Positions 1-64,000 of a stretch of 64,000 bases of DNA are shown one piece after another. The stretch is taken from the NCBI GenBank assembly GCA_963664825.1, contig OY761614.1:1280001-1344000 (forward strand), given 5' to 3'. Source of the DNA: an uncultured Holophaga sp. (GTDB lineage Bacteria > Acidobacteriota > Holophagae > Holophagales > Holophagaceae). Within the stretch, counting starts at the first letter, position 1, and each line of letters begins with the position of its first letter. Under the pieces are notes generated by a model. It made no database searches. It had not been told where the DNA came from and saw nothing but the letters and a program-made list of their open reading frames with translations. The translations under genes were made by a program, and so were the position numbers.

Positions 1-523
1 CACCGAAGGCCTTGTCCCCGAAGATGTAGGTGCCCTGAAGGCCGCGATCCCGGTAATCGGAGGCGAAGCGGGCCACCTGGGCCCGGTCCGTGAAGAGCAG
101 ATCGGCGGCGGCCACCATGCTGGCTTCGTAGCCGATGGGCTTGAACTGACCCACCTTGACCTCGAAGGAGGTATTGGGTTTCCAGGTGAGAAAGGCGTCA
201 TAGAGCATGGGGCTGGGCTGATTGGGATCCAGCATGATATTGCCGCTGAGCTCGTCGGTGATATTGGCGGCCACGTAAATCTCTGCACGACGAAGGCTGA
301 AGCCATTTTCATTGTAGGGGTTGATGCTGCTGGTGCCCTTCGTGCCACCCAGGGTGTAGTAGGAGAGGTTCCCGCCGGGCGCCGAATTCAGCCTCAGACT
401 GTTGTCGGTCATCTGGGTGTACCAGGCGATGAGGAGAGCGTTGATCTTGACATCCTGGGCCTGGGAGGTGGCGGATCCGGCGACCACCAGGGTCGCGATG
501 AGGGCGAGACGGGTTTTTTTCAT
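1..523 (-). CDS. Outer-membrane porin (OprO/OprP-like), partial; runs off the window start
   Basis: Not in the ORF track; translated by hand from ATG at 523 (RBS AAGGAG): MKKTRLALIATLVVAGSATSQA signal peptide, then FSLRRAEIYVAANI...DAFLTW...FEVKVGQFKP...RDRGLQ, typical porin O/P motifs. Confidence 0.7.
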   Translation of the reverse strand, partial: MKKTRLALIATLVVAGSATSQAQDVKINALLIAWYTQMTDNSLRLNSAPGGNLSYYTLGGTKGTSSINPYNENGFSLRRAEIYVAANITDELSGNIMLDPNQPSPMLYDAFLTWKPNTSFEVKVGQFKPIGYEASMVAAADLLFTDRAQVARFASDYRDRGLQGTYIFGDKAFG

Positions 524-597
524 GAGGACTCCTTCAAGATCCCGGGACCAGCCCGAGTGGGGTACATCGGCCTCCGATGCCCCTCGTGTGAATAACG

Positions 598-1464
598 CTA
601 TCTGTTCGAATCGTCCCGCAGCGTGGCTAGGCGGTAAAGCTCCGAGGCCCCCCGATCGAGATGACGACTCAGGGGCTTCACGGCCTCCCGCAGCGTCATG
701 CCACCTTCCCGGGCGGCCTCCAGGAAGCGCCAGGCCCATTCCGGCAAGTCCTCCCCTTCCAGGCTCACGGAGAAATCTCCCACCACGCGCTTGGCCGCCG
801 CCCCGGCGATCACCAGCACCATCTCGCCCCGGTGCTCGGAGCCCAGTTGCTGGTGCACCTGGGCGGGAAGACCTCGGTACCAGGTTTCGTGGAGCTTGGT
901 GAGTTCCCGGCCCAGGGCGATCTCCCGATCCGGCAGGATCTCTTCCAGCTCGGAGAGGGCCTCGTGGATGCGATGGGGGGTCTCGAAGACCACCGTGGTC
1001 TCCTCTCGTCCCGCCAACTTCTGAAGGAAGGCGCGACGGGGTTCTCCCCGGCTGGGCAGATAGCCGAGGAAACTGAAGGCATGGTTGGGCAGGCCGGAGG
1101 CCACCACCGCCAGGGTGACGGCCGAAGGCCCAGGCAACACCGTCACCTTGATGCCCGCTTCCCGGGCCAGGCGGGCCAGTTCGAAACCCGGATCATTGAC
1201 GCCGGGCATGCCCGCATCCGAACAATAGGCCACGGTCTCGCCCCCAGCCAAGGCCAGGCTGACGGCCTCCACGGAAGCTTCGGGCACATGATCATCGAAG
1301 CGCACCAGGGGCTTGTCGATCCCCAGGTGTTTGAGGAGCCCCCCCGTCCTCCGCGTATCCTCGCAGGCCACGCGGTCACAGGCATGAAGGGCGTCAATGG
1401 CCCTTTGAGTGAGATCGCCCAGGTTTCCGATGGGCGTCGGCACCAGGATGAGATGTCCAGCCAC
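598..1464 (-). CDS. rsmI: 16S rRNA (cytidine1402-2'-O)-methyltransferase
   Basis: LILVPTPIGNLGD, ACEDTRRT, SDAGMPGVNDPG, PGPSA, FETPHR, RELTKLHE; GTG start at 1464 with AAGGAG RBS (C-terminal part of ORF 598..2310). Confidence 0.95.
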   Translation of the reverse strand: MAGHLILVPTPIGNLGDLTQRAIDALHACDRVACEDTRRTGGLLKHLGIDKPLVRFDDHVPEASVEAVSLALAGGETVAYCSDAGMPGVNDPGFELARLAREAGIKVTVLPGPSAVTLAVVASGLPNHAFSFLGYLPSRGEPRRAFLQKLAGREETTVVFETPHRIHEALSELEEILPDREIALGRELTKLHETWYRGLPAQVHQQLGSEHRGEMVLVIAGAAAKRVVGDFSVSLEGEDLPEWAWRFLEAAREGGMTLREAVKPLSRHLDRGASELYRLATLRDDSNR

Positions 1465-1586
1465 AGTGGCTCCTTCTCTTCCATTAAACACGGATTGAGC
1501 CTTTCGAGGCGACCACAGGCTGACGCGGCGCCCCGAGCGGCGCCACATCATTCCAAACGGGTGAAAAGCCCTGGGGGCTGGCAGAC

Positions 1587-2633
1587 TCAGTAACCTTCGC
1601 CCTCGGGGGCGGCCTTCACCTTCCCCCGATGAATATGGAAGAGGTAGGCGAAGTAGAGGATCACCAAGGGGAATCCCACCAGCCACCACACGAGCCCAGC
1701 CCGGAGGCCGTGGGGCTCCACGCTGGCATTGAAAGCCGTGAGCGAGCCTGCAGGGTCCAAGGTGGAGCGCAACATCACAGGGAAGACGCAGGCCGCTGTG
1801 GTGGCAAGGATCCCCAGGATGAAGGCCCCCGAGCCCAGGAAGGCCAGGAGGTGCCACTTCCGGGAAAGGCCCAGGAAGACGAGCCCGAGACCCGCCACAT
1901 AGACAACGAAGAAGAGCCAGGCCAGCGGCGCCCTGGGAAACGCATCGAAGATGCCGGGGTTCACGACCTTCGTGGCCAGGGTCGTCATGAGCCAGAGGGC
2001 CAGGGTGGCGATCCAGAGGGGCATGGCGGCTTTCAGACAGCGAGCCTGAAGGGGTCCTTCCGTCTTCCAGGCCAGGAAGGTGGCACCGTGGGCCGTGATG
2101 ACCACCAGGGTGAAGACGCCCACCAGCACGGTGTACCAGTCCAGGATGCCCACGGGGTTGGAGGTTCCCAGGTTCGTGAAGAGGGGGAGATTGAATTCCC
2201 CTCCCACATTCAGGGGCACGCCCCGGATGACATTGCCCAGGGCCGCCCCGAGCAGGATCGGAAGCAGGATGCTGCTGAGGGCGAAGGTGCCATCCCAGAA
2301 GGCCCGCCACATAGCGTCCCGGACATGGCTGCGGAATTCGATGGCGATGCCCCGCAGCAGCAGCGTCCAGAGCACCATGAACATGGCTAGGTAGAAGCCC
2401 GAGAAGCCTGCGGCCAGCACCTTGGGAAAGGCCAGGAACAGTGCGCCGCCCCCGGCCAGCAGCCAGACCTCGTTGCCATCCCAGAGGGGACCGATGGCGC
2501 CGAGCACCTCCCGGCGTTCCGTATTGGTCCGGGCCACGAAGAGATGCAGGATTCCCGAGCCAAAATCGAAGCCATCCATCACGGCGTAGATGGCCACCAT
2601 CACGCTCACGAGCCAGAACCAGAGTGTCTGCAT
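1587..2633 (-). CDS. cydB: Cytochrome bd ubiquinol oxidase subunit II
   Basis: MDGFDFGSG, IGPLWDGNEVWL, LRGIAIEFR; ATG at 2633 after AGGAG. Confidence 0.95.
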   Translation of the reverse strand: MQTLWFWLVSVMVAIYAVMDGFDFGSGILHLFVARTNTERREVLGAIGPLWDGNEVWLLAGGGALFLAFPKVLAAGFSGFYLAMFMVLWTLLLRGIAIEFRSHVRDAMWRAFWDGTFALSSILLPILLGAALGNVIRGVPLNVGGEFNLPLFTNLGTSNPVGILDWYTVLVGVFTLVVITAHGATFLAWKTEGPLQARCLKAAMPLWIATLALWLMTTLATKVVNPGIFDAFPRAPLAWLFFVVYVAGLGLVFLGLSRKWHLLAFLGSGAFILGILATTAACVFPVMLRSTLDPAGSLTAFNASVEPHGLRAGLVWWLVGFPLVILYFAYLFHIHRGKVKAAPEGEGY

Positions 2634-2643
2634 GGGGATCTCC

Positions 2644-3972
2644 TCAGGCCTTGGGAGCAAGGGGGCCGTGGGAAATCTCTCGGCCGATCAGGAAACAGAA
2701 GAGGAGGCCCAGCACAAAGTAGAGCCCCGCGAAGCCCAGGGTGGTGAAGACGGTCTGACCCGCATGCACCAAGCCGCTGGCGCCATGGGCCGTGCGCATG
2801 AGCCCATAGATGAGCCAGGGTTGGCGGCCCATCTCCGCCACCATCCAGCCCGCCGTATTGGCGATGTAGGGGAAGGGGAAGGCCAGCATGAGAATCCAGA
2901 GCAGCCAACGCTTCCCGTCGAGCCCTCCCCGCCACAGGAAGAGGGCCGAAAGGCCCATGAGGGCGATGAAGAAGGTGCCCAGGGAGATCATGATATGGAA
3001 GCTGTAGTAGAGCATCTCCAGGCTGGTGGGCCACTGATCCTCGGGAAATGCGTTGAGGCCTTTCACATCGCTGGAGAAGGAGCCGTAGGCGATGAAGCTG
3101 AGGAGTCCGGGCATGCGGATTGGGTTATCCACCTTGCGTTCCGGCACATTGGGCTGGCCGATGAAATTCATGGCGGCGTAAGAGCCACTTTCGAAGCGCC
3201 CTTCCATGGCCGCCAGGGCCACGGGCTGGTGTTTGGCCACCAGCTTGCCCTGGAGATCACCGGTGGGAAATGCCACCAGGAGGGCCGAGACCAGACCCGC
3301 CCAGATGCCGATCTTAAGATTGCGCTTCGCGTGTTCGAGATGGATGCCCTTGAGGGTCCAGTAAGCGCCCACGGCGGCCACCACGAAGGAAGCCGTGACG
3401 ACTGCGCCCATCATGTTGTGGAGGTACTGGGTGGGAGCCCAGGGATTCAGGAGGAACCTCCAGAAACTGGCCAATTGCAGCGTGGCATTCGGGCCAACGG
3501 TGTAACCCACGGGATGCTGCATGAAGGCATCCGTGGCCACGATGAAGTACCCCGAGAGCCAACTGCCCACGAAGAGCGCCACCGCCGCCCAGAAGTGGCG
3601 CCTGGGGCCGAGCCTCTTCTCCCCCCAGATCAGGAGGCCCAGGAAAGTGCTCTCCAGGAAGAAGGCGAACATCCCCTCCATGCCCAGGGTCTGGCCGATG
3701 ACGCCTCCCGAGAAGCGGCTGAAGGAGGCCCAGTTGGTGCCGAACTGGAACTCCAGGGGAATGCCCGTCACCACGCCCACTGCGAAATTGATGCCGAAGA
3801 TGCGGATCCAGAAGCGGGCCAGATCGCCATAGGCTTCATCGCCCGTGCGGTGCGCCACCCATTTCAGGATGACGATGAGGAGCGCCAGGCCCATGGTGAG
3901 CTGGGGGAAGAGGTAATGGTAGGCCGCCGTGAAGCCGAACTGAAGCCGGTGCCAGAAGACTGGGTCGCCCAT
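2644..3972 (-). CDS. cydA: Cytochrome bd ubiquinol oxidase subunit I
   Basis: RLQFGFTAAYHYLF, GVVTGIPLEFQFGTNW, AFFLESTF, QPVALAAMEG, GWMVAEMGRQPW. Confidence 0.96.
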   Translation of the reverse strand: MGDPVFWHRLQFGFTAAYHYLFPQLTMGLALLIVILKWVAHRTGDEAYGDLARFWIRIFGINFAVGVVTGIPLEFQFGTNWASFSRFSGGVIGQTLGMEGMFAFFLESTFLGLLIWGEKRLGPRRHFWAAVALFVGSWLSGYFIVATDAFMQHPVGYTVGPNATLQLASFWRFLLNPWAPTQYLHNMMGAVVTASFVVAAVGAYWTLKGIHLEHAKRNLKIGIWAGLVSALLVAFPTGDLQGKLVAKHQPVALAAMEGRFESGSYAAMNFIGQPNVPERKVDNPIRMPGLLSFIAYGSFSSDVKGLNAFPEDQWPTSLEMLYYSFHIMISLGTFFIALMGLSALFLWRGGLDGKRWLLWILMLAFPFPYIANTAGWMVAEMGRQPWLIYGLMRTAHGASGLVHAGQTVFTTLGFAGLYFVLGLLFCFLIGREISHGPLAPKA

Positions 3973-4084
3973 GGGGACTCCGGGAAATGGTGGGATGCAG
4001 TCGGAGGATATCAGAGGCAGGGACTAAGGCCCATGCGCCATGCAATGATTACGATGCCTCTCGGGAATGCGCCGTTCCCCTTGA

Positions 4085-4957
4085 CTACCTTGAGACAGGC
4101 TGGCCCTGGTGCACCACGCGCTGCGGCATGGCAATCTCGATCCCCTCGGCTCTCAGGGCCAGGAGGTAGCGGCGACGCAGCTCCCGGGCCACTTCCCACT
4201 GCTTCCCGGGCATGGTCTTGGTGAGGGTGCGCACCGTGACCCCGTTGGGGCCGATGGCCTCTACCCCCAGCACCTGGGTGGGTTCCAGCACACGCTCCGG
4301 CCAATCCTGGGCGAGCCCTTCCCCCACCTGGCCCAGCAGGGCCATGACCGCATCGATATCGGTACCGAAGGCCACCTCGATATCCACCTGGGCCCGGGCG
4401 AAATCCTTGGTGAGTACCACGACCTGGGTGATGGAGCCGTTGGGCAGATAGTGGGCCTTCCCCTCGGAATCCCGGATCTGGGTGACCCGCAGGGTCATGC
4501 GCTCCACCGTGCCCGAATGCTGGCCCTCCACGCTGATCACATCTCCCACACCAAACTGGTTTTCCATGAGGAGGAAGAAACCGGCGATCCAGTCCTTGAT
4601 GAGGCTCTGGGCGCCGAAGCCCAGGGCCACCCCCGCCACCCCCGCCCCTGCCAGCAGGGGGCCCACGTTCACACCGAATTCCTGAAGGGTACTCAGAGTA
4701 AAGAAGGCTGCCACCAGGACCCAGGCCAGATGGTTGAGGACCGAGGCCAGCGTATCGGCCCGGCGCTCCGCCTCGCTGGTGACGTCCTCGTTCCCGTCAT
4801 CCACGGCCCTGCGAACGGCCCGCCCGATGAGGCGCACGGCCCAGAGCAGCACGAAGCAGGTGATGAGCACCAGCGCCAGCTTCTGCAGTTTGGCCCAGCC
4901 CACCCGCTCGAACCAGATGGCCAAGGATTCCAACTTGGTGTTGAACAACAGACCCAT
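4085..4957 (-). CDS. Small-conductance mechanosensitive channel, MscS family
   Basis: AGVAGVALGFGAQSLIKDWIAGFFLLMENQFGVGDVI, GTVERMTLRVT, LPNGSI; start at MGLLF. Confidence 0.92.
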   Translation of the reverse strand: MGLLFNTKLESLAIWFERVGWAKLQKLALVLITCFVLLWAVRLIGRAVRRAVDDGNEDVTSEAERRADTLASVLNHLAWVLVAAFFTLSTLQEFGVNVGPLLAGAGVAGVALGFGAQSLIKDWIAGFFLLMENQFGVGDVISVEGQHSGTVERMTLRVTQIRDSEGKAHYLPNGSITQVVVLTKDFARAQVDIEVAFGTDIDAVMALLGQVGEGLAQDWPERVLEPTQVLGVEAIGPNGVTVRTLTKTMPGKQWEVARELRRRYLLALRAEGIEIAMPQRVVHQGQPVSR

Positions 4958-5050
4958 TGCGACCTCAGTTGAAGGGAAAGCGCTTCGACAAGGATTCCGA
5001 TTGTAGCCGGGAGAGTGGCTCACCCACCGGAAGCAGCCTGAATTTGGTGC

Positions 5051-6958
5051 CTACAGCCCCTTCAGAACGGCCCTGGCGAAATCCGGCAGGGAGGGATCCC
5101 GGGCGCCCATGATGAGCACCAGGTCCCCTTCTTGAGCTTCCGAAACGAGGCGCTCCACCAGCCACTCCCGGGAGGGTGCGAATTCAGCCAGGGTGCCCTT
5201 TTCACCTATTTCGCACACGATCTCGGCAGACGAGAAATCCCGGTTCGCCGTCCCCCCCGCGTAGTAGATCTCCAGCATCCAGAGCCGGTCCTGGGGCCGC
5301 AATTCGGCCTGGAAGGTCGCCACGAAATCCGGACGCAGGAAGCGCATGGGGGCGTATCCATGGGGCTGGAAGACGGCCAGCACACGCTTGGCGCGCATCT
5401 GGGCGGTGCGGATTGAAGCGGCCACCTTGGCCGGATTGTGGCCGAAATCGTCCACCACCTGTACGCCCCCCTTCGTGCCCAGGACCTGAAACCGCCGCGC
5501 CACGCCTTGGAAGGCCGCCAGAGGAGCCACCATCTCCTGCAAGGGCACTCCCACCGCGGCGCAGGCGGCGAGCGCCGCCAGGGCGTTCTCCACATTGTGT
5601 CTGCCGGGCACGGGGAGACTGAAGGTGATGCCATTCACCCGGAAGGTCGAGCCCTCAGCCTCCAGGACCAGTTCCTCACCCCGCAGCCCCGCTTCCTTGC
5701 CGAATCCGAAGACCGTGGCCCCCGAGGCCAGCTCCGTCAGGTTCTCGGCCTCGCCCACCACGAAGGCCTCCTGGACGCGGCCCCGGAAGATGCGGAACAT
5801 CTCGGCCACCTCGGATTCGGCCTTGTGGTCCTTCTGGAGGTTCAAGACCACGCCCACGGCAGGTTTGTAGCGCACCACCGAACCATCGCTCTCATCGGCC
5901 TCGATGACCAGCAGATCGGAATCCCCCGCCCAGGCGTTGCCCCAGAGACCTTCCCCCTGAAGGGCCACCAGTTCGCCGCCGGTGATGATCGAAGGGCTGC
6001 GCCCTGCCCCCCGCAGGATTTCAAAGACAAGAGCCGCCGTCGTGGATTTGCCGCTGGTGCCCGTGATGGCCAAGGTGCGATGGGAGGCCACGAGATCGGC
6101 CAGCAGTTCGGAGCGGTGGATGAGCGGCACGCCCAGGCGCCGCGCTTCAGAGAAATCGGGCACTGTATCTTCCACCGCCGTGGAATAGACCACGCCGCTG
6201 CAATCCCCGGCCACGCCGCAGCCATCCTGGGGCAGGATAGAGATGCCCAATTGTGCCAGCCTCCCCCGGGCCGCCGCGTTCTGGCCTCGGTCGAAGGCGC
6301 GATCACTGCCGCTCACGGGCCTCCCCTTCATGGCCCAGAATTGCGCCAGGGCGCTCATGCCGCTGCCGCCCACTCCCGCGAAGTGGAGGCGGCCCGAACC
6401 TGACCCCTCGACCACCACCAGCGCATCACCTTCCCTGGCCAGCCCGAAGAGTTCCACCACATCGGCATTGGCCATGCGCAGGCAGCCGTGGGAGACGGCC
6501 TCCCCCAATCGGTGTTCCTGGTTGGTGCCGTGGATGTAGATGTAGCGCTCCAGCGTGTCGTGATCGGCACCCCGGTTGAGGCCTTCCTCCAGGCCCTCCA
6601 GCGTGAGGACCCGCGTGAGGATCAGGTCCTCCTCCCGGGTTTCGCCCTGCCAGATTTCCCCCGTAGCGATCTGGCTGCGGAAGATCATGCCGCCGGGAGC
6701 GCCCTCTCCAAGCTTGCGATGGATCCTGTGCCAGCCCAGAGGCGTCTGGTACGAGCCCTCCTGATAGCCGAGGCCATTCAGGGCCGTGGAGATGGGGTAG
6801 TCCCCGAGCAGCTCCCCGTGTTCCAGCAGGCCCATGCGCTGCCGCGCCACATCCACCACCAACAGGCGGTTCGGCAGGGCCCGGAAGGGACTTCCGGGTC
6901 TGGAGAGGGCGGCAAGCCCCAGAGATCGGTAGTGGGCGGCGAGAACGGGATTGGCCAT
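5051..6958 (-). CDS. Fusion of a YkuD (L,D-transpeptidase/carboxypeptidase) domain and a MurC/Mpl-like Mur ligase
   Basis: N-terminal TPLGWH...YIYIHGT...SHGCLRM; after linker GSGSG: HFAGVGGSGMSALA, GTSGKSTT, EADESDGS, PGRHNVEN, RRFQ, DDFGHNP, FQPHGY. Confidence 0.9.
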   Translation of the reverse strand: MANPVLAAHYRSLGLAALSRPGSPFRALPNRLLVVDVARQRMGLLEHGELLGDYPISTALNGLGYQEGSYQTPLGWHRIHRKLGEGAPGGMIFRSQIATGEIWQGETREEDLILTRVLTLEGLEEGLNRGADHDTLERYIYIHGTNQEHRLGEAVSHGCLRMANADVVELFGLAREGDALVVVEGSGSGRLHFAGVGGSGMSALAQFWAMKGRPVSGSDRAFDRGQNAAARGRLAQLGISILPQDGCGVAGDCSGVVYSTAVEDTVPDFSEARRLGVPLIHRSELLADLVASHRTLAITGTSGKSTTAALVFEILRGAGRSPSIITGGELVALQGEGLWGNAWAGDSDLLVIEADESDGSVVRYKPAVGVVLNLQKDHKAESEVAEMFRIFRGRVQEAFVVGEAENLTELASGATVFGFGKEAGLRGEELVLEAEGSTFRVNGITFSLPVPGRHNVENALAALAACAAVGVPLQEMVAPLAAFQGVARRFQVLGTKGGVQVVDDFGHNPAKVAASIRTAQMRAKRVLAVFQPHGYAPMRFLRPDFVATFQAELRPQDRLWMLEIYYAGGTANRDFSSAEIVCEIGEKGTLAEFAPSREWLVERLVSEAQEGDLVLIMGARDPSLPDFARAVLKGL

Positions 6959-7005
6959 GGGTAAGGGTACCGCGGGGAACCCCACCCGGGGACTGCCAGT
7001 GCGCG

Positions 7006-7572
7006 TCAGCCCATGGAAGCGGTGGGTTGCAATTCCAGATGGGATTGTCCGGTCTCCAGCCCGGGCGCAGCCCCAGGGATGTGAGCCTGGATGAAGGAGA
7101 CAACCTCCGCTGGTTTTATGCCGAGAACAATGGCGAATTCGTCGTACAACAGCTTTTCCGCGGTGGTCATGATCTTGGTATCGGTAGCGTTGAGCCTCTT
7201 ACCCGTCCCCTTTTTGCGGTCCTTCTCGAGGTACAGGGTCTTTATCAACTTCACCAATTCATGGCAATCGCCACTGTGAAGTTTCACGGAATACTCCCGA
7301 TCCCGCTCGCGATCATCACTGATCCAGATGGATTCTTCCTCAGGCATCCCTTGGATCAAACTATTTATTTCGTCCCTGGTCAGGATCGGCCGGATCTTGG
7401 CCACGAGTTCCTCATCGGTTGTGGAGACATAGGTGATCGAATTGGAATCAAAAAAAGGTTTAAGAACATAATATTCTTGTTCCTCGGCGGAACGAAATTT
7501 TTCGGTTCTTATATCCACGATCTTGCATACACCTATCGTATTATACACGACACTGTCATTGATATTAAACAT
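7006..7572 (-). CDS. CarD-family transcription factor
   Basis: MFNINDSVVY...GVCKIVDI...YYVLKP...AEKLLYDEFAIVLGI; visibly AT-rich compared with its neighbours. Confidence 0.85.
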   Translation of the reverse strand: MFNINDSVVYNTIGVCKIVDIRTEKFRSAEEQEYYVLKPFFDSNSITYVSTTDEELVAKIRPILTRDEINSLIQGMPEEESIWISDDRERDREYSVKLHSGDCHELVKLIKTLYLEKDRKKGTGKRLNATDTKIMTTAEKLLYDEFAIVLGIKPAEVVSFIQAHIPGAAPGLETGQSHLELQPTASMG

Positions 7573-7941
7573 TTTTATCACCAGTGCCTGCCTAAAAGCC
7601 ATGTACTTATGGCAGCAAGCAATCCTCTGTAATCAGTATAGCAAAAATGACTCTTCGCTGTAAGGTTCCAGGACAAACCCTGTGGAACCGATTCCCACTT
7701 GGATGTGGAAGTTGTCCCAACCCTGGCTTCGGAATGACCCTGGAGGGAATGGGGTGGGCATGGGAACTCCTGGGCACGACGAGGGCTTGAACGCCTCACG
7801 GAACAGCGAGTAGGGGTTGCGGGAAGCGATGTGTTTGCATGAAACTATCGGTTAACTCCTGCCAAGCAGCCTTGGGAAAGACTCGCGGCAGCTTAAAAGG
7901 CGCATCTCCTTGACGAACCTATATTCCCAGCGAGGACACCC

Positions 7942-9573
7942 ATGCCCAACGCCATCTTCAATCTGCCGGATTCCTACAACGAACCCGTCCTCACGTACGC
8001 CCCCGGCAGCCCGGAACGTGTGCATCTGAAGGCCGAACTGGATCGCCAATACAATCTCGAAGTGGACATCCCACTCATCATCGGCGGCCAGGAAATCCGC
8101 ACGGGACGCCTCCGGGAGGTGGTCTGTCCCCACGAGCACGGCCACGTGCTGGCCCACTACCACGAGGCCGGAGAAGCCGAAATCCAGATGGCCATCGATG
8201 CCGCCCTCCAGGCCAAGAGCGATTGGGAGGCCATGCCCTGGGAGGACCGGGCCGCCATCTTCCAGCGAATGGCCAGCCTCATCTCCACGAAATACCGCTA
8301 CATCCTCAACGCCGCCACCATGCTCAACCAGTCCAAGAACGCCCACCAGGCGGAGGTCGATTCCACCTGCGAGACGGCGGACTTCTTCCGCTACAACGCC
8401 AAGTACATGGAGCAGATCTACCGGAACCAGCCCTTGTCGAACCCCAATATCTGGAACCGCATGCAGTACCGGGCCCTGGAAGGCTTCGTCTTCGCCGTCA
8501 CCCCCTTCAACTTCACCGCCATCGCCGCCAACCTAGCCACGGCACCGGCCATGATGGGCAATACCATCGTGTGGAAGCCCGCTTCCACAGCTATCCTCTC
8601 CAACTACTACCTGATGCAGCTCTACCGGGAAGCCGGTCTGCCGGATGGAGTCATCAACTTCGTGCCCTCTCGGGGTTCGGTCATCGGTCAGATCGTGATG
8701 GGCCACGAGAGCTTCGCGGGCCTTCACTTCACGGGGTCCACGGAGACCTTCCGCTCCATGTGGAAGACCGCCGGGGAAAACCTGGACCGCTACCGCACCT
8801 ATCCCCGCCTGGTGGGTGAGACCGGCGGCAAGGACTACATCTTCGTCCATAACAGTGCGGAACTCCCGGCGGCGGCCACGGCCATCGTGCGGGGTTCCTT
8901 CGAATACCAGGGGCAGAAGTGCTCGGCCTGCTCCCGGGTCTATGTGCCGGCCTCCACCTGGCCCGAGCTGAAGAGGCTCCTCCTGGAGCTCGTGGGCCAG
9001 ATCCAGATGGGCGACGTGCGGGACTTCCGCAATCTCATGAACGCCGTCATCGACGAGACGAGCTTCAATGCCACGATGGGCTACATCGAGAAGGCCCGGG
9101 CATCCGAAAAGGCCGAGATCATCGCCGGAGGCAAGGGCGACAAGTCCACGGGCTACTTCATCGAGCCCACGGTCATCGTCACCACCGATCCCCACTTCCT
9201 CACCATGGAGGAGGAGATCTTCGCCCCCGTGGTCACCATCTACGTCTATGACGACGGGAAGCTGGAAGAGACCCTCCAGACCCTGGATCAGACCTCGCCC
9301 TACGCCCTCACGGGCAGCATCTTCGCCCGGGACCGCCAGGTCATCAATCACCTGTCGGAGGTCCTGGCCAATACCGCCGGGAATTTCTACATCAACGACA
9401 AGTGCACCGGCGCCATGGTGGGCCACCAGCCCTTCGGAGGCGCCCGGGCCTCGGGCACCAACGACAAGGCGGGGAGTTTCCTGAACCTGGTGCGCTGGAC
9501 CTCCCCCCGGGCCATCATGGAAAACTTCGCGTCCCCCACGGGACTCGGATATCCCTCCATGGACGAGGCCTGA
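7942..9573 (+). CDS. pruA: 1-pyrroline-5-carboxylate (glutamate-semialdehyde) dehydrogenase
   Basis: NEPVLTYAPGSPER, PFNFTAI, FTGST, GETGGKD, FEYQGQKCSACSR, EEIFAP, QPFGGARASGTNDKAG. Confidence 0.95.
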   Translation: MPNAIFNLPDSYNEPVLTYAPGSPERVHLKAELDRQYNLEVDIPLIIGGQEIRTGRLREVVCPHEHGHVLAHYHEAGEAEIQMAIDAALQAKSDWEAMPWEDRAAIFQRMASLISTKYRYILNAATMLNQSKNAHQAEVDSTCETADFFRYNAKYMEQIYRNQPLSNPNIWNRMQYRALEGFVFAVTPFNFTAIAANLATAPAMMGNTIVWKPASTAILSNYYLMQLYREAGLPDGVINFVPSRGSVIGQIVMGHESFAGLHFTGSTETFRSMWKTAGENLDRYRTYPRLVGETGGKDYIFVHNSAELPAAATAIVRGSFEYQGQKCSACSRVYVPASTWPELKRLLLELVGQIQMGDVRDFRNLMNAVIDETSFNATMGYIEKARASEKAEIIAGGKGDKSTGYFIEPTVIVTTDPHFLTMEEEIFAPVVTIYVYDDGKLEETLQTLDQTSPYALTGSIFARDRQVINHLSEVLANTAGNFYINDKCTGAMVGHQPFGGARASGTNDKAGSFLNLVRWTSPRAIMENFASPTGLGYPSMDEA

Positions 9574-9696
9574 GCCACCTTTCGACCTGGGGGACGGCCT
9601 TCCCCTCTGACCTCCATCACGCTTTTTCCCACCTCGGGGCGCGCCTCCTTCACAATGAAGACTGGTGCGCCCCAAAGGGCGAAACAGGAGCCGGTG

Positions 9697-11538
9697 ATGT
9701 CCCACTGCGTGGTCGAGTGTGTCCCCAATTTCAGCGAAGGCCGCGATATGGCCAAGATGCGGCTCATCACGGGAGCCATTGAGACAGTGGCTGGCGTGAA
9801 GCTGCTGGACGTGGATCCCGGGGCCGACACCAACCGCACGGTGGTGACCTTCGTGGGGGACCCGGATTCGGTCGTGGAGGCCGCCTTCCGGGGCATCCAG
9901 AAGGCGCTCGAAGTCATCGATATGCGCGGCCATAGCGGCGCGCATCCCCGCATGGGCGCCTGCGACGTGTGCCCCTTCATCCCGGTGGAAGGCGTCTCCA
10001 TGGAAGACTGCGCGGGGCTCGCCCGGCGTCTGGGCGAGCGCGTGGGCCGGGAGTTGCAGCTGCCCGTCTACCTCTACGAACATGCCGCCAGCCGCCCGGA
10101 GCGCCAGAACCTGGCCGTGGTGCGCAAGGGCGAGTACGAGGGCCTGGAGGCCAAGCTCCAGGACCCGGACTGGGCGCCGGATTTCGGCCCGGCCACCTTC
10201 GTCCCCGAATTCGGCGCCCTCATCACAGGCGCCCGGGAATTCCTCATCGCCTACAACATCACCCTGAATAGCCGCGACAAGGCCCATGCCACCGATATCG
10301 CCTTCGATCTGCGGGAGAAGGGCCGGGTGGCCCGCCGGGGCCAGACCAGCGCCTTCTACAGCAGCGGCCGAGAACTGCGCTACGCGGAAGGCTGCTTCCC
10401 CTGCGGCAATTGCGAACTGGACTTCCCCACCTATGAGGCTCTGGAAGCCCATTGCCACACCGTCCACGGCTACGATCTGCGCCGCCTCCTCAAGCTCAAC
10501 GATATCGATGCGACGAGGCCCATCCTCGGCAAGAAGGCCTACAAGGCTGGACTCTTCACCGAATGCAAGGCCATCGGCTGGTACGTGGATACCTACAAGC
10601 GGGCCCAGCTCTCCATCAATCTCACCAACTACAAGGTGACGAGCCCCGTGGATGTGCTGGAGACTACGCGCCGCATGGCAGTGGCCCGGGGCCTGGTGGT
10701 GACCGGCAGCGAGATCGTGGGCCTAGTGCCCTTCAAGCCCCTCTTCGATGCGGGTCAGTTCTACCTGCGCCAGCAGGGCAAGTCCCCCTTCGTCCCCGTG
10801 GCCGATGTGCTGGAGAACGCCGTCTTCAGTATGGGGCTGGCCGATGTGGCTCCCTTTGAGATCGAGAAGAAGGTGCTGGGCCTGCCCAAGGTTTTTGAAA
10901 CCGGCCTCATGGCCATGAAGGTAACGGATTTCGTGACGGAGGTGAGTCGCGATACCCCCGCCCCCGGGGGCGGCAGCATCGCGGCCCTGGCCGGAGCCCT
11001 GGGCGCGAGCCTCGCCTCCATGGTGGCCAATCTCACCAAGGCCAAGAACGCCGAACATGGCGCCAGCCTCCTGGCCGCCGCCGACCAGGCCCACCGAGTG
11101 AAGGACGCGCTCGTCCTCGCGGTCGATGAGGACACCAACGCCTTCAACGCCTACATGGACGCCCGGAGACTGCCCCAGGGCAGCCCGGAGGAAAAGGCTC
11201 TGCGCGAGGCGGCCATGCTGGAGGGCCTGAAGATCGCCGTCAATGTGCCCTTCCAGACCGCCGCCCTCTGCCTGGAGGCCATGCAGGCCGCCGGCGCCGT
11301 CATTGAACAGGGCAACCCCGCCTCCATCACCGACGGCATGGTGGGCGTGCAGATGGGCTTCGCCGGTGTGCGGGGCGGCATCTGGAACGTGCTCATCAAC
11401 CTCAAGGATATCGACGACGCCGCCTACAATGCCGACATGAAGGCCCGCTGCGAGAAACTCCTGATGGAGGCCATCGGCCTCATGGATCGCGCCATCAGCG
11501 AAGGCGATGCCCGCCTGGGAGCCATGCTGGCGAAGTAG
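9697..11538 (+). CDS. ftcD: Glutamate formimidoyltransferase / formiminotetrahydrofolate cyclodeaminase (bifunctional), with an inserted C2H2 zinc finger
   Basis: VECVPNFSEGRD, HPRMGACDVCPF, TGAREFLIAYN, GSEIVGLVP; C-terminal PAPGGGSIAALAGALG and GNPASITD cyclodeaminase domain; AGGAG RBS. Confidence 0.95.
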   Translation: MSHCVVECVPNFSEGRDMAKMRLITGAIETVAGVKLLDVDPGADTNRTVVTFVGDPDSVVEAAFRGIQKALEVIDMRGHSGAHPRMGACDVCPFIPVEGVSMEDCAGLARRLGERVGRELQLPVYLYEHAASRPERQNLAVVRKGEYEGLEAKLQDPDWAPDFGPATFVPEFGALITGAREFLIAYNITLNSRDKAHATDIAFDLREKGRVARRGQTSAFYSSGRELRYAEGCFPCGNCELDFPTYEALEAHCHTVHGYDLRRLLKLNDIDATRPILGKKAYKAGLFTECKAIGWYVDTYKRAQLSINLTNYKVTSPVDVLETTRRMAVARGLVVTGSEIVGLVPFKPLFDAGQFYLRQQGKSPFVPVADVLENAVFSMGLADVAPFEIEKKVLGLPKVFETGLMAMKVTDFVTEVSRDTPAPGGGSIAALAGALGASLASMVANLTKAKNAEHGASLLAAADQAHRVKDALVLAVDEDTNAFNAYMDARRLPQGSPEEKALREAAMLEGLKIAVNVPFQTAALCLEAMQAAGAVIEQGNPASITDGMVGVQMGFAGVRGGIWNVLINLKDIDDAAYNADMKARCEKLLMEAIGLMDRAISEGDARLGAMLAK

Positions 11539-11683
11539 GCGGCTTGTCGTTTTGGAAGCAGGTTCTTTCCAGAATGTGAGTTGGATAAGGATGCCCGAGC
11601 ATGAGGACCTGAAGGCCTTCCCATAACCAGTCGCTGTCCCGCAAAAACCCTACTTCCGCTTCAATCGCCTCAGCCACCAGTCT

Positions 11684-11926
11684 TCAACGAAGGCCTTGCT
11701 CGGAGCGTAAGGGAAACGCATCCGGTTCGTCGGCATTCTTCATGGCCTTGTGCAGGGCTCTGGCCGTCTGGGCGTCATAGGCATGCAAGGCAAATAACCA
11801 GATTTCGCGCAATTCGAAACGCGTAAGCTGCTGTCCCCAGATGGACCTCAGAACCACCTCGACCTGATGCCCTGGTTCCACCACAAGGTGCCGGTAGCTC
11901 TCTTCGACAAGCTGGGTCTGGATCAC
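11684..11926 (-). CDS. Small hypothetical protein (80 aa)
   Basis: GTG start preceded by a strong GAGGAGG RBS; no recognisable motif. Confidence 0.4.
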   Translation of the reverse strand: MIQTQLVEESYRHLVVEPGHQVEVVLRSIWGQQLTRFELREIWLFALHAYDAQTARALHKAMKNADEPDAFPLRSEQGLR

Positions 11927-12097
11927 TTTCCCTCCTCGGCAGAGGCCGGACCAGGAAACGGTTTCGACGGTTCGGCGGGGCCCACAGGACCCCAGCCCAG
12001 GCCCCCTATTCCGGACCTGGGCTGGAGACCTCATCCAAGGCCATCTCTCGCACCCGCCCATCAGTAGGCAGGTATTCACAGAGGCGTAGCGCCTTGA

Positions 12098-12742
12098 CTA
12101 CTGCAGTTTGAGGGTTCCCACCTTAAAAGTCACATCCTCCGTCTTGCGCTTGAGGATTGTGCCGATGCTCTTGGGAATGACCCGTGCCTTGATAACAGTC
12201 AAGGGCACGTCTCCTGGCGAGGCATTGAGGCTGGCATCGAAATCGAGGGCCACCTGGAGGACGACGCCGCTGCAGTCCTTGGCCGTGGCACCCTGTTCAG
12301 GCCCGTACAGCTCTTCATCTGTCTTCTGGAAGATTCCCACCATCAGCTTGCCGTTGGAGACCCCTCCCGCCTGCAAATTGGTAGGGATCTCCTTGTGGTC
12401 GGAGGTGAAGGGCTCTTTGTCCAGAAAGACACCGCCGTCCTTGTAGTAGCCCCCCGGCTTTCCCTGGGGATCCGGGAGGCGGGCGAACTTCACCAGGGCG
12501 GGATCCGCCTGGAGCGTGAACCCAATGCCTCGATACGTGCTGCCATCCGATGGACCCACCAAGTTCAATACGAGGTGCGTGTCGGTGCTGGCGGCGTCCT
12601 TGAGTAGCTTCCACTCCCCCGCAGCGGCGGTGGGATCTGTGTAGGAGAGGCTCTTGGCCGGGGCGAGGTGGTGATCACTGCCGCCACACCCCATGAGAAG
12701 AGAAAGGGCCAGAGGAACAACAATGGAATACAGCGTTTTCAT
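12098..12742 (-). CDS. Lipoprotein, possible cohesin-like beta-sandwich
   Basis: Lipobox LLMG-C19; beta-rich; starts 9 bp downstream of the M4 peptidase stop. Confidence 0.75.
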   Translation of the reverse strand: MKTLYSIVVPLALSLLMGCGGSDHHLAPAKSLSYTDPTAAAGEWKLLKDAASTDTHLVLNLVGPSDGSTYRGIGFTLQADPALVKFARLPDPQGKPGGYYKDGGVFLDKEPFTSDHKEIPTNLQAGGVSNGKLMVGIFQKTDEELYGPEQGATAKDCSGVVLQVALDFDASLNASPGDVPLTVIKARVIPKSIGTILKRKTEDVTFKVGTLKLQ

Positions 12743-12751
12743 ATATAAACC

Positions 12752-15121
12752 TCAGTGATTGAATGCGTTGTTGAAGCCTTCGAGAAAGAGTTCGAGACAG
12801 ACGTCATCCACCCCAGCGATGCTGTCGTAAAGCTTGGCGGCGGGATAGACGTCGATGCCGTTGTACGCAAGCGCCAAAGCACCCATGTCGCAGGCGTCCG
12901 TATCGGTGTCGCTGTCGCAATCCAGGCTGACCCCGAAGACCATGTTCACGGCATATGCCCTGGGATCCTGCTTGCTGATGGCCTTGACGGGCCAGTAGGC
13001 GCCGTTGGAGGCCACGGGGGCTATGAAATTGCCGTCCACAAACTTGCCGCCCTCTGGATAGCGAGCGGACAGACCGCCCAGATCCCAGGTGACCTCAGTA
13101 TTTTTCGCATTGGCCACCGTGGGTGGGGGCAGGGGCGTCGGCACCAGGGCGGGGGCTACGACAATGTTTGGATTGCGGAACGGCGAATTGGCAACGGCCT
13201 TGAAGGTCACGAGAACGGGATCCTGTCCCACTTCAGCCCGCCCCACATTGATGGCGGCGAAGGCGTTCTTTACTGCGGCCACCTCGGGGGAGTCTGCGGC
13301 TCCCGTCGGTGGGTGGAGTTCGGTTGCCGCAGCCAGGACGGCTTCCCGGATCGCGTGATAGTCCGCCGAGGAATCGGTCACCGTGCTCATGGCCCGGTAC
13401 CAGATGCGTATGGCATTATCGTTGCCGATGCCCGTCATCCCTGCGGGCAGATAGGATGAGTAGGTTTCCTTGGTCGGGTCGCTGGCGGCCCCTTGACTCA
13501 GGAAATAGAAGGCCCGGTTCGCGGGACCGTTGCTGTAGTGGCAATCCTCCATCCCCATCCCGTCAAACCAATGATCGAAGCTGAGCCCATCTTTGCTGGG
13601 CTTGTAGAGCCAGCGCGTGGGAGTGAGTCCGTCCTTGGAAAGCTGGGATCCCAGGGTCCAGAGGTAATCCGCCCTGTTGTGGCCGCCGGGTGCCTTGGTG
13701 GTGGCATCGGGAACGATCGGGCCGGTGCCATCGGCACCCCAGACGTAGTACTTAACCATGGTGGCATGGATGTCCGAATTGCCTTCATTGAGCCCTTGGC
13801 TCTCGCCGCCGCTCAGATTGGCCGTGAAGGTCATGACGCCGTGGCTCATCTCGTGAGCGGCCACGTCGAGGCAGGTGAGCGATCCCGTCGGGGCCCCGTC
13901 TCCGTAGTGCATGACGAACAGGGATGGAATCCATGCCGCGTTATTCAAAACCCGACCTGCCCCCATACCGTCATCCATGTGCACGATACTCACGGGCGAA
14001 GTCCCCTGGCCATCGATGCCGCCATCGCGTCCCAGGACGTTCTTGTAATAGTCCCACGTCATCTGGAGGGCATAGTGGGCGTCCACGGCAGCCGTTTGGC
14101 CGTGAGCATCGTATAGCCGGTCGGGCCATTCATTCTCCCAGTCGAATGGCTGCCCATCGCCCCAGGTGTTGCTGGCGTTGGTGAAGGGCATGGTCCCGCT
14201 ATTGTTTGTCGAGTTATAGTTATCGTAACAGACGGTCTGGAAGCCAATTCCTCCATACTCCGGGAGCGGCAGGCCCTCGGGTGGAGCGATGGACCAAGGA
14301 TGGGGCTTGGTGGCCCGGGTCGTATCGCGGAGGATGAACTGGTTAGAACTGTCCGTCAACTGCACGGTGTTGAGACTCACAGTGCCGTTGTACTGGCTGG
14401 TCCCCGTTCCCACGGCCGGCGTATCCGCGTAATGCACCCCGTCCCACTTCTTCAAGATCTCGCCTGTTTGTCCATCGATGATGAACTCAGTAACTGCAAA
14501 ACCATGTGTTTTTGCCTGTATGGCGCTGATCTGGAAGGCCCAGCGATAGGGATCCGTCTTCTTCGACGTGCCCACGCTGTAGACCGGATCGACCACGAAG
14601 CGCCCGCTGGCGTCGCGCTTCATCTTGATGCCATCCTGGTACTTGGTGGGGAACACCAGGCGCTTGACCTGCAGGGGCCAGAGCTTGCCTTCCTGGGGGA
14701 GGTTCCTGGTGACGATCTCCCGAATCTTGGATTCGTCAAGCAGGGCAACGGAATCGAGACTGATGTCTTTCTGAACGGTGGCGTGGGGGGGCAGCATGCG
14801 ACCCGTCGCGTCCATGTGACCGAGCACGATGCCGTTGTAGACTTCCACTCCACGAAAGGTCTGGTGGCAGCGGACGTGAGTCTGACCAAAGGCATCCGTG
14901 ACCTGGTTGAACGCCTGAAGGCCATCCAGCATTCCAAGCCCCAGGGTGGTTTTGTCTCCTTCCAGGCTGCGGGTGAGTTGAGCCACGCGCTGTGACTGCT
15001 GGCCCCGGATGAATGCGAGCATGTCGTGGGGGAGGGGCCGCAGGCCCTCGCCCGCTGACAGCAGGCCGGTCACTGTTAGCAGTGCCAACAGCGTGAGATG
15101 TGGACGGACGCGACGTGCCAT
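12752..15121 (-). CDS. Secreted M4 (thermolysin-family) metallopeptidase with C-terminal Ig-like and dockerin-like regions
   Basis: Signal peptide; FTP propeptide (DAFGQTHVRCHQTFRGVEV); AAVDAHY, NNAAW, AHEMSHGV, GLNEGNSD; RBS AAGGAG. Confidence 0.93.
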   Translation of the reverse strand: MARRVRPHLTLLALLTVTGLLSAGEGLRPLPHDMLAFIRGQQSQRVAQLTRSLEGDKTTLGLGMLDGLQAFNQVTDAFGQTHVRCHQTFRGVEVYNGIVLGHMDATGRMLPPHATVQKDISLDSVALLDESKIREIVTRNLPQEGKLWPLQVKRLVFPTKYQDGIKMKRDASGRFVVDPVYSVGTSKKTDPYRWAFQISAIQAKTHGFAVTEFIIDGQTGEILKKWDGVHYADTPAVGTGTSQYNGTVSLNTVQLTDSSNQFILRDTTRATKPHPWSIAPPEGLPLPEYGGIGFQTVCYDNYNSTNNSGTMPFTNASNTWGDGQPFDWENEWPDRLYDAHGQTAAVDAHYALQMTWDYYKNVLGRDGGIDGQGTSPVSIVHMDDGMGAGRVLNNAAWIPSLFVMHYGDGAPTGSLTCLDVAAHEMSHGVMTFTANLSGGESQGLNEGNSDIHATMVKYYVWGADGTGPIVPDATTKAPGGHNRADYLWTLGSQLSKDGLTPTRWLYKPSKDGLSFDHWFDGMGMEDCHYSNGPANRAFYFLSQGAASDPTKETYSSYLPAGMTGIGNDNAIRIWYRAMSTVTDSSADYHAIREAVLAAATELHPPTGAADSPEVAAVKNAFAAINVGRAEVGQDPVLVTFKAVANSPFRNPNIVVAPALVPTPLPPPTVANAKNTEVTWDLGGLSARYPEGGKFVDGNFIAPVASNGAYWPVKAISKQDPRAYAVNMVFGVSLDCDSDTDTDACDMGALALAYNGIDVYPAAKLYDSIAGVDDVCLELFLEGFNNAFNH

Positions 15122-15277
15122 GAGGACTCCTTGAAACGGGGAACCCATCCGGAGCCGGAGGACCAGCCCACGGATGGGATACCATACGGAAAGACCTTGC
15201 GGTCTCAGTGACGAATCTCGGCAGAGGCAAAACGGATGGGGATTCACTGACCTTGGTGAACATTAACAAGAGCGGGT

Positions 15278-15292
15278 GTTACGTTCGGTTAC
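15278..15292. promoter_or_regulatory. Direct repeat GTTAC-N5-GTTAC, candidate OmpR/CpxR-type box
   Basis: GTTACGTTCGGTTAC in the divergent region between the peptidase and the response regulator. Confidence 0.4.
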
Positions 15293-15394
15293 TTTTCAAG
15301 GACCGACCATTCAGGGCGCCTCGGCCTCATGACATCGCCGTATACTCTCTTTATTTACGTGGCCAAGCCACCTTCCCGAACAGAGACCATAATC

Positions 15395-16084
15395 ATGCAC
15401 CGCATCCTCGTGGCCGATGACGAAGCGAACCTGTGCAGCCTGATCGTGCAGACTCTCCAGCAAGCTGGCTATGAGGCCGTGGCAGTGGGTAATGGAGCCA
15501 AAGCACTCGAACTGCACCAAGCCGAGCCTGTGGATCTCATGGTGCTCGATCTCAATATGCCAGTGATGGATGGCTTCGAGGTCCTGAAGGCCTTGCGTCC
15601 AAGGGACGAGGTGCCGGTATTGATGCTCACGGCACAGGGGCTCGAGCAAAAGCGGGTGAAAGGCTTCGGGTTGGGAGCGGATGACTACGTCGTCAAACCC
15701 TTCAGCACCACTGAACTGGTGGCGCGCATCGGGGCTATCCTCCGACGCACAACCCGTTACAAAGAACGCCCCAGACTCCGCACGGGCCCCTTCCTGTTGG
15801 ACTGCATGAACAAGCGCCTCCTCAGGGATGGGGACTTGGTGAACATCACACCGGTGGAGTACTTCATCCTCGAGCTCCTCATCACCCATGCTGGGCAGCA
15901 CCTCACCCGGGAGGCACTGCTAAATCTTGCATGGCCCGCAGATGCTCGGCCGTCACCCCGCACCGTGGACGTGCACTTGGCAAGGTTGCGTCCGAAGATC
16001 ACACTTGAAGGTGATCCCAAATGGATCGTGTCGTCAGGAAGCCACGGCTACTGCTGGACCTGTCCTGTAGAAGCAGAGCAGTAG
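15395..16084 (+). CDS. OmpR/PhoB-family response regulator
   Basis: ILVADDE, VLDLNMPVMDG, GADDYVVKPF; winged helix RTVDVHLARLR. Confidence 0.93.
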   Translation: MHRILVADDEANLCSLIVQTLQQAGYEAVAVGNGAKALELHQAEPVDLMVLDLNMPVMDGFEVLKALRPRDEVPVLMLTAQGLEQKRVKGFGLGADDYVVKPFSTTELVARIGAILRRTTRYKERPRLRTGPFLLDCMNKRLLRDGDLVNITPVEYFILELLITHAGQHLTREALLNLAWPADARPSPRTVDVHLARLRPKITLEGDPKWIVSSGSHGYCWTCPVEAEQ

Positions 16085-16114
16085 AACTGCCTCGGCGGAA
16101 TCACACGGATCGCG

Positions 16115-19100
16115 TCAAACGATTCGACCATCTGCCTCATTGCGTGCCGCAGGCAATTCGACGAAAAAGGTCGCGCCGCATCCCAGTTCGCTGTCTACCC
16201 AGATGCGGGCTTCCTGGAGTTCGACCAAGTGTTTAACGATGGAAAGTCCGAGACCTGTGGACTTCTCCCCACCCGTGGGCTTGGCGCTTAGTACAGCATA
16301 ACGTTCGAAAAGCCGCGAGCGGTCCTCCGCACTCAACCCCGGTCCCTGGTCCTCCACGGAGCAAATGACCGTCGATCCTCGAGGCTCAACCCGCAACGTG
16401 ACACAGCTACCCGGCGGAGAAAACTTGATGGCGTTAGAGACTAGGTTATCCAGGATTTCCTGGACCAGCCTTGGGTCGGCATAAACGATGTGGCCAGAGG
16501 GAGGCAGAACCGTCAGCAGCGCAATTCGCTTGGATTCCGCGTGTCCCTGGTGGTGGCATTTCACCCAGTCCACCACTTCGGCCAGGGAGACCTCCTCGGA
16601 TTCAACGTGGACTTTCCCAGTATCGAGCGCCGCGATATCGAGGAAGCGTCCCACCAAGGCGCTCATGCCTAGGCTCTCTTCCCGAATCATCTGGGCTTTC
16701 CTGGAGATCTCTTCAAGGTCTTTCTCTCTTGACATCATCTCGGCCGCCACGACGATGGTTGTGAGCGGATTGCGAAGATCGTGGGCAGCCATTCCGAGAA
16801 AGTGCTTTTGCTGTTCGTTCAGTCCCTCCAGTTCGACGTTCACGCGAACCAGTTCCTGGGCCTTGAGTTCGAGTTGGCGTTCGTGCTCGACAATTTCGCG
16901 CGTAGCGTCTGTCACCTGCTCGTGGAGGGTGCGGTTGTGAACCGCCAGGCGATGGGTGCGATACCGCACCATTCCCCAGATTCCGACACACGCCAGGAGG
17001 AGTTCGACCAACCTTGCGGGCCATGTCATCCACCAGGGTGGCCGCACCCGGAAGGCCAAGGTGGCGCAGGAGCCCCACCCCCCCCCCTCATAGCGGGCCC
17101 TGGCTTCGAACCGGTAATTCCCCGCTCCCAGGCCAGGAATGTTGAGAGTCAGCGCTTCACTGGGCCGCCAGACCGGATCCAGGCCCACAAGGCGCGTCTG
17201 GATTTGCCAGCGCGGATTCGCCAAGCCAGGGCTGGAAAACTGGACATGGAGGTTGTTCTGCGAGGAGGGAACAACGATCTCCTTCGATCCATAGAGATCC
17301 AGCCGCTGTTCCCCCAAGGTGGCCTCGAATATTCGGGTGATAGGCGGAAGAGGCCCCAGGTCCATGGCTTTCTCCCGGTAATGGGCCAGCCCACCCGAGG
17401 TGCCGATCCAGATTTCTCCGCTCGGCTCGGCCAGCATGGCTTTGTTGCTGACGTCACACCAGACCAGGCCATCGCCGGATGTGAAACGGGTGATGTTGCC
17501 ATGATCCCGCACTTCCACCCCCAGGCCTCCTCCGAGCCAGATACGGCCCCGGGCATCCATGCAGGTTGCGTAGATGGGATCGCGTTGGCGGCGCTCGCCG
17601 CCTTCATGCTTTTCCAGGATCTCCATGCCCTCTCGCCCCTGCCGGAAGCGGATCCATCCGTTTGTGCTTCGGGAACTCAGGAACATCTCGCCCTTCGCGA
17701 AACGCCCCAGTGTGAACGGGTTGGGCAAGACGCCGTCACGGGTGGTGTAGCGCCGGCAACCCTGTTCATCGAAGTGAAACAGTGCGGACTGCGTGATGAC
17801 CCAGATGCCGCCTTCTGAATCGGCCTCCAGATCCATGAACTCCTCGCCGAACGGGCTCTCGGGCAAGCTGACGGGCCGGAAAACCCAGGTCGTCCCAGTC
17901 TTCTCTCCGACGAACACCCCTGAGCTCTGCATGCAAATCCAGAGGCTTCCCCGGCGGTCCAGACCCATGGCCAAGCACCTGTCGCCCTGGCGCACGGGAA
18001 GCGGGTGTCGAATCACACTCAGGCTTTTGGGGTCCCACTCGAAGAGCACTGTCGGGATTCCCGAAGCCACCAAATGGCCACTCGGTAGTTCCGCCATGCA
18101 GGAGATCAGCGTACGCTCTGTTCCATGTAGGATTTTCCAGCCCGCCGGTGCAGCCCTGGCGATACCTTGGTGGGTGGCTGCCCACATTGTCCCACTGCGG
18201 TCTCGCCGGATGGACCACACGATGTTCGAAGGCAAGCCACTCTGAGTGTTATAGAAAGTCCAGTTTTCACGACCCAGGAGCTGGTATAGACCGCCTATGC
18301 CTCCGATCCATATTGAGCCTTCCGTGTCCTGGTACAGGGAATAGGCCAACGAGGTGGGCAGACCCTGTTTGAGCGTAATGATGGACCATCGATCCCCATC
18401 AAGGATTTCCACTCGGTCTTTGGAAGGAACCCAAAGGCGGCCCAGGCGGTCCGATAGGAGGCTGGCTCCCCGCCGAGAAAAGCCCTCCTTATTGAATTTC
18501 CTTACAGCAGTAAAAGATGAGCCATTGGAAGGGCGCATCCACAGGTGGCTTGCAGTTCGAGCCCAGAACCTCGACTGCCCATCCAGGGCCAAGGCAACAA
18601 TGCCTTCTTCTCCAAGGCCCTGCTCGCGCTCCCAGCGTTTCCAGCGACACCCGGGAAGCCGCACCACGAGACCGGTTTCCGAGCCCACCCAAAGGGCATC
18701 CCCGGCGACCAGCAGGGCCTGCACGGATCCGAAATGCCAATCCGGCACAGCCGTGAAGCCCGTTTCCCGAGATCCCAAGAAAACGCCCTGGTTGGTGCCA
18801 ACCCAAACCTGCCCCCCGGGAGCCATGGCCAAGGCGTTCACGGCAACCCTCCCGATCTCCCCAGCAGCGCATCGGATCCGGCCTTGATGAAGGTAAGCCA
18901 GGCCCTGATCAGTTCCCAGCCAGAGCGTACCTTCGGACGCGCATGCCAGGGAAAAAACCATGCGCCCCGGCAACCCGTCGTCGAGAGAAAATCGCTGGAA
19001 ATGTTTCCCGTCATAGCGGTACAAGCCATTCGCCGTTCCAACCCATAGGAAACCATCCCGATCCTGGGTCAAGCTCGTGACAACAAGGCTCTCAAGTCCT

Positions 19101-19312
19101 TGCTCAATGCCGAAGAAGCGGAAGGGAATGCGTGCAGGTGGCAAGCCCACACCCAACTGCGCAAATGGAATCGGCTGCGAGTCGGGACCACCTGCCATGG
19201 CCAGGCATGAAAGCAGCAGGAGGGACATGGCACGCCTACACCAACGAAAGGCACCGAACAGTCCAACGCTGGATGCCAGGCGTTTCAGCGATCGTTCTGA
19301 GGGGGATTCCAT
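16115..19312 (-). CDS. Sensor histidine kinase with periplasmic beta-propeller and Y_Y_Y domains (start codon uncertain, 19228-19372)
   Basis: Repeated DxxGxLWxGT propeller motifs; GNYRFEARAR; transmembrane helix after PPWWMTW; AHDLRNPL, NLVSNAIKFS, DQGPG, GLGLSIV. Confidence 0.92.
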   Translation of the reverse strand: MESPSERSLKRLASSVGLFGAFRWCRRAMSLLLLSCLAMAGGPDSQPIPFAQLGVGLPPARIPFRFFGIEQGLESLVVTSLTQDRDGFLWVGTANGLYRYDGKHFQRFSLDDGLPGRMVFSLACASEGTLWLGTDQGLAYLHQGRIRCAAGEIGRVAVNALAMAPGGQVWVGTNQGVFLGSRETGFTAVPDWHFGSVQALLVAGDALWVGSETGLVVRLPGCRWKRWEREQGLGEEGIVALALDGQSRFWARTASHLWMRPSNGSSFTAVRKFNKEGFSRRGASLLSDRLGRLWVPSKDRVEILDGDRWSIITLKQGLPTSLAYSLYQDTEGSIWIGGIGGLYQLLGRENWTFYNTQSGLPSNIVWSIRRDRSGTMWAATHQGIARAAPAGWKILHGTERTLISCMAELPSGHLVASGIPTVLFEWDPKSLSVIRHPLPVRQGDRCLAMGLDRRGSLWICMQSSGVFVGEKTGTTWVFRPVSLPESPFGEEFMDLEADSEGGIWVITQSALFHFDEQGCRRYTTRDGVLPNPFTLGRFAKGEMFLSSRSTNGWIRFRQGREGMEILEKHEGGERRQRDPIYATCMDARGRIWLGGGLGVEVRDHGNITRFTSGDGLVWCDVSNKAMLAEPSGEIWIGTSGGLAHYREKAMDLGPLPPITRIFEATLGEQRLDLYGSKEIVVPSSQNNLHVQFSSPGLANPRWQIQTRLVGLDPVWRPSEALTLNIPGLGAGNYRFEARARYEGGGWGSCATLAFRVRPPWWMTWPARLVELLLACVGIWGMVRYRTHRLAVHNRTLHEQVTDATREIVEHERQLELKAQELVRVNVELEGLNEQQKHFLGMAAHDLRNPLTTIVVAAEMMSREKDLEEISRKAQMIREESLGMSALVGRFLDIAALDTGKVHVESEEVSLAEVVDWVKCHHQGHAESKRIALLTVLPPSGHIVYADPRLVQEILDNLVSNAIKFSPPGSCVTLRVEPRGSTVICSVEDQGPGLSAEDRSRLFERYAVLSAKPTGGEKSTGLGLSIVKHLVELQEARIWVDSELGCGATFFVELPAARNEADGRIV

Positions 19313-19495
19313 CATTAGGACAAGAGGATTGCTCTGTACATGGACCTGGTTGGTGAGATGACGTTCGGGCAAACCCTTGGGTTGATCATGCCGTGACGGA
19401 TTGGCCTTTGGCGAGGTTTATAGTGCGTCACGATTAAGGGCGTGGCTTGCCGTCCACACTTCGCAAGTAAGGTGCACCTCCCCCAGCGCGATACC

Positions 19496-19780
19496 TCAGC
19501 GCCGAGGTTCCGGTCTGCGCGGGGCGGCCTTGGGCTTGCCCCAGTAGCTGGTCTCGGCCACGAAGCAGATGTTCTCCAGGTCCGTCACCCGCTCCTGCAT
19601 GCAGTTCTGGGCGTCTGCGATGGCCTGGCCATAGATCGCGGGGCCAATCTCCTTCAGGCAGAAATCCAGGAATTGCCCCGCCCCCAGTTCCCCCAGGTCC
19701 TGGCCATAGGATTCCGAGACGAAGCGCTGGATGCGCTCCTTCAGGCGCTTCTGGGTATCGAGGGGAAGCTTGATTTCCAT
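19496..19780 (-). CDS. DUF2164-like small protein
   Basis: IQRFVSESYGQDLGELGAGQFLDFCLKEIGPAIYGQAIADAQ resembles the DUF2164 pattern. Confidence 0.75.
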   Translation of the reverse strand: MEIKLPLDTQKRLKERIQRFVSESYGQDLGELGAGQFLDFCLKEIGPAIYGQAIADAQNCMQERVTDLENICFVAETSYWGKPKAAPRRPEPRR

Positions 19781-19799
19781 GGGTCTCCCGGGGCGGGCC

Positions 19800-22700
19800 T
19801 CAGTGCTTGCCCAGCAGCTGATCCAGTTCAGCATAGGCCAAGTCCAGACCCAGCCTGGCGGCGAGGGCATCGGCCTGGGCGCTGCGGGCGGAGGCCTCGG
19901 CCTCGGCCATCTTGGCCGCGGAGATGAGGCCCGTCTTCTGTTCGTTGGCCGCGATACGGGCCTTCTCCACGTTCAGGGCACAGGCCTCCTCGGCCACCTC
20001 CACCATGAGCCCGGCCGTCTCCACCTTCCTTCGGAGCTTGCCCAGATCGATCTCCACGCGGTTGCGGACCCGACGCTGGTTCTCGGAGGCCTGGCTCACC
20101 ACGGCGGCCCGCTGGCTCACGACCCCGGCCTTCTTGCCCCAATCGAAGATGGACCAGCTGAGGGTGAGGCCCACCGAGGTGGAGTTGTTCCGCAGGAAGG
20201 GCACGCCGTGCTGATAGGTCTGGCGGGCGAAGGCACTGACCTCCGGGATGTACTCGTTCTTCCCGGCCCTGAGGGCGCTGCGGCTCTTGTCCAGGGATTC
20301 CTTGACCATGGCCAGCTCGGGATTGCCCTTCAGCGCTTGCTCCAGCAGGACATCCTGGGCAGGCAGGGTGCGGGCCTGGAGTTCCACGGGGGCCAGTTCC
20401 AGGGGCGTATCCAGGGCCTGGCCCAGGAGATCGTTCAGCTCCGAACTGAGGTCGCTGATGGAGGCCTCGGCGGAGAGTTCCTGATGACGGTGCTGGAGGA
20501 GCTGGGCGCGACTGCCGGTCTGGAGCACCTTCAGCGCATTGCCCGCCTTCACAGCCACCCGGGCATCCTGGTCCAGGAGCTGAGCGGCCTGGACGCCGGA
20601 GCGAGCGGCCTCCAGTTTCGCCTGGGCGATGAGCAGGCCCATGTAGACCTGGCGGGTCTTGAAGGCGATATCGGCCTCCATCTTCCGCAGCTCGGCCTGG
20701 GACAAGCGCTCTTCGGCCGAGGCCACCTTGTTGCCCTGGTGGATCTTGAAGAGCTGGGTGAGGGGCTGGCCCAGGGTGATGTTCTGGAGGTAGATGGTAT
20801 TGTCCCCCTGGCCCAGGGACGTCTCCTGGGTCGGAAAGGCGCCCAGGCCCGGGATGGTGCCCAGGGCGCCCTTGGGGATCTTCACCAGCTGGTCGCCCGT
20901 GGTATTGACCCACAGGGCATCGGCCCCCAGCTGGGGCAGGTAATCGGCCCACGCTGTGCGGCGCTTGGCCTGGGCCTCCTCCACCTTGGCCCTCGAGATC
21001 TTCACGCCGGAACTGTTCTGGAGCGCTCCCTGGATGGCCGTCTCCACCGTCAGGTGCTTAACGACGGGCGCTTCGGCGCTCGAAAGGGTCGGCGCCACCA
21101 CCAGGAGGAGCACGAGGAGGGCCGTCGTGGCACCAGTGCCAGCTCCCGTTCCAGCGGCGCGCCTCTCCCGGCGCCTGAAGACGAGCACGTAGAGCACGGG
21201 CACCACCAGGAGCGTGAAGAACATGGAGAAGATGAGGCCCACCGCCAGCACGCTGGCCAGGGGGCTCCAGAGTTTGGAACCCGACAGGATCATGGGCGTC
21301 ACGCCCACGGCGGCGGCCATGGTGGTGAGGAAAATGGGGCGCAGTCGGCGCACGCCCGCTTGCATGGCGGCCTCCGGGAGGGGCAGGCCCTCCCGCAGTT
21401 TTTCCTTCATGAAATCGATGAGGATGATGGCGTTGCGCACCACGATGCCGCAGAGGCTGACCATGCCCATGAAGGCCGTGAAGCCGAAGGAATTGCGGGT
21501 GATGATCAGGCCGAACACGACGCCGAAGAGCGAGAGCGGGATGGAGGCCATGACCACCAGGGGTTCCAGGAGGTTCCGGAACTGGATCATGAGGATGAGG
21601 AAAATGGCCAGGAGGCCGATGGAGAGGGCCATGGCCATCTCGGGGAAGGTCTCGTTCTGGTTATCCATCTCGCCGCCCATGTACAGGTTGTAGCCGGGGG
21701 GCAGGGGAAGGGCCTTCAGCTTGGCGAGGTTGTCCTTCAGCAGGGCGGAGGCATAGACCCCGGGAGCGGGAGAACAGCGCACGGTGAGGGTCGGCACCCC
21801 ATTGCGCCGCACGATGCGGCTGGTCTGCCAGGTGGGTTCCAGGCTGGCGATGGCCCGCAGGGGCACCTTGCCCTCGGCAAGGGTGGAGCCCACATAGGTG
21901 TCCCGCACATCGTCGAAGGAGGTGCGGTGCTCCGGATCCACCCGCAGCAGGATATTCACGGCCCGATCCCCCTCCCAGAAGGTGCTCACCGGTGTGCCAT
22001 CGAAGGCGCCCGAGAGGAGCTTGGAGACCCCGGCGTGGGTCATGCCCAGGCGGCTGGCCAGCTCGGTGTTGAGATTCACGTCCACCATGGCCGAATCGTT
22101 GCGGTAATCCGTATGGACGTAACGCGAGCGGCGATCGGCCCGGAAGATATCCTCGATCTGGCGCCCGAGGACCTTGAGCTGGGCGATATCCTCCCCGGAG
22201 ATGCGCACCTCGATGGGGGCCTCCATGACGGAGCCCTGCTGGAGTTCCTTCACGATCACCATGCCCTCGGGCACGAGATGGGCCAGGCGGGTCTGGAGTT
22301 CACTCACCAGGGGCACGGTGGCCTTCACGTGATGGGTGTTGACAATCATCTGCCCGTAGGCTGGATCGGGCTGCTGGGGATTCACGTTGTAGTAGAAGCG
22401 GGGCGCACTCTGGCCGACGAAGCTGGCGAAGTGAGCCACCTCCTTGTCCTGGGAAAGATTCGTCTCGATGCGATGCAAGACCGCATCGGTGGCCTCGATG
22501 CGCGTGCCCTGGGGCATCCAGAGATCGATGACGAACTGGTTGCGCTCGGCGCTGGGGAAGAACTGGCGAGGCACGAAGCGGAAGAGCAGCCCCCCCATCA
22601 GGATGGCGGCGACTCCCAGGCCCACGGCCAGGGAGGGATGGGCCATGAAGTGGGTGATGGCCTTCATGTAGACATCCTGGAGGGCGTCCAGGACGCTGAA

Positions 22701-24227
22701 CTTCTTCGCCTTTTCCGAAGGTTCCGCGCTGTGGTCGTGGAGCCCCTGCTTGATGAAGGTCCTGCAGAGCAGGGGCGTCAGGAAGATGGCCACCAGGAAG
22801 GAAACCGAGAGGGCCACGGCCACGGTGATGGGAAGGGCGATGATGAATTCACCCACGCTGCCCGAGAGGATCACCAGGGGCAGGAATGAGGCGATGATGG
22901 TGAGGGTGGCGGTGAGCACCGGCACGAGCACTTCGGTGGCGGCCCGCCAGGCGGCCTCCGGGCGCGGGACCTTGTGGTCCAGGAGCTCCACGTAGTTGTC
23001 CGCGATGACGATGGCGTCATCGACCACGATGCCCAATACGAGAATCAGGGCGGCGATGGAGACCTGGTGGAGCTGCACGCCAAAGGCGTTCATCACGCCG
23101 ATGGTAGAGAGCATGGTCACGGGGATGGCCACCGCAGCGATGAGGGCCACCCGCATGGGCAGCAGGATCACCGTCACGAGGACTACGCACAGGATGGCGA
23201 TCAGGAACTCGTGGCCCATGCCGGAGATCCGCTCCTGCACGACCTTGGGCTGGTTGGCGATGAAGTCCATCTTGAGATCCGGCGGCAGCAGGGGCCTCAA
23301 TTGATTCAGCGCCTTGCCGACCCGGTCCCCCAGTTCGACGATGTTATTGCCCTTCTGCATCTCCACGGAGATCATCACGGCGGCCTTGCCGTCGAAGCGC
23401 ACCATGAACTCAGGGTCCTGGTAGCGGCGCTCCACGTTGGCGAAGTCCCCGATATAGATGGGCTGGCCGGTGCGGGACATGCCCACCATGACCCTGCGGA
23501 CCTCGTCTTCGGTATTGAAGGCGCCAGTGGTGTGGAGGGGGATCTTCTCGGCCTCCGTGCGCACGCTGCCGGCCCCCTGGACCACGTTGCGCTGACTGAG
23601 GGCGCCCATGACCTTGAGGGGATCGGTGAAGTACTGACTCATGCGCTCCAGACTGCTGGTGACCCAGATCTGCTCGTTTTGTTGGCCGATGGTGGTGATC
23701 TTGCCGACCTCGGGTACGGTACGCAGGGTGTCCTGGATCCGGTCCACGTAGTCCCGCAATTCCCGATAGCCATAGCGCTCGCCGCTGACGGCCACCAGCA
23801 TGGCCACGGTGTCGCCGAAATCGGAATTGACGATGGGGCCCATGACCTCCCGGGGCAGGGAGGTGGCCTTCACCGTGTTCAGCTCGTGGCGCAGCTTGGC
23901 CCAGAACACATCCGGGTTCTTGACGTTCTTCTCCAGCTCCACGTTGATGATGGCCACCCCAGGTCGGCTGGTGGAGAAGGTCTTGGCCCGACGCACCTCC
24001 TGGAACTTGAAGATGGAGGCCTCGAGGGTCTTGGTGACCTGTTTCTCCACCTGCTCGGAGGTGGCTCCCGGATAGGCGGCCATCACCAGACCCGTGCGGA
24101 TGGTGATGGTGGGGTCCTCGGTGCGGGGCATGAACATGAGGGAACGGATGCCCACCGAAACGAGCATCACCGCCAGGATGGCGGTCAGGGTGGGATAGCG
24201 GAGGCAGGCCTTGATCATCTTCTGCAT
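19800..24227 (-). CDS. RND efflux permease (AcrB family) fused to a TolC-family outer-membrane factor
   Basis: 1475 aa; GIVVDDAIV, VRNAIILID, RLRPIFLTT, then a ~430-aa OMF region (LTVETAIQGALQN, YLPQL, QPLTQL, GLTLSWSIFDWG). Confidence 0.92.
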   Translation of the reverse strand: MQKMIKACLRYPTLTAILAVMLVSVGIRSLMFMPRTEDPTITIRTGLVMAAYPGATSEQVEKQVTKTLEASIFKFQEVRRAKTFSTSRPGVAIINVELEKNVKNPDVFWAKLRHELNTVKATSLPREVMGPIVNSDFGDTVAMLVAVSGERYGYRELRDYVDRIQDTLRTVPEVGKITTIGQQNEQIWVTSSLERMSQYFTDPLKVMGALSQRNVVQGAGSVRTEAEKIPLHTTGAFNTEDEVRRVMVGMSRTGQPIYIGDFANVERRYQDPEFMVRFDGKAAVMISVEMQKGNNIVELGDRVGKALNQLRPLLPPDLKMDFIANQPKVVQERISGMGHEFLIAILCVVLVTVILLPMRVALIAAVAIPVTMLSTIGVMNAFGVQLHQVSIAALILVLGIVVDDAIVIADNYVELLDHKVPRPEAAWRAATEVLVPVLTATLTIIASFLPLVILSGSVGEFIIALPITVAVALSVSFLVAIFLTPLLCRTFIKQGLHDHSAEPSEKAKKFSVLDALQDVYMKAITHFMAHPSLAVGLGVAAILMGGLLFRFVPRQFFPSAERNQFVIDLWMPQGTRIEATDAVLHRIETNLSQDKEVAHFASFVGQSAPRFYYNVNPQQPDPAYGQMIVNTHHVKATVPLVSELQTRLAHLVPEGMVIVKELQQGSVMEAPIEVRISGEDIAQLKVLGRQIEDIFRADRRSRYVHTDYRNDSAMVDVNLNTELASRLGMTHAGVSKLLSGAFDGTPVSTFWEGDRAVNILLRVDPEHRTSFDDVRDTYVGSTLAEGKVPLRAIASLEPTWQTSRIVRRNGVPTLTVRCSPAPGVYASALLKDNLAKLKALPLPPGYNLYMGGEMDNQNETFPEMAMALSIGLLAIFLILMIQFRNLLEPLVVMASIPLSLFGVVFGLIITRNSFGFTAFMGMVSLCGIVVRNAIILIDFMKEKLREGLPLPEAAMQAGVRRLRPIFLTTMAAAVGVTPMILSGSKLWSPLASVLAVGLIFSMFFTLLVVPVLYVLVFRRRERRAAGTGAGTGATTALLVLLLVVAPTLSSAEAPVVKHLTVETAIQGALQNSSGVKISRAKVEEAQAKRRTAWADYLPQLGADALWVNTTGDQLVKIPKGALGTIPGLGAFPTQETSLGQGDNTIYLQNITLGQPLTQLFKIHQGNKVASAEERLSQAELRKMEADIAFKTRQVYMGLLIAQAKLEAARSGVQAAQLLDQDARVAVKAGNALKVLQTGSRAQLLQHRHQELSAEASISDLSSELNDLLGQALDTPLELAPVELQARTLPAQDVLLEQALKGNPELAMVKESLDKSRSALRAGKNEYIPEVSAFARQTYQHGVPFLRNNSTSVGLTLSWSIFDWGKKAGVVSQRAAVVSQASENQRRVRNRVEIDLGKLRRKVETAGLMVEVAEEACALNVEKARIAANEQKTGLISAAKMAEAEASARSAQADALAARLGLDLAYAELDQLLGKH

Positions 24228-24230
24228 GGC

Positions 24231-25304
24231 CTACTTCCCGGCTTCGGCGAGCATGCCGTTGCGAAGATTGTGCTGACCGGCCACCACGAGGAATTCGTCG
24301 CCCTTGAGGCCCGAGCGGATCTGGATATCCCGACCCAGCACCACGCCCACCTCCACGCGCTTGGAGAAGACACGCTTCTGGTCGGGGTAGTAATGGAAGA
24401 CCAGGGTGGCGCCCTGGGGATCCCGGACGATGGCTTCCGCGGGCACGACGGTCATATCGAGCCTGTGGGTGCCCGTGATGGAGACCTCGGCCACCATGCC
24501 CACCTTGAGTTCCCGGGCGGGGTTGGGGACGCTGATGCGGGTCATGTAGGTGCGGGTAGCAGGATCGGCGGAGATGTTGACCACCTTCACGGTTCCCTTG
24601 AAGGCCTGGCCCGGCAGGGCGGGGAGCGTGACGGTGGCCGACTGGCCCACCTTCACCAGGCGGATATCGGTCTCGGGCACGCCCACGCTGACCTCGATGG
24701 GGTCGAGGGTGGCGATTTCGAAGACGGGCTGGCCTGGGGCCGCCATGGCCCCCGGCTCGATCAGGCGCTTGGCGATGTAGCCTCCGATGGGCGCCACCAG
24801 GCGGGCATCGGCCAGGTTCTTCCGCGCGACGCCCTCCCCTGCCAAGGCCTGCTGGAGCTGCTGATGGGAAGCATCCCGGGCCGCCCTGAATTTGGCAAAA
24901 TCGTTGGGGGCGAGGCTCTGGGTGTCGAAGAGCTGCTGCATGCGCTGGAATTCCCCCTCGGCCCGGGTGGCGGCGGCCCGGGCGGCTTCCGTCTGGGCAT
25001 GGGCGGCTTCCAGGCCATGAGTGAGGTTCACCGCGTCGAGCAAGGCCAGGACCTGGCCTTTCTTGACCGGCTCACCCTCCCGGGGGAACACCTGAAGGGC
25101 CCGGCCCGGCACCAGGAAGGCCACCATGGAAGAGGCCCCGGGAGAGGAGAGGGTCCCACTCACGGAGACCCTTTCCAGTTCCTGGATCCTGCGGGGTTGG
25201 TTCACGCCGATGGTGACGGCGGGGGCTTCCAGGCTGGGGTTCCCCGAGCGGCCGCAGGCCACCAGCAGGAGCAGGGAGAGGGGGAGGATCGGGCAACGGG
25301 ACAT
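24231..25304 (-). CDS. RND periplasmic adaptor (MFP) lipoprotein
   Basis: Lipobox LLVA-C; EGEPVKKGQVLALLD, LVAPIGG, ADPATRTY, LKVGM. Confidence 0.93.
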   Translation of the reverse strand: MSRCPILPLSLLLLVACGRSGNPSLEAPAVTIGVNQPRRIQELERVSVSGTLSSPGASSMVAFLVPGRALQVFPREGEPVKKGQVLALLDAVNLTHGLEAAHAQTEAARAAATRAEGEFQRMQQLFDTQSLAPNDFAKFRAARDASHQQLQQALAGEGVARKNLADARLVAPIGGYIAKRLIEPGAMAAPGQPVFEIATLDPIEVSVGVPETDIRLVKVGQSATVTLPALPGQAFKGTVKVVNISADPATRTYMTRISVPNPARELKVGMVAEVSITGTHRLDMTVVPAEAIVRDPQGATLVFHYYPDQKRVFSKRVEVGVVLGRDIQIRSGLKGDEFLVVAGQHNLRNGMLAEAGK

Positions 25305-25369
25305 GGAATTCCTCGCAGGAGGCAATGGAAGGGATGGGTTTCGAGTGGGCAGGAACAACGGGGTCTGGA

Positions 25370-25840
25370 TCAGGGTGTGGCCCCAGGCTGGGATTCCAGC
25401 CCGACCAACAGGACCGGGGGCAGGCCCACCATCTTGTCGGCCATGATCGTGAGCGTCCGGAGGGTGGTATCGAAATCCTCGGGGCTGATATTGCGGGATA
25501 GAAGGGCGACATATTTCTCGACCTTCGCGTAGATGGACTCCCGGCATTGACGGCCCTTGGGAGTCGAGAAGACCCTCTTGGCCCGCTTGTCGTCCACGGA
25601 TTGTTCGCGCTTCACGAAGCCCTTGGCCTCCATGGACTTCATGGCCTTGGCCGTGGCCGATTTGTCGATGGCCAGCAGGGTGGAGAGCTGCTCCTGGTTG
25701 ATCCCCTCGTTGACCAGGATGGAAACGAGGAAGGCCGATTCCAGGGCGCTCAGGCCCAATTCCAGCACGGAGGCGTTCATGTAATCCAGGGATTGGCGGT
25801 AGACCACACCGAGCACCCGACTGATATGTTCAACTTCCAT
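25370..25840 (-). CDS. MarR-family transcriptional regulator
   Basis: EGINQEQLSTLLAIDKSATAKAMKSMEAKGFVKREQSVDDKRAKRVFSTPKG. Confidence 0.93.
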   Translation of the reverse strand: MEVEHISRVLGVVYRQSLDYMNASVLELGLSALESAFLVSILVNEGINQEQLSTLLAIDKSATAKAMKSMEAKGFVKREQSVDDKRAKRVFSTPKGRQCRESIYAKVEKYVALLSRNISPEDFDTTLRTLTIMADKMVGLPPVLLVGLESQPGATP

Positions 25841-25855
25841 GGACACCCCGAAGGA

Positions 25856-25906
25856 ATGGTTGACCAGAACCACCATTTTGACGATTTGGTGGTGCTTGTC
25901 AACCAT
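25856..25906. promoter_or_regulatory. Two inverted 21-bp operator boxes overlapping the marR promoter
   Basis: ATGGTTGACCAGAACCACCAT (25856-25876) and the reverse complement of 25886-25906 (ATGGTTGACAAGCACCACCAA) match 18/21; TTGACA-N16-CAAAAT on the minus strand. Confidence 0.7.
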
Positions 25907-25921
25907 TTCGTCTGCATACCC

Positions 25922-25946
25922 GAAGGGCCCGCCAGGCGGGCCCTTC
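25922..25946 (-). terminator. GC-rich hairpin downstream of the TlpA-family gene
   Basis: GAAGGGCCCGC-CAG-GCGGGCCCTTC; no clear U-tract. Confidence 0.55.
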
Positions 25947-25965
25947 TGAGGGGATCCGATCCCAG

Positions 25966-27369
25966 CTACTCAGCCTTGGGCGCTTCCTTGACCGGCTCCT
26001 GGGGGAGCTTGGGTTCTTCGGCCTTGGCCTTCAGCATATTGAGTTCTCCGAGGGCCTTCTCGAGGGTGATGGCGAGGTATTCCCCTCGCAGGCGCATGGT
26101 CTCCCCTTCCAGGATCTTGCCATCGGGCCCCACCAGGATGGGGCGGGGAATGGTGCTCAGATTCACGGCCTTGAGGAGGGGATCCTTGCTCTCCTTGCCC
26201 AGGAAGACATGGGTCCAGGGCATGGGATGGGCGGCATCGGCACGGAAGGGGATGATGTCTCCGGCCAGATTGTCCAGGCTGAGGCTCAGGATCTCGAAAC
26301 CGGCGTCCTTGTACTTGGCATAGGCCTCGTGGAGCTTGGGCATCTCCTTCACGCAGGGGCCGCACCAGGTGGCCCAGAAATCCACCAGGAGGAGCTTGCC
26401 CTTGAAGGTCTCCAGACTCACGTCCTTGCCATCGAGATCCTTGAAGGTGAAGGCAGGGAAGGCGGTGCCCTTGCCCACATACTTGGCAGGATCCAGCTGC
26501 TTGGCAGACCGGGCGGCGGCCGTGTCCTTGTACTCGGTGATCAGGGTCTGATAGAGGGGCTTCATCTTCTCCGTGTCGCCCACCCGGGAGGCCGCGGCCA
26601 GCTGGTAGAAGAGGGCCAGGGCCCGGACCTCGGGATCGGGGTTCTCCTTGGCCACGACCTCCCGGAACCCTGCATAGGCTTCGTTGCGGCCCGCGGCGGC
26701 AAAGGAGGCGCCCATGATCTGGGGGGACATGGCCCAGTAGGGGCTCGTGGCGGGCAGCTTATCCAGGGCCAGGGCGGCGCCCTCGGCGGGCAGCTTGGCG
26801 CCTAGCGAGCCCAGGCTCAGGTAGCTCATGGCCAGCAGGCTCTGGTTATCGGCGTCCGTCTCGGCGGCCAGATCCTTGGCCAGGGCCTCCAGATCGGCAT
26901 TCCAATCGATCTTCTCCTGGCTCTTGAGGGCGGCGCGGCCCTTGGTCTCCCGGGCCTTGAAGGCCGCGTAGATGGCCTCGCGCTTCACAAGCTGGGCATC
27001 GGCGCTGATGGACTTCAACTCACCCTTGGGCTTCTCGGGACGGGGCATCAGATCCATGCCCACCAGGCCATCTTCCCCCAGGAGGACGGGGATCTGGAGG
27101 GTCAGATGACCCTTGGCGCGCACATCCAGCAGGTAGAGGCCGGCCTTGGGGATGGGCAGTTTGAAGCCGGGCTTCTTCTTGCTGGGCATACCCAGGCTCT
27201 CGACGCTCTTGAGGGCCAGGGAGCTGGCGCGGGTGGACATGGGAATCAGGCCCACGGTGGCCTGCAGAGGCTTGCCTGCCTCGTTGTAGATCCAGCCTTC
27301 GATGGCTGGGCCCTTGACTGCGGGAGCGGGTGCGGCAAGAAACGCGGGGGCTAGCAGCAGAGGAAGCAT
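25966..27369 (-). CDS. Secreted TlpA/ResA-family thioredoxin-like protein with N-terminal extension
   Basis: Signal peptide; C-terminal FKGKLLLVDFWATWCGPC and cis-Pro loop TIPRPILVGPDG. Confidence 0.9.
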   Translation of the reverse strand: MLPLLLAPAFLAAPAPAVKGPAIEGWIYNEAGKPLQATVGLIPMSTRASSLALKSVESLGMPSKKKPGFKLPIPKAGLYLLDVRAKGHLTLQIPVLLGEDGLVGMDLMPRPEKPKGELKSISADAQLVKREAIYAAFKARETKGRAALKSQEKIDWNADLEALAKDLAAETDADNQSLLAMSYLSLGSLGAKLPAEGAALALDKLPATSPYWAMSPQIMGASFAAAGRNEAYAGFREVVAKENPDPEVRALALFYQLAAASRVGDTEKMKPLYQTLITEYKDTAAARSAKQLDPAKYVGKGTAFPAFTFKDLDGKDVSLETFKGKLLLVDFWATWCGPCVKEMPKLHEAYAKYKDAGFEILSLSLDNLAGDIIPFRADAAHPMPWTHVFLGKESKDPLLKAVNLSTIPRPILVGPDGKILEGETMRLRGEYLAITLEKALGELNMLKAKAEEPKLPQEPVKEAPKAE

Positions 27370-27422
27370 GATGTCTCCGGAATGGAAGCCCCAAGAATAC
27401 TCCAGCCCATGGGAAAACACCC

Positions 27423-27956
27423 TTATAACAACTCGCGCAGCAGGGCCTCCCCCCGGGGCCAGTCACCGAAGCCCGAGGCGGCATTGATATGGCCCCCGAC
27501 ACCGATATCGCTGAGGATCCCGTCCCAGGCCTCGGCGAAGATCCTGGCCCGGTCCAGGGAGAGGTAGGGGTCATCGCTGCTGACCACCACCCGGCTGGGG
27601 AAGGGCAGACCGAAAAGGGGCACGGGCGCAAAGCCCCGGAGAGCCTCCGGTGTCCCAGAGGCCTCCACATCCGGAGGGGCCACCAGCAGGGCGCCATGCA
27701 CGGGTTCTTCGAAGGCTTCGGCCCAGTGGACGATGGCCAGGCAGCCCAGGGAATGGCCCACGAGGAGAGGTGGATCCCCTTCTTCGTTGGCCTTGCGGAT
27801 GGCGTCATCCAAGGCCTCGATCCATTCGACCCGCCGGGGAAACTCCCAATTGGGCATCTCCACCCGATGGGCATTCCGCATCTGGGCCTCCCAGAGGGTC
27901 TGCCAATGGCCGGGGTCGGAATTCAGGTATCCGGGGACGATCAGGATCTGTCGCAT
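27423..27956 (-). CDS. RBBP9/YdeN-family alpha/beta hydrolase
   Basis: VPGYLNSDPGHWQ, GHSLG, SSDDPY, GHINAASGFGDWP. Confidence 0.92.
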   Translation of the reverse strand: MRQILIVPGYLNSDPGHWQTLWEAQMRNAHRVEMPNWEFPRRVEWIEALDDAIRKANEEGDPPLLVGHSLGCLAIVHWAEAFEEPVHGALLVAPPDVEASGTPEALRGFAPVPLFGLPFPSRVVVSSDDPYLSLDRARIFAEAWDGILSDIGVGGHINAASGFGDWPRGEALLRELL

Positions 27957-28010
27957 GGGGCACTCTGGGGAAGCGTCCCCATTATAGTGTTCCCATCGAA
28001 CAGGCGGGAC

Positions 28011-29603
28011 CTACAGCTTGAAGCGCTGGATCATGCCCTGCAGCTTCTCGCCGACCCTGGCCAGATCGGAAGCCGTGCGGGCGATCTCGGTGGTGGTCGC
28101 CGACATCTGGGCCGTGGCCGAGGCCGTCGCGGTGGATTCCTGGACTCCCTGTTCCACCAGGCGCGCCACCTCGGCACCGGCCCGACTCTGTTCCACCGTG
28201 GCCACGGTCACCTGGCGGGTCTGGGAAGCGAACTGTTCCAGGCTGGCGCGGATCTGTTTGAGCAGCTGGGCGGTGGTCTCCACCGTGGAGACCCCCTTGC
28301 CCACCGCCTCCCGGGCCGCCTCGATGTTCTGGGCGATGTCCTTGGCGGAAGTCCCGCTGCGCTCCGCCAGCTTGCGGACCTCCTCGGCCACCACGGCGAA
28401 GCCCTTGCCCTGGTCCCCGGCCTTGGCCGCCTCGATGGCGGCGTTCAGGGAAAGCAGGTTCGTCTGGTTGGCGATCTCCGTGATGACATGGATGGCGCTG
28501 GCGATCCGCTCCGCCGTGGCGGTCACGCCCTTCATGGCCGTCTGGGTCGCGCCCCCGGCCTCATCCCCCTTCTGGGTGGCGTCCAGGGCGCCCTCCATCA
28601 CGCGCAGGGAACCCTGGGCGCTCTGGCTCACTTCGTCGATGGAGGCCGAGAGTTCGGCGATGGCGGAGGCCATGTGCTCCGAGCTACCCCTCTGGGAATC
28701 CGTGGTCCGGGCGATCTGCTCGGTGGTGGCGGCCATCTCCTCGGAGGAGGCGGAGAGCTCCGTGGCGGAGGAGGCCAGGATCTGGACATCGCCCGAGAGC
28801 TCTCGCAGCAGTTTCCGGATGTTTTCGATCATGCTCTGGTAGTTGCGGCCCAGTTCCCCCATCTCATCCCGACGCGAGCGGAAGGCCTCGGGCACATCCA
28901 CGGAGAAATCGCCCTCCTCCAGCATACGGGTCTTGGCGATCACGGCCTTCAGATCGCCCACGTAGAGGCGGGTGATGGTCCTGCCCATCACGGTGGCCAG
29001 GACCCCGCCCAGGAGCAAGGCCAGCACCACCACCAGCCGGGCCTGGGTATGAGCGCGCTCAGCCTGGGCGTTGGCCTCCTGCATAGAGACCTGAAGATGG
29101 TCCAGGTACAGTTTGAGCGCCGCGTCCGTATTGGCCTTGATCCTCCCGCCCTCCTGCAGGTAGATCTCCGCGGCCTGGGCGGACTTGCCGGCATCGGCCA
29201 GGGCGGTCACCTGGTCGTTGGTGGACTTGCCCTCTACCAGTGTGCGTTCGAAGGCCGCCAGCAGCTGCTTGCCCTCCTCCGAGGAGGAGGTACCCTTCAG
29301 TTCCGTGATGGTGGTCTTGTAGGTCCCCCGAAGTTCCTGGATGCGCGCATGGATGGCGCCCCTTTCCGAGGGAGTCTTGGCGGCGGTCAGTTCCCAGGTG
29401 GCCAGATTGATCCGGGAGAGGGCATCGATCATCTCGTGGGTGCGTTCGGAGCGATGGGCCGCCCGCATCACGCTTTCGCGCCCCTGGGACATCCGATCCA
29501 TCCCCCACAGGGCCAGGGCGAAGATCACGAGCATGGCGGCGCCCAGGGAACCGAAGCCGAGGGTGAGCCGCTTCCAGATCGGCATGTTCTTCAGATCGAA
29601 CAT
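28011..29603 (-). CDS. Methyl-accepting chemotaxis protein
   Basis: Two transmembrane helices around a four-helix sensor, HAMP (RRDEMGEL), hairpin tip [40 protein letters not shown]. Confidence 0.95.
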
Positions 29604-29820
29604 CGCGCGAGTCCTCCAAAATGCACCATGCATGGACCTGATTCTTCGGTCCCTCGGCCTGCATACTTGAGGAAACGGGCGAATTTCGGCCGCAGATGTG
29701 ATCTTTCGCAAAAGGCGGGATCTCCCTACCAAGGCGATAATCCGAGCGCTTCTTTCCATGATTCATCGTGGGTATGCTTCCCCCTCTCGGACGGGCCGCC
29801 GTCCATGCCGCGGAGTCTCC

Positions 29821-31164
29821 ATGGGAAAGCTGCTCACGATCACTGGCACCGCCGCGCTGCTGGCCTCCGCCGGACTCGCGGCCCAGGGGGTCCCGGAGAC
29901 GAATGGCCTCTTCGAGGTAGGCTTCGAGGAGCGGGTACGCAGCGAGGAATACGACGACATCATCGATCATGATGCCGCCAATCCCTCGGATTCGAGGAGC
30001 TTCTACCGCTTCCGCACCCGGGCCTGGATCACCGCCAACCCCACACCAGACTTGGAGATCTCCGCCGGGATCTGCAACGAGAACCGCAAGCTCGTCCGTC
30101 CCGATGCGGCAATCAACGCCCGGGAGATCTTCTTCGATACCCTCTACCTCGACTACCGCTTCTCGAAGGCCTGGTCCGTACGGGTGGGCCGCCAGAACCT
30201 CATGCGTGGGGAGGGGTTCCTGCTCTTCGACGGCAGCTCGGGGGATGGCAGCCGCACCGCCTACTTCAACGCCCTCGATCTCACCTACGCCTGGAGCCGC
30301 TCCACCCTCGAGTTCATGGCCATCTCCGATCCCTCCAAGGACAATTGCCTGCCGAGGATCAACGAGGCGAAGGCCTCCGAGGGCCCCCAGCGCCTCAATG
30401 AATGGGACGAACAGGCCCTTGGCCTCTACTACACCGGCCGGGAATGGACCGGCACGACCCTCGAGGCCTACTACTTCCTCAAGACCGAAACGAACGATTA
30501 TCGCCCGATGACCAACCCACTTTTCCAGCCCGATCGCCGGATCAGCACCCTGGGCAGCCGGGTGAACCAGGAATTCCGAGACGGCTGGAGCGTGAACGGC
30601 GAATTCACCTACCAATGGGGGAACCAGGAAGGCCGCCCGGGCACGACCGAGGGATCCCGGGATATCGCGGCCTGGGGCGGCTATGGCCGGTTCAAGAAGG
30701 CCCTGGACACCCCCTGGACACCCATCCTCTCCGTCGGCTACATCGCCCTCTCGGGCCAGGACCCGAATTCCGGGAGGATCACCGCCTGGGATCCCCTCTT
30801 CAGCCGTTGGCCCCGCTGGAGCGAGCTCTACGTCTATTCGGAGATCCCGGAGAAGGGCGTGGCCTACACCTCCAACACGGGGATGTGGGAGGCGGAGCTG
30901 CGCCTCCGTCCCAGCGTTCCCCTGGAACTGCGCGCCACCTGGTACCGCATGAAGGCCCTGGAAAGCCCGACCCCGGGCGGGACCTTCGGGCAGGGCCGGA
31001 ACCGGGGCGATATTCTCCAGTTCCGCGCCGACTACCGCTTCAGCCCCCAGTTCAAGGGCCACGTCCTGTACGAGCACCTTGCCCCTGGGGACTTCTACGC
31101 GGGCCAGGCCTCGGGCCACTTCCTCCGCTTCGAACTCTCCTACCTGTTCAAGACCCGCTTCTGA
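29821..31164 (+). CDS. Alginate-export (AlgE-like) outer-membrane beta-barrel
   Basis: Signal peptide; RVRSE, RFRTR, RVGRQNL, SGQDP...WDPLF; C-terminal Phe. Confidence 0.75.
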   Translation: MGKLLTITGTAALLASAGLAAQGVPETNGLFEVGFEERVRSEEYDDIIDHDAANPSDSRSFYRFRTRAWITANPTPDLEISAGICNENRKLVRPDAAINAREIFFDTLYLDYRFSKAWSVRVGRQNLMRGEGFLLFDGSSGDGSRTAYFNALDLTYAWSRSTLEFMAISDPSKDNCLPRINEAKASEGPQRLNEWDEQALGLYYTGREWTGTTLEAYYFLKTETNDYRPMTNPLFQPDRRISTLGSRVNQEFRDGWSVNGEFTYQWGNQEGRPGTTEGSRDIAAWGGYGRFKKALDTPWTPILSVGYIALSGQDPNSGRITAWDPLFSRWPRWSELYVYSEIPEKGVAYTSNTGMWEAELRLRPSVPLELRATWYRMKALESPTPGGTFGQGRNRGDILQFRADYRFSPQFKGHVLYEHLAPGDFYAGQASGHFLRFELSYLFKTRF

Positions 31165-31172
31165 CGCTGGCC

Positions 31173-34100
31173 CTACCCCTCCCGCAGGAGGGATAGCAGC
31201 GCCTTGGCGTCCAACCGCGCCGCCGAGGTGCGCGCGTCCAGCAGTTGATCGGCCAGCTGGCGCTTGCTTTGGTGGAGGCCGACGATCTTCTGCTCGATGC
31301 TGCCCTTGATGATGAGGCGGTAGATGGTGACGGGCCGGGTCTGGCCGATGCGATGGGCCCGGTCGGAGGCTTGGTCCTCCACCGCGGGGTTCCACCAGGG
31401 ATCCATGTGGATCACGTAGTCGGCGCCCGTGAGATTGAGGCCCGTGCCCCCGGCCTTGAGGCTGATGAGGAAGAGTTCGCCCTCTCCGCGCTGGAAGGCC
31501 GCCACGGCCTGAGTGCGGGCCTTGGTGGGGGTGGAGCCGTCCAGATACTGATAGGCGAAACCCTGGGCATCCAGGGCCCGGCGGAGGATGGCCAGGTGAT
31601 CCACAAACTGGCTGAAGACCAGGGCGCGATGGTGGTTCTCCCGCAGGTCCTCGGCCAGTTCCATGAAGGCTGTGAGTTTCGAGGATTCGATGCCCAGTTC
31701 CGGCTGGATCAGGCTCGGATTGCAGCAGGCCCGCCGCAGGCGCGTGATGGCGGCCAGCACCTGCATGGTCTGGCCCTCCGCGGGCCTCGCGGCATCCAGG
31801 GCCTCCAGACTCTTCTGGCGCAGGGCCTCCAGGAAGGCGGCTTCCTCTGCGCTGGGCTCGAGCTCCAGGGTGATTTCGGTGCGTGTGGGCAGTTCTTCCA
31901 GCACCTGGGCCTTGGTGCGGCGCAGCAGGAAGGGAGCCGTGAGGCGCCTCAGGCGGTGGAGGGCCTCCGGGTCCTTGTCCCTCTCAATGGGCGTCTGGTA
32001 GCGGCGCTGGAAGGAATCCAGGCTGCCCAGCAGGCCAGGATTGATGAAGCGGAACAGGTTCCAGAGTTCACCCAGGTGATTCTCCAGGGGAGTCCCGCTG
32101 AGGATGAGGCGGAAGCCCGCCTGCAGTTCCATGGCAGCCTGGCTGCGCTTGGTGAAGGCGTTCTTGATGGCCTGGGCCTCATCCAGGATCACCGTGGACC
32201 ATTCCACGGCCTTCAGGCGCTCGGATTCCGTGTGCAGGAGACCGTAACTGCAGAGCATCACATCCATGGACTCCAGGGAATTCAGAGTCTGTTCCCGGTC
32301 CCCCTCGGCGAAGGGCCGCACTCGCAGGCTCGGAGCGAACTTCAGGATCTCCGAGGCCCAATTGGCGCAGACACTCGTCGGAGCCACCACCAAGGCGGGA
32401 CCGCCCCGGCCACGTTGCAGGAGCAGCGCCAAGGCCTGGATCGTCTTGCCCAGGCCCATGTCATCGGCCAGACAGGCGCCGAAGCCCGCTTCGGCCAGGC
32501 GCGCCATCCACTGGAAACCCTCCTCCTGGTAGGGCCGCAGCTCGGCCTCGAAGGCGCCGGGGACTTTCGGTACCAGGGACATGGCCGCGCGGATGCGCCC
32601 CTGGTGGGCCTTCCAGCCCTTGTCCGACTGGAATTCCCCCCAGCCTTCTCCGAATTCGTTCATGGCCAGGGCCGCGATGGTGTGCAGCCGCAGTTCCTGG
32701 CCACGGAACTCGCCAAAGCTGCGCAGATCCGAGAGTCGGCGGCGGAAGGTCTGGGTAAGGGAGAGGAAGCGCCCTTCCCCCAGGGGCAGGAAGCGGCCGG
32801 GGTTCTGGTCCATCAGATCCAGCAGCGTCTTCATATCGAGCACGCGATCCCCATCGATCTGGATCTCCCCGCCGATGCCGAACCAGTCCTTCCCGCTGGC
32901 CACCTTGAGGCGCATGGCGTCCATACCCAGGCTGCGGGGAGTCTGGAAACGCTGACCCTCGGGCCACTCCAGGGCAAGATCAGGGATTTTCTCGGCCTCC
33001 ATCAGGAGCTGGAGACAGCTCTCGGGATCCTCCAGGATCCACTCCCTATCGGGGTTGGAATCCAGGGTGGGCAGCTCGCTCAAGCGCTGTTCCGCATTCC
33101 GGAGTTCCCCGGGCAGATCCCGCTGCACCAGCATGCGGACGCCCCCATGTTCCAGCACCAGGCTGGCCCCCCCGCTGCCGGGCAGGTAGGCCGGGCCCTC
33201 CGGGAGGGGGCGCACCCGCATCCGCACCTGGAGCCCCTGCTGGTAGGGCAGGAGCAGCATTCGGGGCAGCACTTCGCCCACCACCGTCTCCAGGCCCGCC
33301 ATGAGGGGTGCCTGGTCCCCCAGCCCCACATTGGAATGGATCTCCGCCAGGGGCGCAATGGCGCCAAGGGTCTGCAGCACGCGGGCCTTGGCCTCCAGGG
33401 GCACGACGAGGCGTTCCCCCAGGATGGCGTCCAAGCGCCGGTGTTCCTCGGTGAAGGAATAGACGAGGCGCCTATTGGGGCCATCGGAGAGCACCAGCAC
33501 TCCGGACGTATTGGGGCGGGGGCTGAGGCAGAGCAGGAGCCGGGCCCCCTCCACATCCAGATGGAGTTCGGGGCGGCCCGCGGCCAGTTCCATGGGCTGG
33601 GGATCGCCTCCCTCCTCCGCCCAGAGGACATGCGGATGCCCTAGCAGGGCCTGAAGGGCCTGGGCATCGTCGAGCTCGAAGCGGAGCCCCTGCCAGTCCT
33701 GGCTCACCTGGACGGCCCCGAGCACCCGGTGATCCTGGGCGCTGAGGTATTCGTACTGGGCCGTCTCCTCCCGGAGTCGGCGGAGGCTCACCAGCCGCCC
33801 CTTGCCCCAGGCGCCCTTGGGACCTCGGCGCTGTTCCAGGGGATGGATCTCGAAGTGGGTGGCACTTGGGGCTAGGGGCTTCACGGACCAGGCCAGGCGC
33901 ACAGACCGGGCCGCGGCGGCGGAAGACGCGGGTCCGGCCACCTTCCCGAACTCCTGGAGGGCCTCCAGGGCGCGCTCCCAGGGCTCCACCCGGGGCACGA
34001 GATCCAGCAGGACATGGGCCTTGGCCACCCCGCCTCGATCCCGGGACTGGAGTTCCAGGGCGGCCCCCCGGAACCAGCCCAGGCACAGCTCCTTGGACTC

Positions 34101-35255
34101 CTCCAGGAAGCGCTCCAGGTAGGACAGCGGCACCTCTTCCCCCTCCAGGTGGGTGCAGAAGAGGGCGGCGATGAGCCCCATCTGGCGGGGTTCCCGGTGG
34201 TAGTCCCGCTGCAAGGGGGGCAGCTTGGCCCCGCTGAGGACCATGTGCAAACGCCTCAGACTCGCACCCTGCTTGGCCACGGGATCCAGGGTGGGACCCC
34301 GCTCCACCACTTCGATGCGCTCCAGGGCCGAGCGCAGGGCCAGGGGATCCCTCTGACCGAGGAGGGACAGGATGTGGAAGAAATCCATGGGCGCAGGCAG
34401 GGGCTGGATGCGCTTGCGGGTGATTTTCTTGAGCCGGGTGAGGGCCTCCTGGAAGCGGGCCGCCGCGCCCTCGGGCTTGCCCTGCATGAAGCGGAGGATG
34501 CCCTCCAGCCCCGCGAAGAGGGGGTGTTCCCGGTGATGGTTCTCCTGCGCCTTCAGCCAGGCCTGGGCCTCCTTGAGGCGGCCCTCCATGAGCAGGTAGA
34601 GGCAGATGGCCATGAAGAGGGACGTGGAACGCGGTTGCCGGGCCTGCCGGTCCAGCCAGGCGCAGAAAGCCGGATTGGGGTGGAAGAGCAGCACCTGATC
34701 CTTGACCAGACTCCAGGCTGCGGATTTCCGGAGCTCGCCCTCGAGACCCTCGAACCATTCCGCATCGAAGGGCTCCCCGCAGAGGAGGCAAAGGGGATCC
34801 CGGAATTCCAGGTTCTCGCTGTAGAGCTCCTGGATGCGCTGATGCAGGGGCCACAGTTGATCCCGGCGACCCTCCAGGAGCGCCAGCCGCAATTCGCTAA
34901 GCATGCGGGTGAAGGCCCCCTCGGTGACGTAGGGGGCCTGGCTGATGGCCATCAATTTCCGCAGCAGCCCTTCCCGGTGGGCCTGACGGGCGGCGAGTTC
35001 ACGGGCGGCGGGCGTGCATTCCCAGACGCCGGAGCGGGGCTCATCGACCCATCCCTCCTGGCGCAGGGCCTGGAGGTGGGGGCTCATGCCCTGGGGCTTC
35101 TGGGTCCAGTGCAGGGCCTCGGGCCAGAGCCCCGTGCGCACCAAGGCTTCCGCCAGATGAACCCGCGCCGTGGGGCGTCCGATGGAACCTAGACCGATGA
35201 GCAGGGCCTGCTGCACACGCGGCAGGGTGGAAAACACTTCGTGGGAAAACACCAT
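31173..35255 (-). CDS. SNF2-family (Swi2/Snf2) helicase-like ATPase with long N-terminal region
   Basis: LRPYQEEG, LADDMGLGKT, LDEAQAIKN, SGTPLENHLGELW, LVFSQF, SLKAGGTGLNL, WNPAVEDQASDRAHRIGQ. Confidence 0.95.
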   Translation of the reverse strand: MVFSHEVFSTLPRVQQALLIGLGSIGRPTARVHLAEALVRTGLWPEALHWTQKPQGMSPHLQALRQEGWVDEPRSGVWECTPAARELAARQAHREGLLRKLMAISQAPYVTEGAFTRMLSELRLALLEGRRDQLWPLHQRIQELYSENLEFRDPLCLLCGEPFDAEWFEGLEGELRKSAAWSLVKDQVLLFHPNPAFCAWLDRQARQPRSTSLFMAICLYLLMEGRLKEAQAWLKAQENHHREHPLFAGLEGILRFMQGKPEGAAARFQEALTRLKKITRKRIQPLPAPMDFFHILSLLGQRDPLALRSALERIEVVERGPTLDPVAKQGASLRRLHMVLSGAKLPPLQRDYHREPRQMGLIAALFCTHLEGEEVPLSYLERFLEESKELCLGWFRGAALELQSRDRGGVAKAHVLLDLVPRVEPWERALEALQEFGKVAGPASSAAAARSVRLAWSVKPLAPSATHFEIHPLEQRRGPKGAWGKGRLVSLRRLREETAQYEYLSAQDHRVLGAVQVSQDWQGLRFELDDAQALQALLGHPHVLWAEEGGDPQPMELAAGRPELHLDVEGARLLLCLSPRPNTSGVLVLSDGPNRRLVYSFTEEHRRLDAILGERLVVPLEAKARVLQTLGAIAPLAEIHSNVGLGDQAPLMAGLETVVGEVLPRMLLLPYQQGLQVRMRVRPLPEGPAYLPGSGGASLVLEHGGVRMLVQRDLPGELRNAEQRLSELPTLDSNPDREWILEDPESCLQLLMEAEKIPDLALEWPEGQRFQTPRSLGMDAMRLKVASGKDWFGIGGEIQIDGDRVLDMKTLLDLMDQNPGRFLPLGEGRFLSLTQTFRRRLSDLRSFGEFRGQELRLHTIAALAMNEFGEGWGEFQSDKGWKAHQGRIRAAMSLVPKVPGAFEAELRPYQEEGFQWMARLAEAGFGACLADDMGLGKTIQALALLLQRGRGGPALVVAPTSVCANWASEILKFAPSLRVRPFAEGDREQTLNSLESMDVMLCSYGLLHTESERLKAVEWSTVILDEAQAIKNAFTKRSQAAMELQAGFRLILSGTPLENHLGELWNLFRFINPGLLGSLDSFQRRYQTPIERDKDPEALHRLRRLTAPFLLRRTKAQVLEELPTRTEITLELEPSAEEAAFLEALRQKSLEALDAARPAEGQTMQVLAAITRLRRACCNPSLIQPELGIESSKLTAFMELAEDLRENHHRALVFSQFVDHLAILRRALDAQGFAYQYLDGSTPTKARTQAVAAFQRGEGELFLISLKAGGTGLNLTGADYVIHMDPWWNPAVEDQASDRAHRIGQTRPVTIYRLIIKGSIEQKIVGLHQSKRQLADQLLDARTSAARLDAKALLSLLREG

Positions 35256-35329
35256 GCCTTCAGTCTACAGGCTCTCGCCTGGCCTCTCGATGAGGGAGGT
35301 GATGGGGGCGCTAGACTGGGAGCAGGAGA

Positions 35330-36112
35330 ATGACCATGCTCACCATTGCCGACAAGACCTTCGCGAACCGCCTCGTTCTGGGCACGGGCAAGTACAAGGA
35401 CTTCGCCACCATGAAGGCCTGCTACGAAGCCGCCCGCTCCGAGATGGTGACCCTGGCCGTGCGGCGCTTCGATCTCAAGGCCCAGGGCGGGGACAATATC
35501 CTCAATTGGATCCCCAAGTCCGTCCACCTCCTGCCCAATACCGCCGGATGCTTCACACTGGAGGACACGCTGCGGGTGGCGCGGCTGGCCCGGGAGGCCC
35601 TGGATAACCCCTGGATCAAGGTGGAGGTGCTGGGGGACACCAAGAGCCTCTACCCCGATGGGGAAGAGACCCTCAAGGCCTGCAAGGAGCTGGTGAAGGA
35701 CGGCTTCATCGTCCTGCCCTACCTCAACGCCGATCCCATCCTGGCCAAGAAGCTCTGCGATGTGGGCGTCCACGCCATCATGCCCCTGGGGAGCGCCATC
35801 GGTTCGGGCCTGGGTGTGCAGAACCCCTACGTGCTGCTGCTCATCAAGGAGATCTGCGAGAGCTATCACCTGCCGATGATCGTCGATGCCGGCGTGGGCA
35901 CGGCTTCCGACGCCGCCCTAGCCATGGAGCTGGGGGCCGACGCCATCCTCCTCAACACGGCCGTAGCCGAGGCGGGCGAACCCACCAAGATGGCCGAAGC
36001 CATGGATCTGGCCGTGCGGGCCGGGCGCCTGGCCTATGAATCAGGCCGCATGGCGCGGAGGCTCTACGCCAGCGCCTCCAGCCCCATGACGGGGATCGTG
36101 GGAAGGAACTGA
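35330..36112 (+). CDS. thiG: Thiazole synthase
   Basis: RLVLGTGKY, LPNTAGC, WIKVEV, MPLGSAIGSGLG, VDAGVGTASDAALAMELG, ASSP. Confidence 0.96.
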   Translation: MTMLTIADKTFANRLVLGTGKYKDFATMKACYEAARSEMVTLAVRRFDLKAQGGDNILNWIPKSVHLLPNTAGCFTLEDTLRVARLAREALDNPWIKVEVLGDTKSLYPDGEETLKACKELVKDGFIVLPYLNADPILAKKLCDVGVHAIMPLGSAIGSGLGVQNPYVLLLIKEICESYHLPMIVDAGVGTASDAALAMELGADAILLNTAVAEAGEPTKMAEAMDLAVRAGRLAYESGRMARRLYASASSPMTGIVGRN

Positions 36113-36283
36113 GTGGGCGGAAGGCCTGGGCGCCTCGCTCTGGGCAAGGACCTGACGCGGCTGAAGGCCAGGCGCTGGGCGGTGGTGCTGTTCCAGAGCC
36201 GATCCCCGGTTCCGAGTTTGCAAGGCCTTTGATCCCCCCAACGGGCACGTGCATCGGGGGGCAAGCCGTGTTTGAATCCATTC

Positions 36284-38296
36284 ATGCACGCCTCCCGCAT
36301 CCTGATCGATCTGGCCCTGGTGCTGGGCGTGGCCGGGCTTACGAGCCTGCTCTTCCACCGCCTGAAGCTGCCCGTGGTGCTCGGCTACCTGCTGGCGGGG
36401 CTGGTGGTGGGCCCCCACGTGCCCATTCCCATCGCCGTGGACGAAGGCACCGTGCAGACCCTGGCGGACCTGGGTGTGACGCTCCTGATGTTCAGCATCG
36501 GCCTGGAGTTCAGCCTCCAGCGCCTCTTCAGGGCCGGGCCCACGGCCCTGCTCATGGGTTCGGTGCAGGTGGGTTTCGCCATGCTGCTGGGCGGCATGGC
36601 GGCAAACGCGCTGGGGTGGAGCCCCGCCGAATCGCTCTTCACCGGTGCGGCCCTCGCCATCAGCAGCACCATGGTGGTGGCGAAACTCTTCGAGGAGCAC
36701 CGCCCGACCCGAGCAGTCAAGGAGGTGGTCTTCTCCGTGCTGGTCATGCAGGATCTCTATGCGATCCTCCTGCTGACGGCCCTGGGCACCTATGCCCGCG
36801 TGGGCGGGCTCCGTCCCTCGGACCTCGGCGGGACGCTCCTGCGCCTCACCATCTTCCTGGGCGTAGTGCTCCTGGCTGGACGCCTCGTAGTGCCCCGGTT
36901 CCTGCGCTGGGTGGCCGACCACACCCGGTCGGAGAGTCTGCTGGTCACCAGCACCGGGCTCTGCTTCCTCCTGGCCGCGCTCGCCGCCAAGGCTGGCTTC
37001 TCCGTCGCCCTGGGCGCCTTCCTGGCAGGCATGCTGGCTTCCGAGAGCGGCCGGATCCGGGCCATCGAACGCCAGGTCGCGCCCCTGCGGGATCTCTTCA
37101 CGGCGGTCTTCTTTGTGGCCGTGGGCATGATACTGGACCCCGCCGCCATTCCCTCCCGGCTCCTGCCCATCCTGCTGTTCTCCGCCCTGGTGATCCTCGG
37201 GAACGCGCTTTCGCTCGGCTCCAGCGGCCTGCTGGCGGGTCTCCCCCTGCGCACCAGCCTGCGCACGGGCCTGGCCCTGGGACAGATCGGGGAATTCGGC
37301 TACATCATCCTCGGCGTAGGCATCGCCGCCGGCGTGGTGCGGAAGGAGCTCTACTCGGTCATCGTGGCGGTGGGCATCCTCACGGCCTTCGCCTCGCCCT
37401 TCCTGCTGAAGCTCTCCGCGCCCCTCTTGGATGCTGTGGAATCGCGGCTCCCGGAGCGCTTCCGGACCAGCCTGGCCCTCTACCAGGCCTGGGCCGAATC
37501 CCTCCGGCACCACGGCATCCGCCGGGGCGAGGGTCGGGGCCTGCGCCGTCCCCTCGCCTTCCTGCTCCTGGACGCCCTGATCCTGGCGGCCCTGGTGCCG
37601 CTCTTCGGAAACCTCCTGGCCCGCTGGACCCCCTGGGTCGAGGGGCGCCTCCACTGGGGCCACATGCTGGCGCAGATCCTGGGGGCGTCCCTGCTGGGTG
37701 CGCTGGCCGCGCTGCTGGTCCTGGGAATCCTGCGCCAGGGGAGGATCCTGGCCCTGGATCTGGCCGTGCTCGCCCCGGGCCCTGCGGACGGGACCTTCAG
37801 CCGCCGGGGCCGCCATCTCCTCGCGGGGGGGCTGCGCGTGGCGGTCCTGCTCATGGTGGGCCTGCCCCTCGTGGCCGGGCTCCATCCCTTTTCACCTCAT
37901 GGTCCTCTCCTGGTGGTGGCGCTGGCGGTCTTTGTGTTCACCGTGGTTTTCCAGCTCCGCCGGGGCCGACGCTTCGCCCGGGAGCTGCCCGGCCCCATGG
38001 AGTGGCTGGCATCGAGGGTGCGCGATCCCTGGTCGGCCGAAGGGGAGGCGCAAGTCATGCCCCCTGGCACACTGCGCTCCCTGCGCCTGGGTGCCCGCTG
38101 CCCCCGCCTGGGTCGAAGGCTTTCGGAACTGGACCTGCCCGGCCGCGCGGGTGTCACCGTGGTGGCCCTCCTGCGGGAAGGCTCTGGCACCGTGCCCCTC
38201 CATCCCTCGCCTGAACTGCGGGAGGGCGATCTCCTGGCCCTGGCGGGGCCTGAATCCGCCCTGGACGAAGCCGAGGCCCTGCTGGGCGAGGAATAG
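36284..38296 (+). CDS. CPA2-family cation:proton antiporter with C-terminal TrkA-C domain
   Basis: LGYLLAGLVVGP, LLMFSIGLEFS, ISSTMVV, MQDL, LGAFLAG, FFVAVGM, GQIGEF; C-terminal GRRLSELDL...GVTVVAL...LREGDLL. Confidence 0.92.
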   Translation: MHASRILIDLALVLGVAGLTSLLFHRLKLPVVLGYLLAGLVVGPHVPIPIAVDEGTVQTLADLGVTLLMFSIGLEFSLQRLFRAGPTALLMGSVQVGFAMLLGGMAANALGWSPAESLFTGAALAISSTMVVAKLFEEHRPTRAVKEVVFSVLVMQDLYAILLLTALGTYARVGGLRPSDLGGTLLRLTIFLGVVLLAGRLVVPRFLRWVADHTRSESLLVTSTGLCFLLAALAAKAGFSVALGAFLAGMLASESGRIRAIERQVAPLRDLFTAVFFVAVGMILDPAAIPSRLLPILLFSALVILGNALSLGSSGLLAGLPLRTSLRTGLALGQIGEFGYIILGVGIAAGVVRKELYSVIVAVGILTAFASPFLLKLSAPLLDAVESRLPERFRTSLALYQAWAESLRHHGIRRGEGRGLRRPLAFLLLDALILAALVPLFGNLLARWTPWVEGRLHWGHMLAQILGASLLGALAALLVLGILRQGRILALDLAVLAPGPADGTFSRRGRHLLAGGLRVAVLLMVGLPLVAGLHPFSPHGPLLVVALAVFVFTVVFQLRRGRRFARELPGPMEWLASRVRDPWSAEGEAQVMPPGTLRSLRLGARCPRLGRRLSELDLPGRAGVTVVALLREGSGTVPLHPSPELREGDLLALAGPESALDEAEALLGEE

Positions 38297-38345
38297 ACCG
38301 AGGCCCTTCGGCCAAACGTGAACGACCCCAAAGTCCGATCTGGGT

Positions 38346-39044
38346 TCAGCGAAGGATCTGATTCAGCACGGGCACCAGGAGCTGGGTGCCCGCCAGGGCG
38401 TAGAGCCCCGCCACCACGTCATCGGCCATGATGCCCTGGCCCTCGGGCAATACCTGAATCTGATAGATGGGCCAGGGCTTCCAGATATCGAAGAGGCGGA
38501 AGAGCAGGAAGGGGGTTAAGACCATGGGCAGCATCCTCCAGCTCCCTGGTCCGAGGAGGCGCGGGAGGTCCAGAGCCAGCTCCCAGCGCAGGGGCCACAT
38601 GGCGATCCAAAGGCCCACCCATTCGTCCACCACGATGTAGCCCGGATCCCGAAGCCCCGTCTCCCGCACCACCCGATCCGAGGCCTTCACGCCGATCCAG
38701 GTCATCAGAAGGGGCATGAGGAGGAACAGGACTTCCAGGCCCCAGTATCCCAGGCCCAAGCCCGGCCCTCCCCGGGAAGACAGGGGCAGGCCCGAAAAGG
38801 GCGTGGTGATCTGGAGGGCGCCGTAACCCAGGAAGAGCCGCGACCCGCCGGAATGGCGCAGGGCCCAGGAGCCAAAGGGAGTGACCACCAGCCCCGTGAA
38901 GAGCAGCCAGGCCAATAGCGCCGCGAGGCTACCCCAGGTGCCTGGGGTCGGTTTCAGTCGGCCCGAGCCCAATCCCGTGGCGATCCACCAGGCCCAGCGC
39001 GGCGCGCGGGCAACATGCGATTGGGGGGAAGGGGCACTGTCCAT
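38346..39044 (-). CDS. pgpA: Phosphatidylglycerophosphatase A
   Basis: ATGLGSG...PGTWGS, DPGYIVVDEWVG, FRLFDIWKPWPI, GIMADDVVAG. Confidence 0.93.
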   Translation of the reverse strand: MDSAPSPQSHVARAPRWAWWIATGLGSGRLKPTPGTWGSLAALLAWLLFTGLVVTPFGSWALRHSGGSRLFLGYGALQITTPFSGLPLSSRGGPGLGLGYWGLEVLFLLMPLLMTWIGVKASDRVVRETGLRDPGYIVVDEWVGLWIAMWPLRWELALDLPRLLGPGSWRMLPMVLTPFLLFRLFDIWKPWPIYQIQVLPEGQGIMADDVVAGLYALAGTQLLVPVLNQILR

Positions 39045-39050
39045 GGGCCA

Positions 39051-41435
39051 TTATCGCCCGGGAAGGCCGGGGGCGGCCAAGACCGCCTCCAGGCTTTCCT
39101 TTTCGGGCCCCCGGGGTTCCCTGGCCAACACGGCGCGAAGGGCCTCCTGGCTCTCCCGGGTGTTCAGGCATATCAGGGCCTTCAGGGCCGCAGTCCGGAT
39201 GGGGAGCGGCTCCCGGTTATCGGTGAAGAAACCCCGGCGCCGGGCCATCAGCTCCACCAGGGCCGGGATGGAGGAGGCCGATCCCAGGCTGCCGAGCACC
39301 TCCAGCGCCCTCACCCGAACGCGCTCCTGCACGGCCTTGAAGCGGCCCTCCCGCTTCGCCATTTCGATGAGCGCGGGCACCGCCTGCTTGGTGCCCATCT
39401 CGTTGAGGATGAAGAGCACTTCCATCTGGATGCCCGGGTCCCGGTGGCCCAGGAGGGGAATCAAGGAGGTTTCCGCCGCTCTCCCCCCCATTCGGCCGAT
39501 GGCACGAATGGCAGCCCCTGCCACGCGCACATCCGAATGGCCCAGGAAGGGCAGGAGGTCCTGGACGCGCTCGGGGCCCGCGATCTCCCCCAGCACGATG
39601 ATCGCGTTCCGCAGGACGAACCATTCTTCGGATTTCAGGGATTCCAGGAGGGGAGCCTCGGCAATCTGGCCGCAGGCCTTGAGGGCCTCCAAGAGATGGT
39701 TCCTCCGGCCCCGATCCGGCTCGTCGGTGAGGCGCTCCACCAGATAGTTGGCGGCGGTGGGTCCCAGCATGCGGAGATAGGGATGGATCCTGGCGCTGCC
39801 CTCCTCCCGATCCATCTGGAAGAGCTGGGTGAGCACCTTGTTGAGGCGATCAGGCGCCCCCAGGCGGGCCAGGAGATCCCCAGTGGCCTGGGCCTTCCAG
39901 GGAGCCGGTAGGCTGAGCTCCGTGACCACGTCCTGCAAATCGGAGAACAGCTCGTGAGCCTTGGCCGGATTCCCGCTCTCCACCCAGAACCAGAGGATGT
40001 GCTCGACGGCCCTGGAGATGAACTGGTGGACCTCGGGATCCTTCTCGCGGCCGAAGGTCCTGGAGAGGAGTTCCATCAGCTCCTCCATCAGGGGCAAGGG
40101 CATGCCCGGGATATCCACCCAATCGGCGATCTGCTCGAAGGCCGAGGCCACTGCGGCCCGACGGGCCACCGCAGGCACGGAAAGGCCCGTGGAAAAATGC
40201 CGCATGAGCCGCAGAAATTCTAGGTTGCGCCCCCCTTCCAGCATTTCACGCATGAAGGCGAGCACCTTCTCCACCGGCATCTCGAAGATCCGCTGGCCCT
40301 CCAGGAGCTTGGCCAGCTTGACCTCAGGGGCCTGGCTTTCCCAACCCATGATATCGACCAGATTCCGCAGTTGGCCTTCGGTCATGCCCTCCTGGCGCAG
40401 GGCCTTCACCAGCTCATCCCGCCACTGTTCGGGGTTGGGACTCAAGGGATTGAGCTGCTCGGCGATCTCCCCGGCCTTCTCCTCGGAGATCGAGCCCCGG
40501 GCGTAGGCCGCCGCAAAGCTGGGAGCCGCCATGGTGTTCGAGAGTCGCGCGAACAGATTGCGCAGAGGGCCGGCATGAAGCCCAGCGGCCCCTCGAAAGA
40601 GCTCGATCTGCTGCTCCGGAGCCAGGGAGGCCAGGGCTTGGCGCACGGCCCCTTGAGTGCCCGGCTGCACGCCCTGTTGATCCATGCCCAGGCTCTGGAG
40701 ATAGCCCCCGAGCCCCGACAGATCCGGCGCACCCGGGGACCCCGCGATCCGACCCAACAGGAAACCCCTCATCTGTTCCACCAGGCTGCCCAAGCCGTGG
40801 CCCTGGGTACCCACGCCACTGGCGGCCTGGCCCGTGAGGGCCGGGGCTCCGGAAGGAGGCACCGGGATCCGTGGCCCAACGGATGCAGGACCGGGAGTCC
40901 CAGGTACAGAGGTGGGTGCCCCGGCCGCAGAAGCCTGGGCCCCCGGCGAAGGCATGGCCGCCGCCCACCCTGCCATGGATTCCAACAGGGCCGCTGGGAT
41001 CTCCCCCCGCTCCGAGACATCCTCCAGGCGCACCGCCAGGATCCGGATCCGGAGGACGCCCTTGTCCTCCAATAGCTTTTTGGCCCCCCCTTGAACCCGC
41101 ATCTGGGCCGGTTTCAGGCACAGCACATCGATGAGCGCCTGCAACTCTTCCAGGGTGGCCCCGGGGTAGAGCAGCAGGGCATGGATGCCATGCTCCTCGA
41201 ATTCGTTGGCCAGGGCCTTGATCTGGAGGTTCTGCGAATCCTCGATCACCTTATCGACGAACATCTTCCCGCTGCGGGCGGCGATCTGGATCTGCGCCTT
41301 GTCCTTGAGAAAACGCTGATAGCCCCCCTGCAGGGCGCTCACACCCTCGGCGTTCCGAGCATGGGTGGGGCCGTAGAGGCGGCAGGTCTTCAGAGCCCAC
41401 TGGAAGCTCACCAGGAAATCGAGGGAAGTGGTCAT
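39051..41435 (-). CDS. HEAT-repeat protein
   Basis: C-terminal HEAT/PBS repeats (WFVLRNAIIVLGEI, DVRVAGAAIRAIG, VRVRALEVLGSLG); Pro/Gly/Ala-rich linker. Confidence 0.8.
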   Translation of the reverse strand: MTTSLDFLVSFQWALKTCRLYGPTHARNAEGVSALQGGYQRFLKDKAQIQIAARSGKMFVDKVIEDSQNLQIKALANEFEEHGIHALLLYPGATLEELQALIDVLCLKPAQMRVQGGAKKLLEDKGVLRIRILAVRLEDVSERGEIPAALLESMAGWAAAMPSPGAQASAAGAPTSVPGTPGPASVGPRIPVPPSGAPALTGQAASGVGTQGHGLGSLVEQMRGFLLGRIAGSPGAPDLSGLGGYLQSLGMDQQGVQPGTQGAVRQALASLAPEQQIELFRGAAGLHAGPLRNLFARLSNTMAAPSFAAAYARGSISEEKAGEIAEQLNPLSPNPEQWRDELVKALRQEGMTEGQLRNLVDIMGWESQAPEVKLAKLLEGQRIFEMPVEKVLAFMREMLEGGRNLEFLRLMRHFSTGLSVPAVARRAAVASAFEQIADWVDIPGMPLPLMEELMELLSRTFGREKDPEVHQFISRAVEHILWFWVESGNPAKAHELFSDLQDVVTELSLPAPWKAQATGDLLARLGAPDRLNKVLTQLFQMDREEGSARIHPYLRMLGPTAANYLVERLTDEPDRGRRNHLLEALKACGQIAEAPLLESLKSEEWFVLRNAIIVLGEIAGPERVQDLLPFLGHSDVRVAGAAIRAIGRMGGRAAETSLIPLLGHRDPGIQMEVLFILNEMGTKQAVPALIEMAKREGRFKAVQERVRVRALEVLGSLGSASSIPALVELMARRRGFFTDNREPLPIRTAALKALICLNTRESQEALRAVLAREPRGPEKESLEAVLAAPGLPGR

Positions 41436-41560
41436 GGGTTGGGGTCCGCTGGAATGAACAATATTACCCAGCCCATCCGGGGCGGGGAGCCCGTTATGCC
41501 TTTTTGTCCTGCCCGGCTCGGAATTTCTTTTCAAAGTCCTTCACCGCCCCACCCAGGGCC

Positions 41561-41597
41561 CCCTCCAGCACCTCTCCCACGAGATCGTAGGCGTGGG
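41561..41597 (-). repeat. Second copy of the rimO 3' end (direct repeat with 41769-41805)
   Basis: 34/37 identity; TCTCCCACGAGATCGTAGGCGTGGG identical at 41573-41597 and 41781-41805. Confidence 0.9.
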
Positions 41598-41768
41598 ACG
41601 GGGCCCCGTCCCTGAGCGCGCAGCGCGAAGGGGAGAAAGGCGCCGCGCGCCTTTCGATCCGGGGGTAGTCCTGGAGGCCCGGCGGCATCGCCGCCCCGGG
41701 GCCGAAGGCCCCGGAAAGCCTACGAGCGGCGCTTGATCCTGAAGGCCACCTCGAGGACCTACGCCCCG
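41598..41768. mobile_element. Multi-hairpin REP/MITE-like non-coding element between the two rimO 3'-end copies
   Basis: Hairpins at 41595-41612, 41635-41655, 41681-41695 and 41696-41714; long-range stem 41661-41677 with 41749-41767. Confidence 0.55.
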
Positions 41769-43090
41769 CCCTCTACCACTTCTCCCACGAGATCGTAGGC
41801 GTGGGCCTCCGTGATCTTCACCGACTGGATGGTGCCCACCCGGGGTTCGCCTCCGACGATGAGCACGCTGCCATCGACTTCCGGGGCCTGGCCCCGGTGG
41901 CGTCCCTTAAATACCAGCTCGGTCTCCTCGTGGGCGCCCTCCACCAATACTTCCAGGGTCTGCCCCACCAGGGCCTGGTTCTTGGTGCGGCTGATCTGCT
42001 GCTGGAGTTCCAGGAGCCTCCGCTTGCGGCTCTGCTTGCTCCGCTCCGGCACGGGATCCCCCAAGGGAAAAGCGGGTGTGCCCTCCTCCTGGGAGTAGGT
42101 GAAGACCCCCACGTGCTCGAACTCGGCCTCCTTCACGAAATCGAAGAGGCCCTGGAAGGATTCCGGGGTTTCCCCGGGGAAGCCCACGATGAAATTGGAA
42201 CGGATGAAGACTCCGGGCACGAGGCGGCGGGCGCGCTCCAGCAGCTTGAAGAAGGCTGCCGCCCCGCCCCCCCGGGCCATGGTCTTGAGGATCAGGGGAT
42301 CGGCATGTTGGAGGGGCATATCCAGGTACTTGCAGCAATTGGACGTCTCGGCCATGGCGCGGAGGAGGCCGTCGGTGGTGCGGTTGGGGTAGCTGTAGTG
42401 GATGCGGAACCAGGGCAGGCCCTCCACCTGGCCGAGGGCCCGCACCAGCTTCTCCAGGGCATCCGGGTCCCCCAGATCCCGGCCAAAATCCGTCGTGTCC
42501 TGGCCCACCAGGCTGATCTCCAGGACCCCCTGGGCCACCAGGTTGCGGGCCTCGGCCAGGATGCTCGGGATGGAACGGCTGCGCTGGGGACCGCGGATGG
42601 AAGGGATGGCGCAGAAGGCGCAGGCATGGTCGCATCCCTCGCTGATCTTAAGGTAGGCCGTGGCCTTGGGGGTGGTGAGGAGCCGCGGGCTGGCTTCGCT
42701 ATAGAGGTAGGCCGGGTCCCGCTCGGGCTCGAAGAGGCGGTCATCGGCGCCGATGACTTCGGCGATGTGCTCGATATCCCGGGTGCCGATGCAGGCGTCG
42801 ATCTCGGGCATATCGGCCAGCAGCTCGTCCCGGTAACGCTCCACCAAACAGCCCGCCACGATCAGCTTCCTGCAGGCTCCGGTCTGCTTCATGGCGGCGG
42901 CCTCCAGGATGGCTTCGATGGATTCCTGCTTGGCGGGCTCGATGAAGGCGCAGGTGTTGATCACCAGCACCTCGGCCTCCTCCATGGAATGGGTGAGAGT
43001 GAAGCCCTTGAGCCTCAGATGGCCCAGCATGACCTCGCTGTCCACGAGGTTCTTGGGGCATCCCAGCGAAATGAAACCGACCTTGATCAT
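41759..43090 (-). CDS. rimO: Ribosomal protein S12 methylthiotransferase
   Basis: SLGCPKNLVDSE, NTCAFI, AGCLVERY, radical SAM CDHACAFC, QAPEVDG, TRAM domain. Confidence 0.96.
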   Translation of the reverse strand: MIKVGFISLGCPKNLVDSEVMLGHLRLKGFTLTHSMEEAEVLVINTCAFIEPAKQESIEAILEAAAMKQTGACRKLIVAGCLVERYRDELLADMPEIDACIGTRDIEHIAEVIGADDRLFEPERDPAYLYSEASPRLLTTPKATAYLKISEGCDHACAFCAIPSIRGPQRSRSIPSILAEARNLVAQGVLEISLVGQDTTDFGRDLGDPDALEKLVRALGQVEGLPWFRIHYSYPNRTTDGLLRAMAETSNCCKYLDMPLQHADPLILKTMARGGGAAAFFKLLERARRLVPGVFIRSNFIVGFPGETPESFQGLFDFVKEAEFEHVGVFTYSQEEGTPAFPLGDPVPERSKQSRKRRLLELQQQISRTKNQALVGQTLEVLVEGAHEETELVFKGRHRGQAPEVDGSVLIVGGEPRVGTIQSVKITEAHAYDLVGEVVEGGA

Positions 43091-43196
43091 GGAGCTTCTC
43101 CGGCCGACCCGAGCGGGATCGGAACTCCACAGAGTACCGCCTCGGGGCGAAAAGCCCCCGTGATAGACTCCTGCACACCCTGCTTGGACTCCCTGG

Positions 43197-44768
43197 ATGA
43201 AGATCACCCTCTTGGTGGAAGGCACCCGGCACTCCCTCGAATTGACCGAGGAGGGCCTGACCCTGGGCCGAGGCGACGCCGCCACCCTGCGCGTGCCCTC
43301 CAATGCCGTCAGCCGGGTCCATGCCCGCTTCTTCCTGAAGGATGGGAGGCCCCATGTGCTGGACCTCAAGTCCCTGAACGGAACCACCCTCAACGGGGTT
43401 GCCGCGAACACGCCCCTCCTCCTCCACCCCGGGGATAGCGTGCTCCTGGGGGAAGTCCCCATCCAATGGGTGCCAGAGGGGCCCATTGCTTTCGCGCCCT
43501 CGCCCGTGGTCCCCAAGGGCGCCACCGAATCGAGGATCGCCCTGGAGGACCGGGCCTTCGACGCCTCCGGCAGCATCCTGATTCCCCACGCCAGCCTAGA
43601 GGCCATGCTCCAGGCCGAGAAACCCCTCCTGGAGGTGGGGGCCCTCTTCCAGCGCCTAGCCACCATGGCCGGTCAGCTGCTGCGGGCCGCCAGCCTGCAG
43701 GAACTCCTGGATTCGGTGATGACCCTGGTGACGGGCCAGATCCCCTGCCAGCGAGGCTTCATCCTCCTCACGGGGCCTGCGGGGGAACTCGTCCCAGAAC
43801 TGGTCTGGGAGGAGAAGCCCGGCGCCCTCACCAGTCCCATCAGCCGCACCATCGCCCGCATGGCCATGCAAGACCGGGTGACCATCCTCACCACGGACGC
43901 CCGGGTGGATCCGCGCTTCGCCGCAGGGGAAAGCATCAGGATCCATGGGATCACTTCGGCGCTCTGCACGCCCCTCATCGTCGACGAGCAGGCTCTTGGG
44001 GTGATCTACCTGGAGACCAGCCTGAACAAGGGGGGCTTCAAGGAGGAGGACGAGCATCTCCTCTCGGCCATGGGCAATTTCGCGGCCGTGGGCATCCAAC
44101 GGGAGCGGGAGGCCCGCTTCCGACAGCGCCTGGAGCGCTATCACAGCCCCCAGGTGGTGAGTGAAATCCTGAAGGCCGCCCAGAGCCTGGACGCCCCCCT
44201 CCTCCAGGCTCGGCGCTGCGAGATCAGCGTGCTCTTCGCCGATATCTCGGGCTTCACGCGCATGAGCGAAGGGATGGAACCCCTCCAACTGGCCGCGATC
44301 CTCAACCGCTCCTTCGAGGTCATGACCGACCAGATCTTTGCCCGGGGCGGCACCCTGGATAAGTACATCGGGGACGCCATCATGGCCTTCTTCGGGGCGC
44401 CGGCTCCGGACCCGGAGCACGCCCGCCATGCAGTGGAAGCCGCCGTGGCCATGCAGCAGGCCCTGGAATTCATGAACGCGAACCGGCCCGAGGGCTATCC
44501 CGAGCTGCGCATGCGCATCGGCGTCAACAGCGGGGAGGCCTTCGCCGGCGATATCGGGTGCGAGAAGCGCATGGACTACACGGTCATGGGCTCCACGGTG
44601 AACTTGGCCTCCCGCCTGGAAAGCTCCGTGGCCCGGCCGAACCAGGTCATCATCGGCCCACGCACCGCGGAGATCCTGGGTCCCGAGCACCTGCGTCCAC
44701 TGGATCCCGTGAACCTGAAAGGCATCGACCACGAAATCCGCCCCTTCGAAGTGCTCTGGCAGGAGTAG
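43197..44768 (+). CDS. FHA-GAF-class III adenylate cyclase
   Basis: FHA GR...VSRVHA...DLKSLNGT; GAF; FADISGFT, DKYIGDAIMA (Lys), DYTVMGSTVNLASRLE (Asp), consistent with ATP specificity. Confidence 0.92.
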   Translation: MKITLLVEGTRHSLELTEEGLTLGRGDAATLRVPSNAVSRVHARFFLKDGRPHVLDLKSLNGTTLNGVAANTPLLLHPGDSVLLGEVPIQWVPEGPIAFAPSPVVPKGATESRIALEDRAFDASGSILIPHASLEAMLQAEKPLLEVGALFQRLATMAGQLLRAASLQELLDSVMTLVTGQIPCQRGFILLTGPAGELVPELVWEEKPGALTSPISRTIARMAMQDRVTILTTDARVDPRFAAGESIRIHGITSALCTPLIVDEQALGVIYLETSLNKGGFKEEDEHLLSAMGNFAAVGIQREREARFRQRLERYHSPQVVSEILKAAQSLDAPLLQARRCEISVLFADISGFTRMSEGMEPLQLAAILNRSFEVMTDQIFARGGTLDKYIGDAIMAFFGAPAPDPEHARHAVEAAVAMQQALEFMNANRPEGYPELRMRIGVNSGEAFAGDIGCEKRMDYTVMGSTVNLASRLESSVARPNQVIIGPRTAEILGPEHLRPLDPVNLKGIDHEIRPFEVLWQE

Positions 44769-44864
44769 CCTTCCCGAAGGGGGACACTTGCCCTGGGACG
44801 CGCCTCCGTCCAGAATTCAGATCCACGGCCGAAATGACCGATCGATCCATGAGGATCAGGAACC

Positions 44865-45260
44865 ATGTCTTCAGAACGCCGACAATTCACCCGCATTCCC
44901 CTGGGAGCCACCGTGGGCTTCCAGGAATTGACCTTTTCGGGGGCCCCGGAGCCTGCCCGAAGCGTCTTCAAGGATGTATCAGCCGGGGGACTCCTGCTGA
45001 GCGCCCCCCGGGAATATCCCTTGGGCACGCTCCTCAAGCTGGAGGTCCAGATCCCGGGCTGGGGAAGGCATCAGGGCGGCTTCGGCTCGGCCAGCGACAA
45101 GGACACCCGCCCCCTGGGGGCCATCGGGCAAGTCGTCCGGATCGAACAGATGGACGCCGGGGACTTCGAACTTGGAATAAAATTCATCAATGTCTACCCC
45201 GATGACTGGGCGGCCCTTCTAAAATTCATCGAGGCCGCCGCCCCTGCGGAAGCGAACTAG
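44865..45260 (+). CDS. PilZ-domain protein
   Basis: RxxxR (RQFTR) and DxSxxG (DVSAGG) c-di-GMP motifs; LGIKF. Confidence 0.88.
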   Translation: MSSERRQFTRIPLGATVGFQELTFSGAPEPARSVFKDVSAGGLLLSAPREYPLGTLLKLEVQIPGWGRHQGGFGSASDKDTRPLGAIGQVVRIEQMDAGDFELGIKFINVYPDDWAALLKFIEAAAPAEAN

Positions 45261-45285
45261 CCTGAACCTTTCGAAGGAGAATCCC

Positions 45286-45642
45286 TTGAAGATCCTGATC
45301 GTGGATGACTCATCGACGATGCGCCGCATCATCATCAACACCCTGTCCCGCATCGGCTATTCCGATGTGGTCGAGGCCGAGCATGGCAAGGTCGGCCTGG
45401 AAAAACTCAGCCAGGGCGGTGTGGAGATGATCATCACGGACTGGAATATGCCCGAGATGGACGGCCTGGAGTTCGTCACCACCGTGCGCACCACCAATGC
45501 CAATATCCCCATCCTCATGGTCACCACCAACGCCGCCAAGGAAGACATCGTGGCGGCCCTCCAGGCGGGGGTGAACAACTACGTGGTCAAGCCCTTCACG
45601 CCCGACACCCTGAAGGAAAAGATCGAGTCCTTGCTCGGCTAG
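45286..45642 (+). CDS. cheY: Chemotaxis response regulator CheY
   Basis: ILIVDDSSTMRRII, TDWNMPEMDG, YVVKPFT; TTG start after GAAGGAG. Confidence 0.93.
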   Translation: MKILIVDDSSTMRRIIINTLSRIGYSDVVEAEHGKVGLEKLSQGGVEMIITDWNMPEMDGLEFVTTVRTTNANIPILMVTTNAAKEDIVAALQAGVNNYVVKPFTPDTLKEKIESLLG

Positions 45643-45739
45643 AACCCATCGATCGCCAATCCCAGGGAAAGGCTCCGAAGGCCGTACCTGGGATCCGGAT
45701 GATAGGTTTAGATCATGACGCGTGCGGCCCGGGGGTTCC

Positions 45740-46312
45740 ATGGATCAGTCTGAAATCGATGCCCTGATGAAGCCCGGCGGCAAGCCCGCGGGCAAGGGGA
45801 AAAAGGCCCAGGAGCCCCCTCCCACGGAGGTGCCTGCGGTAGCCGCCGATAAGGACGGCCAGGTCATCTCCGAGATCGATACGGTCACCGCCGTCACCGA
45901 GCGCGAGACCAACAAGGTGATGGATCAGCTGGATCTGATCAGCCAGCTCGTCCTGAAGCAGCAGGAGCTCGTCATGAAGGCCATGGAGCAGCCCGGCGCC
46001 GAGGGGGCCTCGGCCCAGCAGGCCCTCCACGAGATCATGTCGGCGGGGAAGACCATCCAGGACAAGGTCTACGAGGCCATGGACCTGATGCAGTTCCAGG
46101 ACATCACCCGCCAGAAGCTCGAACGCATCGTCTACCATCTGCGTCAGATCCACGACTACATCGTGGATCTCCTGGGCACGGGCCTGAAGAGCGAAGGGGA
46201 GCGGGCCAATATCAGCCGCACCATCGCCCAGACCGGCACCACGCCCGATGAACGCAAGTTCCATGCGGACTCCGTGGTTGAGGAGTTCAAGCGCACCCAG
46301 CAGAAGAGTTGA
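45740..46312 (+). CDS. CheZ-like phosphatase
   Basis: Coiled coil with MQFQDITRQKLERI (DxxxQ motif); N-terminal DQSEIDAL peptide. Confidence 0.75.
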   Translation: MDQSEIDALMKPGGKPAGKGKKAQEPPPTEVPAVAADKDGQVISEIDTVTAVTERETNKVMDQLDLISQLVLKQQELVMKAMEQPGAEGASAQQALHEIMSAGKTIQDKVYEAMDLMQFQDITRQKLERIVYHLRQIHDYIVDLLGTGLKSEGERANISRTIAQTGTTPDERKFHADSVVEEFKRTQQKS

Positions 46313-46315
46313 ACC

Positions 46316-47839
46316 ATGCCCACCGCGGATCTCCAGACTCGGAATGCCCAGGATCTCGTCCCCTCCGGCCAGCTCGTCACCTTCACCCTGGATTCGGTTG
46401 AGTTCGGCCTGGATATCGATCGGGTCCAGGAGATCACCCCTCGGGCAGGCATCACGCCCGTTCCGGGAGCCCCCAGCTTCGTGCTGGGGGTGGTGAATCT
46501 GCGGGGCATCATCATCCCCGTCCTCGATAGCCGCCTCCGCTTCCACTTGGCCCCGGTGGAGCCCACGCCCAAGACCCGGATCATCATCCTGGACCTGGCG
46601 GGCCAACCCACGGGCCTCCAGGTGGATTCCGTCGCCGAGGTGGTTCGCCTGGAGGACTTCACCCTCCGGGAGACGCCGCCCCTCGTGGCGGGCGTCCGCA
46701 GCGACTACCTGGCCGGCATGGTGACCGTGGGCAGCCGCCTCATCACTCTCATCAATCTGGACAAGATCCTCGATAGCTCCGAATTCAGCCAGCGGGAGCT
46801 GCTCCTGGAGGGCAGCGCCGGATCTCCAGCCTTCGGCGGCGCGGCTGCCGATAGCCTCCAGGACCAGGTGGATAACGAGATCCCCTACGTGACCTTCGCC
46901 ATGGGCCAGGAATCCTTCGGCATCAATCTCCAGCTGGTGGAGGAGATCATCGAGCGTCCCCCGGTGACCAAGGTCCCGGACGCCCCCGATTACGTGATGG
47001 GTGTCATCTGCCTGCGGGACCAGGTGCTGCCCCTCCTCGACTTCATCCAGTTGCTCCCCGTGGAGGACGATGGCACCGTGGTTCATCGGGAGATGGTCAT
47101 CCTGCTCTCCTTCGGCGAGGCGCGGGTGGGTATCGCCGTCGACGCCATCCAGGAGATCATCCGGGTCCGGGACGAGGATGTGCTGCCCCCTCCCCAGACG
47201 CTTTCGGAAGCCGAAGCAAGCAAGTTCGAAGGCGTGGTGGTGCGTTCGGATCGCATGGTCAGCCTCCTGAAGGTCCTCGATGTCATCGGCGGCGCCGATC
47301 AGGAAAAGATCGCCGCCATGGGCACGGCCCTGACGGAACGGCTAGCCCACGAGGTGGTGGTGGAGAATTTCGATCTCCCGCTGGTGGTCTTCCGCCTCGG
47401 AGACGAGTCATATAGCCTCCACCTGCAGGAGGTCCGCGAGATCATCATGGCGGGTCTCGTGACCCCTGTGCCCAGGGCCCCCTCCTTCATCGACGGCGTG
47501 CTGAACCTGCGGGGGGAGGTCATGCCCGTCATCGATCTCCGGGACCGCTTCGGCCTCCCGCGCCAGGAGCGCACCAGCCTCTCGCGCATCATCATCACCC
47601 CCATCGGCGGCGTCTTCACGGGCCTGGTGGTCGATTCGGTGGAGGAAGTGAAGAACGTGGACCAGCGCAGGCTCGAGGAGCCTCCCAAGGTGACGGCCGC
47701 CGGAGCCAATGCCTACATCACCAAGGTGGCCCGAACCGATACGGGGGTTGCCTTTCTCCTGGATATCCAGCACCTCCTCACGGACACGGAGGGCCGACAG
47801 CTCGACTCCTTCCAGGGCAGGAAGAGGACAGAATCATGA
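46316..47839 (+). CDS. cheW: Triple-domain CheW protein
   Basis: Three CheW units: GVVNLRGIIIPVLD, GVICLRDQVLPLLD, GVLNLRGEVMPVID. Confidence 0.92.
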   Translation: MPTADLQTRNAQDLVPSGQLVTFTLDSVEFGLDIDRVQEITPRAGITPVPGAPSFVLGVVNLRGIIIPVLDSRLRFHLAPVEPTPKTRIIILDLAGQPTGLQVDSVAEVVRLEDFTLRETPPLVAGVRSDYLAGMVTVGSRLITLINLDKILDSSEFSQRELLLEGSAGSPAFGGAAADSLQDQVDNEIPYVTFAMGQESFGINLQLVEEIIERPPVTKVPDAPDYVMGVICLRDQVLPLLDFIQLLPVEDDGTVVHREMVILLSFGEARVGIAVDAIQEIIRVRDEDVLPPPQTLSEAEASKFEGVVVRSDRMVSLLKVLDVIGGADQEKIAAMGTALTERLAHEVVVENFDLPLVVFRLGDESYSLHLQEVREIIMAGLVTPVPRAPSFIDGVLNLRGEVMPVIDLRDRFGLPRQERTSLSRIIITPIGGVFTGLVVDSVEEVKNVDQRRLEEPPKVTAAGANAYITKVARTDTGVAFLLDIQHLLTDTEGRQLDSFQGRKRTES

Positions 47840-49992
47840 ACGAGTTCTCCCTGGACGATCCCAGCTTCTACGAAGACTTCCTGGTCGAGGCCGGCGAACA
47901 CTTCGAACTCATCGAACAGAACTTCCTGGTGTTGGAAGAGAACCCCCAGGATCTGGAGATCCTCAACGGCATCTTCCGCAGCGTGCATACCATCAAGGGC
48001 GCCTCGGGCTTCCTGGGCCTCACCAAGGTCCAGTCCCTCTCCCATATCGGCGAGAACATCCTGGACGAACTGCGCAAGGGCCGCATGACCGTCACGCCGG
48101 AAGTGATGGAACTCCTCTTCGAGACCGTTGATACCCTCAAGGTTCTCGTCGAAGACGTGGGCGTGAATCTCCACAAGCAGGGCACCCCGGCCGATCCCGA
48201 TACCGCCGATCTCATCTCAAGGCTGGAGACCCTTCGCGCGGGGGGGACACCTCCGCCCGCGGCCCCGGCTCCCGTCCAGGCCTCCGCCCCTGCGGGAGCC
48301 CTGGTGCTGCCCGAGGGGCTCCGCAACCTGGAGGCGGCTTCCTGCAAGCTCCTGGAGGATTTCAGCGCCCAGGGCATCACGCTGGTGGTCATCAAGGCCA
48401 CCCTGCTGCCCGAGATCATGGGCACTCCCTTCAACCCGCTCTCCATGCTTCCCATGGCCGAATTGGTGGGCAAGCTCGTCCATTCCTCCCACCTGATGGC
48501 GGAGGCCGCCGATCTGGAGAACTTCCAGCCCGATCAGTTCCCCTTCGATCTGGTGCTCTTCATCCAGCCTTCGGATTCCGTGGAGACGGTCCAGAAGATC
48601 TTCGATGGCGTGAAGCATGTCCACATCGAGTATTTCCTCGTGGGGCCCGATGGCGCCAAGGCCCTTTCGGCCCCGGTTCCGGCTTCGACTCCGGCTCCCA
48701 CGCCCGTCGCTCCAGCGCCCCAGGCGCCGGTAGAGACGGCCGCCAAGAAGGCCTCCGCGCCGGAAAAGGTAGATAAGGGCTCCGACACCATCCGCGTCAG
48801 CCAGGCCAAGCTGGATACCTTCATGAATACCGTGGCGGAATTGATCATCTGCAAGACGATGATCAATCACGTGGTCGAGCGCTTCGAAGTGGAAGTGACC
48901 GAAGGCGCCGCGGGAGATCTCGTCAAGGAACTCCGCAAGGGCAGCGTCTACCTGGACCAGGTCTCCAAGGAGATCCAGGCCTCGGTGCTGAGCATCCGCA
49001 TGGTGCCGGTGAAGACCATCTTCAGCAAGTTCCCCCGCATGCTCCGGGACCTGGCCAAGGCCAGCGGCAAGAAGATCGAGCTCCAGATGGTCGGAGAGGA
49101 AACCGAGATCGACAAGAGCCTGATCGAGGAACTCAGCGATCCCCTCATCCATCTCATCCGCAATAGCGCCGATCACGGCGTCGAGACGCCCGAGGCCCGC
49201 CTCAAATCCGGCAAGGCTGAAACAGGTGTCGTGATCCTCCGGGCCCGCCACGAGGGCGACTCCGTGCTGGTGGAGATCGAAGATGACGGCCATGGCATCG
49301 ACCCCGCCGTGATCCGGGCCAAGGCCGTCGAGAAGGGCATGATGAGCGCGGAACGCGCAGCCGCCATGTCCGACGAGGAAGCCATCAATCTGATCTTCCT
49401 GCCAGGCTTCAGCACAGCCGCCAAGGTGACGGATATCTCGGGGCGCGGCGTGGGCATGGATGTGGTCCGTTCCAATGTGCGCCGCCTCAATGGACACGTT
49501 TCGGTCCAGAGCGTGGTGGGCAAGGGTTCCATCTTCACGCTGAAACTGCCGCTCACCCTGGCGATCATCGACGCGCTCTTGATGCGCTCCGGGGGACAGG
49601 TCTTCGCCCTCCCCGGCACGGCGGTGGAAGAAACGCTCCTGGTCACTTCTGAAACCGTCTCCCATTTGACGAGGCGCAAGGCCATCAATCTGCGGGGCGA
49701 AGTGCTGGGTGTCACGCATTTGCGGGAACTACTGGCCTTCAAGGACACGTCGGAAGGCCAGGCGGGGGAGAACGAGGAACTTCCCGTGGTCGTCATCTCC
49801 ACCGGCGGCCGCCGCATGGGCCTCATCGTGGATGCCTTCATCCGGCGCCAGGAGATGGTCATCAAGCCCCTCGCACCCTATCTGGCCAGCCTGCCTGGCA
49901 TCTCGGGAGCCAGCGTCATGGGAGATGGAGGCATCGTTCTCATCCTGGATCCTGCCGAACTCATGACCCTGGCGGTGCAGGAGGCCCTGTGA
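47836..49992 (+). CDS. cheA: Chemotaxis histidine kinase CheA
   Basis: Hpt FRSVHTIKG; HLIRNSADHG, DDGHGID, GFSTA...SGRGVGMDVV; C-terminal CheW-like P5 domain. Confidence 0.96.
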   Translation: MNEFSLDDPSFYEDFLVEAGEHFELIEQNFLVLEENPQDLEILNGIFRSVHTIKGASGFLGLTKVQSLSHIGENILDELRKGRMTVTPEVMELLFETVDTLKVLVEDVGVNLHKQGTPADPDTADLISRLETLRAGGTPPPAAPAPVQASAPAGALVLPEGLRNLEAASCKLLEDFSAQGITLVVIKATLLPEIMGTPFNPLSMLPMAELVGKLVHSSHLMAEAADLENFQPDQFPFDLVLFIQPSDSVETVQKIFDGVKHVHIEYFLVGPDGAKALSAPVPASTPAPTPVAPAPQAPVETAAKKASAPEKVDKGSDTIRVSQAKLDTFMNTVAELIICKTMINHVVERFEVEVTEGAAGDLVKELRKGSVYLDQVSKEIQASVLSIRMVPVKTIFSKFPRMLRDLAKASGKKIELQMVGEETEIDKSLIEELSDPLIHLIRNSADHGVETPEARLKSGKAETGVVILRARHEGDSVLVEIEDDGHGIDPAVIRAKAVEKGMMSAERAAAMSDEEAINLIFLPGFSTAAKVTDISGRGVGMDVVRSNVRRLNGHVSVQSVVGKGSIFTLKLPLTLAIIDALLMRSGGQVFALPGTAVEETLLVTSETVSHLTRRKAINLRGEVLGVTHLRELLAFKDTSEGQAGENEELPVVVISTGGRRMGLIVDAFIRRQEMVIKPLAPYLASLPGISGASVMGDGGIVLILDPAELMTLAVQEAL

Positions 49993-50915
49993 GCCTGCCC
50001 ACCCCACCGGATTCAGCCCTCGTCGTCGGCGAGCGGGGCACGCGCCAGTACCTCTCCTTCACCCTGGAGGATCGCACCTACGCCGTGCCCCTGCTCCAGG
50101 TGGCGGAGATCTCGACCTACCGCCCGCTGAACCGCATGCCCCACATGCCCAAGGGGGTCGAGGGACTGCTCGATCTGAGAGGCAGCGTCATCCCCGTGGT
50201 CAATCTCCGGGTGCGACTGGGACTACCGGCCCTGGAGGCCACGGAGGCCAACAATATCCTGATCCTCACCCTGGCCGGGAACCTCATCGGCGTGCTGGTG
50301 GACCACGTCGATTCGGTCGTCACCGCCACGCCGGAGCAGCACGCCCCTGCCGGGCCCATCCTGGCGGGCAAGGAAGGCGCCTGGGCCTCGGGCTTCCTCC
50401 TCCAGGACGAACGGGTCACCGTGCTTTTGGACACCTCCCTGATCATCGCGCTGGGCGGAGAGCGGGTCAGCCGCGTCAGCGCCCAGGATCTCGATCTCGA
50501 GGGGAGGATGGACGACACGCTCCGGGAGCTGATCGCGATGGCTCCGGCGAAATCCGAAAATCCCACCGGGCGGGTCATCCCCCAGATGGAAGCGGCGATC
50601 CAGCATACCGAAGTGGAGATGGGCAAGGTCATCGAGCGGATCGAGCTGATGCTCGCCGGGGCCGATGGATGCTTCCAAAGCCTGGTGCGCCTCAAGCAGG
50701 ACGCCAGCCTGGGCCACCTGAAGGGTCAGGAGGCTCTCCTGGCCGAACTGGAGCAGAACACCCAGGCCATCCAGGACCACATCTTCGACCTGCTCCAGCA
50801 GATCCAATTCCAGGATATCGCCCGCCAGAAGCTGGAACGGGTGCTCAATCACATCCGGGGCCTCCAGGCAGCCATCGGTCAGAAGTTCAGGGACATCGGC
50901 GATAGACCGGCCTGA
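49989..50915 (+). CDS. CheW domain fused to a CheZ-like helical domain
   Basis: GLLDLRGSVIPVVNL CheW domain followed by a helical region ending QFQDIARQKLERV. Confidence 0.85.
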   Translation: MSLPTPPDSALVVGERGTRQYLSFTLEDRTYAVPLLQVAEISTYRPLNRMPHMPKGVEGLLDLRGSVIPVVNLRVRLGLPALEATEANNILILTLAGNLIGVLVDHVDSVVTATPEQHAPAGPILAGKEGAWASGFLLQDERVTVLLDTSLIIALGGERVSRVSAQDLDLEGRMDDTLRELIAMAPAKSENPTGRVIPQMEAAIQHTEVEMGKVIERIELMLAGADGCFQSLVRLKQDASLGHLKGQEALLAELEQNTQAIQDHIFDLLQQIQFQDIARQKLERVLNHIRGLQAAIGQKFRDIGDRPA

Positions 50916-51008
50916 ATCGGGATTCCGCAGGCGGAGAAACGCTCACCGCTGGTGCGAGTTCGGGTGTCGGTCTTCTTCCGGGTCCTTTTGCGGATCCGAC
51001 ACAGGACT

Positions 51009-51692
51009 TCAGCGTGCCTTGGCTGTTTCCAGCAGGGCCCAATCCTGTTTCACCTGCCAGGCTGTGGCAAACGAACCGTAGGCCCGACGGGCCAATTCTG
51101 CGGCCGTCAAACTCGGGTCTCGATCCAGTTCGGACCACATATCCGCTCGGTAGCTGGGTCCCAAGAGAATGCGCCTCCGGTATGTTCGATGTCGCCTCGC
51201 GAGTTCGGCGGGGCTTAGCACATCCTCCTTCCGGTTCCGCAACACTCCCGCTGGAACGCAGAGGGTGCTGCCGAAAAAACGGGGATCTTCTCCCACACGG
51301 CGCAGGTGGAATGCGGTGCCCGTGGCCAGGAGATCCACAGGCGCACCCTGGTAGCTCTGGATCAGGCGGGCAAAGCGGCGGTCCTTGGAAAGCCAGTGGC
51401 CTACCGCCGCCCAGAACGCCCGCACACGCGCCCCAGGGTGTTCGGTCACCAGACGGGTCAGGCGGTCGGCGTTGATCCAACGGCTGTGCACCTCCAGCCA
51501 AGTCATGAGCATGGCCAACACCCGCAGGTCGTCCTGCTCCAGGCCCTCCACCGAAGCCGCCAGCAGCGTGTCTTCAATGTTGGGATCGGGCGAGCCCTCC
51601 TTCGCAAAGAGCATCCCAATGCCGACCATGGCCTGGGTGAGATCCTCCCCGCTTAGGGGTCTCTCCGGCGAAGATGCCCTCCTAAAGGCCAT
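51009..51692 (-). CDS. Hypothetical protein with C-terminal HTH-like segment, partner of the DUF6036-like gene
   Basis: ATG overlaps the end of the upstream gene; C-terminal LTAAELARRAYGSFATAW. Confidence 0.7.
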   Translation of the reverse strand: MAFRRASSPERPLSGEDLTQAMVGIGMLFAKEGSPDPNIEDTLLAASVEGLEQDDLRVLAMLMTWLEVHSRWINADRLTRLVTEHPGARVRAFWAAVGHWLSKDRRFARLIQSYQGAPVDLLATGTAFHLRRVGEDPRFFGSTLCVPAGVLRNRKEDVLSPAELARRHRTYRRRILLGPSYRADMWSELDRDPSLTAAELARRAYGSFATAWQVKQDWALLETAKAR

Positions 51693-51975
51693 GGCCGAGC
51701 CTCCGGGCCAGGTCCTCCAGGAAGGAGGAAGGACCATTGTTCAGCCAATCATTTCGCAAAACGATGCCCCGCTCCCGAACCAACCCTGCGAAGGCCTGAG
51801 CGGCGCCCCGGACTGCCTCTGGGAGATCGGGCTCAATGACATCGAAGTCCCGCGTTTCGCGCTGCACGATGCCCAGCAGGGCCAGAGCGGCTCCCCCCGT
51901 GGCGATTGCCTCAAGGCGAAGCCCTCGTTCCGCAAGAAAGGCGTCAAACAGGGGGATGATCTGGGCGGGATTCAT
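51682..51975 (-). pseudogene. DUF6036/AbiEii-like nucleotidyltransferase, apparently internally deleted (97 aa)
   Basis: GGAALALLG...RETRDFDV NTase motif and WLNNGP, then directly a short C-terminal tail. Confidence 0.6.
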
Positions 51976-51992
51976 GGGGTCCTCAGTGCCTG

Positions 51993-52011
51993 GTATCAAT
52001 ATAACTGATAC
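51993..52011. promoter_or_regulatory. Palindromic operator candidate
   Basis: GTATCA-ATATAAC-TGATAC upstream of the DUF6036-like pair. Confidence 0.5.
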
Positions 52012-52255
52012 TCGCTCAAACGCCAGATCACCCAGGGCGGCATCCGCAAGATGGACATGACCGCAGACACCTCTCCACCCTGGCCTCGCTGCCCCCCACT
52101 ATCCCGTTCCATTTGCCCCGACCGGGGGGGGACTGACATGGCGCTCTCGGCCTGAGCGTCCAAGGATCCGTGCAGCCATTCCCCCGGGAGCCGCGCTAGG
52201 CTGGAGAGGGATTCTGGCGGTCGCCCGGCAGGCCCATCCTCAATCCGGAGTATCC

Positions 52256-53647
<1,392 letters not shown>

Positions 53648-53737
53648 AGCGAGGGCATCCGGAAGCCAGAATCGGCAGACCCGCGGAGAGGGCCATGTCT
53701 CGCTCCAAGACCACGCCTTGAGGCTTGATCTGCAAGT

Positions 53738-53803
53738 TGAAACAAGGGAAGGTGTTATTTTACGGAAGGCCCACTCGCTAAAATAAGCCCGATCCTTGTT
53801 TTA
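53738..53803. promoter_or_regulatory. Two 9-7-9 palindromic operator boxes upstream of fic
   Basis: TGAAACAAG-N7-GTTATTTTA (53738-53762) and TAAAATAAG-N7-CTTGTTTTA (53779-53803). Confidence 0.65.
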
Positions 53804-53818
53804 ACTTCCGAGGCATCC

Positions 53819-54979
53819 ATGAAGCGCGCCATGACGGGCCACTACGCAGTCCAAACCACGCAGGGCGAGAGCGTCCAGGCCTTCATCCCGAACCCCTTGC
53901 CTCCGGATCCCCCCATCCAATGGACACCGGACCTCCTGGCCGCCCAGCAGCGAGCCGCACTGGCCCTGGGAAGATTGGACGGCGTCACCACGCTGCTGCC
54001 GGACCCCGCCTTGTTCCTATACAGCTACGTGCGTAAGGAAGCCGTGCTTTCCAGTCAAATTGAGGGCACCCAATCCTCCCTCTCTGAACTGATGGCCTTC
54101 GAAAACCAGGGCGCACCTGGGGTTCCCCTTGATGATGTCGTCGAGGTATCCAACTACGTCGCCGCCATGAATCACGGAATCCAACGCCTTCGGGAAGGTT
54201 TTCCCCTTTGCCTCCGCCTCGTCAGGGAGATCCATGAAGTCCTCCTCGCCTCCGGGCGGGGGAGTGCCAAGCAACCAGGTGCGTTCAGGACCAGTCAGAA
54301 CTGGATCGGTGGGAGCCGTCCAGGAAACGCTAAGTTCGTGCCCCCTCCCCACGAGGCTCTTCCCGGATGCTTGAAGGCGTGGGAGGCCTTCCTCCATGGG
54401 GGTCCCGGGATCGCCGACCCTTTGACTCGCGCAGCCCTGGCCCATATCCAGTTCGAGACCATGCACCCGTTCCTGGATGGCAATGGTCGAGTCGGTCGCC
54501 TGATGGTCTCCCTGCTGCTCAGCGCGGAAGGCGTTCTTCGAGAGCCGCTGCTCTACCTCAGCCTTTTCCTCAAGCAGCACCGCGAGACCTACTACGAACT
54601 TCTCCAGTCCGTCCGCATGGAAGGAGACTGGGAGGCGTGGCTGGATTTCTTTTTCCAAGGTGTGACCGAGACTTCGGAGAGCGCCGTCGCCACGGCACAG
54701 CACCTCCTGCGCTTATTTGCCGAGGACCGGAAACGCATCCAGGGAACCGGACGGATTGCGGGTTCTGTTCTCCAGGTCCACCACCACCTCCAGGGACGCC
54801 CCCTTTGTTCAGCCTCAACGATCGGGCTTGCCGAGAATCTCTCCCAAGCAACCGTGAACAAAGCCCTCAAGACACTCGTGGAGATGGGCCTCGTCCGCGA
54901 AATCACCGGAGGGCAGCGGAACCGGCTCTTTGCGTACAGCCAAGCCCTGCAGATCCTGTCGGAAGGTACAGAGGCCTGA
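53819..54979 (+). CDS. Fic-family protein (class II, N-terminal inhibitory helix, C-terminal HTH)
   Basis: SSQIEG inhibitory motif; HPFLDGNGRVGR; C-terminal SQATVNKALKTLVEMGLVREITG. Confidence 0.93.
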   Translation: MKRAMTGHYAVQTTQGESVQAFIPNPLPPDPPIQWTPDLLAAQQRAALALGRLDGVTTLLPDPALFLYSYVRKEAVLSSQIEGTQSSLSELMAFENQGAPGVPLDDVVEVSNYVAAMNHGIQRLREGFPLCLRLVREIHEVLLASGRGSAKQPGAFRTSQNWIGGSRPGNAKFVPPPHEALPGCLKAWEAFLHGGPGIADPLTRAALAHIQFETMHPFLDGNGRVGRLMVSLLLSAEGVLREPLLYLSLFLKQHRETYYELLQSVRMEGDWEAWLDFFFQGVTETSESAVATAQHLLRLFAEDRKRIQGTGRIAGSVLQVHHHLQGRPLCSASTIGLAENLSQATVNKALKTLVEMGLVREITGGQRNRLFAYSQALQILSEGTEA

Positions 54980-55061
54980 TGGGGTTTCATGCACAACGAG
55001 AAACTCACGGATTCAGAACAGCATCCCCAGCCTCCAGTCCTGACACGGTTCTAGTGGCCCT

Positions 55062-55472
55062 TCAAGATATGCCATTGTCCGCGAGGTATTCCCTCGGAGA
55101 ACGCATGTCCACACCATCCCGGATCGCTTCGGGGAAATGTCCCAGGTTCCCCGTCACCAGCACGGCGCCCGTAGCTTTGGCCAGCGCCAGAAAGACAAGA
55201 TCATCGCTATCGGGTCCGTTCAGCGGCCAGGGAGCCGGTTCTGGCTCATGGAAGGCGACTTGGAGCAGGCGGGGCAGCCATGCCGGAGGAAATCCCTTTG
55301 GCCTGAACTTGGGACGGTTCAGCACCTCCCGGTACTCCGCCGCAATGGAGGCGCACACGTGAACCGGAGTCTGGCGCAACAGCACCTTTTCCACGATGCG
55401 GGCCAAGTCGCTTTCCGGCTTCAGTGCCGCCGATACAAGGATATTGGTGTCCAGGACAAGCGCCCGACTCAC
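55062..55472 (-). CDS. PIN-domain toxin
   Basis: LVLDTNILVSA, EYREVL, DSDDLVFLALA, LVTGN. Confidence 0.9.
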   Translation of the reverse strand: MSRALVLDTNILVSAALKPESDLARIVEKVLLRQTPVHVCASIAAEYREVLNRPKFRPKGFPPAWLPRLLQVAFHEPEPAPWPLNGPDSDDLVFLALAKATGAVLVTGNLGHFPEAIRDGVDMRSPREYLADNGIS

Positions 55473-55768
55473 GCCGTGCGCCCCCGGCCCTTGGCGGCCT
55501 TCCGCGCCGCCCGAATTTCCGCGTCAATCTCATCAGCCGTGAGCTGGTCCAACCCGCTCTCCACGGCCCGAGCCTGGTCCTGGCGCAACGCCGCCACCGC
55601 CGCCAGGCCTTCCGCAAGGTCCAACATCCCCATACGGGTTTCAGGCGTCACCGGGAGCAGCAGGAACTCCTGTTCCCGACCCGCCAGCAGCCATGGTTCC
55701 GTGGAGACACCGGCCCCCAGGGCCTTGGCACCTTCACGTTGGAAATCCCGGAGGGGTATGGTCTTCAT
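55469..55768 (-). CDS. Putative antitoxin (Phd-like N-terminus)
   Basis: MKTIPLRDFQ; C-terminal LTADEIDAEIRAARK; 4-bp overlap with the PIN gene; GGAGG RBS. Confidence 0.8.
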   Translation of the reverse strand: MKTIPLRDFQREGAKALGAGVSTEPWLLAGREQEFLLLPVTPETRMGMLDLAEGLAAVAALRQDQARAVESGLDQLTADEIDAEIRAARKAAKGRGRTA

Positions 55769-55782
55769 GGGGCACCTCCATT

Positions 55783-55809
55783 CCATTGTCGTCGTTTCGG
55801 CGACAATGG
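55783..55809. promoter_or_regulatory. Palindromic operator candidate of the antitoxin-PIN operon
   Basis: CCATTGTCG-N9-CGACAATGG just upstream of the RBS. Confidence 0.6.
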
Positions 55810-55984
55810 CAACCCGTGAAGGAAACCGGGCCTCACGCCGGTGCTGGAATTCCAGGGCAAGCTGTATTGGCCGGGGATTCACGGGGATGGACGAGGATAA
55901 AAGCAAGCCGGGAATTCGTGAGATTTGATCCCGAAACGTCATCCCCGGCTAAGGGCGGTTGGCACGGTAGCTTGCCATTTTTGT

Positions 55985-56014
55985 GACCTGCCATATATTT
56001 GATTATGGCAGGTC
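55985..56014. promoter_or_regulatory. Perfect 11-bp inverted repeat, vapBC operator candidate
   Basis: GACCTGCCATA-N8-TATGGCAGGTC, with further TGCCA/TGGCA half-sites at 55960, 55973 and 56027. Confidence 0.65.
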
Positions 56015-56093
56015 TTGTGGTGGCCTTGCCATGAACATCAACCGTTGTCCCGATGGGACCACCATGCCGCTGATGCTGGCGAAGGTGACACAA

Positions 56094-56345
56094 ATGTCCT
56101 GCTCAAACTTCACTCTTCAGATCGCGCAGGGAGGAAGGGTTGTGATTCCGGCCAAGGCCAGACAAGCGCTGGGGTTGGCTGAAGGGGTACGTGTGACGCT
56201 GGAGGTTTACAAGGATCGCCTCACGATCGTCCCTTTGGATCGGGCTCTCGATGTAATGCTGGCGAAGGCCAGGAGCCTTCTCCAGGGTCCATCGCTTGCA
56301 GACGAGCTGATGGCGGAACGACGCAAGGAGGCTGAACGTGAATAA
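56094..56345 (+). CDS. AbrB/MazE-family antitoxin (VapB)
   Basis: IAQGGRVVIPAKARQALGLAEG; SLADELMAERRKEA; overlaps the vapC start. Confidence 0.88.
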   Translation: MSCSNFTLQIAQGGRVVIPAKARQALGLAEGVRVTLEVYKDRLTIVPLDRALDVMLAKARSLLQGPSLADELMAERRKEAERE

Positions 56346-56727
56346 AGTCGTGCTCGATGCGAGTGCCGTCTTGGCCCTTCTTCAGGGCGAGGAGGGAGCG
56401 AATCGGGTCCGTGATGCGCTGCGCTTGTCGGTGTGCTACATCAGCGCCGCAAACCTTGCCGAGGTCGCGGGGAAGTTGTTTGAGCGCCTCGGTAAGAGGG
56501 ATCAGGTTCGGGAACTGCTCACGATTCCGGGGCTGGAGGTGCTTCCGGTGACGGAAGAGGATGCCTTTCTAGCAGCGGAATTGACGGTCCAAGCGAAGGC
56601 CTTGGGACTCTCGCTGGGGGATCGTTTGTGCCTCGCATTGGGCATGCAGGAAGGGGCGAAAGTGCTCACGGCAGATCAGGTTTGGCTCCAGCTCAAGGTG
56701 GGCCCGAAGGTGGAGTCGATCCGGTGA
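56338..56727 (+). CDS. vapC: VapC PIN-domain toxin
   Basis: VVLDASAVLA, ISAANLAEV, GLSLGDRLCLA, VLTADQVW. Confidence 0.92.
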   Translation: MNKVVLDASAVLALLQGEEGANRVRDALRLSVCYISAANLAEVAGKLFERLGKRDQVRELLTIPGLEVLPVTEEDAFLAAELTVQAKALGLSLGDRLCLALGMQEGAKVLTADQVWLQLKVGPKVESIR

Positions 56728-56826
56728 GGCTCTTGATTACGGGAGCCAGCTTCCGCTGAACCTATCGGCCTCTCCGTGCCATCCGCGACTCCGCGTGGAT
56801 TTCTCTCGTTTTGATACGGCTCGCCT

Positions 56827-57321
56827 TCACTCCAGTTTCGAGAAGCCTGAAGCATCGGTCAGGAGCCCCTTCCATCCACATTCCATGCTCACGCTCATCT
56901 TCCGGCCGGGGCGCAATATGCCGCTGCGCCAGTCCTGGACAAGGGGCAGGGCCAAGTAGCGCGGCGCTTGGCCGGGGGCCTGGAAGCTCAACACCACCAG
57001 GTCCGCCGTGCGGCGGGGAATGGTGTCCTTCACCCAGCGGCGATAGGCCACGGACAAAGGCAGGGCGTTCACGATCACGTTTTCGTCCGTGGGGTGGAGT
57101 TCCAGCGGTGTCCAGGCCGCTTTCGGCCATCGCCCCCGGGGCCCGGCCCAGACCTTCACCAGCGTCTGAGGCGGCAACTCCTTCACCCTCACCCGCAGGT
57201 TGAGCTTGGACGTGCCCGAACGCCTCGGAGTCTCCCAGGCCACCAGGGCGGCGAGGCTGGCCAGCAGCAGCCCGCACCAGAGCACGTAGAACCAGCGGCG
57301 GCGGTAATGGATGGATTCCAT
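56827..57321 (-). CDS. Hypothetical membrane-anchored protein
   Basis: N-terminal transmembrane helix WFYVLWCGLLLASLAALVAW; GGAGG RBS. Confidence 0.65.
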   Translation of the reverse strand: MESIHYRRRWFYVLWCGLLLASLAALVAWETPRRSGTSKLNLRVRVKELPPQTLVKVWAGPRGRWPKAAWTPLELHPTDENVIVNALPLSVAYRRWVKDTIPRRTADLVVLSFQAPGQAPRYLALPLVQDWRSGILRPGRKMSVSMECGWKGLLTDASGFSKLE

Positions 57322-57329
57322 GGTTCCTC

Positions 57330-57716
57330 CTAGACTGCTCCAGCCCGCAGAACCGCGGCCAGTTCCTCACGGCTGGCTTCCGCCTTGGCCGCCTTCCATG
57401 CATTCGCATCGAGTTCGCCGAGCCAGGCCACATCTTCGCGGAGCATCACGCCATTCATCTCCAGGGTCACAGCGGCGGCCAGGGTGCCCACCCGCTTATT
57501 CCCATCCACGAAGGGATGGTTGAGGATGAGGGAGAACATGAGCGCGGCCGCGTAATCGAACAGGTCTCCCCCACCGTAAAGGTAGTGGTGCTGGGGCGAA
57601 GCCACCGAGCTTTCCAAGGCCCCAGCGTCCCGGAGCCCATGGGAGCCTCCCCATGCCTCGATCTGGCTGTAATGGAGGGCCTCGATCTCCTCCGAGGTCA
57701 GGAACAGGGGTATCAC
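57330..57716 (-). CDS. doc: Doc (death-on-curing) family toxin
   Basis: GGSHGLRDAGALES; HPFVDGNKRVG (Doc-type Lys). Confidence 0.92.
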   Translation of the reverse strand: MIPLFLTSEEIEALHYSQIEAWGGSHGLRDAGALESSVASPQHHYLYGGGDLFDYAAALMFSLILNHPFVDGNKRVGTLAAAVTLEMNGVMLREDVAWLGELDANAWKAAKAEASREELAAVLRAGAV

Positions 57717-57946
57717 CTGGCGAGACTCTTGAGCACAGGGGCCAGTTTCCGCTCCGTGCTTTCCTTGGCCTTGAGGAACAGAGCCAGACGTTCGGCAGCC
57801 GGAAGCGCCACAGGAGTCACGATCAGCGATTTCCCATCCGTCCGCACCTCGAGCGGCGTCTCAGGCGTGAGGCCAAGCAGTTCCATGACGTTCTTCTCGA
57901 CCACAAGGGCATATCCATTGCCGTGTCGCTTCAGATTGCGGAGCAC
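57713..57946 (-). CDS. AbrB-family antitoxin
   Basis: LKRHGNGYALVV...DGKSLIVTPV; overlaps the doc start. Confidence 0.85.
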   Translation of the reverse strand: MLRNLKRHGNGYALVVEKNVMELLGLTPETPLEVRTDGKSLIVTPVALPAAERLALFLKAKESTERKLAPVLKSLAR

Positions 57947-57957
57947 ATCGCACCTCG

Positions 57958-57975
57958 GTAATACAAGTGTATTAC
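57958..57975. promoter_or_regulatory. Perfect palindromic operator of the abrB-doc operon
   Basis: GTAATACA-AG-TGTATTAC. Confidence 0.7.
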
Positions 57976-58010
57976 ATCCGATTCCGTCGGCAAGACGGCC
58001 CGCAGGAACC

Positions 58011-58280
58011 CTATAACTGCATCACATAGCCCGGCAGGGCCAGGATCGCCTCCCGCAGGGGCCGTTCGGCCTGTTCACTAGGCAGGGTCACCCAGAAGGT
58101 GTAGGCGATGTAGGCGCCGTGTTCGTGGGCCGCGTGAATACCATCCCCCGCCGCTTGAGGCCCCAGATGCTCAAGGATCAAGGCCTCCACGCGAGCGGGC
58201 TCCAGTACGCCGGCCTTGCCGATCACCTTGAGCGGCACGCGTGTGGGATAGGTGATCTCGGGGCGGGGGCAGCTTTCCAT
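58011..58280 (-). CDS. DUF493/YbeD-like protein
   Basis: ITYPTRVPLKVIG...GAYIAYT...LPGYVMQL. Confidence 0.75.
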   Translation of the reverse strand: MESCPRPEITYPTRVPLKVIGKAGVLEPARVEALILEHLGPQAAGDGIHAAHEHGAYIAYTFWVTLPSEQAERPLREAILALPGYVMQL

Positions 58281-58316
58281 GGACCCAGCTTAGCAAAAAC
58301 GCTGCTTCATCCGAGC

Positions 58317-58333
58317 TTGGCACTGCCTTCGCT
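58317..58333 (+). promoter_or_regulatory. sigma54 -24/-12 promoter of the first pilin
   Basis: TTGGCACTGCCTTCGCT, GG-N10-GC, about 35 bp before the ATG. Confidence 0.65.
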
Positions 58334-58367
58334 TTTACGTACAGTTGGACCAGCATCGGGAGGGCAT

Positions 58368-58790
58368 ATGCGTCATCGCAGCAAGGCTCAAGGGTTCAGC
58401 CTCATCGAACTCCTGCTGGTCCTGGCCATCATCGGCATTATCTCTGGCATCGCCATCCCGGCCTTCCTGGGTCAGCGCCGCCGGGCCCGGGTCATCGGGG
58501 ATGCCATGGCCAACGCCAAGGTAGTCAGCATGCAACTGGAAGCCCGCAAGGCCGATAACGGTGTCTACGGAACTGCCGGGTCGACCTTCACCTGGATCGC
58601 CGGTTCCGCATCCGATCCCACGTTCCTGCCGGGATTCTCCCCAAGCGGCAATAGCAAGATGAACTACAGCCTCGACATCGGCACCAGCGGGCTTGCCTAC
58701 ACCCTGACCGTTGTCGATCCCAGCCTGCCAGGAAGCCCCACGGCCTACCAGACCGATCAGACCGGGGCCGAACTGGCGCGATTACACTAG
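58368..58790 (+). CDS. Type IV pilin (PilE-like or second pilin)
   Basis: Prepilin site QG|FSLIELLLVLAIIGIISGIAIP with Glu5. Confidence 0.92.
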   Translation: MRHRSKAQGFSLIELLLVLAIIGIISGIAIPAFLGQRRRARVIGDAMANAKVVSMQLEARKADNGVYGTAGSTFTWIAGSASDPTFLPGFSPSGNSKMNYSLDIGTSGLAYTLTVVDPSLPGSPTAYQTDQTGAELARLH

Positions 58791-58992
58791 CCGCTTATCT
58801 ATGGTGCAGACACTCAGCGTGCTATATAATTTTACAACCAACGACGCTCCTCGACACGTGCCTGCCCCAATGCGTCACTTTTGGCACCCAGGGAAACCGG
58901 TCTTGCGAATCAGGCTTCCATTGACGTGTATCTTTCCCCACAAGATATTGGTTCCCTGCGTTAACATCCCCCCCTTCACTCTTCACCGAACC

Positions 58993-59009
58993 TTGGCCTG
59001 TTTCCTGCA
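58993..59009 (+). promoter_or_regulatory. sigma54 -24/-12 promoter of pilA
   Basis: TTGGCCTGTTTCCTGCA, GG-N10-GC, about 40 bp before the ATG. Confidence 0.65.
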
Positions 59010-59047
59010 TTCAGAGCCAATGTTCCATTTCCCCAAAGGAGAACCAC

Positions 59048-59500
59048 ATGAAGAAGCAGTCAGGCTTCACCCTCATCGAGCTGCTGCTGGTGCTCGCCAT
59101 CATCGGCATCATCTCCGCCATCGCCATCCCGGCCCTCCTGGGCCAGCGTGAGCGCGCCAAGGCCAAGGCCACCCAGGGCAACGCCGACGCCATCGCCGGT
59201 GAGCTCGCCCGCATTAACGACACAGCCAAGGAAGCAGGGACGACGCTAAATGCCACTGAGGTGGTTACCTCGGCGCTCCTGCTCTCGAATTACAACACTC
59301 CGAATACAATGAATCCCTACAATGGTGGCAGCGCGCCCTTTGTTTCCGCTGCTACGGCTGGTACCGGCCAAGTAGCTCTCGAAGGCACGGGGTATGTGGA
59401 TCCTACCACCAATCAGTCTTACTCTGCCGTCATTGTCCGAGCCCTTTACCTTCAGGGTGGTGTATCAAAGACCACCACTAAGGTCATCGCACTCGACTAA
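59048..59500 (+). CDS. pilA: Type IVa pilin, probable major pilin
   Basis: Short leader MKKQSG|FTLIELL; strong RBS AAGGAG; own sigma54 promoter and terminator. Confidence 0.88.
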   Translation: MKKQSGFTLIELLLVLAIIGIISAIAIPALLGQRERAKAKATQGNADAIAGELARINDTAKEAGTTLNATEVVTSALLLSNYNTPNTMNPYNGGSAPFVSAATAGTGQVALEGTGYVDPTTNQSYSAVIVRALYLQGGVSKTTTKVIALD

Positions 59501-59518
59501 GTTTTGGGGTATCCCATC

Positions 59519-59550
59519 AAGCACCCCCGGAGCCCTGGGGGTGCTTTTTT
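59519..59550 (+). terminator. Rho-independent terminator
   Basis: AAGCACCCCC...GGGGGTGCTTTTTT. Confidence 0.88.
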
Positions 59551-59654
59551 GTCGATACGGGTGGGGTGCTCACGCATCCTGCCCACTCCATGCGTCGATA
59601 GGTGATCTCACAGAAACCCGCTAACCTTTCCATGGATTCTGCTGTAGGAACGAT

Positions 59655-61970
59655 ATGCCATTTACAAAACTCCTGGGGCTAGGCAATGGGGGCCCTTCCG
59701 GTCAAACATCACTCTTCCGCAAGGATCGGGTATGGCCGCCCTGGACCCTGGGTCTTCTGCTGGCTGTGGCGGTCATTCTGGCCTACTCCAATAGCCTCAA
59801 TAGCCCCTTCACCTATGATGATTACTCGGATGTGTTGGAACAGGTGACAATTCGCCACCTTTGGCCCTTGAGAGATGTCTTCTACCTCCCTGGCAAGGGC
59901 TTCATGAACCGCCCTCTCGTCAACCTCAGTTTCGCCCTTGATTATGCGCTGGGCGGGCTCCGTCCCTTTGCCTTCCATCTCACCAACCTCGCCATCCATA
60001 TCTGCGCCTCCCTGGCCCTCTTGGGCGTCATCCGGCGCAGCCTTTCTCTGCCGGTCTTCGGGGAGCGTTTCAAGGCCCACATTTCGGCGCTGGCCTTGGT
60101 GCCAACAGCCTTTTGGGCTTTGCACCCGCTTGCGACAGAATCTGTGTCCTACATCACCCAGCGCTACGAATCCATGATGGCGCTCTTCGTGCTGTGCACC
60201 TTTTATACGGTGCTCCGAAGCGTGACATCGCCCCGACCTCGCCTATGGCAGGCCTGGGCGGTTCTGAGTTGTCTGCTGGCTTTGGGCAGCAAGGAGGTGG
60301 CGGTTTCCTTGCCTGTGCTGGTGCTACTCTTCGACCGCTTCTTCCTTGCCGGATCCTTCCGGGAGATATGGAGGAAACGGAAACTGCTTTATATCGGAAT
60401 GCTCCTGAGCTGGGGCATCTTCGCCTATATCCAACTGCATGCTGTGCCACGAACCTTCGCGGCCTCTGGGTTCACAATTCCCTGGTGGCGCTATGCCCTC
60501 AACCAACCCAAGGTGATCCTCCACTACCTGCGTCTGGCTGTATGGCCCCATCCCCTGGTCTTCGACTACTTCTGGCGGCCGGAGACGGCTTGGAAACCCT
60601 TGGTGCCGGGGATGCTGATGCTGGCAGTGCTCCTGGGCTTGACCCTTTGGGCCTTGATCCGAAGCCCCCGGTTGGCCTTCCTTTCCATCTTTTTCATGGC
60701 CATCCTCGCCCCCACGTCCAGCGTCATGCCCATCCTTGATCTGGCGGTGGAGCACCGCATGCACTTGCCCCTGGTGGCCGTGATCCTTGCAGTGGTCCTC
60801 GGCCTGTTCGCTCTCCTGATGCGCCTAAAGGCGCGGATCCCGAAGGCTTCCACACTTGCGCGCCACCTGCTCCTGCCTGGGCTGGCCTGCATCCTGGCTT
60901 GTCTAGGGATCCTGACCTTCCTCCGCAACGAGGACTATCGGGATCCCCTTGATCTCTGGCGCAGCGTGACCCTCGCGGCTCCCAACAACCCTCGAGGTTA
61001 CAATAATTATGCATACCAGTTGGCGGAGCGGGGACGCCAGGTGGAGGCGGCTCAGGCCTACGACAAAGCCGTGGCTTTGGCTCCCAACATGGGGCTCTTC
61101 CAGTCGAACTATGGCCTCACTCTTGCCAAGCTTGGGCGCTACCAGGAAGGTCTGGAGCACATGCGCATCGCCGTGAAGTCGGAACCATCCAATTCCAAAT
61201 ACATCAATAACCTTGGATTCGTATTATTAATGAAAGGGTCTTTGGATAATGCCGCTACCTGCTTTAAAACGGCACAGCAGGTCAACCCTCAAGATGAGGT
61301 GTCCCTAGCAGGCTTGGCATCGGTTCTCTATGTGCAAGGGGATTTGGCCAAAGCCCTGGAGTATATTCAGAAAGCCATCAGAATCAATCCTTACGTTCCA
61401 AATCTACGAGAGCATCAGGCTCAGATCCTCATAAAAATGGGAAACACGGAGGATGCCCGCAAGGCCTTCCAGGCCACTATCCGACTCCAGTCCAGCGCAG
61501 AAAAGATCTCAGATATTGGATGGTCCATGCATGCCCACGGTTTGGAGCCCGACGCCTTGGCAGCTTTGCGGCAAGCCCTGGCGATGGTGCCGACCCACAT
61601 TAAGACCCAGATCCGTCTCGCTTGGTTGCAAGCCGCCAGTTCCGATCCTTCCGTCCGCAACGGTACTGAGGCGGTGCGTCTGGCCAAAGCGGTGCTTCAC
61701 ACCCAGCGCCCCATCCGATCTCCAGAAACCTTAGATCTGCTTGCAGTGGCCCAGGCAGAGGCTGGGCGCTTCCCGGAGGCCCAAGCTTCCCTCCGAGAGG
61801 CGCTAGCCAACTCCAAGGACCGGAAGGAGCCCTGGATTCCGAGTTTGGAGGGGCATTTGGCCCTTTTTGAGAAGAACCAGCCGTACCATGAGAATCGTCT
61901 ACCCAAGTCGGCTCACGTTGACCAGCCGGGCGGTTCCGTAATGGTTGCATCCACAAAGAGGAACCCATGA
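59655..61970 (+). CDS. TMTC-like GT-C membrane glycosyltransferase with C-terminal TPR repeats
   Basis: YSNSLNSPFTYDD, RPL, FHLTNLAIH, HPLATESVSYITQR, SKE, EHRMHLP; polytopic N-terminal half, then TPRs (PNNPRGYNNYA, YINNLG). Confidence 0.8.
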   Translation: MPFTKLLGLGNGGPSGQTSLFRKDRVWPPWTLGLLLAVAVILAYSNSLNSPFTYDDYSDVLEQVTIRHLWPLRDVFYLPGKGFMNRPLVNLSFALDYALGGLRPFAFHLTNLAIHICASLALLGVIRRSLSLPVFGERFKAHISALALVPTAFWALHPLATESVSYITQRYESMMALFVLCTFYTVLRSVTSPRPRLWQAWAVLSCLLALGSKEVAVSLPVLVLLFDRFFLAGSFREIWRKRKLLYIGMLLSWGIFAYIQLHAVPRTFAASGFTIPWWRYALNQPKVILHYLRLAVWPHPLVFDYFWRPETAWKPLVPGMLMLAVLLGLTLWALIRSPRLAFLSIFFMAILAPTSSVMPILDLAVEHRMHLPLVAVILAVVLGLFALLMRLKARIPKASTLARHLLLPGLACILACLGILTFLRNEDYRDPLDLWRSVTLAAPNNPRGYNNYAYQLAERGRQVEAAQAYDKAVALAPNMGLFQSNYGLTLAKLGRYQEGLEHMRIAVKSEPSNSKYINNLGFVLLMKGSLDNAATCFKTAQQVNPQDEVSLAGLASVLYVQGDLAKALEYIQKAIRINPYVPNLREHQAQILIKMGNTEDARKAFQATIRLQSSAEKISDIGWSMHAHGLEPDALAALRQALAMVPTHIKTQIRLAWLQAASSDPSVRNGTEAVRLAKAVLHTQRPIRSPETLDLLAVAQAEAGRFPEAQASLREALANSKDRKEPWIPSLEGHLALFEKNQPYHENRLPKSAHVDQPGGSVMVASTKRNP

Positions 61971-62932
61971 CCTTGGAGGCCGAGACACCTGAGGGGAAGC
62001 CCCTCATCAGCATTGTCGCTCCCTGTTTTAACGAGGAGGGGAATGTCGAACTCCTCCATGAACGGATCGATGCTGCCATGGCTGGGCTTCCGGGTTATCG
62101 CTACGAGTTGATCTTCATCGATAACAAGTCCCAGGATCGGACGGTCGAAAAGATCAAGGTCATGGCCGCCAAGGACAAACGCGTCAAGCTCATCGTCAAC
62201 GCCCGGAACTTCGGCCATATCCGTTCGCCCCATCATGCCCTCCTCCAGGCCAAGGGCGATGCCGTGGTCATCATCGCTTCGGATCTCCAGGACCCCCCTG
62301 AACTCCTTCCGAAATTTGTCCAGAAGTGGGCGGAGGGCTTCAAAATCGTGGTTGGAGTCAAGACCTCCAGCCAGGAATCCCGCCTCATGTGGCTGGTGCG
62401 CCGAGCCTATTACCGACTTCTTTACCGCATCGCAGATATCCAGGTGGTGGAAAATTTCACGGGCTTCGGGCTCTATGACCGACAGGTGGTGGAGATCACC
62501 CGCCAGTTCGAAGATCCCTATCCATATTTCCGCGGGATCATTTCAGAGATCGGATTCGACCGGGCGGAAATACCTTTTGAGAAGCCCCAGCGCCATCAAG
62601 GCATCACCAAGAACAATTTCTATACCTTGTACGATATCGCCATGCTGGGAATCACCAGCTACTCCAAGCTCCCTATCCGGCTGGCCACCATGGCGGGATT
62701 CGCCTTGGCTTTTTGCAGCCTATTGGTGTCCATTGCCTACTTGGCTCTGAAACTGGTTTTCTGGAACCGCTTCAGCTTCGGTATGGCGCCCGTGCTTATT
62801 GGCCTCTTCTTCTTCTCCTCGGTGCAGCTCTTTTTCATCGGACTCCTCGGCGAGTATGTGGCTGCCATTCATACCCAAGTGATGAAGCGCCCCCATGTCG
62901 TGGAACAGGAGCGGATCAATTTTGATGACTGA
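61967..62932 (+). CDS. GT2 polyprenyl-phosphate glycosyltransferase (GtrB/ArnC-like)
   Basis: ISIVAPCFNEE, DNKSQDRT, RNFGH, SDLQDPP, TGFGL; two C-terminal transmembrane helices; IGLLGEYV. Confidence 0.92.
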   Translation: MTLEAETPEGKPLISIVAPCFNEEGNVELLHERIDAAMAGLPGYRYELIFIDNKSQDRTVEKIKVMAAKDKRVKLIVNARNFGHIRSPHHALLQAKGDAVVIIASDLQDPPELLPKFVQKWAEGFKIVVGVKTSSQESRLMWLVRRAYYRLLYRIADIQVVENFTGFGLYDRQVVEITRQFEDPYPYFRGIISEIGFDRAEIPFEKPQRHQGITKNNFYTLYDIAMLGITSYSKLPIRLATMAGFALAFCSLLVSIAYLALKLVFWNRFSFGMAPVLIGLFFFSSVQLFFIGLLGEYVAAIHTQVMKRPHVVEQERINFDD

Positions 62933-63350
62933 ATCGAAAGGCCTCATTGAATGGTGCCGTCTGCAATGGGATGGCAGCGAGAAGGCCCGATTCCTGGTGG
63001 TAGGGGTCTACAACACGCTTTTTGGGTATGTCGTTTTCGCGGGGCTCTACCTGCTTCTCGGGCACCGAGTCCACTACTTGGTGGTCATGGTGATAGCCCA
63101 CATACTGGCGGTATGCAATGCATTCGTCGGCCACCGCATTCTAACCTTCCGCGTCAAGGACCATCTTCTCAGGGACTTCCTTCGTTTCAACCTCAGTTAT
63201 ACAGGGGTGTTGGTCTTCGGCATCTTTGCCCTTCCCGCCATGGTGGAAGGGCTTCACGCCCATCCCCTCTCGGCGCAGGCGGTCGTGATCGCCCTTACCA
63301 CTCTGGGTAGTTACATCCTGCACAAACGGATTTCCTTCCACCGCAGCTAA
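62925..63350 (+). CDS. GtrA-family flippase
   Basis: RFLVVGVYNT, NAFVGHRILTF, YILHKRISF; four transmembrane helices; overlaps the GT2 stop. Confidence 0.88.
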   Translation: MTESKGLIEWCRLQWDGSEKARFLVVGVYNTLFGYVVFAGLYLLLGHRVHYLVVMVIAHILAVCNAFVGHRILTFRVKDHLLRDFLRFNLSYTGVLVFGIFALPAMVEGLHAHPLSAQAVVIALTTLGSYILHKRISFHRS

Positions 63351-63370
63351 GGGCTTATTGTGGCCTTTCC

Positions 63371-63490
63371 CTACTTCTTCAGATCTTCCTTTAAGTTCCT
63401 CGCTCCCTGATGCCCGGAATCGATCTTGAGGGCTTTGTCGGCGGCCTGGCGGGCTTCATCCTTCTGCCCCAAGTCCTTGGGGATCTGCCC
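63371..63490 (-). pseudogene. Remnant TPR-like C-terminal gene fragment
   Basis: KDLGQKDEARQAADKALKIDSGHQGARNLKEDLKK* with no credible 5' part. Confidence 0.4.
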
Positions 63491-63685
63491 CTTCCGCCAC
63501 CAGGTGCCCAATAGCCCATTGCAGATGGTCTCCACCACTCTCGCGTAGGTCTTCACAGGACCCAATAGGCGTTGGCCAAACGGCGCTTCTGGTCCAAGCC
63601 CCCACAGCCAAAACCAAGCACGGGGGAATGCACGTGCTTCGCGAGGCGATAACACCATCGTGTCGCCTCGCCGAAAATCAGTCTT

Positions 63686-64000
63686 TCAGCCCTTCAAAAG
63701 CACGGCACGCCCCGTCTTGGCGAAACGGGTATCGAAGGTCAGCAGCCTGGAACAGCCCCGATGGCGGGCCACAAGGGCAATGAGGTTGTCGGAAAGCCCG
63801 GTCCCAGGGGTGGCCAGCTCCAGGGCCTCGCGCACCAGGGGCGCGGCTTCCACTTCGATCCCTGCGGTGTTGAGCAAGCGGCCCAGGGCTTCATGTACGC
63901 GGGTGGCATCCCACCCAGGAGCCCCCTTCAGCACCCATCCCAGTTCAACGAATACGAGGATGGGCAGGAAGAGGCCCGGCCCGCTGGAGGCTTCCATGAT
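63686..64000 (-). CDS. PIN-domain (VapC-like) toxin, partial; its 5' end lies beyond the window
   Basis: ILVFVELGWVL, LSDNLIA, GCSRLLTFD. Confidence 0.85.
   Translation of the reverse strand: MMEASSGPGLFLPILVFVELGWVLKGAPGWDATRVHEALGRLLNTAGIEVEAAPLVREALELATPGTGLSDNLIALVARHRGCSRLLTFDTRFAKTGRAVLLKG

Follow-up and report, generated by a model that had tools for sequence, protein, structure and literature searches.

A YkuD domain of ElsL type fused to a MurC-like ligase: a candidate one-protein enzyme for recycling peptidoglycan stem peptides

Recycling of peptidoglycan stem peptides, by LdcA or ElsL and then by Mpl, is known mainly from Proteobacteria. In MurC and Mpl, the N-terminal domain of the Mur ligase fold binds UDP-MurNAc and the C-terminal domain is the site for the incoming amino acid or peptide.

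ElsL of Acinetobacter baumannii is described, in the excerpts of Dai et al. (2021, mBio, PMC8649774) on which we draw, as a recycling L,D-carboxypeptidase and not a cross-linking enzyme; when recycling fails, tetrapeptides appear in cell-wall precursors, and β-lactam susceptibility and cell shape are affected. Many bacteria are without LdcA and Mpl homologues and presumably degrade their stem peptides, according to the excerpted text of a preprint on Caulobacter (10.1101/2025.10.15.682734). Here we describe a gene, within a window of 64,000 nucleotides from an uncultured Holophaga sp. (the whole stretch of DNA analysed), that joins a YkuD domain to a MurC-like ligase and points to recycling of peptides in bacteria believed to have no such route. 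Our preferred reading, to which we give a probability of about 0.6, is that the fusion is an analogue of Mpl, a bifunctional enzyme that both trims tetrapeptide to tripeptide and acts as a UDP-MurNAc ligase. The MurC-like half probably re-attaches trimmed cell-wall peptides. The protein would act in the cytoplasm, in the recycling of stem peptides: the YkuD half would convert the tetrapeptide, either free or still attached to sugar, to the tripeptide, the ligase half would join the tripeptide to UDP-MurNAc in an ATP-driven reaction, and the UDP-MurNAc-tripeptide would re-enter synthesis at MurF. In the window's family, the ligase would then stand in for Mpl, and the YkuD domain for LdcA. The same product would arise if the tetrapeptide were ligated first and the UDP-MurNAc-tetrapeptide trimmed afterwards; what we infer are the two activities, the nature of the peptide substrate and which step comes first.

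The fusion gene and its YkuD half

The gene is an unbroken frame of 635 codons followed by a stop codon (5051-5053), on the minus strand. It starts at an ATG, in agreement with the N-termini of the fusion orthologues in the alignment; a GTG at 6985, upstream of this ATG, would lengthen the protein by nine residues if used.

5051..6958, minus strand: whole fusion gene, an ORF of 635 codons
6413..6868, minus strand: YkuD (L,D-transpeptidase-fold) domain of ElsL type, residues 31-182 (Pfam PF03734, 69 bits; NCBIfam NF040925)
6524..6535, minus strand: IHGT, residues 142-145, with the catalytic His143 (motif search; alignment of fusions)
6473..6493, minus strand: SHGCLRM, residues 156-162, with the catalytic Cys159 (motif search; alignment of fusions)
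6392..6409, minus strand: linker EGSGSG, residues 184-189 (translation)
6080..6388, minus strand: Mur ligase N-terminal domain, residues 191-293, with the glycine-rich GVGGSGMS (Pfam PF01225)
5561..6067, minus strand: Mur ligase middle (ATP-binding) domain, residues 298-466, with GTSGKST (300-306) and EADESDGS (353-360) (Pfam PF08245)
5099..5497, minus strand: Mur ligase C-terminal domain, residues 488-620 (Pfam PF02875)
5432..5452, minus strand: DDFGHNP, residues 503-509, aligned to D344-P350 of Haemophilus influenzae MurC (alignment)
5348..5371, minus strand: FQPHGYAP, residues 530-537, aligned to F373-R380 of H. influenzae MurC (alignment)

The YkuD domain and the N-terminal, middle and C-terminal domains of the Mur ligase all score above the Pfam gathering score. 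The first-pass annotation had proposed one uninterrupted frame with a YkuD domain, a linker and a complete Mur ligase; the 635-residue frame and its Pfam domains bear this out, and the motifs that it quoted (IHGT, SHGCLRM, the GSGSG linker, DDFGHNP and FQPHGY) are all located in the translation. The linker is confidently predicted in a full-length AlphaFold2 model (pTM 0.87). The four-domain layout, in proteins of 624-675 residues, is common to all of the best 120 clusters (90% identity), and a search of 12 genomes from the window's family placed the ElsL-like match inside an open frame of at least 649 residues in every one. Thus, the fusion is not an assembly artefact. No description of such a fusion was found in the literature searched.

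Among YkuD-family models, the NCBIfam ElsL model NF040925 fits by far the best, with 137 bits (E 4.7e-40) over 151 of its 164 positions; LdtE follows with 21 bits. The ElsL score is below the curated cutoff of 270 bits of this narrow, "exception"-type model. Moreover, the 635-residue fusion falls outside the published length definition of ElsL, the orthologue survey having taken in proteins of 105-200 residues and excluded those of more than 200 (Dai et al., 2021, PMC8649774, excerpts). With these qualifications, the ElsL-type assignment of the YkuD part holds. His143 and the run Ser156-His157-Gly158-Cys159 are invariant in 36 aligned fusion proteins. The first 60 residues hold no segment resembling a signal peptide or a membrane helix, the highest 19-residue Kyte-Doolittle mean being 0.75, which agrees with the annotation by the measure of hydropathy alone; a Pfam scan of the fusion protein revealed no peptidoglycan-binding or other further domain. 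A sequence search of the PDB with the YkuD part gave a match confined to the C-terminal catalytic motif of B. subtilis YkuD (E 3e-7), which is silent on carboxypeptidase versus transpeptidase activity and was set aside as a guide to function.

A third clade of MurC-like ligases

The three Mur ligase domains, the ATP P-loop and the DESD motif are all present in the second half of the protein, as in MurC, and the P-loop GTSGKST and the EADESDGS motif are invariant in the family alignments. The fused ligase scores below the cutoffs of both named families, with 297.7-298.9 bits for the murC model TIGR01082 (cutoff 335.1) and 100.7 bits for the mpl model TIGR01081 (cutoff 388.7), and its identity is 27-35% to MurC and 24-31% to Mpl. 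In a MurD-rooted tree, a variant clade (83 rows, SH-aLRT 96) lies outside MurC plus Mpl and is as deep as the split between these two; the Mpl clade (8 rows, SH-aLRT 100) does not include the window's ligase. The variant clade is defined by the motifs DD[FY][AG]HNP and [FYW]QPHG[FY]xP together with placement among the 83 tree rows; the window's ligase carries DDFGHNP and FQPHGYAP, is placed in the clade, and scores 621 bits with the variant-clade profile, against at most 356 for canonical MurC. By tree and profiles, then, the fused ligase is neither MurC nor Mpl and is assigned to a third, unnamed and large clade. Of its earlier description as MurC/Mpl-like, the complete three-domain Mur ligase stands, while membership in either family does not. 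In sequence as in predicted fold it resembles MurC more than Mpl: the best solved-structure matches of the ligase part are MurC, and the predicted model gives a target TM of 0.85 on product-bound MurC (1p3d) and 0.63 on Mpl (3hn7). A look-up of the ligase part in the ESM Atlas returned generic "MurC family" clusters and nothing else.

The L-Ala contacts of H. influenzae MurC listed in the excerpts of Das et al. (2011) are Tyr346, His348, His376, Arg377 and Arg380. At these positions the window's ligase has Phe, His, His, Gly and Pro, and MurC His349 is replaced by Asn, a comparison that rests on sequence alignment to 1gqq/1p3d and not on cavity size. The departures of DDFGHNP and FQPHGY from the canonical MurC motifs, remarked on in the annotation, include, in the alignment, Y346F, H349N and R377G. 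Position 380 is Arg in 19 of 19 canonical MurC proteins and Pro in 77 of 83 variants. Position 377 is Gly in 78 of the 83 variants and is itself not uniform in canonical MurC (Leu in 6 of 19, Gln in 1 of 19), and position 346 is Phe in 53 of 83 variants and in 8 of 8 Mpl proteins. The motifs given as specific to Mpl are (S/T)AFFDKRSK and, in the C-terminal domain, EPRSNT (Das et al., 2011, excerpts); the string AFFDK is absent from the translation of the fusion, and the position of EPRSNT reads QPHGYA.

Genome content, carboxypeptidase linkage and distribution

The fused ligase is not the only MurC-like gene of its genome, a point that the annotation had raised: a separate canonical murC lies at C1:380186-381520 (560 bits), and one is also present in 5 of 5 other fusion-bearing genomes tested (436-554 bits). 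Mpl, LdcA/Peptidase_S66 and an AmpD-type Amidase_2 were not found in this genome; for uptake and the steps on the sugar, AmpG (435.8 bits, above cutoff), AnmK (260 bits) and a GH3 NagZ-like gene are present. The neighbours of the fusion (CarD-like, MscS, cydAB, an RsmI-type methylase, an aldehyde dehydrogenase and FTCD) include no cell-wall genes in the flanks; mscS and cydA are syntenic in the four closest relatives only, and the CarD-like gene in none of them. Neighbourhood was rejected as a clue to function, with no cell-wall genes and synteny barely kept. The fusion does lie outside a dcw cluster, as had been pointed out, among genes unrelated to the cell wall. This has no discriminating value, however: in the same genome about 2.5 Mb separate even the canonical murC from murD/murE (C1:2867758-2873267).

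The linkage of variant ligases to L,D-carboxypeptidases extends over several phyla, which answers the annotation's interest in how widespread the fusion is. Both a YkuD domain and a variant ligase occur at 29 loci, which belong to Holophagae, Syntrophorhabdus/Syntrophus, Fibrobacterota, Eisenbacteria and Elusimicrobiota. At 17 of them one ORF encodes the two parts, at 11 ykuD lies immediately upstream as a separate or overlapping gene, and the remaining locus has a premature stop. In a second sample, an ElsL-like gene is fused or directly upstream at 21 of 80 variant-ligase loci. LdcA is linked to the clade as well, fused or adjacent to the variant ligase in some low-GC alphaproteobacterial MAGs: three clusters (P0269, P0296 and P0297) join a variant ligase to a complete LdcA, with the S66 N- and C-domains, at the C-terminus, and at one locus (L085) an ldcA gene of its own comes after the ligase gene and overlaps it. 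Since LdcA is a non-homologous enzyme with the same activity, this linkage gives independent support to a recycling role. An LdcA or ElsL-like gene is present in 34 of 50 variant-bearing genomes and was not found in the other 16. Of the 59 loci that have no YkuD match, 53 had their flanks scanned, six short ones (L116, L118, L142, L147, L172 and L175) having been left out; the 105 flanking ORFs hold no YkuD or S66 domain. Genes that recur beside standalone variant ligases are dapB (8 loci), an amidohydrolase (4), a convergent murD (3) and DUF7935 (3). The adjacency of ElsL and ligase is not universal, because none of 48 standalone ElsL-like genes, from Verrucomicrobiota and relatives, has a ligase match within flanks of up to 8 kb per side. 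An Mpl-carboxypeptidase fusion in the phylum was also considered and dropped, the sole long frame tested (L203, 665 residues) being without an extra domain.

Across genomes, the variant clade and Mpl are almost never found together. An Mpl-like gene is present in 126 of 201 genomes sampled from the phylum and in none of the 13 that carry a variant ligase; among variant-bearing genomes from many phyla, Mpl is found in 1 of 50; and a standalone ElsL-like gene is accompanied by an Mpl-like gene in 37 of 48 genomes, by the variant in two and by both in none, counts that come mostly from MAGs of unstated completeness and that rest on few independent lineages, because related genomes are not independent.

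In five Elusimicrobiota genomes of 1.3-1.5 Mb, a member of the clade is the only MurC-like gene. MurD-, MurE- and MurF-like genes are also present, and the sole ligase adjoins dapB and murD. These five ligases have Ala at position 377 and Ser at position 380, against the Gly/Pro hallmark of the clade. Because the only MurC-like gene of these genomes belongs to it, the variant scaffold can evidently also add L-Ala, and for the same reason the recycling role that the annotation had suggested for the variant family, which LdcA linkage and near-exclusivity with Mpl support, does not extend to the family as a whole.

Alternative readings and known systems

The ligase might be a true MurC, present as a second isozyme for the addition of L-Ala to UDP-MurNAc, in a fusion that only co-regulates or co-localises synthesis with trimming, the peptides being degraded to amino acids. 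No named family is indeed closer to the ligase than MurC, in sequence or in fold, and the L-Ala site retains His348 and His376, but the loss of Arg380, constant in canonical MurC, is left unexplained, and this genome already has a canonical MurC. The Elusimicrobiota in which a clade member is the sole MurC-like gene would suit an isozyme, but those members differ at exactly the two hallmark pocket positions. Degradation of stem peptides in bacteria without Mpl is the view of the field, as far as the excerpted Caulobacter preprint conveys it (10.1101/2025.10.15.682734), yet the isozyme reading does not say what metabolic gain would link two unrelated L,D-carboxypeptidases, by fusion or operon, to one ligase clade, and it leaves the near-exclusivity with Mpl unexplained. 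We consider an isozyme unlikely. To much the same degree we doubt a dual specificity for L-Ala and stem peptides, in which the fused form would favour peptides and reduced genomes would use the ligase as their only MurC. The arguments against it are indirect: L-Ala activity would be needless where a canonical MurC coexists, as in 42 of 50 variant-bearing genomes, and the sole-MurC members have pocket substitutions of their own that suggest specialisation rather than one generalist. Such a ligase would nevertheless fit a clade containing both L,D-carboxypeptidase-linked and sole-MurC members and a pocket with both histidines kept and both arginines lost; in the excerpts of Das et al. (2011), moreover, a multicopy plasmid with E. 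coli mpl rescues murC(ts), and the Mpl of P. arcticus is weakly active on L-Ala.

A different chemistry altogether, with another amino acid, peptide or nucleotide-sugar acid as substrate, or with the YkuD domain as a cytoplasmic transpeptidase or exchange enzyme, appears highly improbable. The clade is uncharacterised and branches as deeply as MurC and Mpl do from each other, but the motifs of the N-terminal and ATP domains typical of MurC and Mpl are kept, and the LdcA link points specifically to cleavage of mDAP-D-Ala. Although YkuD enzymes are capable of exchange reactions, ElsL serves recycling and not cross-linking (Dai et al., 2021, PMC8649774, excerpts).

Together with the bifunctional recycling enzyme that we prefer, we put forward a wider reading tentatively, at somewhat less than even odds. 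The clade would be an ancient lineage of UDP-MurNAc ligases, the third, which goes back as far as the divergence of MurC and Mpl and has the re-ligation of stem peptides as its main job; fusion would have fixed its carboxypeptidase link two or more times for YkuD and, separately, for LdcA, and in reduced Elusimicrobiaceae it would have displaced the essential MurC after two pocket changes. This tentative history would span Acidobacteriota-Holophagae, Bacteroidota, Fibrobacterota, Elusimicrobiota, Nitrospirota, Planctomycetota, Desulfobacterota and Armatimonadota. If true, a clade that substitutes for Mpl would revise the view that such bacteria degrade stem peptides, and hundreds of genes now labelled "UDP-N-acetylmuramate--alanine ligase" or "L,D-transpeptidase family protein" would gain a function. 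The fusion would also be a natural one-protein system for a coupling of trimming and ligation that avoids toxic tetrapeptide precursors, and the pocket series Gly/Pro, Ala/Ser and Arg/Arg would give a handle on the choice of Mur ligases between amino acid and peptide.

Of the known systems, ElsL is likewise a cytoplasmic protein of YkuD fold, without signal peptide or peptidoglycan-binding domain (Dai et al., 2021, PMC8649774, excerpts), and its catalytic His and Cys are kept in the window's YkuD domain. ElsL is, however, a single-domain protein that has a separate, canonical Mpl as its partner, whereas the window's YkuD domain is fused to a variant ligase. LdcA of E. coli has the activity proposed for the window's YkuD domain and is similarly fused or adjacent to the variant clade, but its fold (serine peptidase S66) is unrelated, and it was not found in this genome. 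Mpl (E. coli b4233; P. arcticus PDB 3hn7; TIGR01081) and the window's ligase have in common the three-domain Mur ligase layout, the loss of Arg377 and a Phe at the position of MurC Tyr346, and Mpl and the variant ligase substitute for one another across genomes; in contrast, the window's ligase falls in another clade, is without an EPRSNT-type motif and scores far below the TIGR01081 cutoff. With MurC (TIGR01082; PDB 1p3d, 2f00) it shares the motifs of the N-terminal and ATP domains, but it lies outside the MurC clade and below the cutoff, carries Arg380Pro, Arg377Gly and His349Asn, and is a second copy beside a canonical murC. The bifunctional MurC/Ddl of Chlamydiae (NF011171), of which the window's protein matches the MurC half only (171 bits against a cutoff of 1015), has a C-terminal D-Ala-D-Ala ligase as its partner and belongs to the de novo pathway, not to recycling; it nonetheless provides a precedent for the fusion of a MurC-type ligase to a cell-wall precursor enzyme.

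The fused protein and its two halves

The YkuD–ligase fusion is real and conserved. The single reading frame reported in the first-pass annotation was confirmed, and the protein is organized as follows:

Window 5051-6958, minus strand: fusion gene, a single open frame of 635 codons
Residues 31-182: YkuD domain (Pfam, above the gathering score)
Residues 184-189: linker EGSGSG, joining the YkuD part to the ligase part
Residues 191-293, 298-466 and 488-620: three Mur ligase domains (Pfam, each above the gathering score)

All the motifs named in that annotation are found in the protein, and the absence of a signal peptide or transmembrane helix agrees with a hydropathy test, in which the first 60 residues are free of any hydrophobic stretch (maximum 19-residue value, 0.75). 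Across 36 aligned fusion proteins that share 44-79% identity with the window's protein, the YkuD catalytic residues His143 and Ser156-His157-Gly158-Cys159 are invariant, as are the P-loop and the EADESD motif of the ligase, and the AlphaFold2 full-length model obtained from this alignment is confident (mean pLDDT 89.8, pTM 0.87). The best 120 clusters in a collection of 5.8 billion proteins are all 624-675 aa long with an identical four-domain layout; those that are named derive from Geothrix, Holophaga and Holophagaceae, and are annotated as 'L,D-transpeptidase family protein' or 'UDP-N-acetylmuramate--alanine ligase'. Moreover, an ElsL-like match lies within an open frame of at least 649 aa in all 12 genomes of the family Holophagaceae that were searched, the window's own included. 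Immediately upstream of the fusion is a CarD/CdnL-like gene (window 7006-7602, minus strand; Pfam CarD_TRCF_RID and CarD_C), in a patch of low GC content (about 51-59%, against about 64% nearby); as tblastn found no counterpart of it in any of 17 related loci, the gene may have been acquired recently.

The YkuD half matches the NCBIfam model of ElsL, a cytoplasmic L,D-carboxypeptidase, with 137 bits (E 4.7e-40, 151 of 164 positions), under that model's narrow curated cutoff of 270 bits, the next YkuD model being LdtE at 21 bits. The ligase half falls under the cutoffs of both the murC (297.7 bits; cutoff 335.1) and mpl (100.7 bits; cutoff 388.7) models, with an identity of 27-35% to canonical MurC and of 24-31% to Mpl. 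An exhaustive search of representatives brought up a large group of ligases, about 460 aa long, with which it shares 38-72% identity; the motif DD[FY][AG]HNP occurs in 128 of its 150 best matches, and the MurC/Mpl form ending in HHP in none of them. Superposition of the predicted ligase fold is closest with MurC in its product-bound form (1p3d; target TM 0.85), Mpl giving a poorer fit (3hn7; 0.63).

A third ligase clade with an altered pocket

Whether the ligase belongs with MurC or with Mpl, as its first description as MurC/Mpl-like left open, was addressed with a 113-row tree, computed by the IQ-TREE quick search under LG+G4 with SH-aLRT support and two MurD as root, whose topology depends on the quick search and the distant outgroup. 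It belongs with neither: the 19 canonical MurC rows group together (SH-aLRT 95), the 8 Mpl rows are their sister clade (100; 95 for the pair), and all 83 variant ligases make up a third clade outside both (96). Every row fused to YkuD, adjacent to YkuD or fused to LdcA falls in this third clade, and well-supported branches require the YkuD-fused state to have changed at least twice on the tree, and the LdcA-fused state at least twice as well. A divergent ligase at locus L189 (G024:C202:1650-3300; row x1_G024), with motifs SDYGHHP and FEPHQAR, groups next to the Mpl clade as its sister (SH-aLRT 90); the genome that encodes it carries a variant ligase as well. Separately, genomes G258-G303 (Verrucomicrobiota and relatives) have canonical MurC-like matches of about 285-335 bits, mostly in open frames of about 760-900 aa, which may represent MurC fused to another enzyme, by analogy with chlamydial MurC/Ddl.

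Das et al. (2011; PMC3060825) give Tyr346, His348, His376, Arg377 and Arg380 as the L-Ala contacts of Haemophilus influenzae MurC. Aligned to 1gqq/1p3d, the window's protein has Phe, His, His, Gly and Pro at these positions, and the tree alignment extends the comparison to the three clades.

Residues at three pocket positions in the tree alignment (H. influenzae MurC numbering)
Position; canonical MurC (19); Mpl (8); variants (83)
Arg380; R 19; R 7, K 1; P 77, S 5, A 1
Arg377; R 12, L 6, Q 1; S 8; G 78, A 5
Tyr346; Y 19; F 8; F 53, Y 30

Judged from sequence, the absence of both arginines would suit a substrate with its first carboxyl group tied up in a peptide bond.

Linkage to L,D-carboxypeptidases and near-exclusion of Mpl

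A survey of how widely the fusion is spread, using the whole protein against GTDB species genomes, returned 79 loci: 29 with both parts, 48 with a standalone ElsL-like gene and no ligase match in the flanks examined, one fusion cut by a contig end (L023) and one with ligase pieces only (L019). Among the 29, the parts form a single ORF in 17 (Holophagae, Syntrophorhabdus/Syntrophus and some MAGs labelled otherwise), ykuD is a separate, often overlapping gene directly upstream in 11 (Fibrobacterota, Eisenbacteria, Elusimicrobiota), and one has a premature stop. At L017:8001-9842, in a MAG labelled Alphaproteobacteria, the fusion frame stops prematurely at 9359, within the ligase part, so that this copy is a pseudogene or else the assembly is in error.

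A second search, with the profile pattern of the standalone ligases, gave at least 600 matches in at least 80 loci, those listed including Bacteroidota, Elusimicrobiota, Nitrospirota, Planctomycetota, Armatimonadota, Myxococcota and other phyla. Among the matches listed, an ElsL-like gene is fused or directly upstream in 21 of 80 loci, and an LdcA match was found in none of the 80. Independently, a variant ligase is followed by a complete LdcA (Peptidase_S66 N- and C-domains) in P0269, a protein of 742 aa, and in two further clusters of the same layout, and at locus L085 a separate ldcA gene overlaps and follows the ligase gene. That two unrelated enzymes of the same activity are each tied to this clade by fusion and by operon is the strongest argument that the ligase would use their product.

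The distribution of Mpl points in the same direction. An Mpl-like gene (E <= 1e-70) is present in 126 of 201 Acidobacteriota genomes (124 of 199 without G207 and G079, both Mpl-positive), 75 of them above the curated cutoff. The other 51 score 259-384 bits, below the NCBIfam cutoff, and automatic annotation probably leaves many such genes of the phylum unnamed. No Mpl-like gene was found in the 12 Holophagaceae genomes. The variant-clade profile is bimodal in the phylum sample, with 572-621 bits in 13 genomes (those 12 and G066) and at most 356 elsewhere, G104 being a canonical MurC row in this tally; an Mpl-like gene occurs in none of the 13 variant-bearing genomes versus 126 of the other 188. 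No conclusion rests on G207, G079 or G104, which are flagged as unpublished. ElsL-like genes occur in 22 of the 201, 12 fused and 10 standalone, and seven of the latter 10 genomes have an Mpl-like gene. Of the 48 genomes with a standalone ElsL-like gene from the first search, an Mpl-like gene is present in 37 and a variant-type ligase, with no Mpl, in two (482.6 bits and, less certain because intermediate, 418.2); none has both and nine have neither. Among 50 of the 80 variant-bearing genomes from the second search, Mpl is found in one, LdcA in 23, an ElsL-like gene in 12 and either carboxypeptidase in 34. Because the surveyed genomes are mostly MAGs whose completeness is not stated, and related genomes do not count as independent, these counts are read as a pattern and not as a statistical test.

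Recycling enzyme or MurC

The most likely function of the fusion, to which we assign a probability of about 0.6, is to trim and re-ligate stem peptides within one protein, as a recycling step in which the ligase acts as an Mpl analogue from a third clade. Its main rivals are that the fused ligase is a true second MurC, or an enzyme of dual specificity. The window's genome, a single contig of 3.47 Mb (96.6% complete), does carry the separate canonical murC whose presence had been in question (C1:380186-381520, 560 bits), and the fused YkuD domain is its only one. AmpG permease (435.8 bits; cutoff 350), AnmK (260 bits) and a GH3 NagZ-like gene (98.7 bits) are present; neither Mpl above the cutoff (the mpl model hits the two MurC-like genes best), Peptidase_S66 nor Amidase_2/AmpD, the amidase type that would release stem peptides from anhMurNAc, was found. 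The uptake and sugar branches are therefore there and the usual peptide branch is missing. Two MurC-like genes are likewise found in 42 of the 50 variant-bearing genomes, and 40 of the 50 have one above the murC cutoff.

The remaining eight have a lone MurC-like gene, and five of these are Elusimicrobiota of 1.3-1.5 Mb (G018, G020, G025, G027, G032; loci L113, L117, L125, L127, L134), each with only variant, MurD-like and MurE/MurF-like matches even at a loose threshold. The variant follows dapB in four to five of these loci and faces murD in one to three, L125 included. Their rows make up one clade, nested within Elusimicrobiota variants whose genomes also have canonical MurC, and exactly these five have Ala377 and Ser380 in place of the hallmark Gly and Pro. 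In these small genomes the variant looks to have replaced canonical MurC, so that the scaffold evidently can serve as MurC, apparently after pocket changes, in line with the complementation of murC(ts) by multicopy Escherichia coli mpl reported in PMC3060825. The recycling role first proposed for the ligase family as a whole is thus not assignable to the entire clade.

No description of the fusion or of the variant clade was found in the literature searched, which covers few subscription journals; the ElsL orthologue set of Dai et al. (2021; PMC8649774) left out proteins longer than 200 aa, so that fusions would have been dropped. The trim-and-ligate fusion would represent a new form of a known recycling pathway.

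Follow-up and report, generated by a model that had tools for sequence, protein, structure and literature searches.

The locus described here raises the question of what a segment with the spacing of a classical C2H2 zinc finger is doing inside an enzyme of histidine breakdown, and whether it is a zinc finger at all. The gene lies in a window of 64,000 nucleotides (the whole stretch of DNA that was analysed) from an uncultured Holophaga sp. Judged from its sequence, the product of positions 9697-11538 (+) is a full-length fused FtcD. It scored 245 bits against PF07837 (FTCD_N, cut-off 27), 140 bits against PF02971 (FTCD, cut-off 24) and 186 bits against PF04961 (FTCD_C, cut-off 24.5), and it matched the TIGR02024 equivalog at 344 bits (cut-off 221) in two separate stretches. 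Rat FTCD (1tt9) aligned with it from end to end (phmmer, E 3.5e-118), and mammalian FTCD (rat 1tt9, pig FT domain 1qd1) has the same architecture of formiminotransferase (FT) N- and C-terminal subdomains followed by a cyclodeaminase. The gene and its domains are as follows.

9697..11538, + strand: ftcD, fused glutamate formimidoyltransferase / formimidoyl-THF cyclodeaminase (613 amino acids plus stop)
9709..10236, + strand: formiminotransferase N-terminal subdomain, residues 5-180 (Pfam FTCD_N), holding H83
10240..10878, + strand: formiminotransferase C-terminal subdomain, residues 182-394 (Pfam FTCD), broken by the insertion
10921..11457, + strand: cyclodeaminase domain, residues 409-587 (Pfam FTCD_C and alignment to 1tt9)

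H83 was invariant in 82 aligned sequences and is kept as the counterpart of His82 of the pig enzyme, named as the proposed catalytic residue in PMC12622545. The FTCD domain was matched once in the genome, by ftcD itself, and since hutU, hutI and hutH gave above-cut-off matches in the same genome, the pathway context that supplies formiminoglutamate is present. The gene product would be a functional FtcD that catalyses the final step of histidine breakdown (Hut), with ordinary enzymology. An in-frame ATG at 9655, upstream of the 9697 start, is likewise open. The finger site is overlapped by one frame on the opposite strand (8533-10467, -) and by two other + frames; none of them gave a Pfam match at E <= 0.01, and all are most likely non-coding open frames of the kind usual in GC-rich DNA.

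The alignments with rat FTCD (1tt9) and the pig FT domain (1qd1) covered residues 5-211 and 285-592 of the query, leaving residues 212-284 unmatched (phmmer). Between 'LREQGR' and 'AIGWY' the mammalian proteins have about 4 unaligned residues compared with 73 in this protein, which bears out, for mammalian FTCD, the earlier statement that this loop is shorter in other proteins of the family. The first-pass annotation had placed an insertion at 10339..10548; its existence and its end were upheld, whereas its start moves three codons upstream, to 10330. Positions 1-143 of the 145 in the Pfam FTCD profile were stretched across 213 residues (182-394). The mammalian FTCD entries carry molecule names without a metal site at the loop. 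Within the insertion, the following elements were delimited.

10330..10548, + strand: entire insertion as compared with mammalian FTCD, residues 212-284, 73 residues (unaligned phmmer segment)
10369..10524, + strand: 52-residue cassette, residues 225-276, which separates 'long' from 'short' bacterial FtcDs (80-locus alignment)
10396..10467, + strand: finger proper, F234-H257, with ligands C236, C239, H252 and H257 (AF2 strands and helix, conserved ligands)
10477..10497, + strand: second short helix, residues 261-267, after a conserved H-G-[YG]-D-L (AF2)

According to the AF2 secondary structure, the insertion runs through a basic beta arm, the finger, the second helix and a returning arm, so laid out that the cassette (finger plus second helix) is placed where a beta-hairpin turns and is discrete relative to short bacterial FtcDs. 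These short-form fused enzymes (Aminicenantes, Cloacimonadota and Bacteroidota, e.g. L010-L080) are 44-50% identical to the query and have the 'REKGRxxR' basic stretch and the hairpin in common with it, but their site spans 12-28 residues, as against 72-74 in long forms, and has neither finger nor second helix.

The finger peptide, FPCGNCELDFPTYEALEAHCHTVH, corresponds to 10396-10467 (+) and shares the reading frame of the 613-residue protein starting at 9697, a start with which the residue numbers given previously (F234, C236, C239, F243, L249, H252 and H257) are consistent. Its ligand spacing, C236-x2-C239-x12-H252-x4-H257 (codons 10402-10404, 10411-10413, 10450-10452 and 10465-10467), fits the C2H2 expression C-x2-4-C-x12-H-x3-5-H, and the discrete module of classical C-x2-C-x12-H-x4-H spacing that had been claimed can be read directly in the translation.

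Conservation of the ligands was assessed in 80 FtcD loci fetched from other species, with per-position counts over 36 sequences. The site is long (72-74 residues) in 35 of these loci, which come from 10 labelled phyla (at least nine bacterial plus one archaeal lineage), and short (12-28 residues) in 42. As to the check put forward earlier, conservation of C/C/H/H in insertion-bearing homologues, all four ligands were kept in 31 of the 35 long loci (10 labelled phyla), the single counts being 34 for C236, 32 for C239, 34 for H252 and 34 for H257 (n=36). Non-ligand positions were conserved as well: P235 in 34, G237 in 34, D260 in 31 and L261 in 31. The position two before the first Cys was Y or F in 33 of the 36, an aromatic was conserved two after the second Cys (F in 26), and the position three before the first His was L in 20 and T in 14. 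The earlier statement that the match is exact, hydrophobic core included, thus stands for this protein and fails for the family, in which the F243 position, four after the second Cys, carries Gly in 26 sequences and Ala in 7 (33/36 together). Four loci are ligand-deficient (S,T,H,H; C,G,H,H; C,D,Y,Y; D,S,Y,Y) and are nested in the tree within ligand-bearing clades; the representatives P0146 and P0156 also have the cassette without full ligands. Because the cassette persists in all of these, zinc is not indispensable for its role. The LID domain of adenylate kinase, which occurs with or without a structural zinc, would be comparable as a protruding piece of a metabolic enzyme that bears a small structural metal site and has its ligands swapped for non-ligand residues in some lineages; it is a Cys4 knuckle of different fold in a different enzyme, and serves as an analogy only.

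In a phylum sample of 401 genomes, the FTCD domain was found in 379 and a cassette match in 71, with open frames of FtcD size in every listed case; short-form enzymes are therefore the majority in this sample. Within the window's own family the cassette was present in 28 of 30 genomes, the same count as for any FTCD domain. In a tree of FtcD built with the insert columns removed, 35 of 36 long rows fell in a single clade (SH-aLRT 99), the remaining one, L012, carrying the cassette on a short-form backbone; the cassette is thus an autonomous module. Six positions outside it distinguish long from short forms (321, 346, 395-397 and 418). We considered them as compensation for the finger and rejected this, since they mark the clade instead: L012 has the short-type state at 6/6, so that the cassette needed no compensating changes in the enzyme body. 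The insertion is old and shared among many bacterial groups. The old insertion suggested by the first-pass annotation fits with its occurrence in many phyla and with its GC3 (0.82 against 0.87 in the rest of the gene).

Could the cassette be a stable and harmless insert that is transmitted with the gene and has no function of its own? A partner or function was not found for it, either in the six long/short positions or in the flanks of long-form loci, where a Pfam scan of the largest open frame in each 1.5-kb flank (64 frames; the 83 frames of short-form loci and of two truncated loci were left out) gave no recurring neighbour. Those flank frames belong to heterogeneous families, with one urocanase (L003). 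Decay of the ligands in some lineages and the predominance of short forms (379 genomes with the domain against 71 with the cassette) point in the same direction. Against this, the site keeps a constant length of 72-74 residues in 35/35 loci, about 12 positions, including the non-ligand P235, G237, D260 and L261, are conserved across phyla, and in its own family the cassette is found as often as the enzyme domain. Constant length, conserved positions and presence in 28/30 own-family genomes argue for purifying selection, and we regard neutral decoration as unlikely.

Sequence searches placed the module close to C2H2 fingers. When a 92-residue segment was searched against 1.84 billion representatives of all lengths, 39 matches at E <= 0.001 were obtained (phmmer), consisting of FtcD pieces and multi-finger proteins only; among the latter, P0128 was matched in 12 stretches (E 4e-14). 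Ten of the phmmer clusters were looked up: three are named, and two of these three name an organism, an animal in both cases, one of them under the name 'C2H2-type domain-containing'. No free-standing relative of the cassette occurred among these representatives, and the ESM Atlas returned FtcD clusters only, at 0.80 and 0.76, under the level that counts. A profile of 36 inserts gave 36 matches at E <= 1 among PDB sequences, nearly all of them C2H2 fingers, the best being MP42 (2e-5), ZNF462 (0.0016), CTCF (0.0024) and ADR1 (0.0042). The curated family models did not come out in favour of a finger: Pfam zf-C2H2_4 scored 16.1-18.0 bits on the finger (E 0.005-0.02), under the cut-off of 27 bits, and PF00096 was not reported for the protein in the Pfam scan.

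The AF2 model of the whole protein (pLDDT 94.7, pTM 0.88; insert blocks pLDDT 93-98) has strands at 233-235 and 242-243 and a helix at 246-257, and these elements recurred when the insert was folded by itself (pLDDT 79). This is the beta-beta-alpha fold that had been anticipated, and Foldseek superpositions agree with it (Kaiso, 0.5 A over 26 columns; CTCF, 0.8 A over 27; ZFY, 1.3 A over 27), although the predicted fold is not independent of the motif, since AF2 may have learnt in training to render every C-x2-C-x12-H-x4-H as a finger. The best Foldseek rows were classical C2H2 fingers, yet no row reached E <= 0.001 (best E 0.55), and VIA-align found 6 chains at Z >= 2 among 48,161 (maximum Z 2.3).

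Compared with classical eukaryotic C2H2 fingers (Kaiso, CTCF, ADR1 and ZFY), that of FtcD has the same C-x2-C-x12-H-x4-H spacing, the aromatic two before the first Cys and the predicted beta-beta-alpha fold, with superposition at 0.5-1.5 A over 26-29 columns. It differs in being single, acidic and located within an enzyme domain, and its family has an aromatic two after the second Cys, Gly at the usual position four after it and a Pfam score below the cut-off. PRMT3 (1wir), EEA1 (3mjh), MP42 (9dei) and REI1 were among the best profile or Foldseek rows, with weak scores; their fingers serve protein or RNA contacts, and PRMT3 is an enzyme with one C2H2 finger. These are eukaryotic terminal domains, however, whereas the FtcD finger is an insertion in a catalytic domain. 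Ros/MucR (2jsp) is likewise bacterial, with a single finger and Cys2His2 ligands, and gave a weak row against the FtcD module (VIA-align, Z 2.1, rmsd 4.7 A over 57 residues). It differs in its shorter Cys-His spacer, and also in its larger fold and its nature as a basic DNA-binding regulator (cf. PMC9779718).

Taken with the charge pattern described below, these results lead us to favour as probable that the cassette at the tip of the beta-hairpin is a C2H2-type finger with one structural Zn(II) and an acidic protein-contact surface, and not a reader of nucleic acids. A beta-hairpin on the surface of the formiminotransferase C-terminal subdomain would bear the 52-residue cassette at its tip, probably exposed to solvent, where a classical-type beta-beta-alpha finger, followed by the short helix, would bind one structural Zn(II) via C236, C239, H252 and H257. 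The zinc site would hold in shape a small and otherwise unstable module on a protruding arm, and the acidic module would most likely offer a protein-contact surface, either within the FtcD oligomer, to an adjacent subunit or domain, or to another protein. No measured metal, oligomer state or activity of any long-form FtcD was found in the literature.

A dimer was predicted from two copies of residues 1-400 with our own alignment in three runs. The FT dimer reached an ipSAE of 0.70 (runs 0.70, 0.74 and 0.69) against 0.00 for the best control, the runs sharing at least 96% of contacts with a partner pLDDT of at least 92. In the calibration of the ipSAE mark, 20 of 30 one-chain-pair proteins and 1 of 23 single-chain proteins reached it, counts that are only rough for this dimer because our own alignment was used. 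The score may also reflect structures known to the predictor, since FT dimers are already solved (1qd1, 1tt9). The predicted interface comprised residues 191-192, 194, 197, 218, 301-302, 332-334, 336, 356, 359-362, 373-374, 377-378, 380 and 383. A finger lying within the FT-FT interface found no firm support, residue 218 being the only one of the insertion to be named; as unnamed residues are uncertain, the prediction says nothing firm on the finger.

The nucleic-acid binding suggested in the first-pass annotation is disfavoured by charge. Net charge averages -2.4 over the finger (n=36, from -6 to +1), with 30 acidic sequences, 5 neutral ones and a single one at +1; the 40-residue module has a mean of -4.0, and the helix positions of the usual base contacts (-1, +2 and +3) are T/S, E/Q/D and E/A. 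A moonlighting DNA or RNA binder, in which the finger and the basic arm would let the enzyme regulate hut or folate genes as PutA, a proline enzyme, regulates proline genes, could draw on the arm before the finger (residues 203-230, mean charge +4), on the DNA binding of which a lone finger is capable when its flanks are basic (Ros/MucR, GAGA), on the several fingers that an oligomer would display and on the DNA-binding fingers among the PDB profile matches. However, R206, G209 and R210 are invariant or nearly so in short-form FtcDs too, so that the basic stretch is a feature of the enzyme itself and not of the cassette, and the acidity of the finger makes DNA binding improbable; we consider such a regulator very unlikely.

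Slighter still is the probability of a zinc or redox switch, in which Zn occupancy or oxidation of the finger Cys residues would tune the activity or stability of the enzyme. Cys2His2 sites can undergo oxidation, and C233 and C253 adjoin the ligands in this protein, yet of the additional ligands proposed previously, C233 and H254 are not conserved (n=36), and C253 holds in part, being Cys in 18/36 sequences and Tyr in 12/36. The earlier idea of Zn or redox sensing is weakened for want of a conserved extra Cys, and because four lineages keep the module without the full ligand set. By a rough estimate from PMC12622545, the insertion starts about 15 residues (one helix) past the region by which the folate pocket is shaped in plant GFT.

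The motif alone is no more than chance, since a PROSITE-like C2H2 expression, run over the genome's 16,058 open frames of 100 amino acids or more and over 20 residue shuffles, matched 3 times in the genome and 2.95 +/- 1.8 times in the shuffles; a stricter expression with hydrophobic positions matched once (the FtcD site) and 0 times in shuffles. The motif takes its weight from conservation, and although the loose count and the Pfam score under the cut-off would suit Cys and His residues that are not a metal site, we hold such a coincidence to be scarcely credible given the four positions kept in 31/35 loci of many phyla, the loss of the second or both Cys in the two lineages with both His changed to Tyr, and profile matches that are C2H2 fingers.

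Ros/MucR, the bacterial finger usually discussed, has a different fold. According to PMC3541406, the classical C2H2 finger is considered to be almost confined to eukaryotes. In the literature, as judged by titles and the first lines of abstracts, no published finger in FtcD was found, and a precomputed zinc-finger Pfam domain was absent in the 120 of 778 matching proteins listed. The present names and Pfam domain lists of these proteins (among the matches listed) thus omit the module, and a correction of the annotation is called for.

In at least nine labelled bacterial phyla and one archaeal lineage, a housekeeping enzyme of catabolism retains the classical spacing and the predicted fold, which makes the FtcD finger a data point on the origin of the finger fold. 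A bolder reading, to which we give a limited chance, is that a true classical beta-beta-alpha Cys2His2 finger forms a portable 52-residue cassette, long kept by bacteria, that moves among ftcD genes, sits on two unrelated FtcD backbones, has passed to a marine group III archaeon and serves to dock the final reaction of histidine breakdown onto a partner or a higher-order assembly. If that were true, the 'eukaryotic' finger fold would have a bacterial line of descent separate from Ros/MucR, with a bearing on where the fold came from. The finger-bearing, finger-less and ligand-less versions of FtcD constitute a natural set, and a clean system in which to study the contribution of one finger to an enzyme.

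The window encodes a fused enzyme of folate and histidine metabolism, in which the following features were delimited.

9655-11538, + strand: ftcD open frame, fused glutamate formimidoyltransferase/formimidoyl-tetrahydrofolate cyclodeaminase
Residues 5-180: FTCD_N (Pfam, far over cut-off)
Residues 182-394: FTCD (Pfam, far over cut-off)
Residues 409-587: FTCD_C (Pfam, far over cut-off)
Residues 225-276 (10369-10524): 52-residue cassette, from the alignment of long (finger-bearing) with short FtcDs

Counted from the ATG at 9697, the product has 613 amino acids, the same size as in its closest relatives among the matches listed, which are 86% identical to it across residues 195-300. It scored 344 bits against the NCBIfam FtcD equivalog (cut-off 221) and matched rat FTCD (1tt9) with an E value of 3.5e-118. 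No other FTCD-domain gene was found in the whole 3.47-Mb genome, where the Hut pathway is complete, since urocanase, imidazolonepropionase and histidine ammonia-lyase are all encoded as well. As an enzyme, the window protein is an ordinary FtcD.

The alignment of rat and pig FTCD to the window protein stopped after residue 211 and picked up at 285, which places the insertion at residues 212-284 (10330-10548). The peptide that the first-pass annotation had read as a C2H2 finger, FPCGNCELDFPTYEALEAHCHTVH, was located at 10396-10467. Taken alone, the C2H2 motif does not exceed chance level: a loose expression gave 3 matches in all of the genome's open frames 100 aa or longer vs 2.95 ± 1.8 in shuffles; with a stricter one the window site was the sole match in the genome, and 20 shuffles produced none. 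The case for a finger therefore rests on comparison with relatives. At this site, short bacterial FtcDs align as a hairpin, '...G-x-I-V-R-D-E-x-G-x-x-V-x-x-P-G-x-F-K...', both arms of which are the same in long forms, with 52 additional residues held in the turn. At 0.82, the GC3 of the cassette differs little from the 0.87 of the remainder of ftcD.

A word-based search limited to residues 195-300 retrieved 778 proteins with E ≤ 0.001 out of 867 candidates; the 120 matches listed were all FtcD-like (70-86% identity over those residues), and none of these 120 carried a zinc-finger Pfam domain. When each species was represented by a single genome, scanning confirmed 595 FtcD relatives, and the best 80 of them, a sample biased to the query's relatives, were aligned. 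The long form (72-74 residues at the site) was present in 35 of the 80 loci and the short form (12-28 residues) in 42, while three end before the site. Both cysteines and both histidines were kept in 31 of the 35 long loci, so that the ligands proposed in the first-pass annotation are conserved in most homologues that bear the insert. The remaining long loci carry S,T,H,H (L042), C,G,H,H (L044), C,D,Y,Y (L057) or D,S,Y,Y (L075), and ligands are also missing from two more representatives outside the 35. Long loci are labelled Acidobacteriota (Holophagaceae, Thermoanaerobaculia), Gemmatimonadota, Myxococcota, Calditrichota, Ignavibacteriota, Planctomycetota, Pseudomonadota, Fidelibacterota (Neomarinimicrobiota), WOR-3 and, once, marine group III archaeon, these being metagenome-bin labels of which some may be wrong; the label of one more long locus (L036) reads just 'bacterium'.

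The family consensus, [YF]-P-C-G-x-C-D-F-[VI]-G-x-[TS]-[FIW]-x-E-[LT]-x-x-H-[CY]-x-x-x-H-G-[YG]-D-L, has the classical Cys/His spacing. Four residues after the second Cys, the usual aromatic site, Gly or Ala stands in 33 of 36 sequences, and an aromatic at +2 replaces the classical one. Phe occupies the classical position in only two proteins, including the window FtcD, whose finger for that reason looked like a textbook match.

AlphaFold2, run on an 82-row alignment, yielded a model with mean pLDDT 94.7 (93-98 in the insertion) and pTM 0.88. The beta-beta-alpha fold expected of such a finger was predicted, with strands at 233-235 and 242-243, a helix at 246-257 bearing both His and a second helix at 261-267; each insertion arm has short strands. 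The 92-residue segment predicted alone gave identical elements (pLDDT 79). For about 27 residues no significant Foldseek E value is expected, and against the PDB no row reached E ≤ 0.001; the best rows were classical fingers almost throughout, with local superpositions of 0.5 Å on Kaiso (26 columns), 0.8 Å on CTCF and 1.3 Å on ZFY (27 columns each). VIA-align gave Z of at most 2.3 (Kaiso, the archaeal-virus finger AFV1p06, Ros, EEA1). A profile from 36 inserts found 36 PDB chains with E ≤ 1, nearly all C2H2 fingers (best 2e-5), and the single 92-aa segment retrieved multi-finger proteins from 1.84 billion representatives, the organism being an animal wherever named. From spacing, conservation and predicted fold we conclude that the insert is a putative classical-type finger, with the caveats that Pfam zf-C2H2_4 aligned at all 24 positions but scored 16-18 bits vs a curated cut-off of 27, and that the fold prediction and the motif are not independent evidence. 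The nearest kind is the classical eukaryotic C2H2 finger, and the protein- or RNA-contacting fingers of PRMT3, EEA1 and MP42 are nearer than DNA-reading ones. The Ros/MucR finger differs in charge and predicted fold, and its spacing is also unlike that of the FtcD finger.

In a sample of the window's phylum, the FTCD domain was detected in 379 of 401 genomes and the cassette in 71 of 401 (leaving out the unpublished genomes G024 and G049 gives 377 and 71 of 399); within the family of the window, each was present in 28 of 30. The sole two family genomes lacking both (G329 and G395, genus g8) measure 1.1-1.2 Mb at 94-96% completeness and appear to be reduced. Several genomes of the phylum (G172, G037, G053 and others, one of the window's own genus included) have two or three FTCD-domain matches and a single cassette match, and may hold long and short paralogues side by side.

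In a maximum-likelihood tree (LG+G4, quick search) of 75 rows, computed without the insert columns, one clade took in 35 of 36 long rows (SH-aLRT 99). The four ligand-poor sequences were nested amid ligand-bearing ones, and are thus secondary losses. The outlying long row, L012:2098-2373 from a Neomarinimicrobiota MAG, grouped with two short-form Neomarinimicrobiota (support 100); its nearest backbone relatives, L037 and L059, lack the cassette, and all three share an extended N-arm. Constraining all long rows together, a group chosen after viewing the tree, changed the log-likelihood by -126.6 units (p-AU 0.0001). Because this cassette sits on a short-form backbone apart from the main clade, the whole cassette must have come or gone on two occasions or more, always at this one hairpin turn. 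The case of L012 reflects either a transfer of the cassette between ftcD genes or a clean deletion; the event is old, since no other cassette is more than 39% identical to that of L012. The long-form FtcD of a marine group III euryarchaeote (L075:2095-2367), with all four ligands substituted, falls within the Gemmatimonadota clade, which suggests that the gene was transferred and its metal site then lost. Two loci from bins labelled Burkholderiales (L002, 71% identity to the window protein) and Enterobacteriaceae (L054, 64%) fall in the Holophagaceae group, by either mis-binning or recent transfer.

The genes around ftcD in the window are as follows.

5051-6985, - strand: 644-aa open frame, YkuD L,D-transpeptidase domain (residues 40-191) and complete Mur ligase (200-629)
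7942-9573, + strand: aldehyde dehydrogenase family gene, 543 aa (Pfam Aldedh, 351 bits)
12098-15247, - strand: thermolysin-type M4 peptidase (831 aa), then a 214-aa protein without Pfam match, with a lipoprotein-like N-terminus ending in Cys

The first combines two cell-wall enzymes, which is unusual. The second precedes ftcD on the shared strand with a gap of 123 bases, a pairing absent from the other long-form loci examined; our guess is a 1-pyrroline-5-carboxylate dehydrogenase, in which case glutamate would be the product of both genes.

As to function, the zinc or redox sensing raised in the first-pass annotation is disfavoured, because no extra Cys is conserved in the finger family and ligand-less versions persist. 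Nucleic-acid binding, its other suggestion, is argued against by an acidic finger (mean charge -2.4, range -6 to +1; -4.0 on average for the 40-residue module) with T/S, E/Q/D and E/A at the base-reading positions of DNA-binding fingers; the basic residues directly before the insert (R206, G209, R210) belong to the enzyme, since short forms keep them too. At each of the six positions outside the insert that mark the clade, L012 carries the short-type residue, so the cassette needed no matching body surface, which fits a module projecting into solvent. The cassette hardly varies in length and conserves residues that are not ligands (P235, G237, D260 and L261), which suggests selection. We favour, as a fairly probable overall reading, a structural zinc module that would sit on a protruding hairpin and offer a surface for protein contact; the zinc finger itself is highly probable, and the contact role is put forward tentatively.

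No published mention of a finger in FtcD was found in titles and the starts of abstracts. The FtcD finger is a surprise for students of zinc fingers and their origin and, until its function is found, a curiosity for folate enzymology.

Follow-up and report, generated by a model that had tools for sequence, protein, structure and literature searches.

A TPR-bearing GT-C protein encoded beside two pilin genes in an uncultured Holophaga: a candidate pilin O-glycosylation cassette with a Gtr-type donor pathway

The locus consists of five genes and one terminator-like element (Table 1); positions are those of the window, by which we mean the whole 64,000-nucleotide stretch of DNA that was analysed. 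Two pilin genes are followed by the gene of a polytopic membrane protein with a C-terminal TPR array, and this by genes for a GT2 glycosyltransferase and a small GtrA-family protein. The GT-C and GT2 genes overlap by 4 nt and the GT2 and GtrA genes by 38 nt (8 nt if translation begins at the in-frame ATG at 62925). The five genes, the overlaps and the motifs quoted in the initial annotation were all recovered in place, as was its count of 22 Ser/Thr for the final 92 residues of pilin 2, made up of 7 S and 15 T.

Table 1. Features of the pilin/GT-C locus (window positions)
Feature	Position	Strand	Product or size	Best family match or remark
Pilin 1 (prepilin-type)	58368-58790	+	140 aa, no Cys	Pfam N_methyl, E 4.7e-8
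Pilin 2 (PilA-like)	59048-59500	+	150 aa, no Cys	Pfam N_methyl, E 5.2e-10
Intrinsic-terminator-like hairpin and T-run	59519..59556	+		between pilin 2 and GT-C gene
GT-C/TPR polytopic membrane protein	59655-61970	+	771 aa	
GT-C membrane domain (residues 1-420)	59655..60914	+	11 predicted TM helices	
C-terminal TPR array (residues ~421-740)	60915..61970	+	predicted periplasmic	Pfam TPR_2, E 4.2e-30, and others
GtrB-like polyprenyl-phosphate GT2	61967-62932	+	321 aa, two C-terminal TM helices	Glycos_transf_2 (PF00535), E 5.4e-26
GtrA-family small membrane protein, putative flippase	62895-63350	+	151 aa	GtrA_DPMS_TM (PF04138), E 5.7e-19

Both pilins match NCBIfam IV_pilin_GFxxxE and Pfam N_methyl above cut-off, and each has the prepilin leader G-F-(T/S)-L-I-E followed by a hydrophobic α1 helix. 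A disulphide-bonded loop is usual in T4a pilins; as neither protein contains cysteine, the loop is absent from both. In 15 family pilins almost every one of the first 34 positions is invariant, and the globular part is variable. Pilin 2 is probably the PilA-like major pilin, and its gene is frequently duplicated in tandem in relatives. In a genome from another Holophagaceae genus (G014) the gene order is pilB, pilT, pilC, pil1 (names read off the translations), with the pilin 1 counterpart directly behind pilC. Pilin 1 has a Ser/Thr count of 21. Ser/Thr enrichment was considered as a mark of GT-C-linked pilins and rejected, since the ranges of content in linked (0.18–0.28) and unlinked (0.07–0.24) pilins overlap. 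A search for the sigma-54 consensus TGGCAC-N5-TTGC (up to two mismatches allowed) gave 46 matches against 68 expected, so a one-mismatch site at 58318, upstream of pilin 1, is a hint only.

The initial annotation had placed three genes right after pilA. The overlapping trio is indeed downstream, but a spacer of 154 nt with the hairpin and T-run precedes the GT-C gene. The hairpin has a 12-bp GC-rich stem (8 GC pairs) followed by TTTTTTGT. Comparable elements lie 3′ of pilin 2 in five of five co-directional loci examined, so pilin 2 looks to carry its own terminator.

The Pfam scan of the 771-aa protein returned TPR families only. A full-length AF2 model (pLDDT 90, pTM 0.89) shows 11 long helices within residues 29–427 and, beyond them, TPR hairpins as far as about residue 739; the best PDB matches of the TPR array, by sequence and by fold, are TPR proteins, including the TPR domain of OGT. 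The positively charged N-terminus, as read in the sequence, points to a cytoplasmic location for this end. As TPR proteins swamped all other matches in the full-length profile and Foldseek searches, the membrane domain was folded and searched alone (pLDDT 85.6). Searches of PDB sequences with the membrane domain, as a single sequence and as a 6-sequence profile, gave nothing useful. With the model as query, the first 37 rows listed by Foldseek were all GT-C enzymes, the best being ArnT (5f15, E 3e-3). The top 20 rows of VIA-align were likewise all GT-C (Z 9.6–19.4; next row Z 6.2), with Pmt1/2 at Z 19.4 over 334 residues (rmsd 4.1). The membrane domain is thus modelled with a GT-C fold, which bears out the assignment in the initial annotation. 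As a lead only, the ESM Atlas gave PMT_2-tagged bacterial clusters (0.98) and, at rank 23, a eukaryotic DUF1736 cluster (0.94).

The motifs in the translation are F52-T-Y-D55-D56, R86-P-L88, F107-HLTNLAIH115, H157-PLATESV164 and S212-K-E214. In 66 aligned family members, D55, D56, R86, H108, N111, H115, H157, P158, K213, E214 and R368 are invariant. D55-D56 follows TM1 (helix 29–47) in the first periplasmic loop, the position of the acidic D-D/E motif in GT-C enzymes of the GT-C_A type. Prediction of a complex between the full GT-C protein and pilin 2 yielded no answer (score 0.01).

The animal proteins TMTC1-4 (GT105) share the layout, with 11 TM helices and then, on the side facing away from the cytoplasm, a C-terminal TPR array. 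Compared by the motif descriptions for the animal proteins in PMC7801869 (M1–M7), the counterparts here are D55-D56 for M1 (DD), N-R86-P87 for M2 (..YRP), R170-x-E172 for M3 (RxD), K213-E214 for M4 (KE), D304..W307 for M5 (DW) and E366-x-R368 for M7 (ERxxY), with Y370 the family consensus at the M7 position. Residues 1–420 had no Pfam family match even at E ≤ 10, TMTC_DUF1736 (PF08409) included; the whole genome had no PF08409 match, and the family is absent from the precomputed Pfam annotation of the 120 relatives listed. In phmmer comparison of residues 1–420 with 12 PF08409-positive Acidobacteriota ORFs, four matched at E ≤ 10: L143 (75.1 bits), L141 (66.5 bits, query 13–379), L142 (30.2 bits) and L140 (24.6 bits). 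Worked out from the coordinates, the DUF1736 regions in L141 and L143 fall on query residues ~270–330. The description of the protein as TMTC-like therefore holds, as judged from its sequence, for architecture, motifs and significant similarity to PF08409-positive proteins, but the protein fails the Pfam TMTC_DUF1736 model itself. The donor here would be an undecaprenyl-phosphate sugar instead of dolichyl-phosphate mannose, and the acceptor a pilin instead of a cadherin EC domain. A full-text literature search for TMTC and pilin together returned no paper linking them, and no tested bacterial member of the TMTC-like GT-C/TPR family was found in the literature searched.

The two genes behind the GT-C gene were predicted to supply its donor. 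Residues 14–310 of the GT2 match the Synechocystis GtrB homologue sll0501 in the PDB (1.1e-48), followed by ArnC (7.4e-30) and archaeal DPMS (3.2e-16). The NCBIfam models for PgfS (4.8e-58) and ArnC also match, both below their equivalog cut-offs, and identity to the orthologue in G032 is 80%. Its catalytic domain, C-terminal TM hairpin and similarity to characterised members identify the GT2 by sequence as GtrB-like, in agreement with the initial annotation. The assignment of GtrA is likewise upheld (68.9 bits against a PF04138 cut-off of 26.1); the 3.47-Mb genome has no other GtrA match, and orthologues stand behind the GT2 gene in L097 and L100. Because the cassettes of relatives include amino-sugar or methyl-sugar genes, the transferred sugar may be other than a plain hexose.

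The closest described counterpart is TfpW, the pilin d-arabinofuranosyltransferase of P. aeruginosa group IV strains (Pa5196/PA7), whose gene lies directly 3′ of the major pilin gene. As published (10.1101/2020.04.19.049825), TfpW has its N-terminus in the cytoplasm, 11 TM helices, a first periplasmic loop that carries a DDx motif, and a large periplasmic TPR domain; its best templates are ArnT for the structure and the OGT TPR domain for the TPR part, its donor is a lipid-linked sugar and a GtrA-like protein is involved. Compared by this description, the window protein agrees with TfpW in gene position, N-terminus, number of TM helices, DD loop, TPRs, templates and GtrA. Its gene adjoins that of pilin 2, the probable major pilin, as in TfpW-type systems, and this adjacency recurs in the five orthologous loci described below. 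One difference lies in the donor, which would come through a GtrB-type GT2 instead of the PRPP/DprE1/DprE2 arabinose pathway; another is that no tfpX-like gene was identified. The product may differ too, as TfpW adds oligomers. The motif YX6PFX7P given for periplasmic loop 4 of TfpW is reproduced only in its YX6P part (Y291-X6-P298); the loop reads Y291-LRLAVW-P298-H-PLVFDYF-W307, with H in place of F and W in place of the distal P.

Since TfpW has the same architecture and position, the design of the cassette is an established one. The initial annotation had cited TfpW just for phage blocking; it overlooked that TfpW, by its published description, is itself an 11-TM GT-C enzyme with periplasmic TPRs encoded right behind pilA and assisted by a GtrA-like protein, so that a pilin substrate is already known for the GT-C/TPR design. 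TfpO/PilO, whose gene lies right behind pilA in P. aeruginosa group I by the same account (10.1101/2020.04.19.049825), and PglL (Wzy_C) are also membrane enzymes that modify pilins; they belong to a different family from the GT-C protein and transfer preassembled undecaprenyl-PP-linked glycans. The single Wzy_C match in the genome is at position 3349887, about 2 Mb away.

Pairing with pilin genes was followed across relatives. In the window and in each of the five other Holophagaceae loci that have a GT-C orthologue (L097, L098, L003, L005 and L100; identity 56–66%), the GT-C gene adjoins pil1 and pil2 and has a GtrB-like gene close by. The pairing is kept where pil2 is inverted (L100), where the GT2 gene is inverted (L098 and L005) and where sugar-synthesis genes have been exchanged. 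The orthologous loci are close kin (L098 resembles L005, and L004 and L100 are one contig), so the six pairings out of six amount to far fewer than six independent events. G034 carries a 50%-identical GT-C copy with no pilin, GT2 or GtrA gene within ~8 kb. Across the wider GT-C/TPR family a pilin-like ORF lies within 7 kb in 7 of 79 loci, in two of these at more than 6 kb. The co-occurrence of the family with pilins, which the initial annotation had named as a check, is thus seen in the window and the five orthologous loci but is not general in the wider family.

The GT-C enzyme is an accessory gene, found at E ≤ 1e-20 in 14 of 61 related genomes (the window's own counted). Among eight other genomes of the genus it is present in one, at 56% identity; the asnS DNA of that genome is 94% identical. 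Pil2-type pilins are present in 34 of 41 family genomes. Identity of pil2 to that of the window is 55–79% for GT-C-linked alleles and 39–55% for unlinked ones. The cassette is thus patchily distributed and fast-diverging. G007 and G008, of the same genus, retain asnS-DUF493-pil1 with different cargo at the site. A 697-aa protein after the pilin in G007 and a 648-aa protein in G015 were tried as relatives of the GT-C protein and rejected (no detectable relatedness). The Holophagaceae pilin loci resemble the pilin islands of Pseudomonas in that alleles travel with alternative accessory cassettes.

The distribution also bears on the possibility that the protein is a general O-glycosyltransferase of periplasmic or surface proteins, with TPRs that recruit many proteins and pilins as one substrate or mere neighbours. 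With 2767 proteins at E ≤ 1e-3 out of 8000 scored, the family is very large; it is spread over many phyla with several paralogues per genome, and 72 of the 79 loci have no pilin within 7 kb. The eukaryotic TMTC1-4, according to PMC11292533, target a class of domains and not a single protein. Against this, the Holophagaceae clade shows a tight and repeated pairing with the two pilin genes, the enzyme is missing from most relatives that retain the rest of the envelope, and cassette and pilin alleles diverge together. We regard a general role as unlikely, though the strongest of the alternatives.

Rather more doubtful is a Gtr-type modification in which the GT-C protein would attach a side-branch sugar to an envelope glycan such as LPS O-antigen or capsule, the pilin neighbourhood being a shared island of variable surface antigens. 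The cassette does resemble GtrA/GtrB/GtrC systems, with a GtrB-like synthase and a GtrA flippase encoded with a periplasmic transferase in overlapping genes. Enzymes that modify O-antigen classically work with GtrA and GtrB, and three-component systems in which GT-C enzymes modify O-antigen are described in PMC11194591. The pilin site is a hotspot whose cargo varies; TPR arrays also occur in polysaccharide exporters, and the NCBIfam TPR models for PgaA and BcsC match weakly. The third component here, however, is a TPR-bearing GT-C protein of the protein-acceptor type (TMTC, TfpW) and not GtrC, and the genes beside it are those of pilins, not of a prophage or an O-antigen locus. ORF lists and family scans covering window positions 52–64 kb and the next 16 kb showed no genes for making or exporting polysaccharide, and the pairing with pilins outlasts changes in the surrounding genes. 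Most improbable is an accessory role in pilus biogenesis or stability, with the TPR domain as chaperone or assembly factor and the transferase dispensable or lipid-directed: the TPR proteins PilW/PilF and Tgl do act in pilus assembly, and their NCBIfam models match (3.9e-20 and 8.3e-10, far below cut-offs), but the catalytic-type residues are all invariant, the GT-C gene is translationally coupled to two genes dedicated to donor synthesis, and most relatives make pilins without this gene.

We therefore favour, at slightly better than even likelihood, a pilin O-glycosylation system that works in the manner of TfpW and is fed by a Gtr-type donor pathway. The GtrB-like GT2 would load a sugar from its nucleotide sugar onto undecaprenyl phosphate at the cytoplasmic face, and GtrA would shift the lipid-linked sugar to the periplasmic face. 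There, the periplasmic TPR array of the 11-TM GT-C protein would hold the pilin, and the enzyme, through the D55-D56 loop, would pass the sugar on to Ser/Thr residues in the globular part of pilin 2, and perhaps of pilin 1 as well. Transfer would precede entry of the subunit into the pilus. The outcome would be a varied cell surface, directed for instance against phages that bind pili. The proposal is built on computed evidence, namely the folds or families of the three enzymes, the conserved catalytic-type residues, the recurrent association with pilin genes and the patchy distribution and fast divergence of the cassette; what we infer is the lipid that carries the sugar, which sugar this is, the role of the pilin in accepting it and the consequence for the cell. 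Counting against the proposal are the close kinship of the orthologous loci, the terminator conserved between pilin 2 and the cassette, the GT-C copy of G034, the scarcity of pilins at loci of the wider family, the overlap in Ser/Thr content between linked and unlinked pilins, and the ability of TPR arrays to bind other proteins or glycans.

More tentatively, and at somewhat below even likelihood, pilins might be a natural protein substrate of the large bacterial TMTC-like family, with the animal cadherin O-mannosyltransferases and the bacterial pilin glycosyltransferases of TfpW design as offshoots of a single ancient family whose members attach single sugars from lipid donors to folded adhesion modules. 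If confirmed, the five-gene, self-contained system would give a handle on a very large bacterial family related to the human TMTC O-mannosyltransferases, and would tie that family to TfpW, the sole bacterial enzyme of this design that has been characterised. Having a GtrB and a GtrA of its own, the cassette would, if the proposal is true, be a minimal set for reconstituting TMTC-like chemistry. The behaviour of the pilin locus bears on how environmental Acidobacteriota vary their pili.

All five genes and every motif quoted for them in the initial annotation are present, as are 22 Ser/Thr in the last 92 residues of pilin 2 (pil2), the second of two prepilin-type genes. Downstream of pil2 lies the cassette, formed by the genes for the 771-aa protein (GT-C), the GT2 and the GtrA-family protein. 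The overlap of the last two is 8 nt if GtrA starts at ATG 62925. The host genome is a single contig of 3.47 Mb (63.7% G+C), and the closest protein relatives among the matches listed are from Holophaga and Holophagaceae.

Coordinates of the cassette, its surroundings and the compared loci (window positions unless a locus is named)
Feature	Position	Strand	Remarks
asnS	52256-53647		
Block between asnS and DUF493 gene	53651-58016		~4.4 kb
DUF493 gene	58011-58280	-	
Sigma-54-like site	58318-58332		TGGCACTGCCTTCGC; 36 nt 5' of pilin 1 start
Pilin 1 (pil1)	58368-58790	+	Pfam N_methyl
Pilin 2 (pil2)	59048-59500	+	Pfam N_methyl
Membrane/TPR protein, 771 aa	59655-61970	+	Pfam TPR families only
GT2	61967-62932	+	Pfam Glycos_transf_2; 4 nt overlap with 771-aa gene
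GtrA-family protein	62895-63350	+	Pfam GtrA_DPMS_TM; 38 nt overlap with GT2
T2SSE locus, same genome	L002:10213-16690		genome 1353213-1359690; ~9 kb past window end
Sugar-gene/pilin pairing, same genome	L147:972-12889		L147 = genome 1653000-1669000
741-aa ORF, G004	L100:5981-8206		no Pfam match
Other cargo, G007	L131:7000-11847		
Other cargo, G008	L132:7365-9041		
Other cargo, G015	L134:7251-11739		
Distant family member, Omnitrophota contig	L059:4384-7634		650 aa, GT-C + TPR

Residues 1-420 of the 771-aa protein have no Pfam match even at E<=10, and no PDB sequence matched them. AlphaFold2, fed with an alignment of 61 relatives, gives a confident full-length model (pLDDT 90, pTM 0.89) in which 11 long helices lie within residues 29-427 and TPR hairpins come after them. 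Because the whole model retrieved TPR proteins only in fold searches, the membrane domain was folded by itself (pLDDT 85.6). The first 37 Foldseek rows listed for this domain are all GT-C enzymes, with ArnT at the top and weak E-values (3e-3). Comparison with 48,161 chains in VIA-align places 20 GT-C enzymes at Z 9.6-19.4, the next chain, which is unrelated, being at Z 6.2. Pmt1/Pmt2 align over 334 residues (Z 19.4, rmsd 4.1), followed by AglB and STT3 (18.6), Pmt4 (17.9), PglB (17.2) and ArnT (17.1). Residues D55, D56, R86, H108, N111, H115, H157, P158, Q169, R170, E172, K213, E214, D304, W307 and R368 are invariant in the alignment of 66 family sequences. The motifs given for TMTC, the animal protein O-mannosyltransferases, in PMC7801869 are M1 (DD), M2 (..YRP), M3 (RxD), M4 (KE..), M5 (DW) and M7 (ERxxY); the invariant residues match M1-M5 and M7 as set out there. 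In fold, predicted topology and motifs, the 771-aa protein belongs with the GT-C enzymes and has the design of TMTC and of TfpW, the Pseudomonas aeruginosa group IV pilin glycosyltransferase.

The Pfam family of TMTC, PF08409 (TMTC_DUF1736), has no match in the 771-aa protein, the whole genome or the 120 relatives listed; proteins passing it occur in 18 of 151 Acidobacteriota genomes. In a phmmer search, residues 1-420 match four of 12 PF08409-positive Acidobacteriota ORFs (L143, 75.1 bits; L141, 66.5; L142, 30.2; L140, 24.6). The L141 alignment is one stretch covering query residues 13-379, and the DD, RPL, FHxxN...H, HP..E.V, KE, WP..L..DY and E..MYLP stretches coincide. These matches and aligned motifs, with no PF08409 match, place the GT-C/TPR family next to the DUF1736 proteins as a divergent sister, TMTC-like and outside the Pfam-defined membership.

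The GT2 best matches the Synechocystis GtrB homologue sll0501 (1.1e-48), then ArnC (7.4e-30) and archaeal dolichyl-P-mannose synthase (3.2e-16); the NCBIfam PgfS and ArnC models both match under their cut-offs. These matches make the enzyme class clear and assign no sugar. The GtrA of the cassette is the sole GtrA match in the genome, which elsewhere holds two PMT_2-type GT-C genes, one Wzy_C gene and one GtrB paralogue (28% identical). Related cassettes carry further sugar genes. In L097, GtrA is followed by a nucleotidyltransferase, a 4,6-dehydratase-type enzyme and a DegT aminotransferase; in L003, an epimerase separates GT-C from GT2, and a TPP enzyme and an FkbM methyltransferase are also encoded; in L098 and L005 the additions are a HAD hydrolase and methyltransferases. 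The window cassette has none of these, and despite this difference its GT2 is 80% identical to that of L097. A similar amino-sugar cluster lies ~320 kb away in the same genome, where its immediate neighbours are a sigma-54 activator and a further pilin-like gene. Because of these sugar genes, the GT2 identity and the amino-sugar cluster, the transferred sugar may be an amino sugar, or one modified in another way, and not mannose. That cluster (L147), a second sugar-gene/pilin pairing in this genome, has the order GT2, TPP enzyme, SDR, DHQ-synthase-like, HpcH aldolase, nucleotidyltransferase, 4,6-dehydratase type, DegT aminotransferase, epimerase, then a PilR-like sigma-54 response regulator and a prepilin-type gene of 153 aa; its DegT protein shares 57% identity with the DegT of the G032 pilin cassette.

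A GT-C match at E<=1e-20 is found in 14 of 61 related genomes, the window's own counted. Orthologues of at least 50% identity occur in four genomes only (G032, 66%; G027, 60%; G004, 56%; G034, 50%), and within the genus only one of the eight other genomes carries such a gene. Both pilin genes adjoin the GT-C, with a GtrB-like gene near it, in the window and at each of the five other loci where GT-C identity reaches at least 56% (L097, L098, L003, L005 and L100); GtrA was detected at three of these six. The pairing is kept despite rearrangement: L100 has an inverted pil2, and L098 and L005 have a convergent GT2. The G034 copy (50% identity) lacks pilin, GT2 and GtrA neighbours within ~8 kb. Since the paired Holophagaceae loci are closely related, and L004 and L100 are one contig, independent pairing events are few. 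The 741-aa ORF of L100, the orthologous locus from the same genus, follows the inverted pil2 on the pil2 strand, with pil1 on one side of it and the GT-C gene on the other.

In its behaviour the locus resembles a pilin island. Of 41 family genomes, 34 encode pil2-type pilins; across 15 alleles nearly all of the first 34 residues are invariant and the globular part is variable. A strong hairpin and T-run lie 3' of pil2 in five of five co-directional loci. In G014, pil1 comes directly after pilB, pilT and pilC (names read from translations), with pil2 convergent, so pil1 and pil2 are pilus-locus pilins. G007 and G008, of the same genus, retain asnS-DUF493-pil1; in place of the glycosylation cassette there follow ABC-2 transporter genes and a gene for a membrane protein that bears a spermine-synthase-like domain. 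Between G004 and the window, asnS DNA is 94% identical, whereas the cassette DNA is only 67-73% and the GT-C protein 56% identical. Other cargo at the pilin site in G007, G008 and G015 includes 697- and 837-aa membrane proteins with a C-terminal spermine/spermidine-synthase-like domain, a 648-aa membrane protein without family, and ABC-2 transporter genes. Judged by its translations, the block between asnS and the DUF493 gene appears to encode a Fic-domain protein along with several small pairs of the toxin-antitoxin type. G007 and G008, where asnS adjoins DUF493, have no DNA matching this block, and G004 matches it at 56827-57315 only. Taking the sigma-54 consensus to be TGGCAC-N5-TTGC, the site 5' of pilin 1 has one mismatch; consensus matches show no enrichment over the window as a whole. 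At the L002 locus, a 613-aa T2SSE ATPase that carries an MshEN domain precedes four same-strand ORFs (166, 188, 632 and 644 aa) without Pfam matches; this locus may be another type IV filament system.

The wider GT-C/TPR family is a very large one: of 8000 proteins scored, 2767 match at E<=1e-3, and 616 loci were confirmed on one-genome-per-species contigs. The best 79 of these 616, whose neighbourhoods were inspected, are mostly from Planctomycetota, Verrucomicrobiota and Acidobacteriota, and multiple copies per genome are common. A pilin-like ORF lies within 7 kb at only seven of the 79: three Holophagaceae-type loci (pilin adjacent), two from Acidimicrobiia (pilin >6 kb off), one from Planctomycetia and one on an Omnitrophota contig (order GT-C, GT2, pilin). 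A GtrB-like ORF (E<=1e-5) is found at five and GtrA at one; the family overall is therefore not a pilin family. The more distant member in L059 has as neighbours a convergent GT2 and a prepilin-type gene of 118 aa, with three more GT2 genes and a UDP-GlcNAc 2-epimerase upstream, and may be an independent pilin-linked case.

TfpW (646 aa) is encoded directly after pilA and is described in the preprint 10.1101/2020.04.19.049825 as an 11-TM enzyme with its N-terminus in the cytoplasm, its TPR domain in the periplasm and a DDx motif, with ArnT as best template and a GtrA-like protein in its pathway. By that description, its design and genomic position are the same as those of the window's GT-C. 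The donor pathways differ, being PRPP/DprE-type for TfpW and GtrB-type here, and the loop-4 motif YX6PFX7P of TfpW is reduced to YX6P in the GT-C. Because TfpW as described has the same design, the novelty of the pilin GT-C/TPR cassette is lowered. The proposal of pilin O-glycosylation by a TMTC-like GT-C with GtrB and GtrA, possibly as phage shielding, is partly supported: it is sound as enzymology, and its pilin link is conserved within one clade; we infer the pilin acceptor, the sugar and any anti-phage role. Likened to TfpW by description and not classed as a member, the cassette would work as TfpW does.
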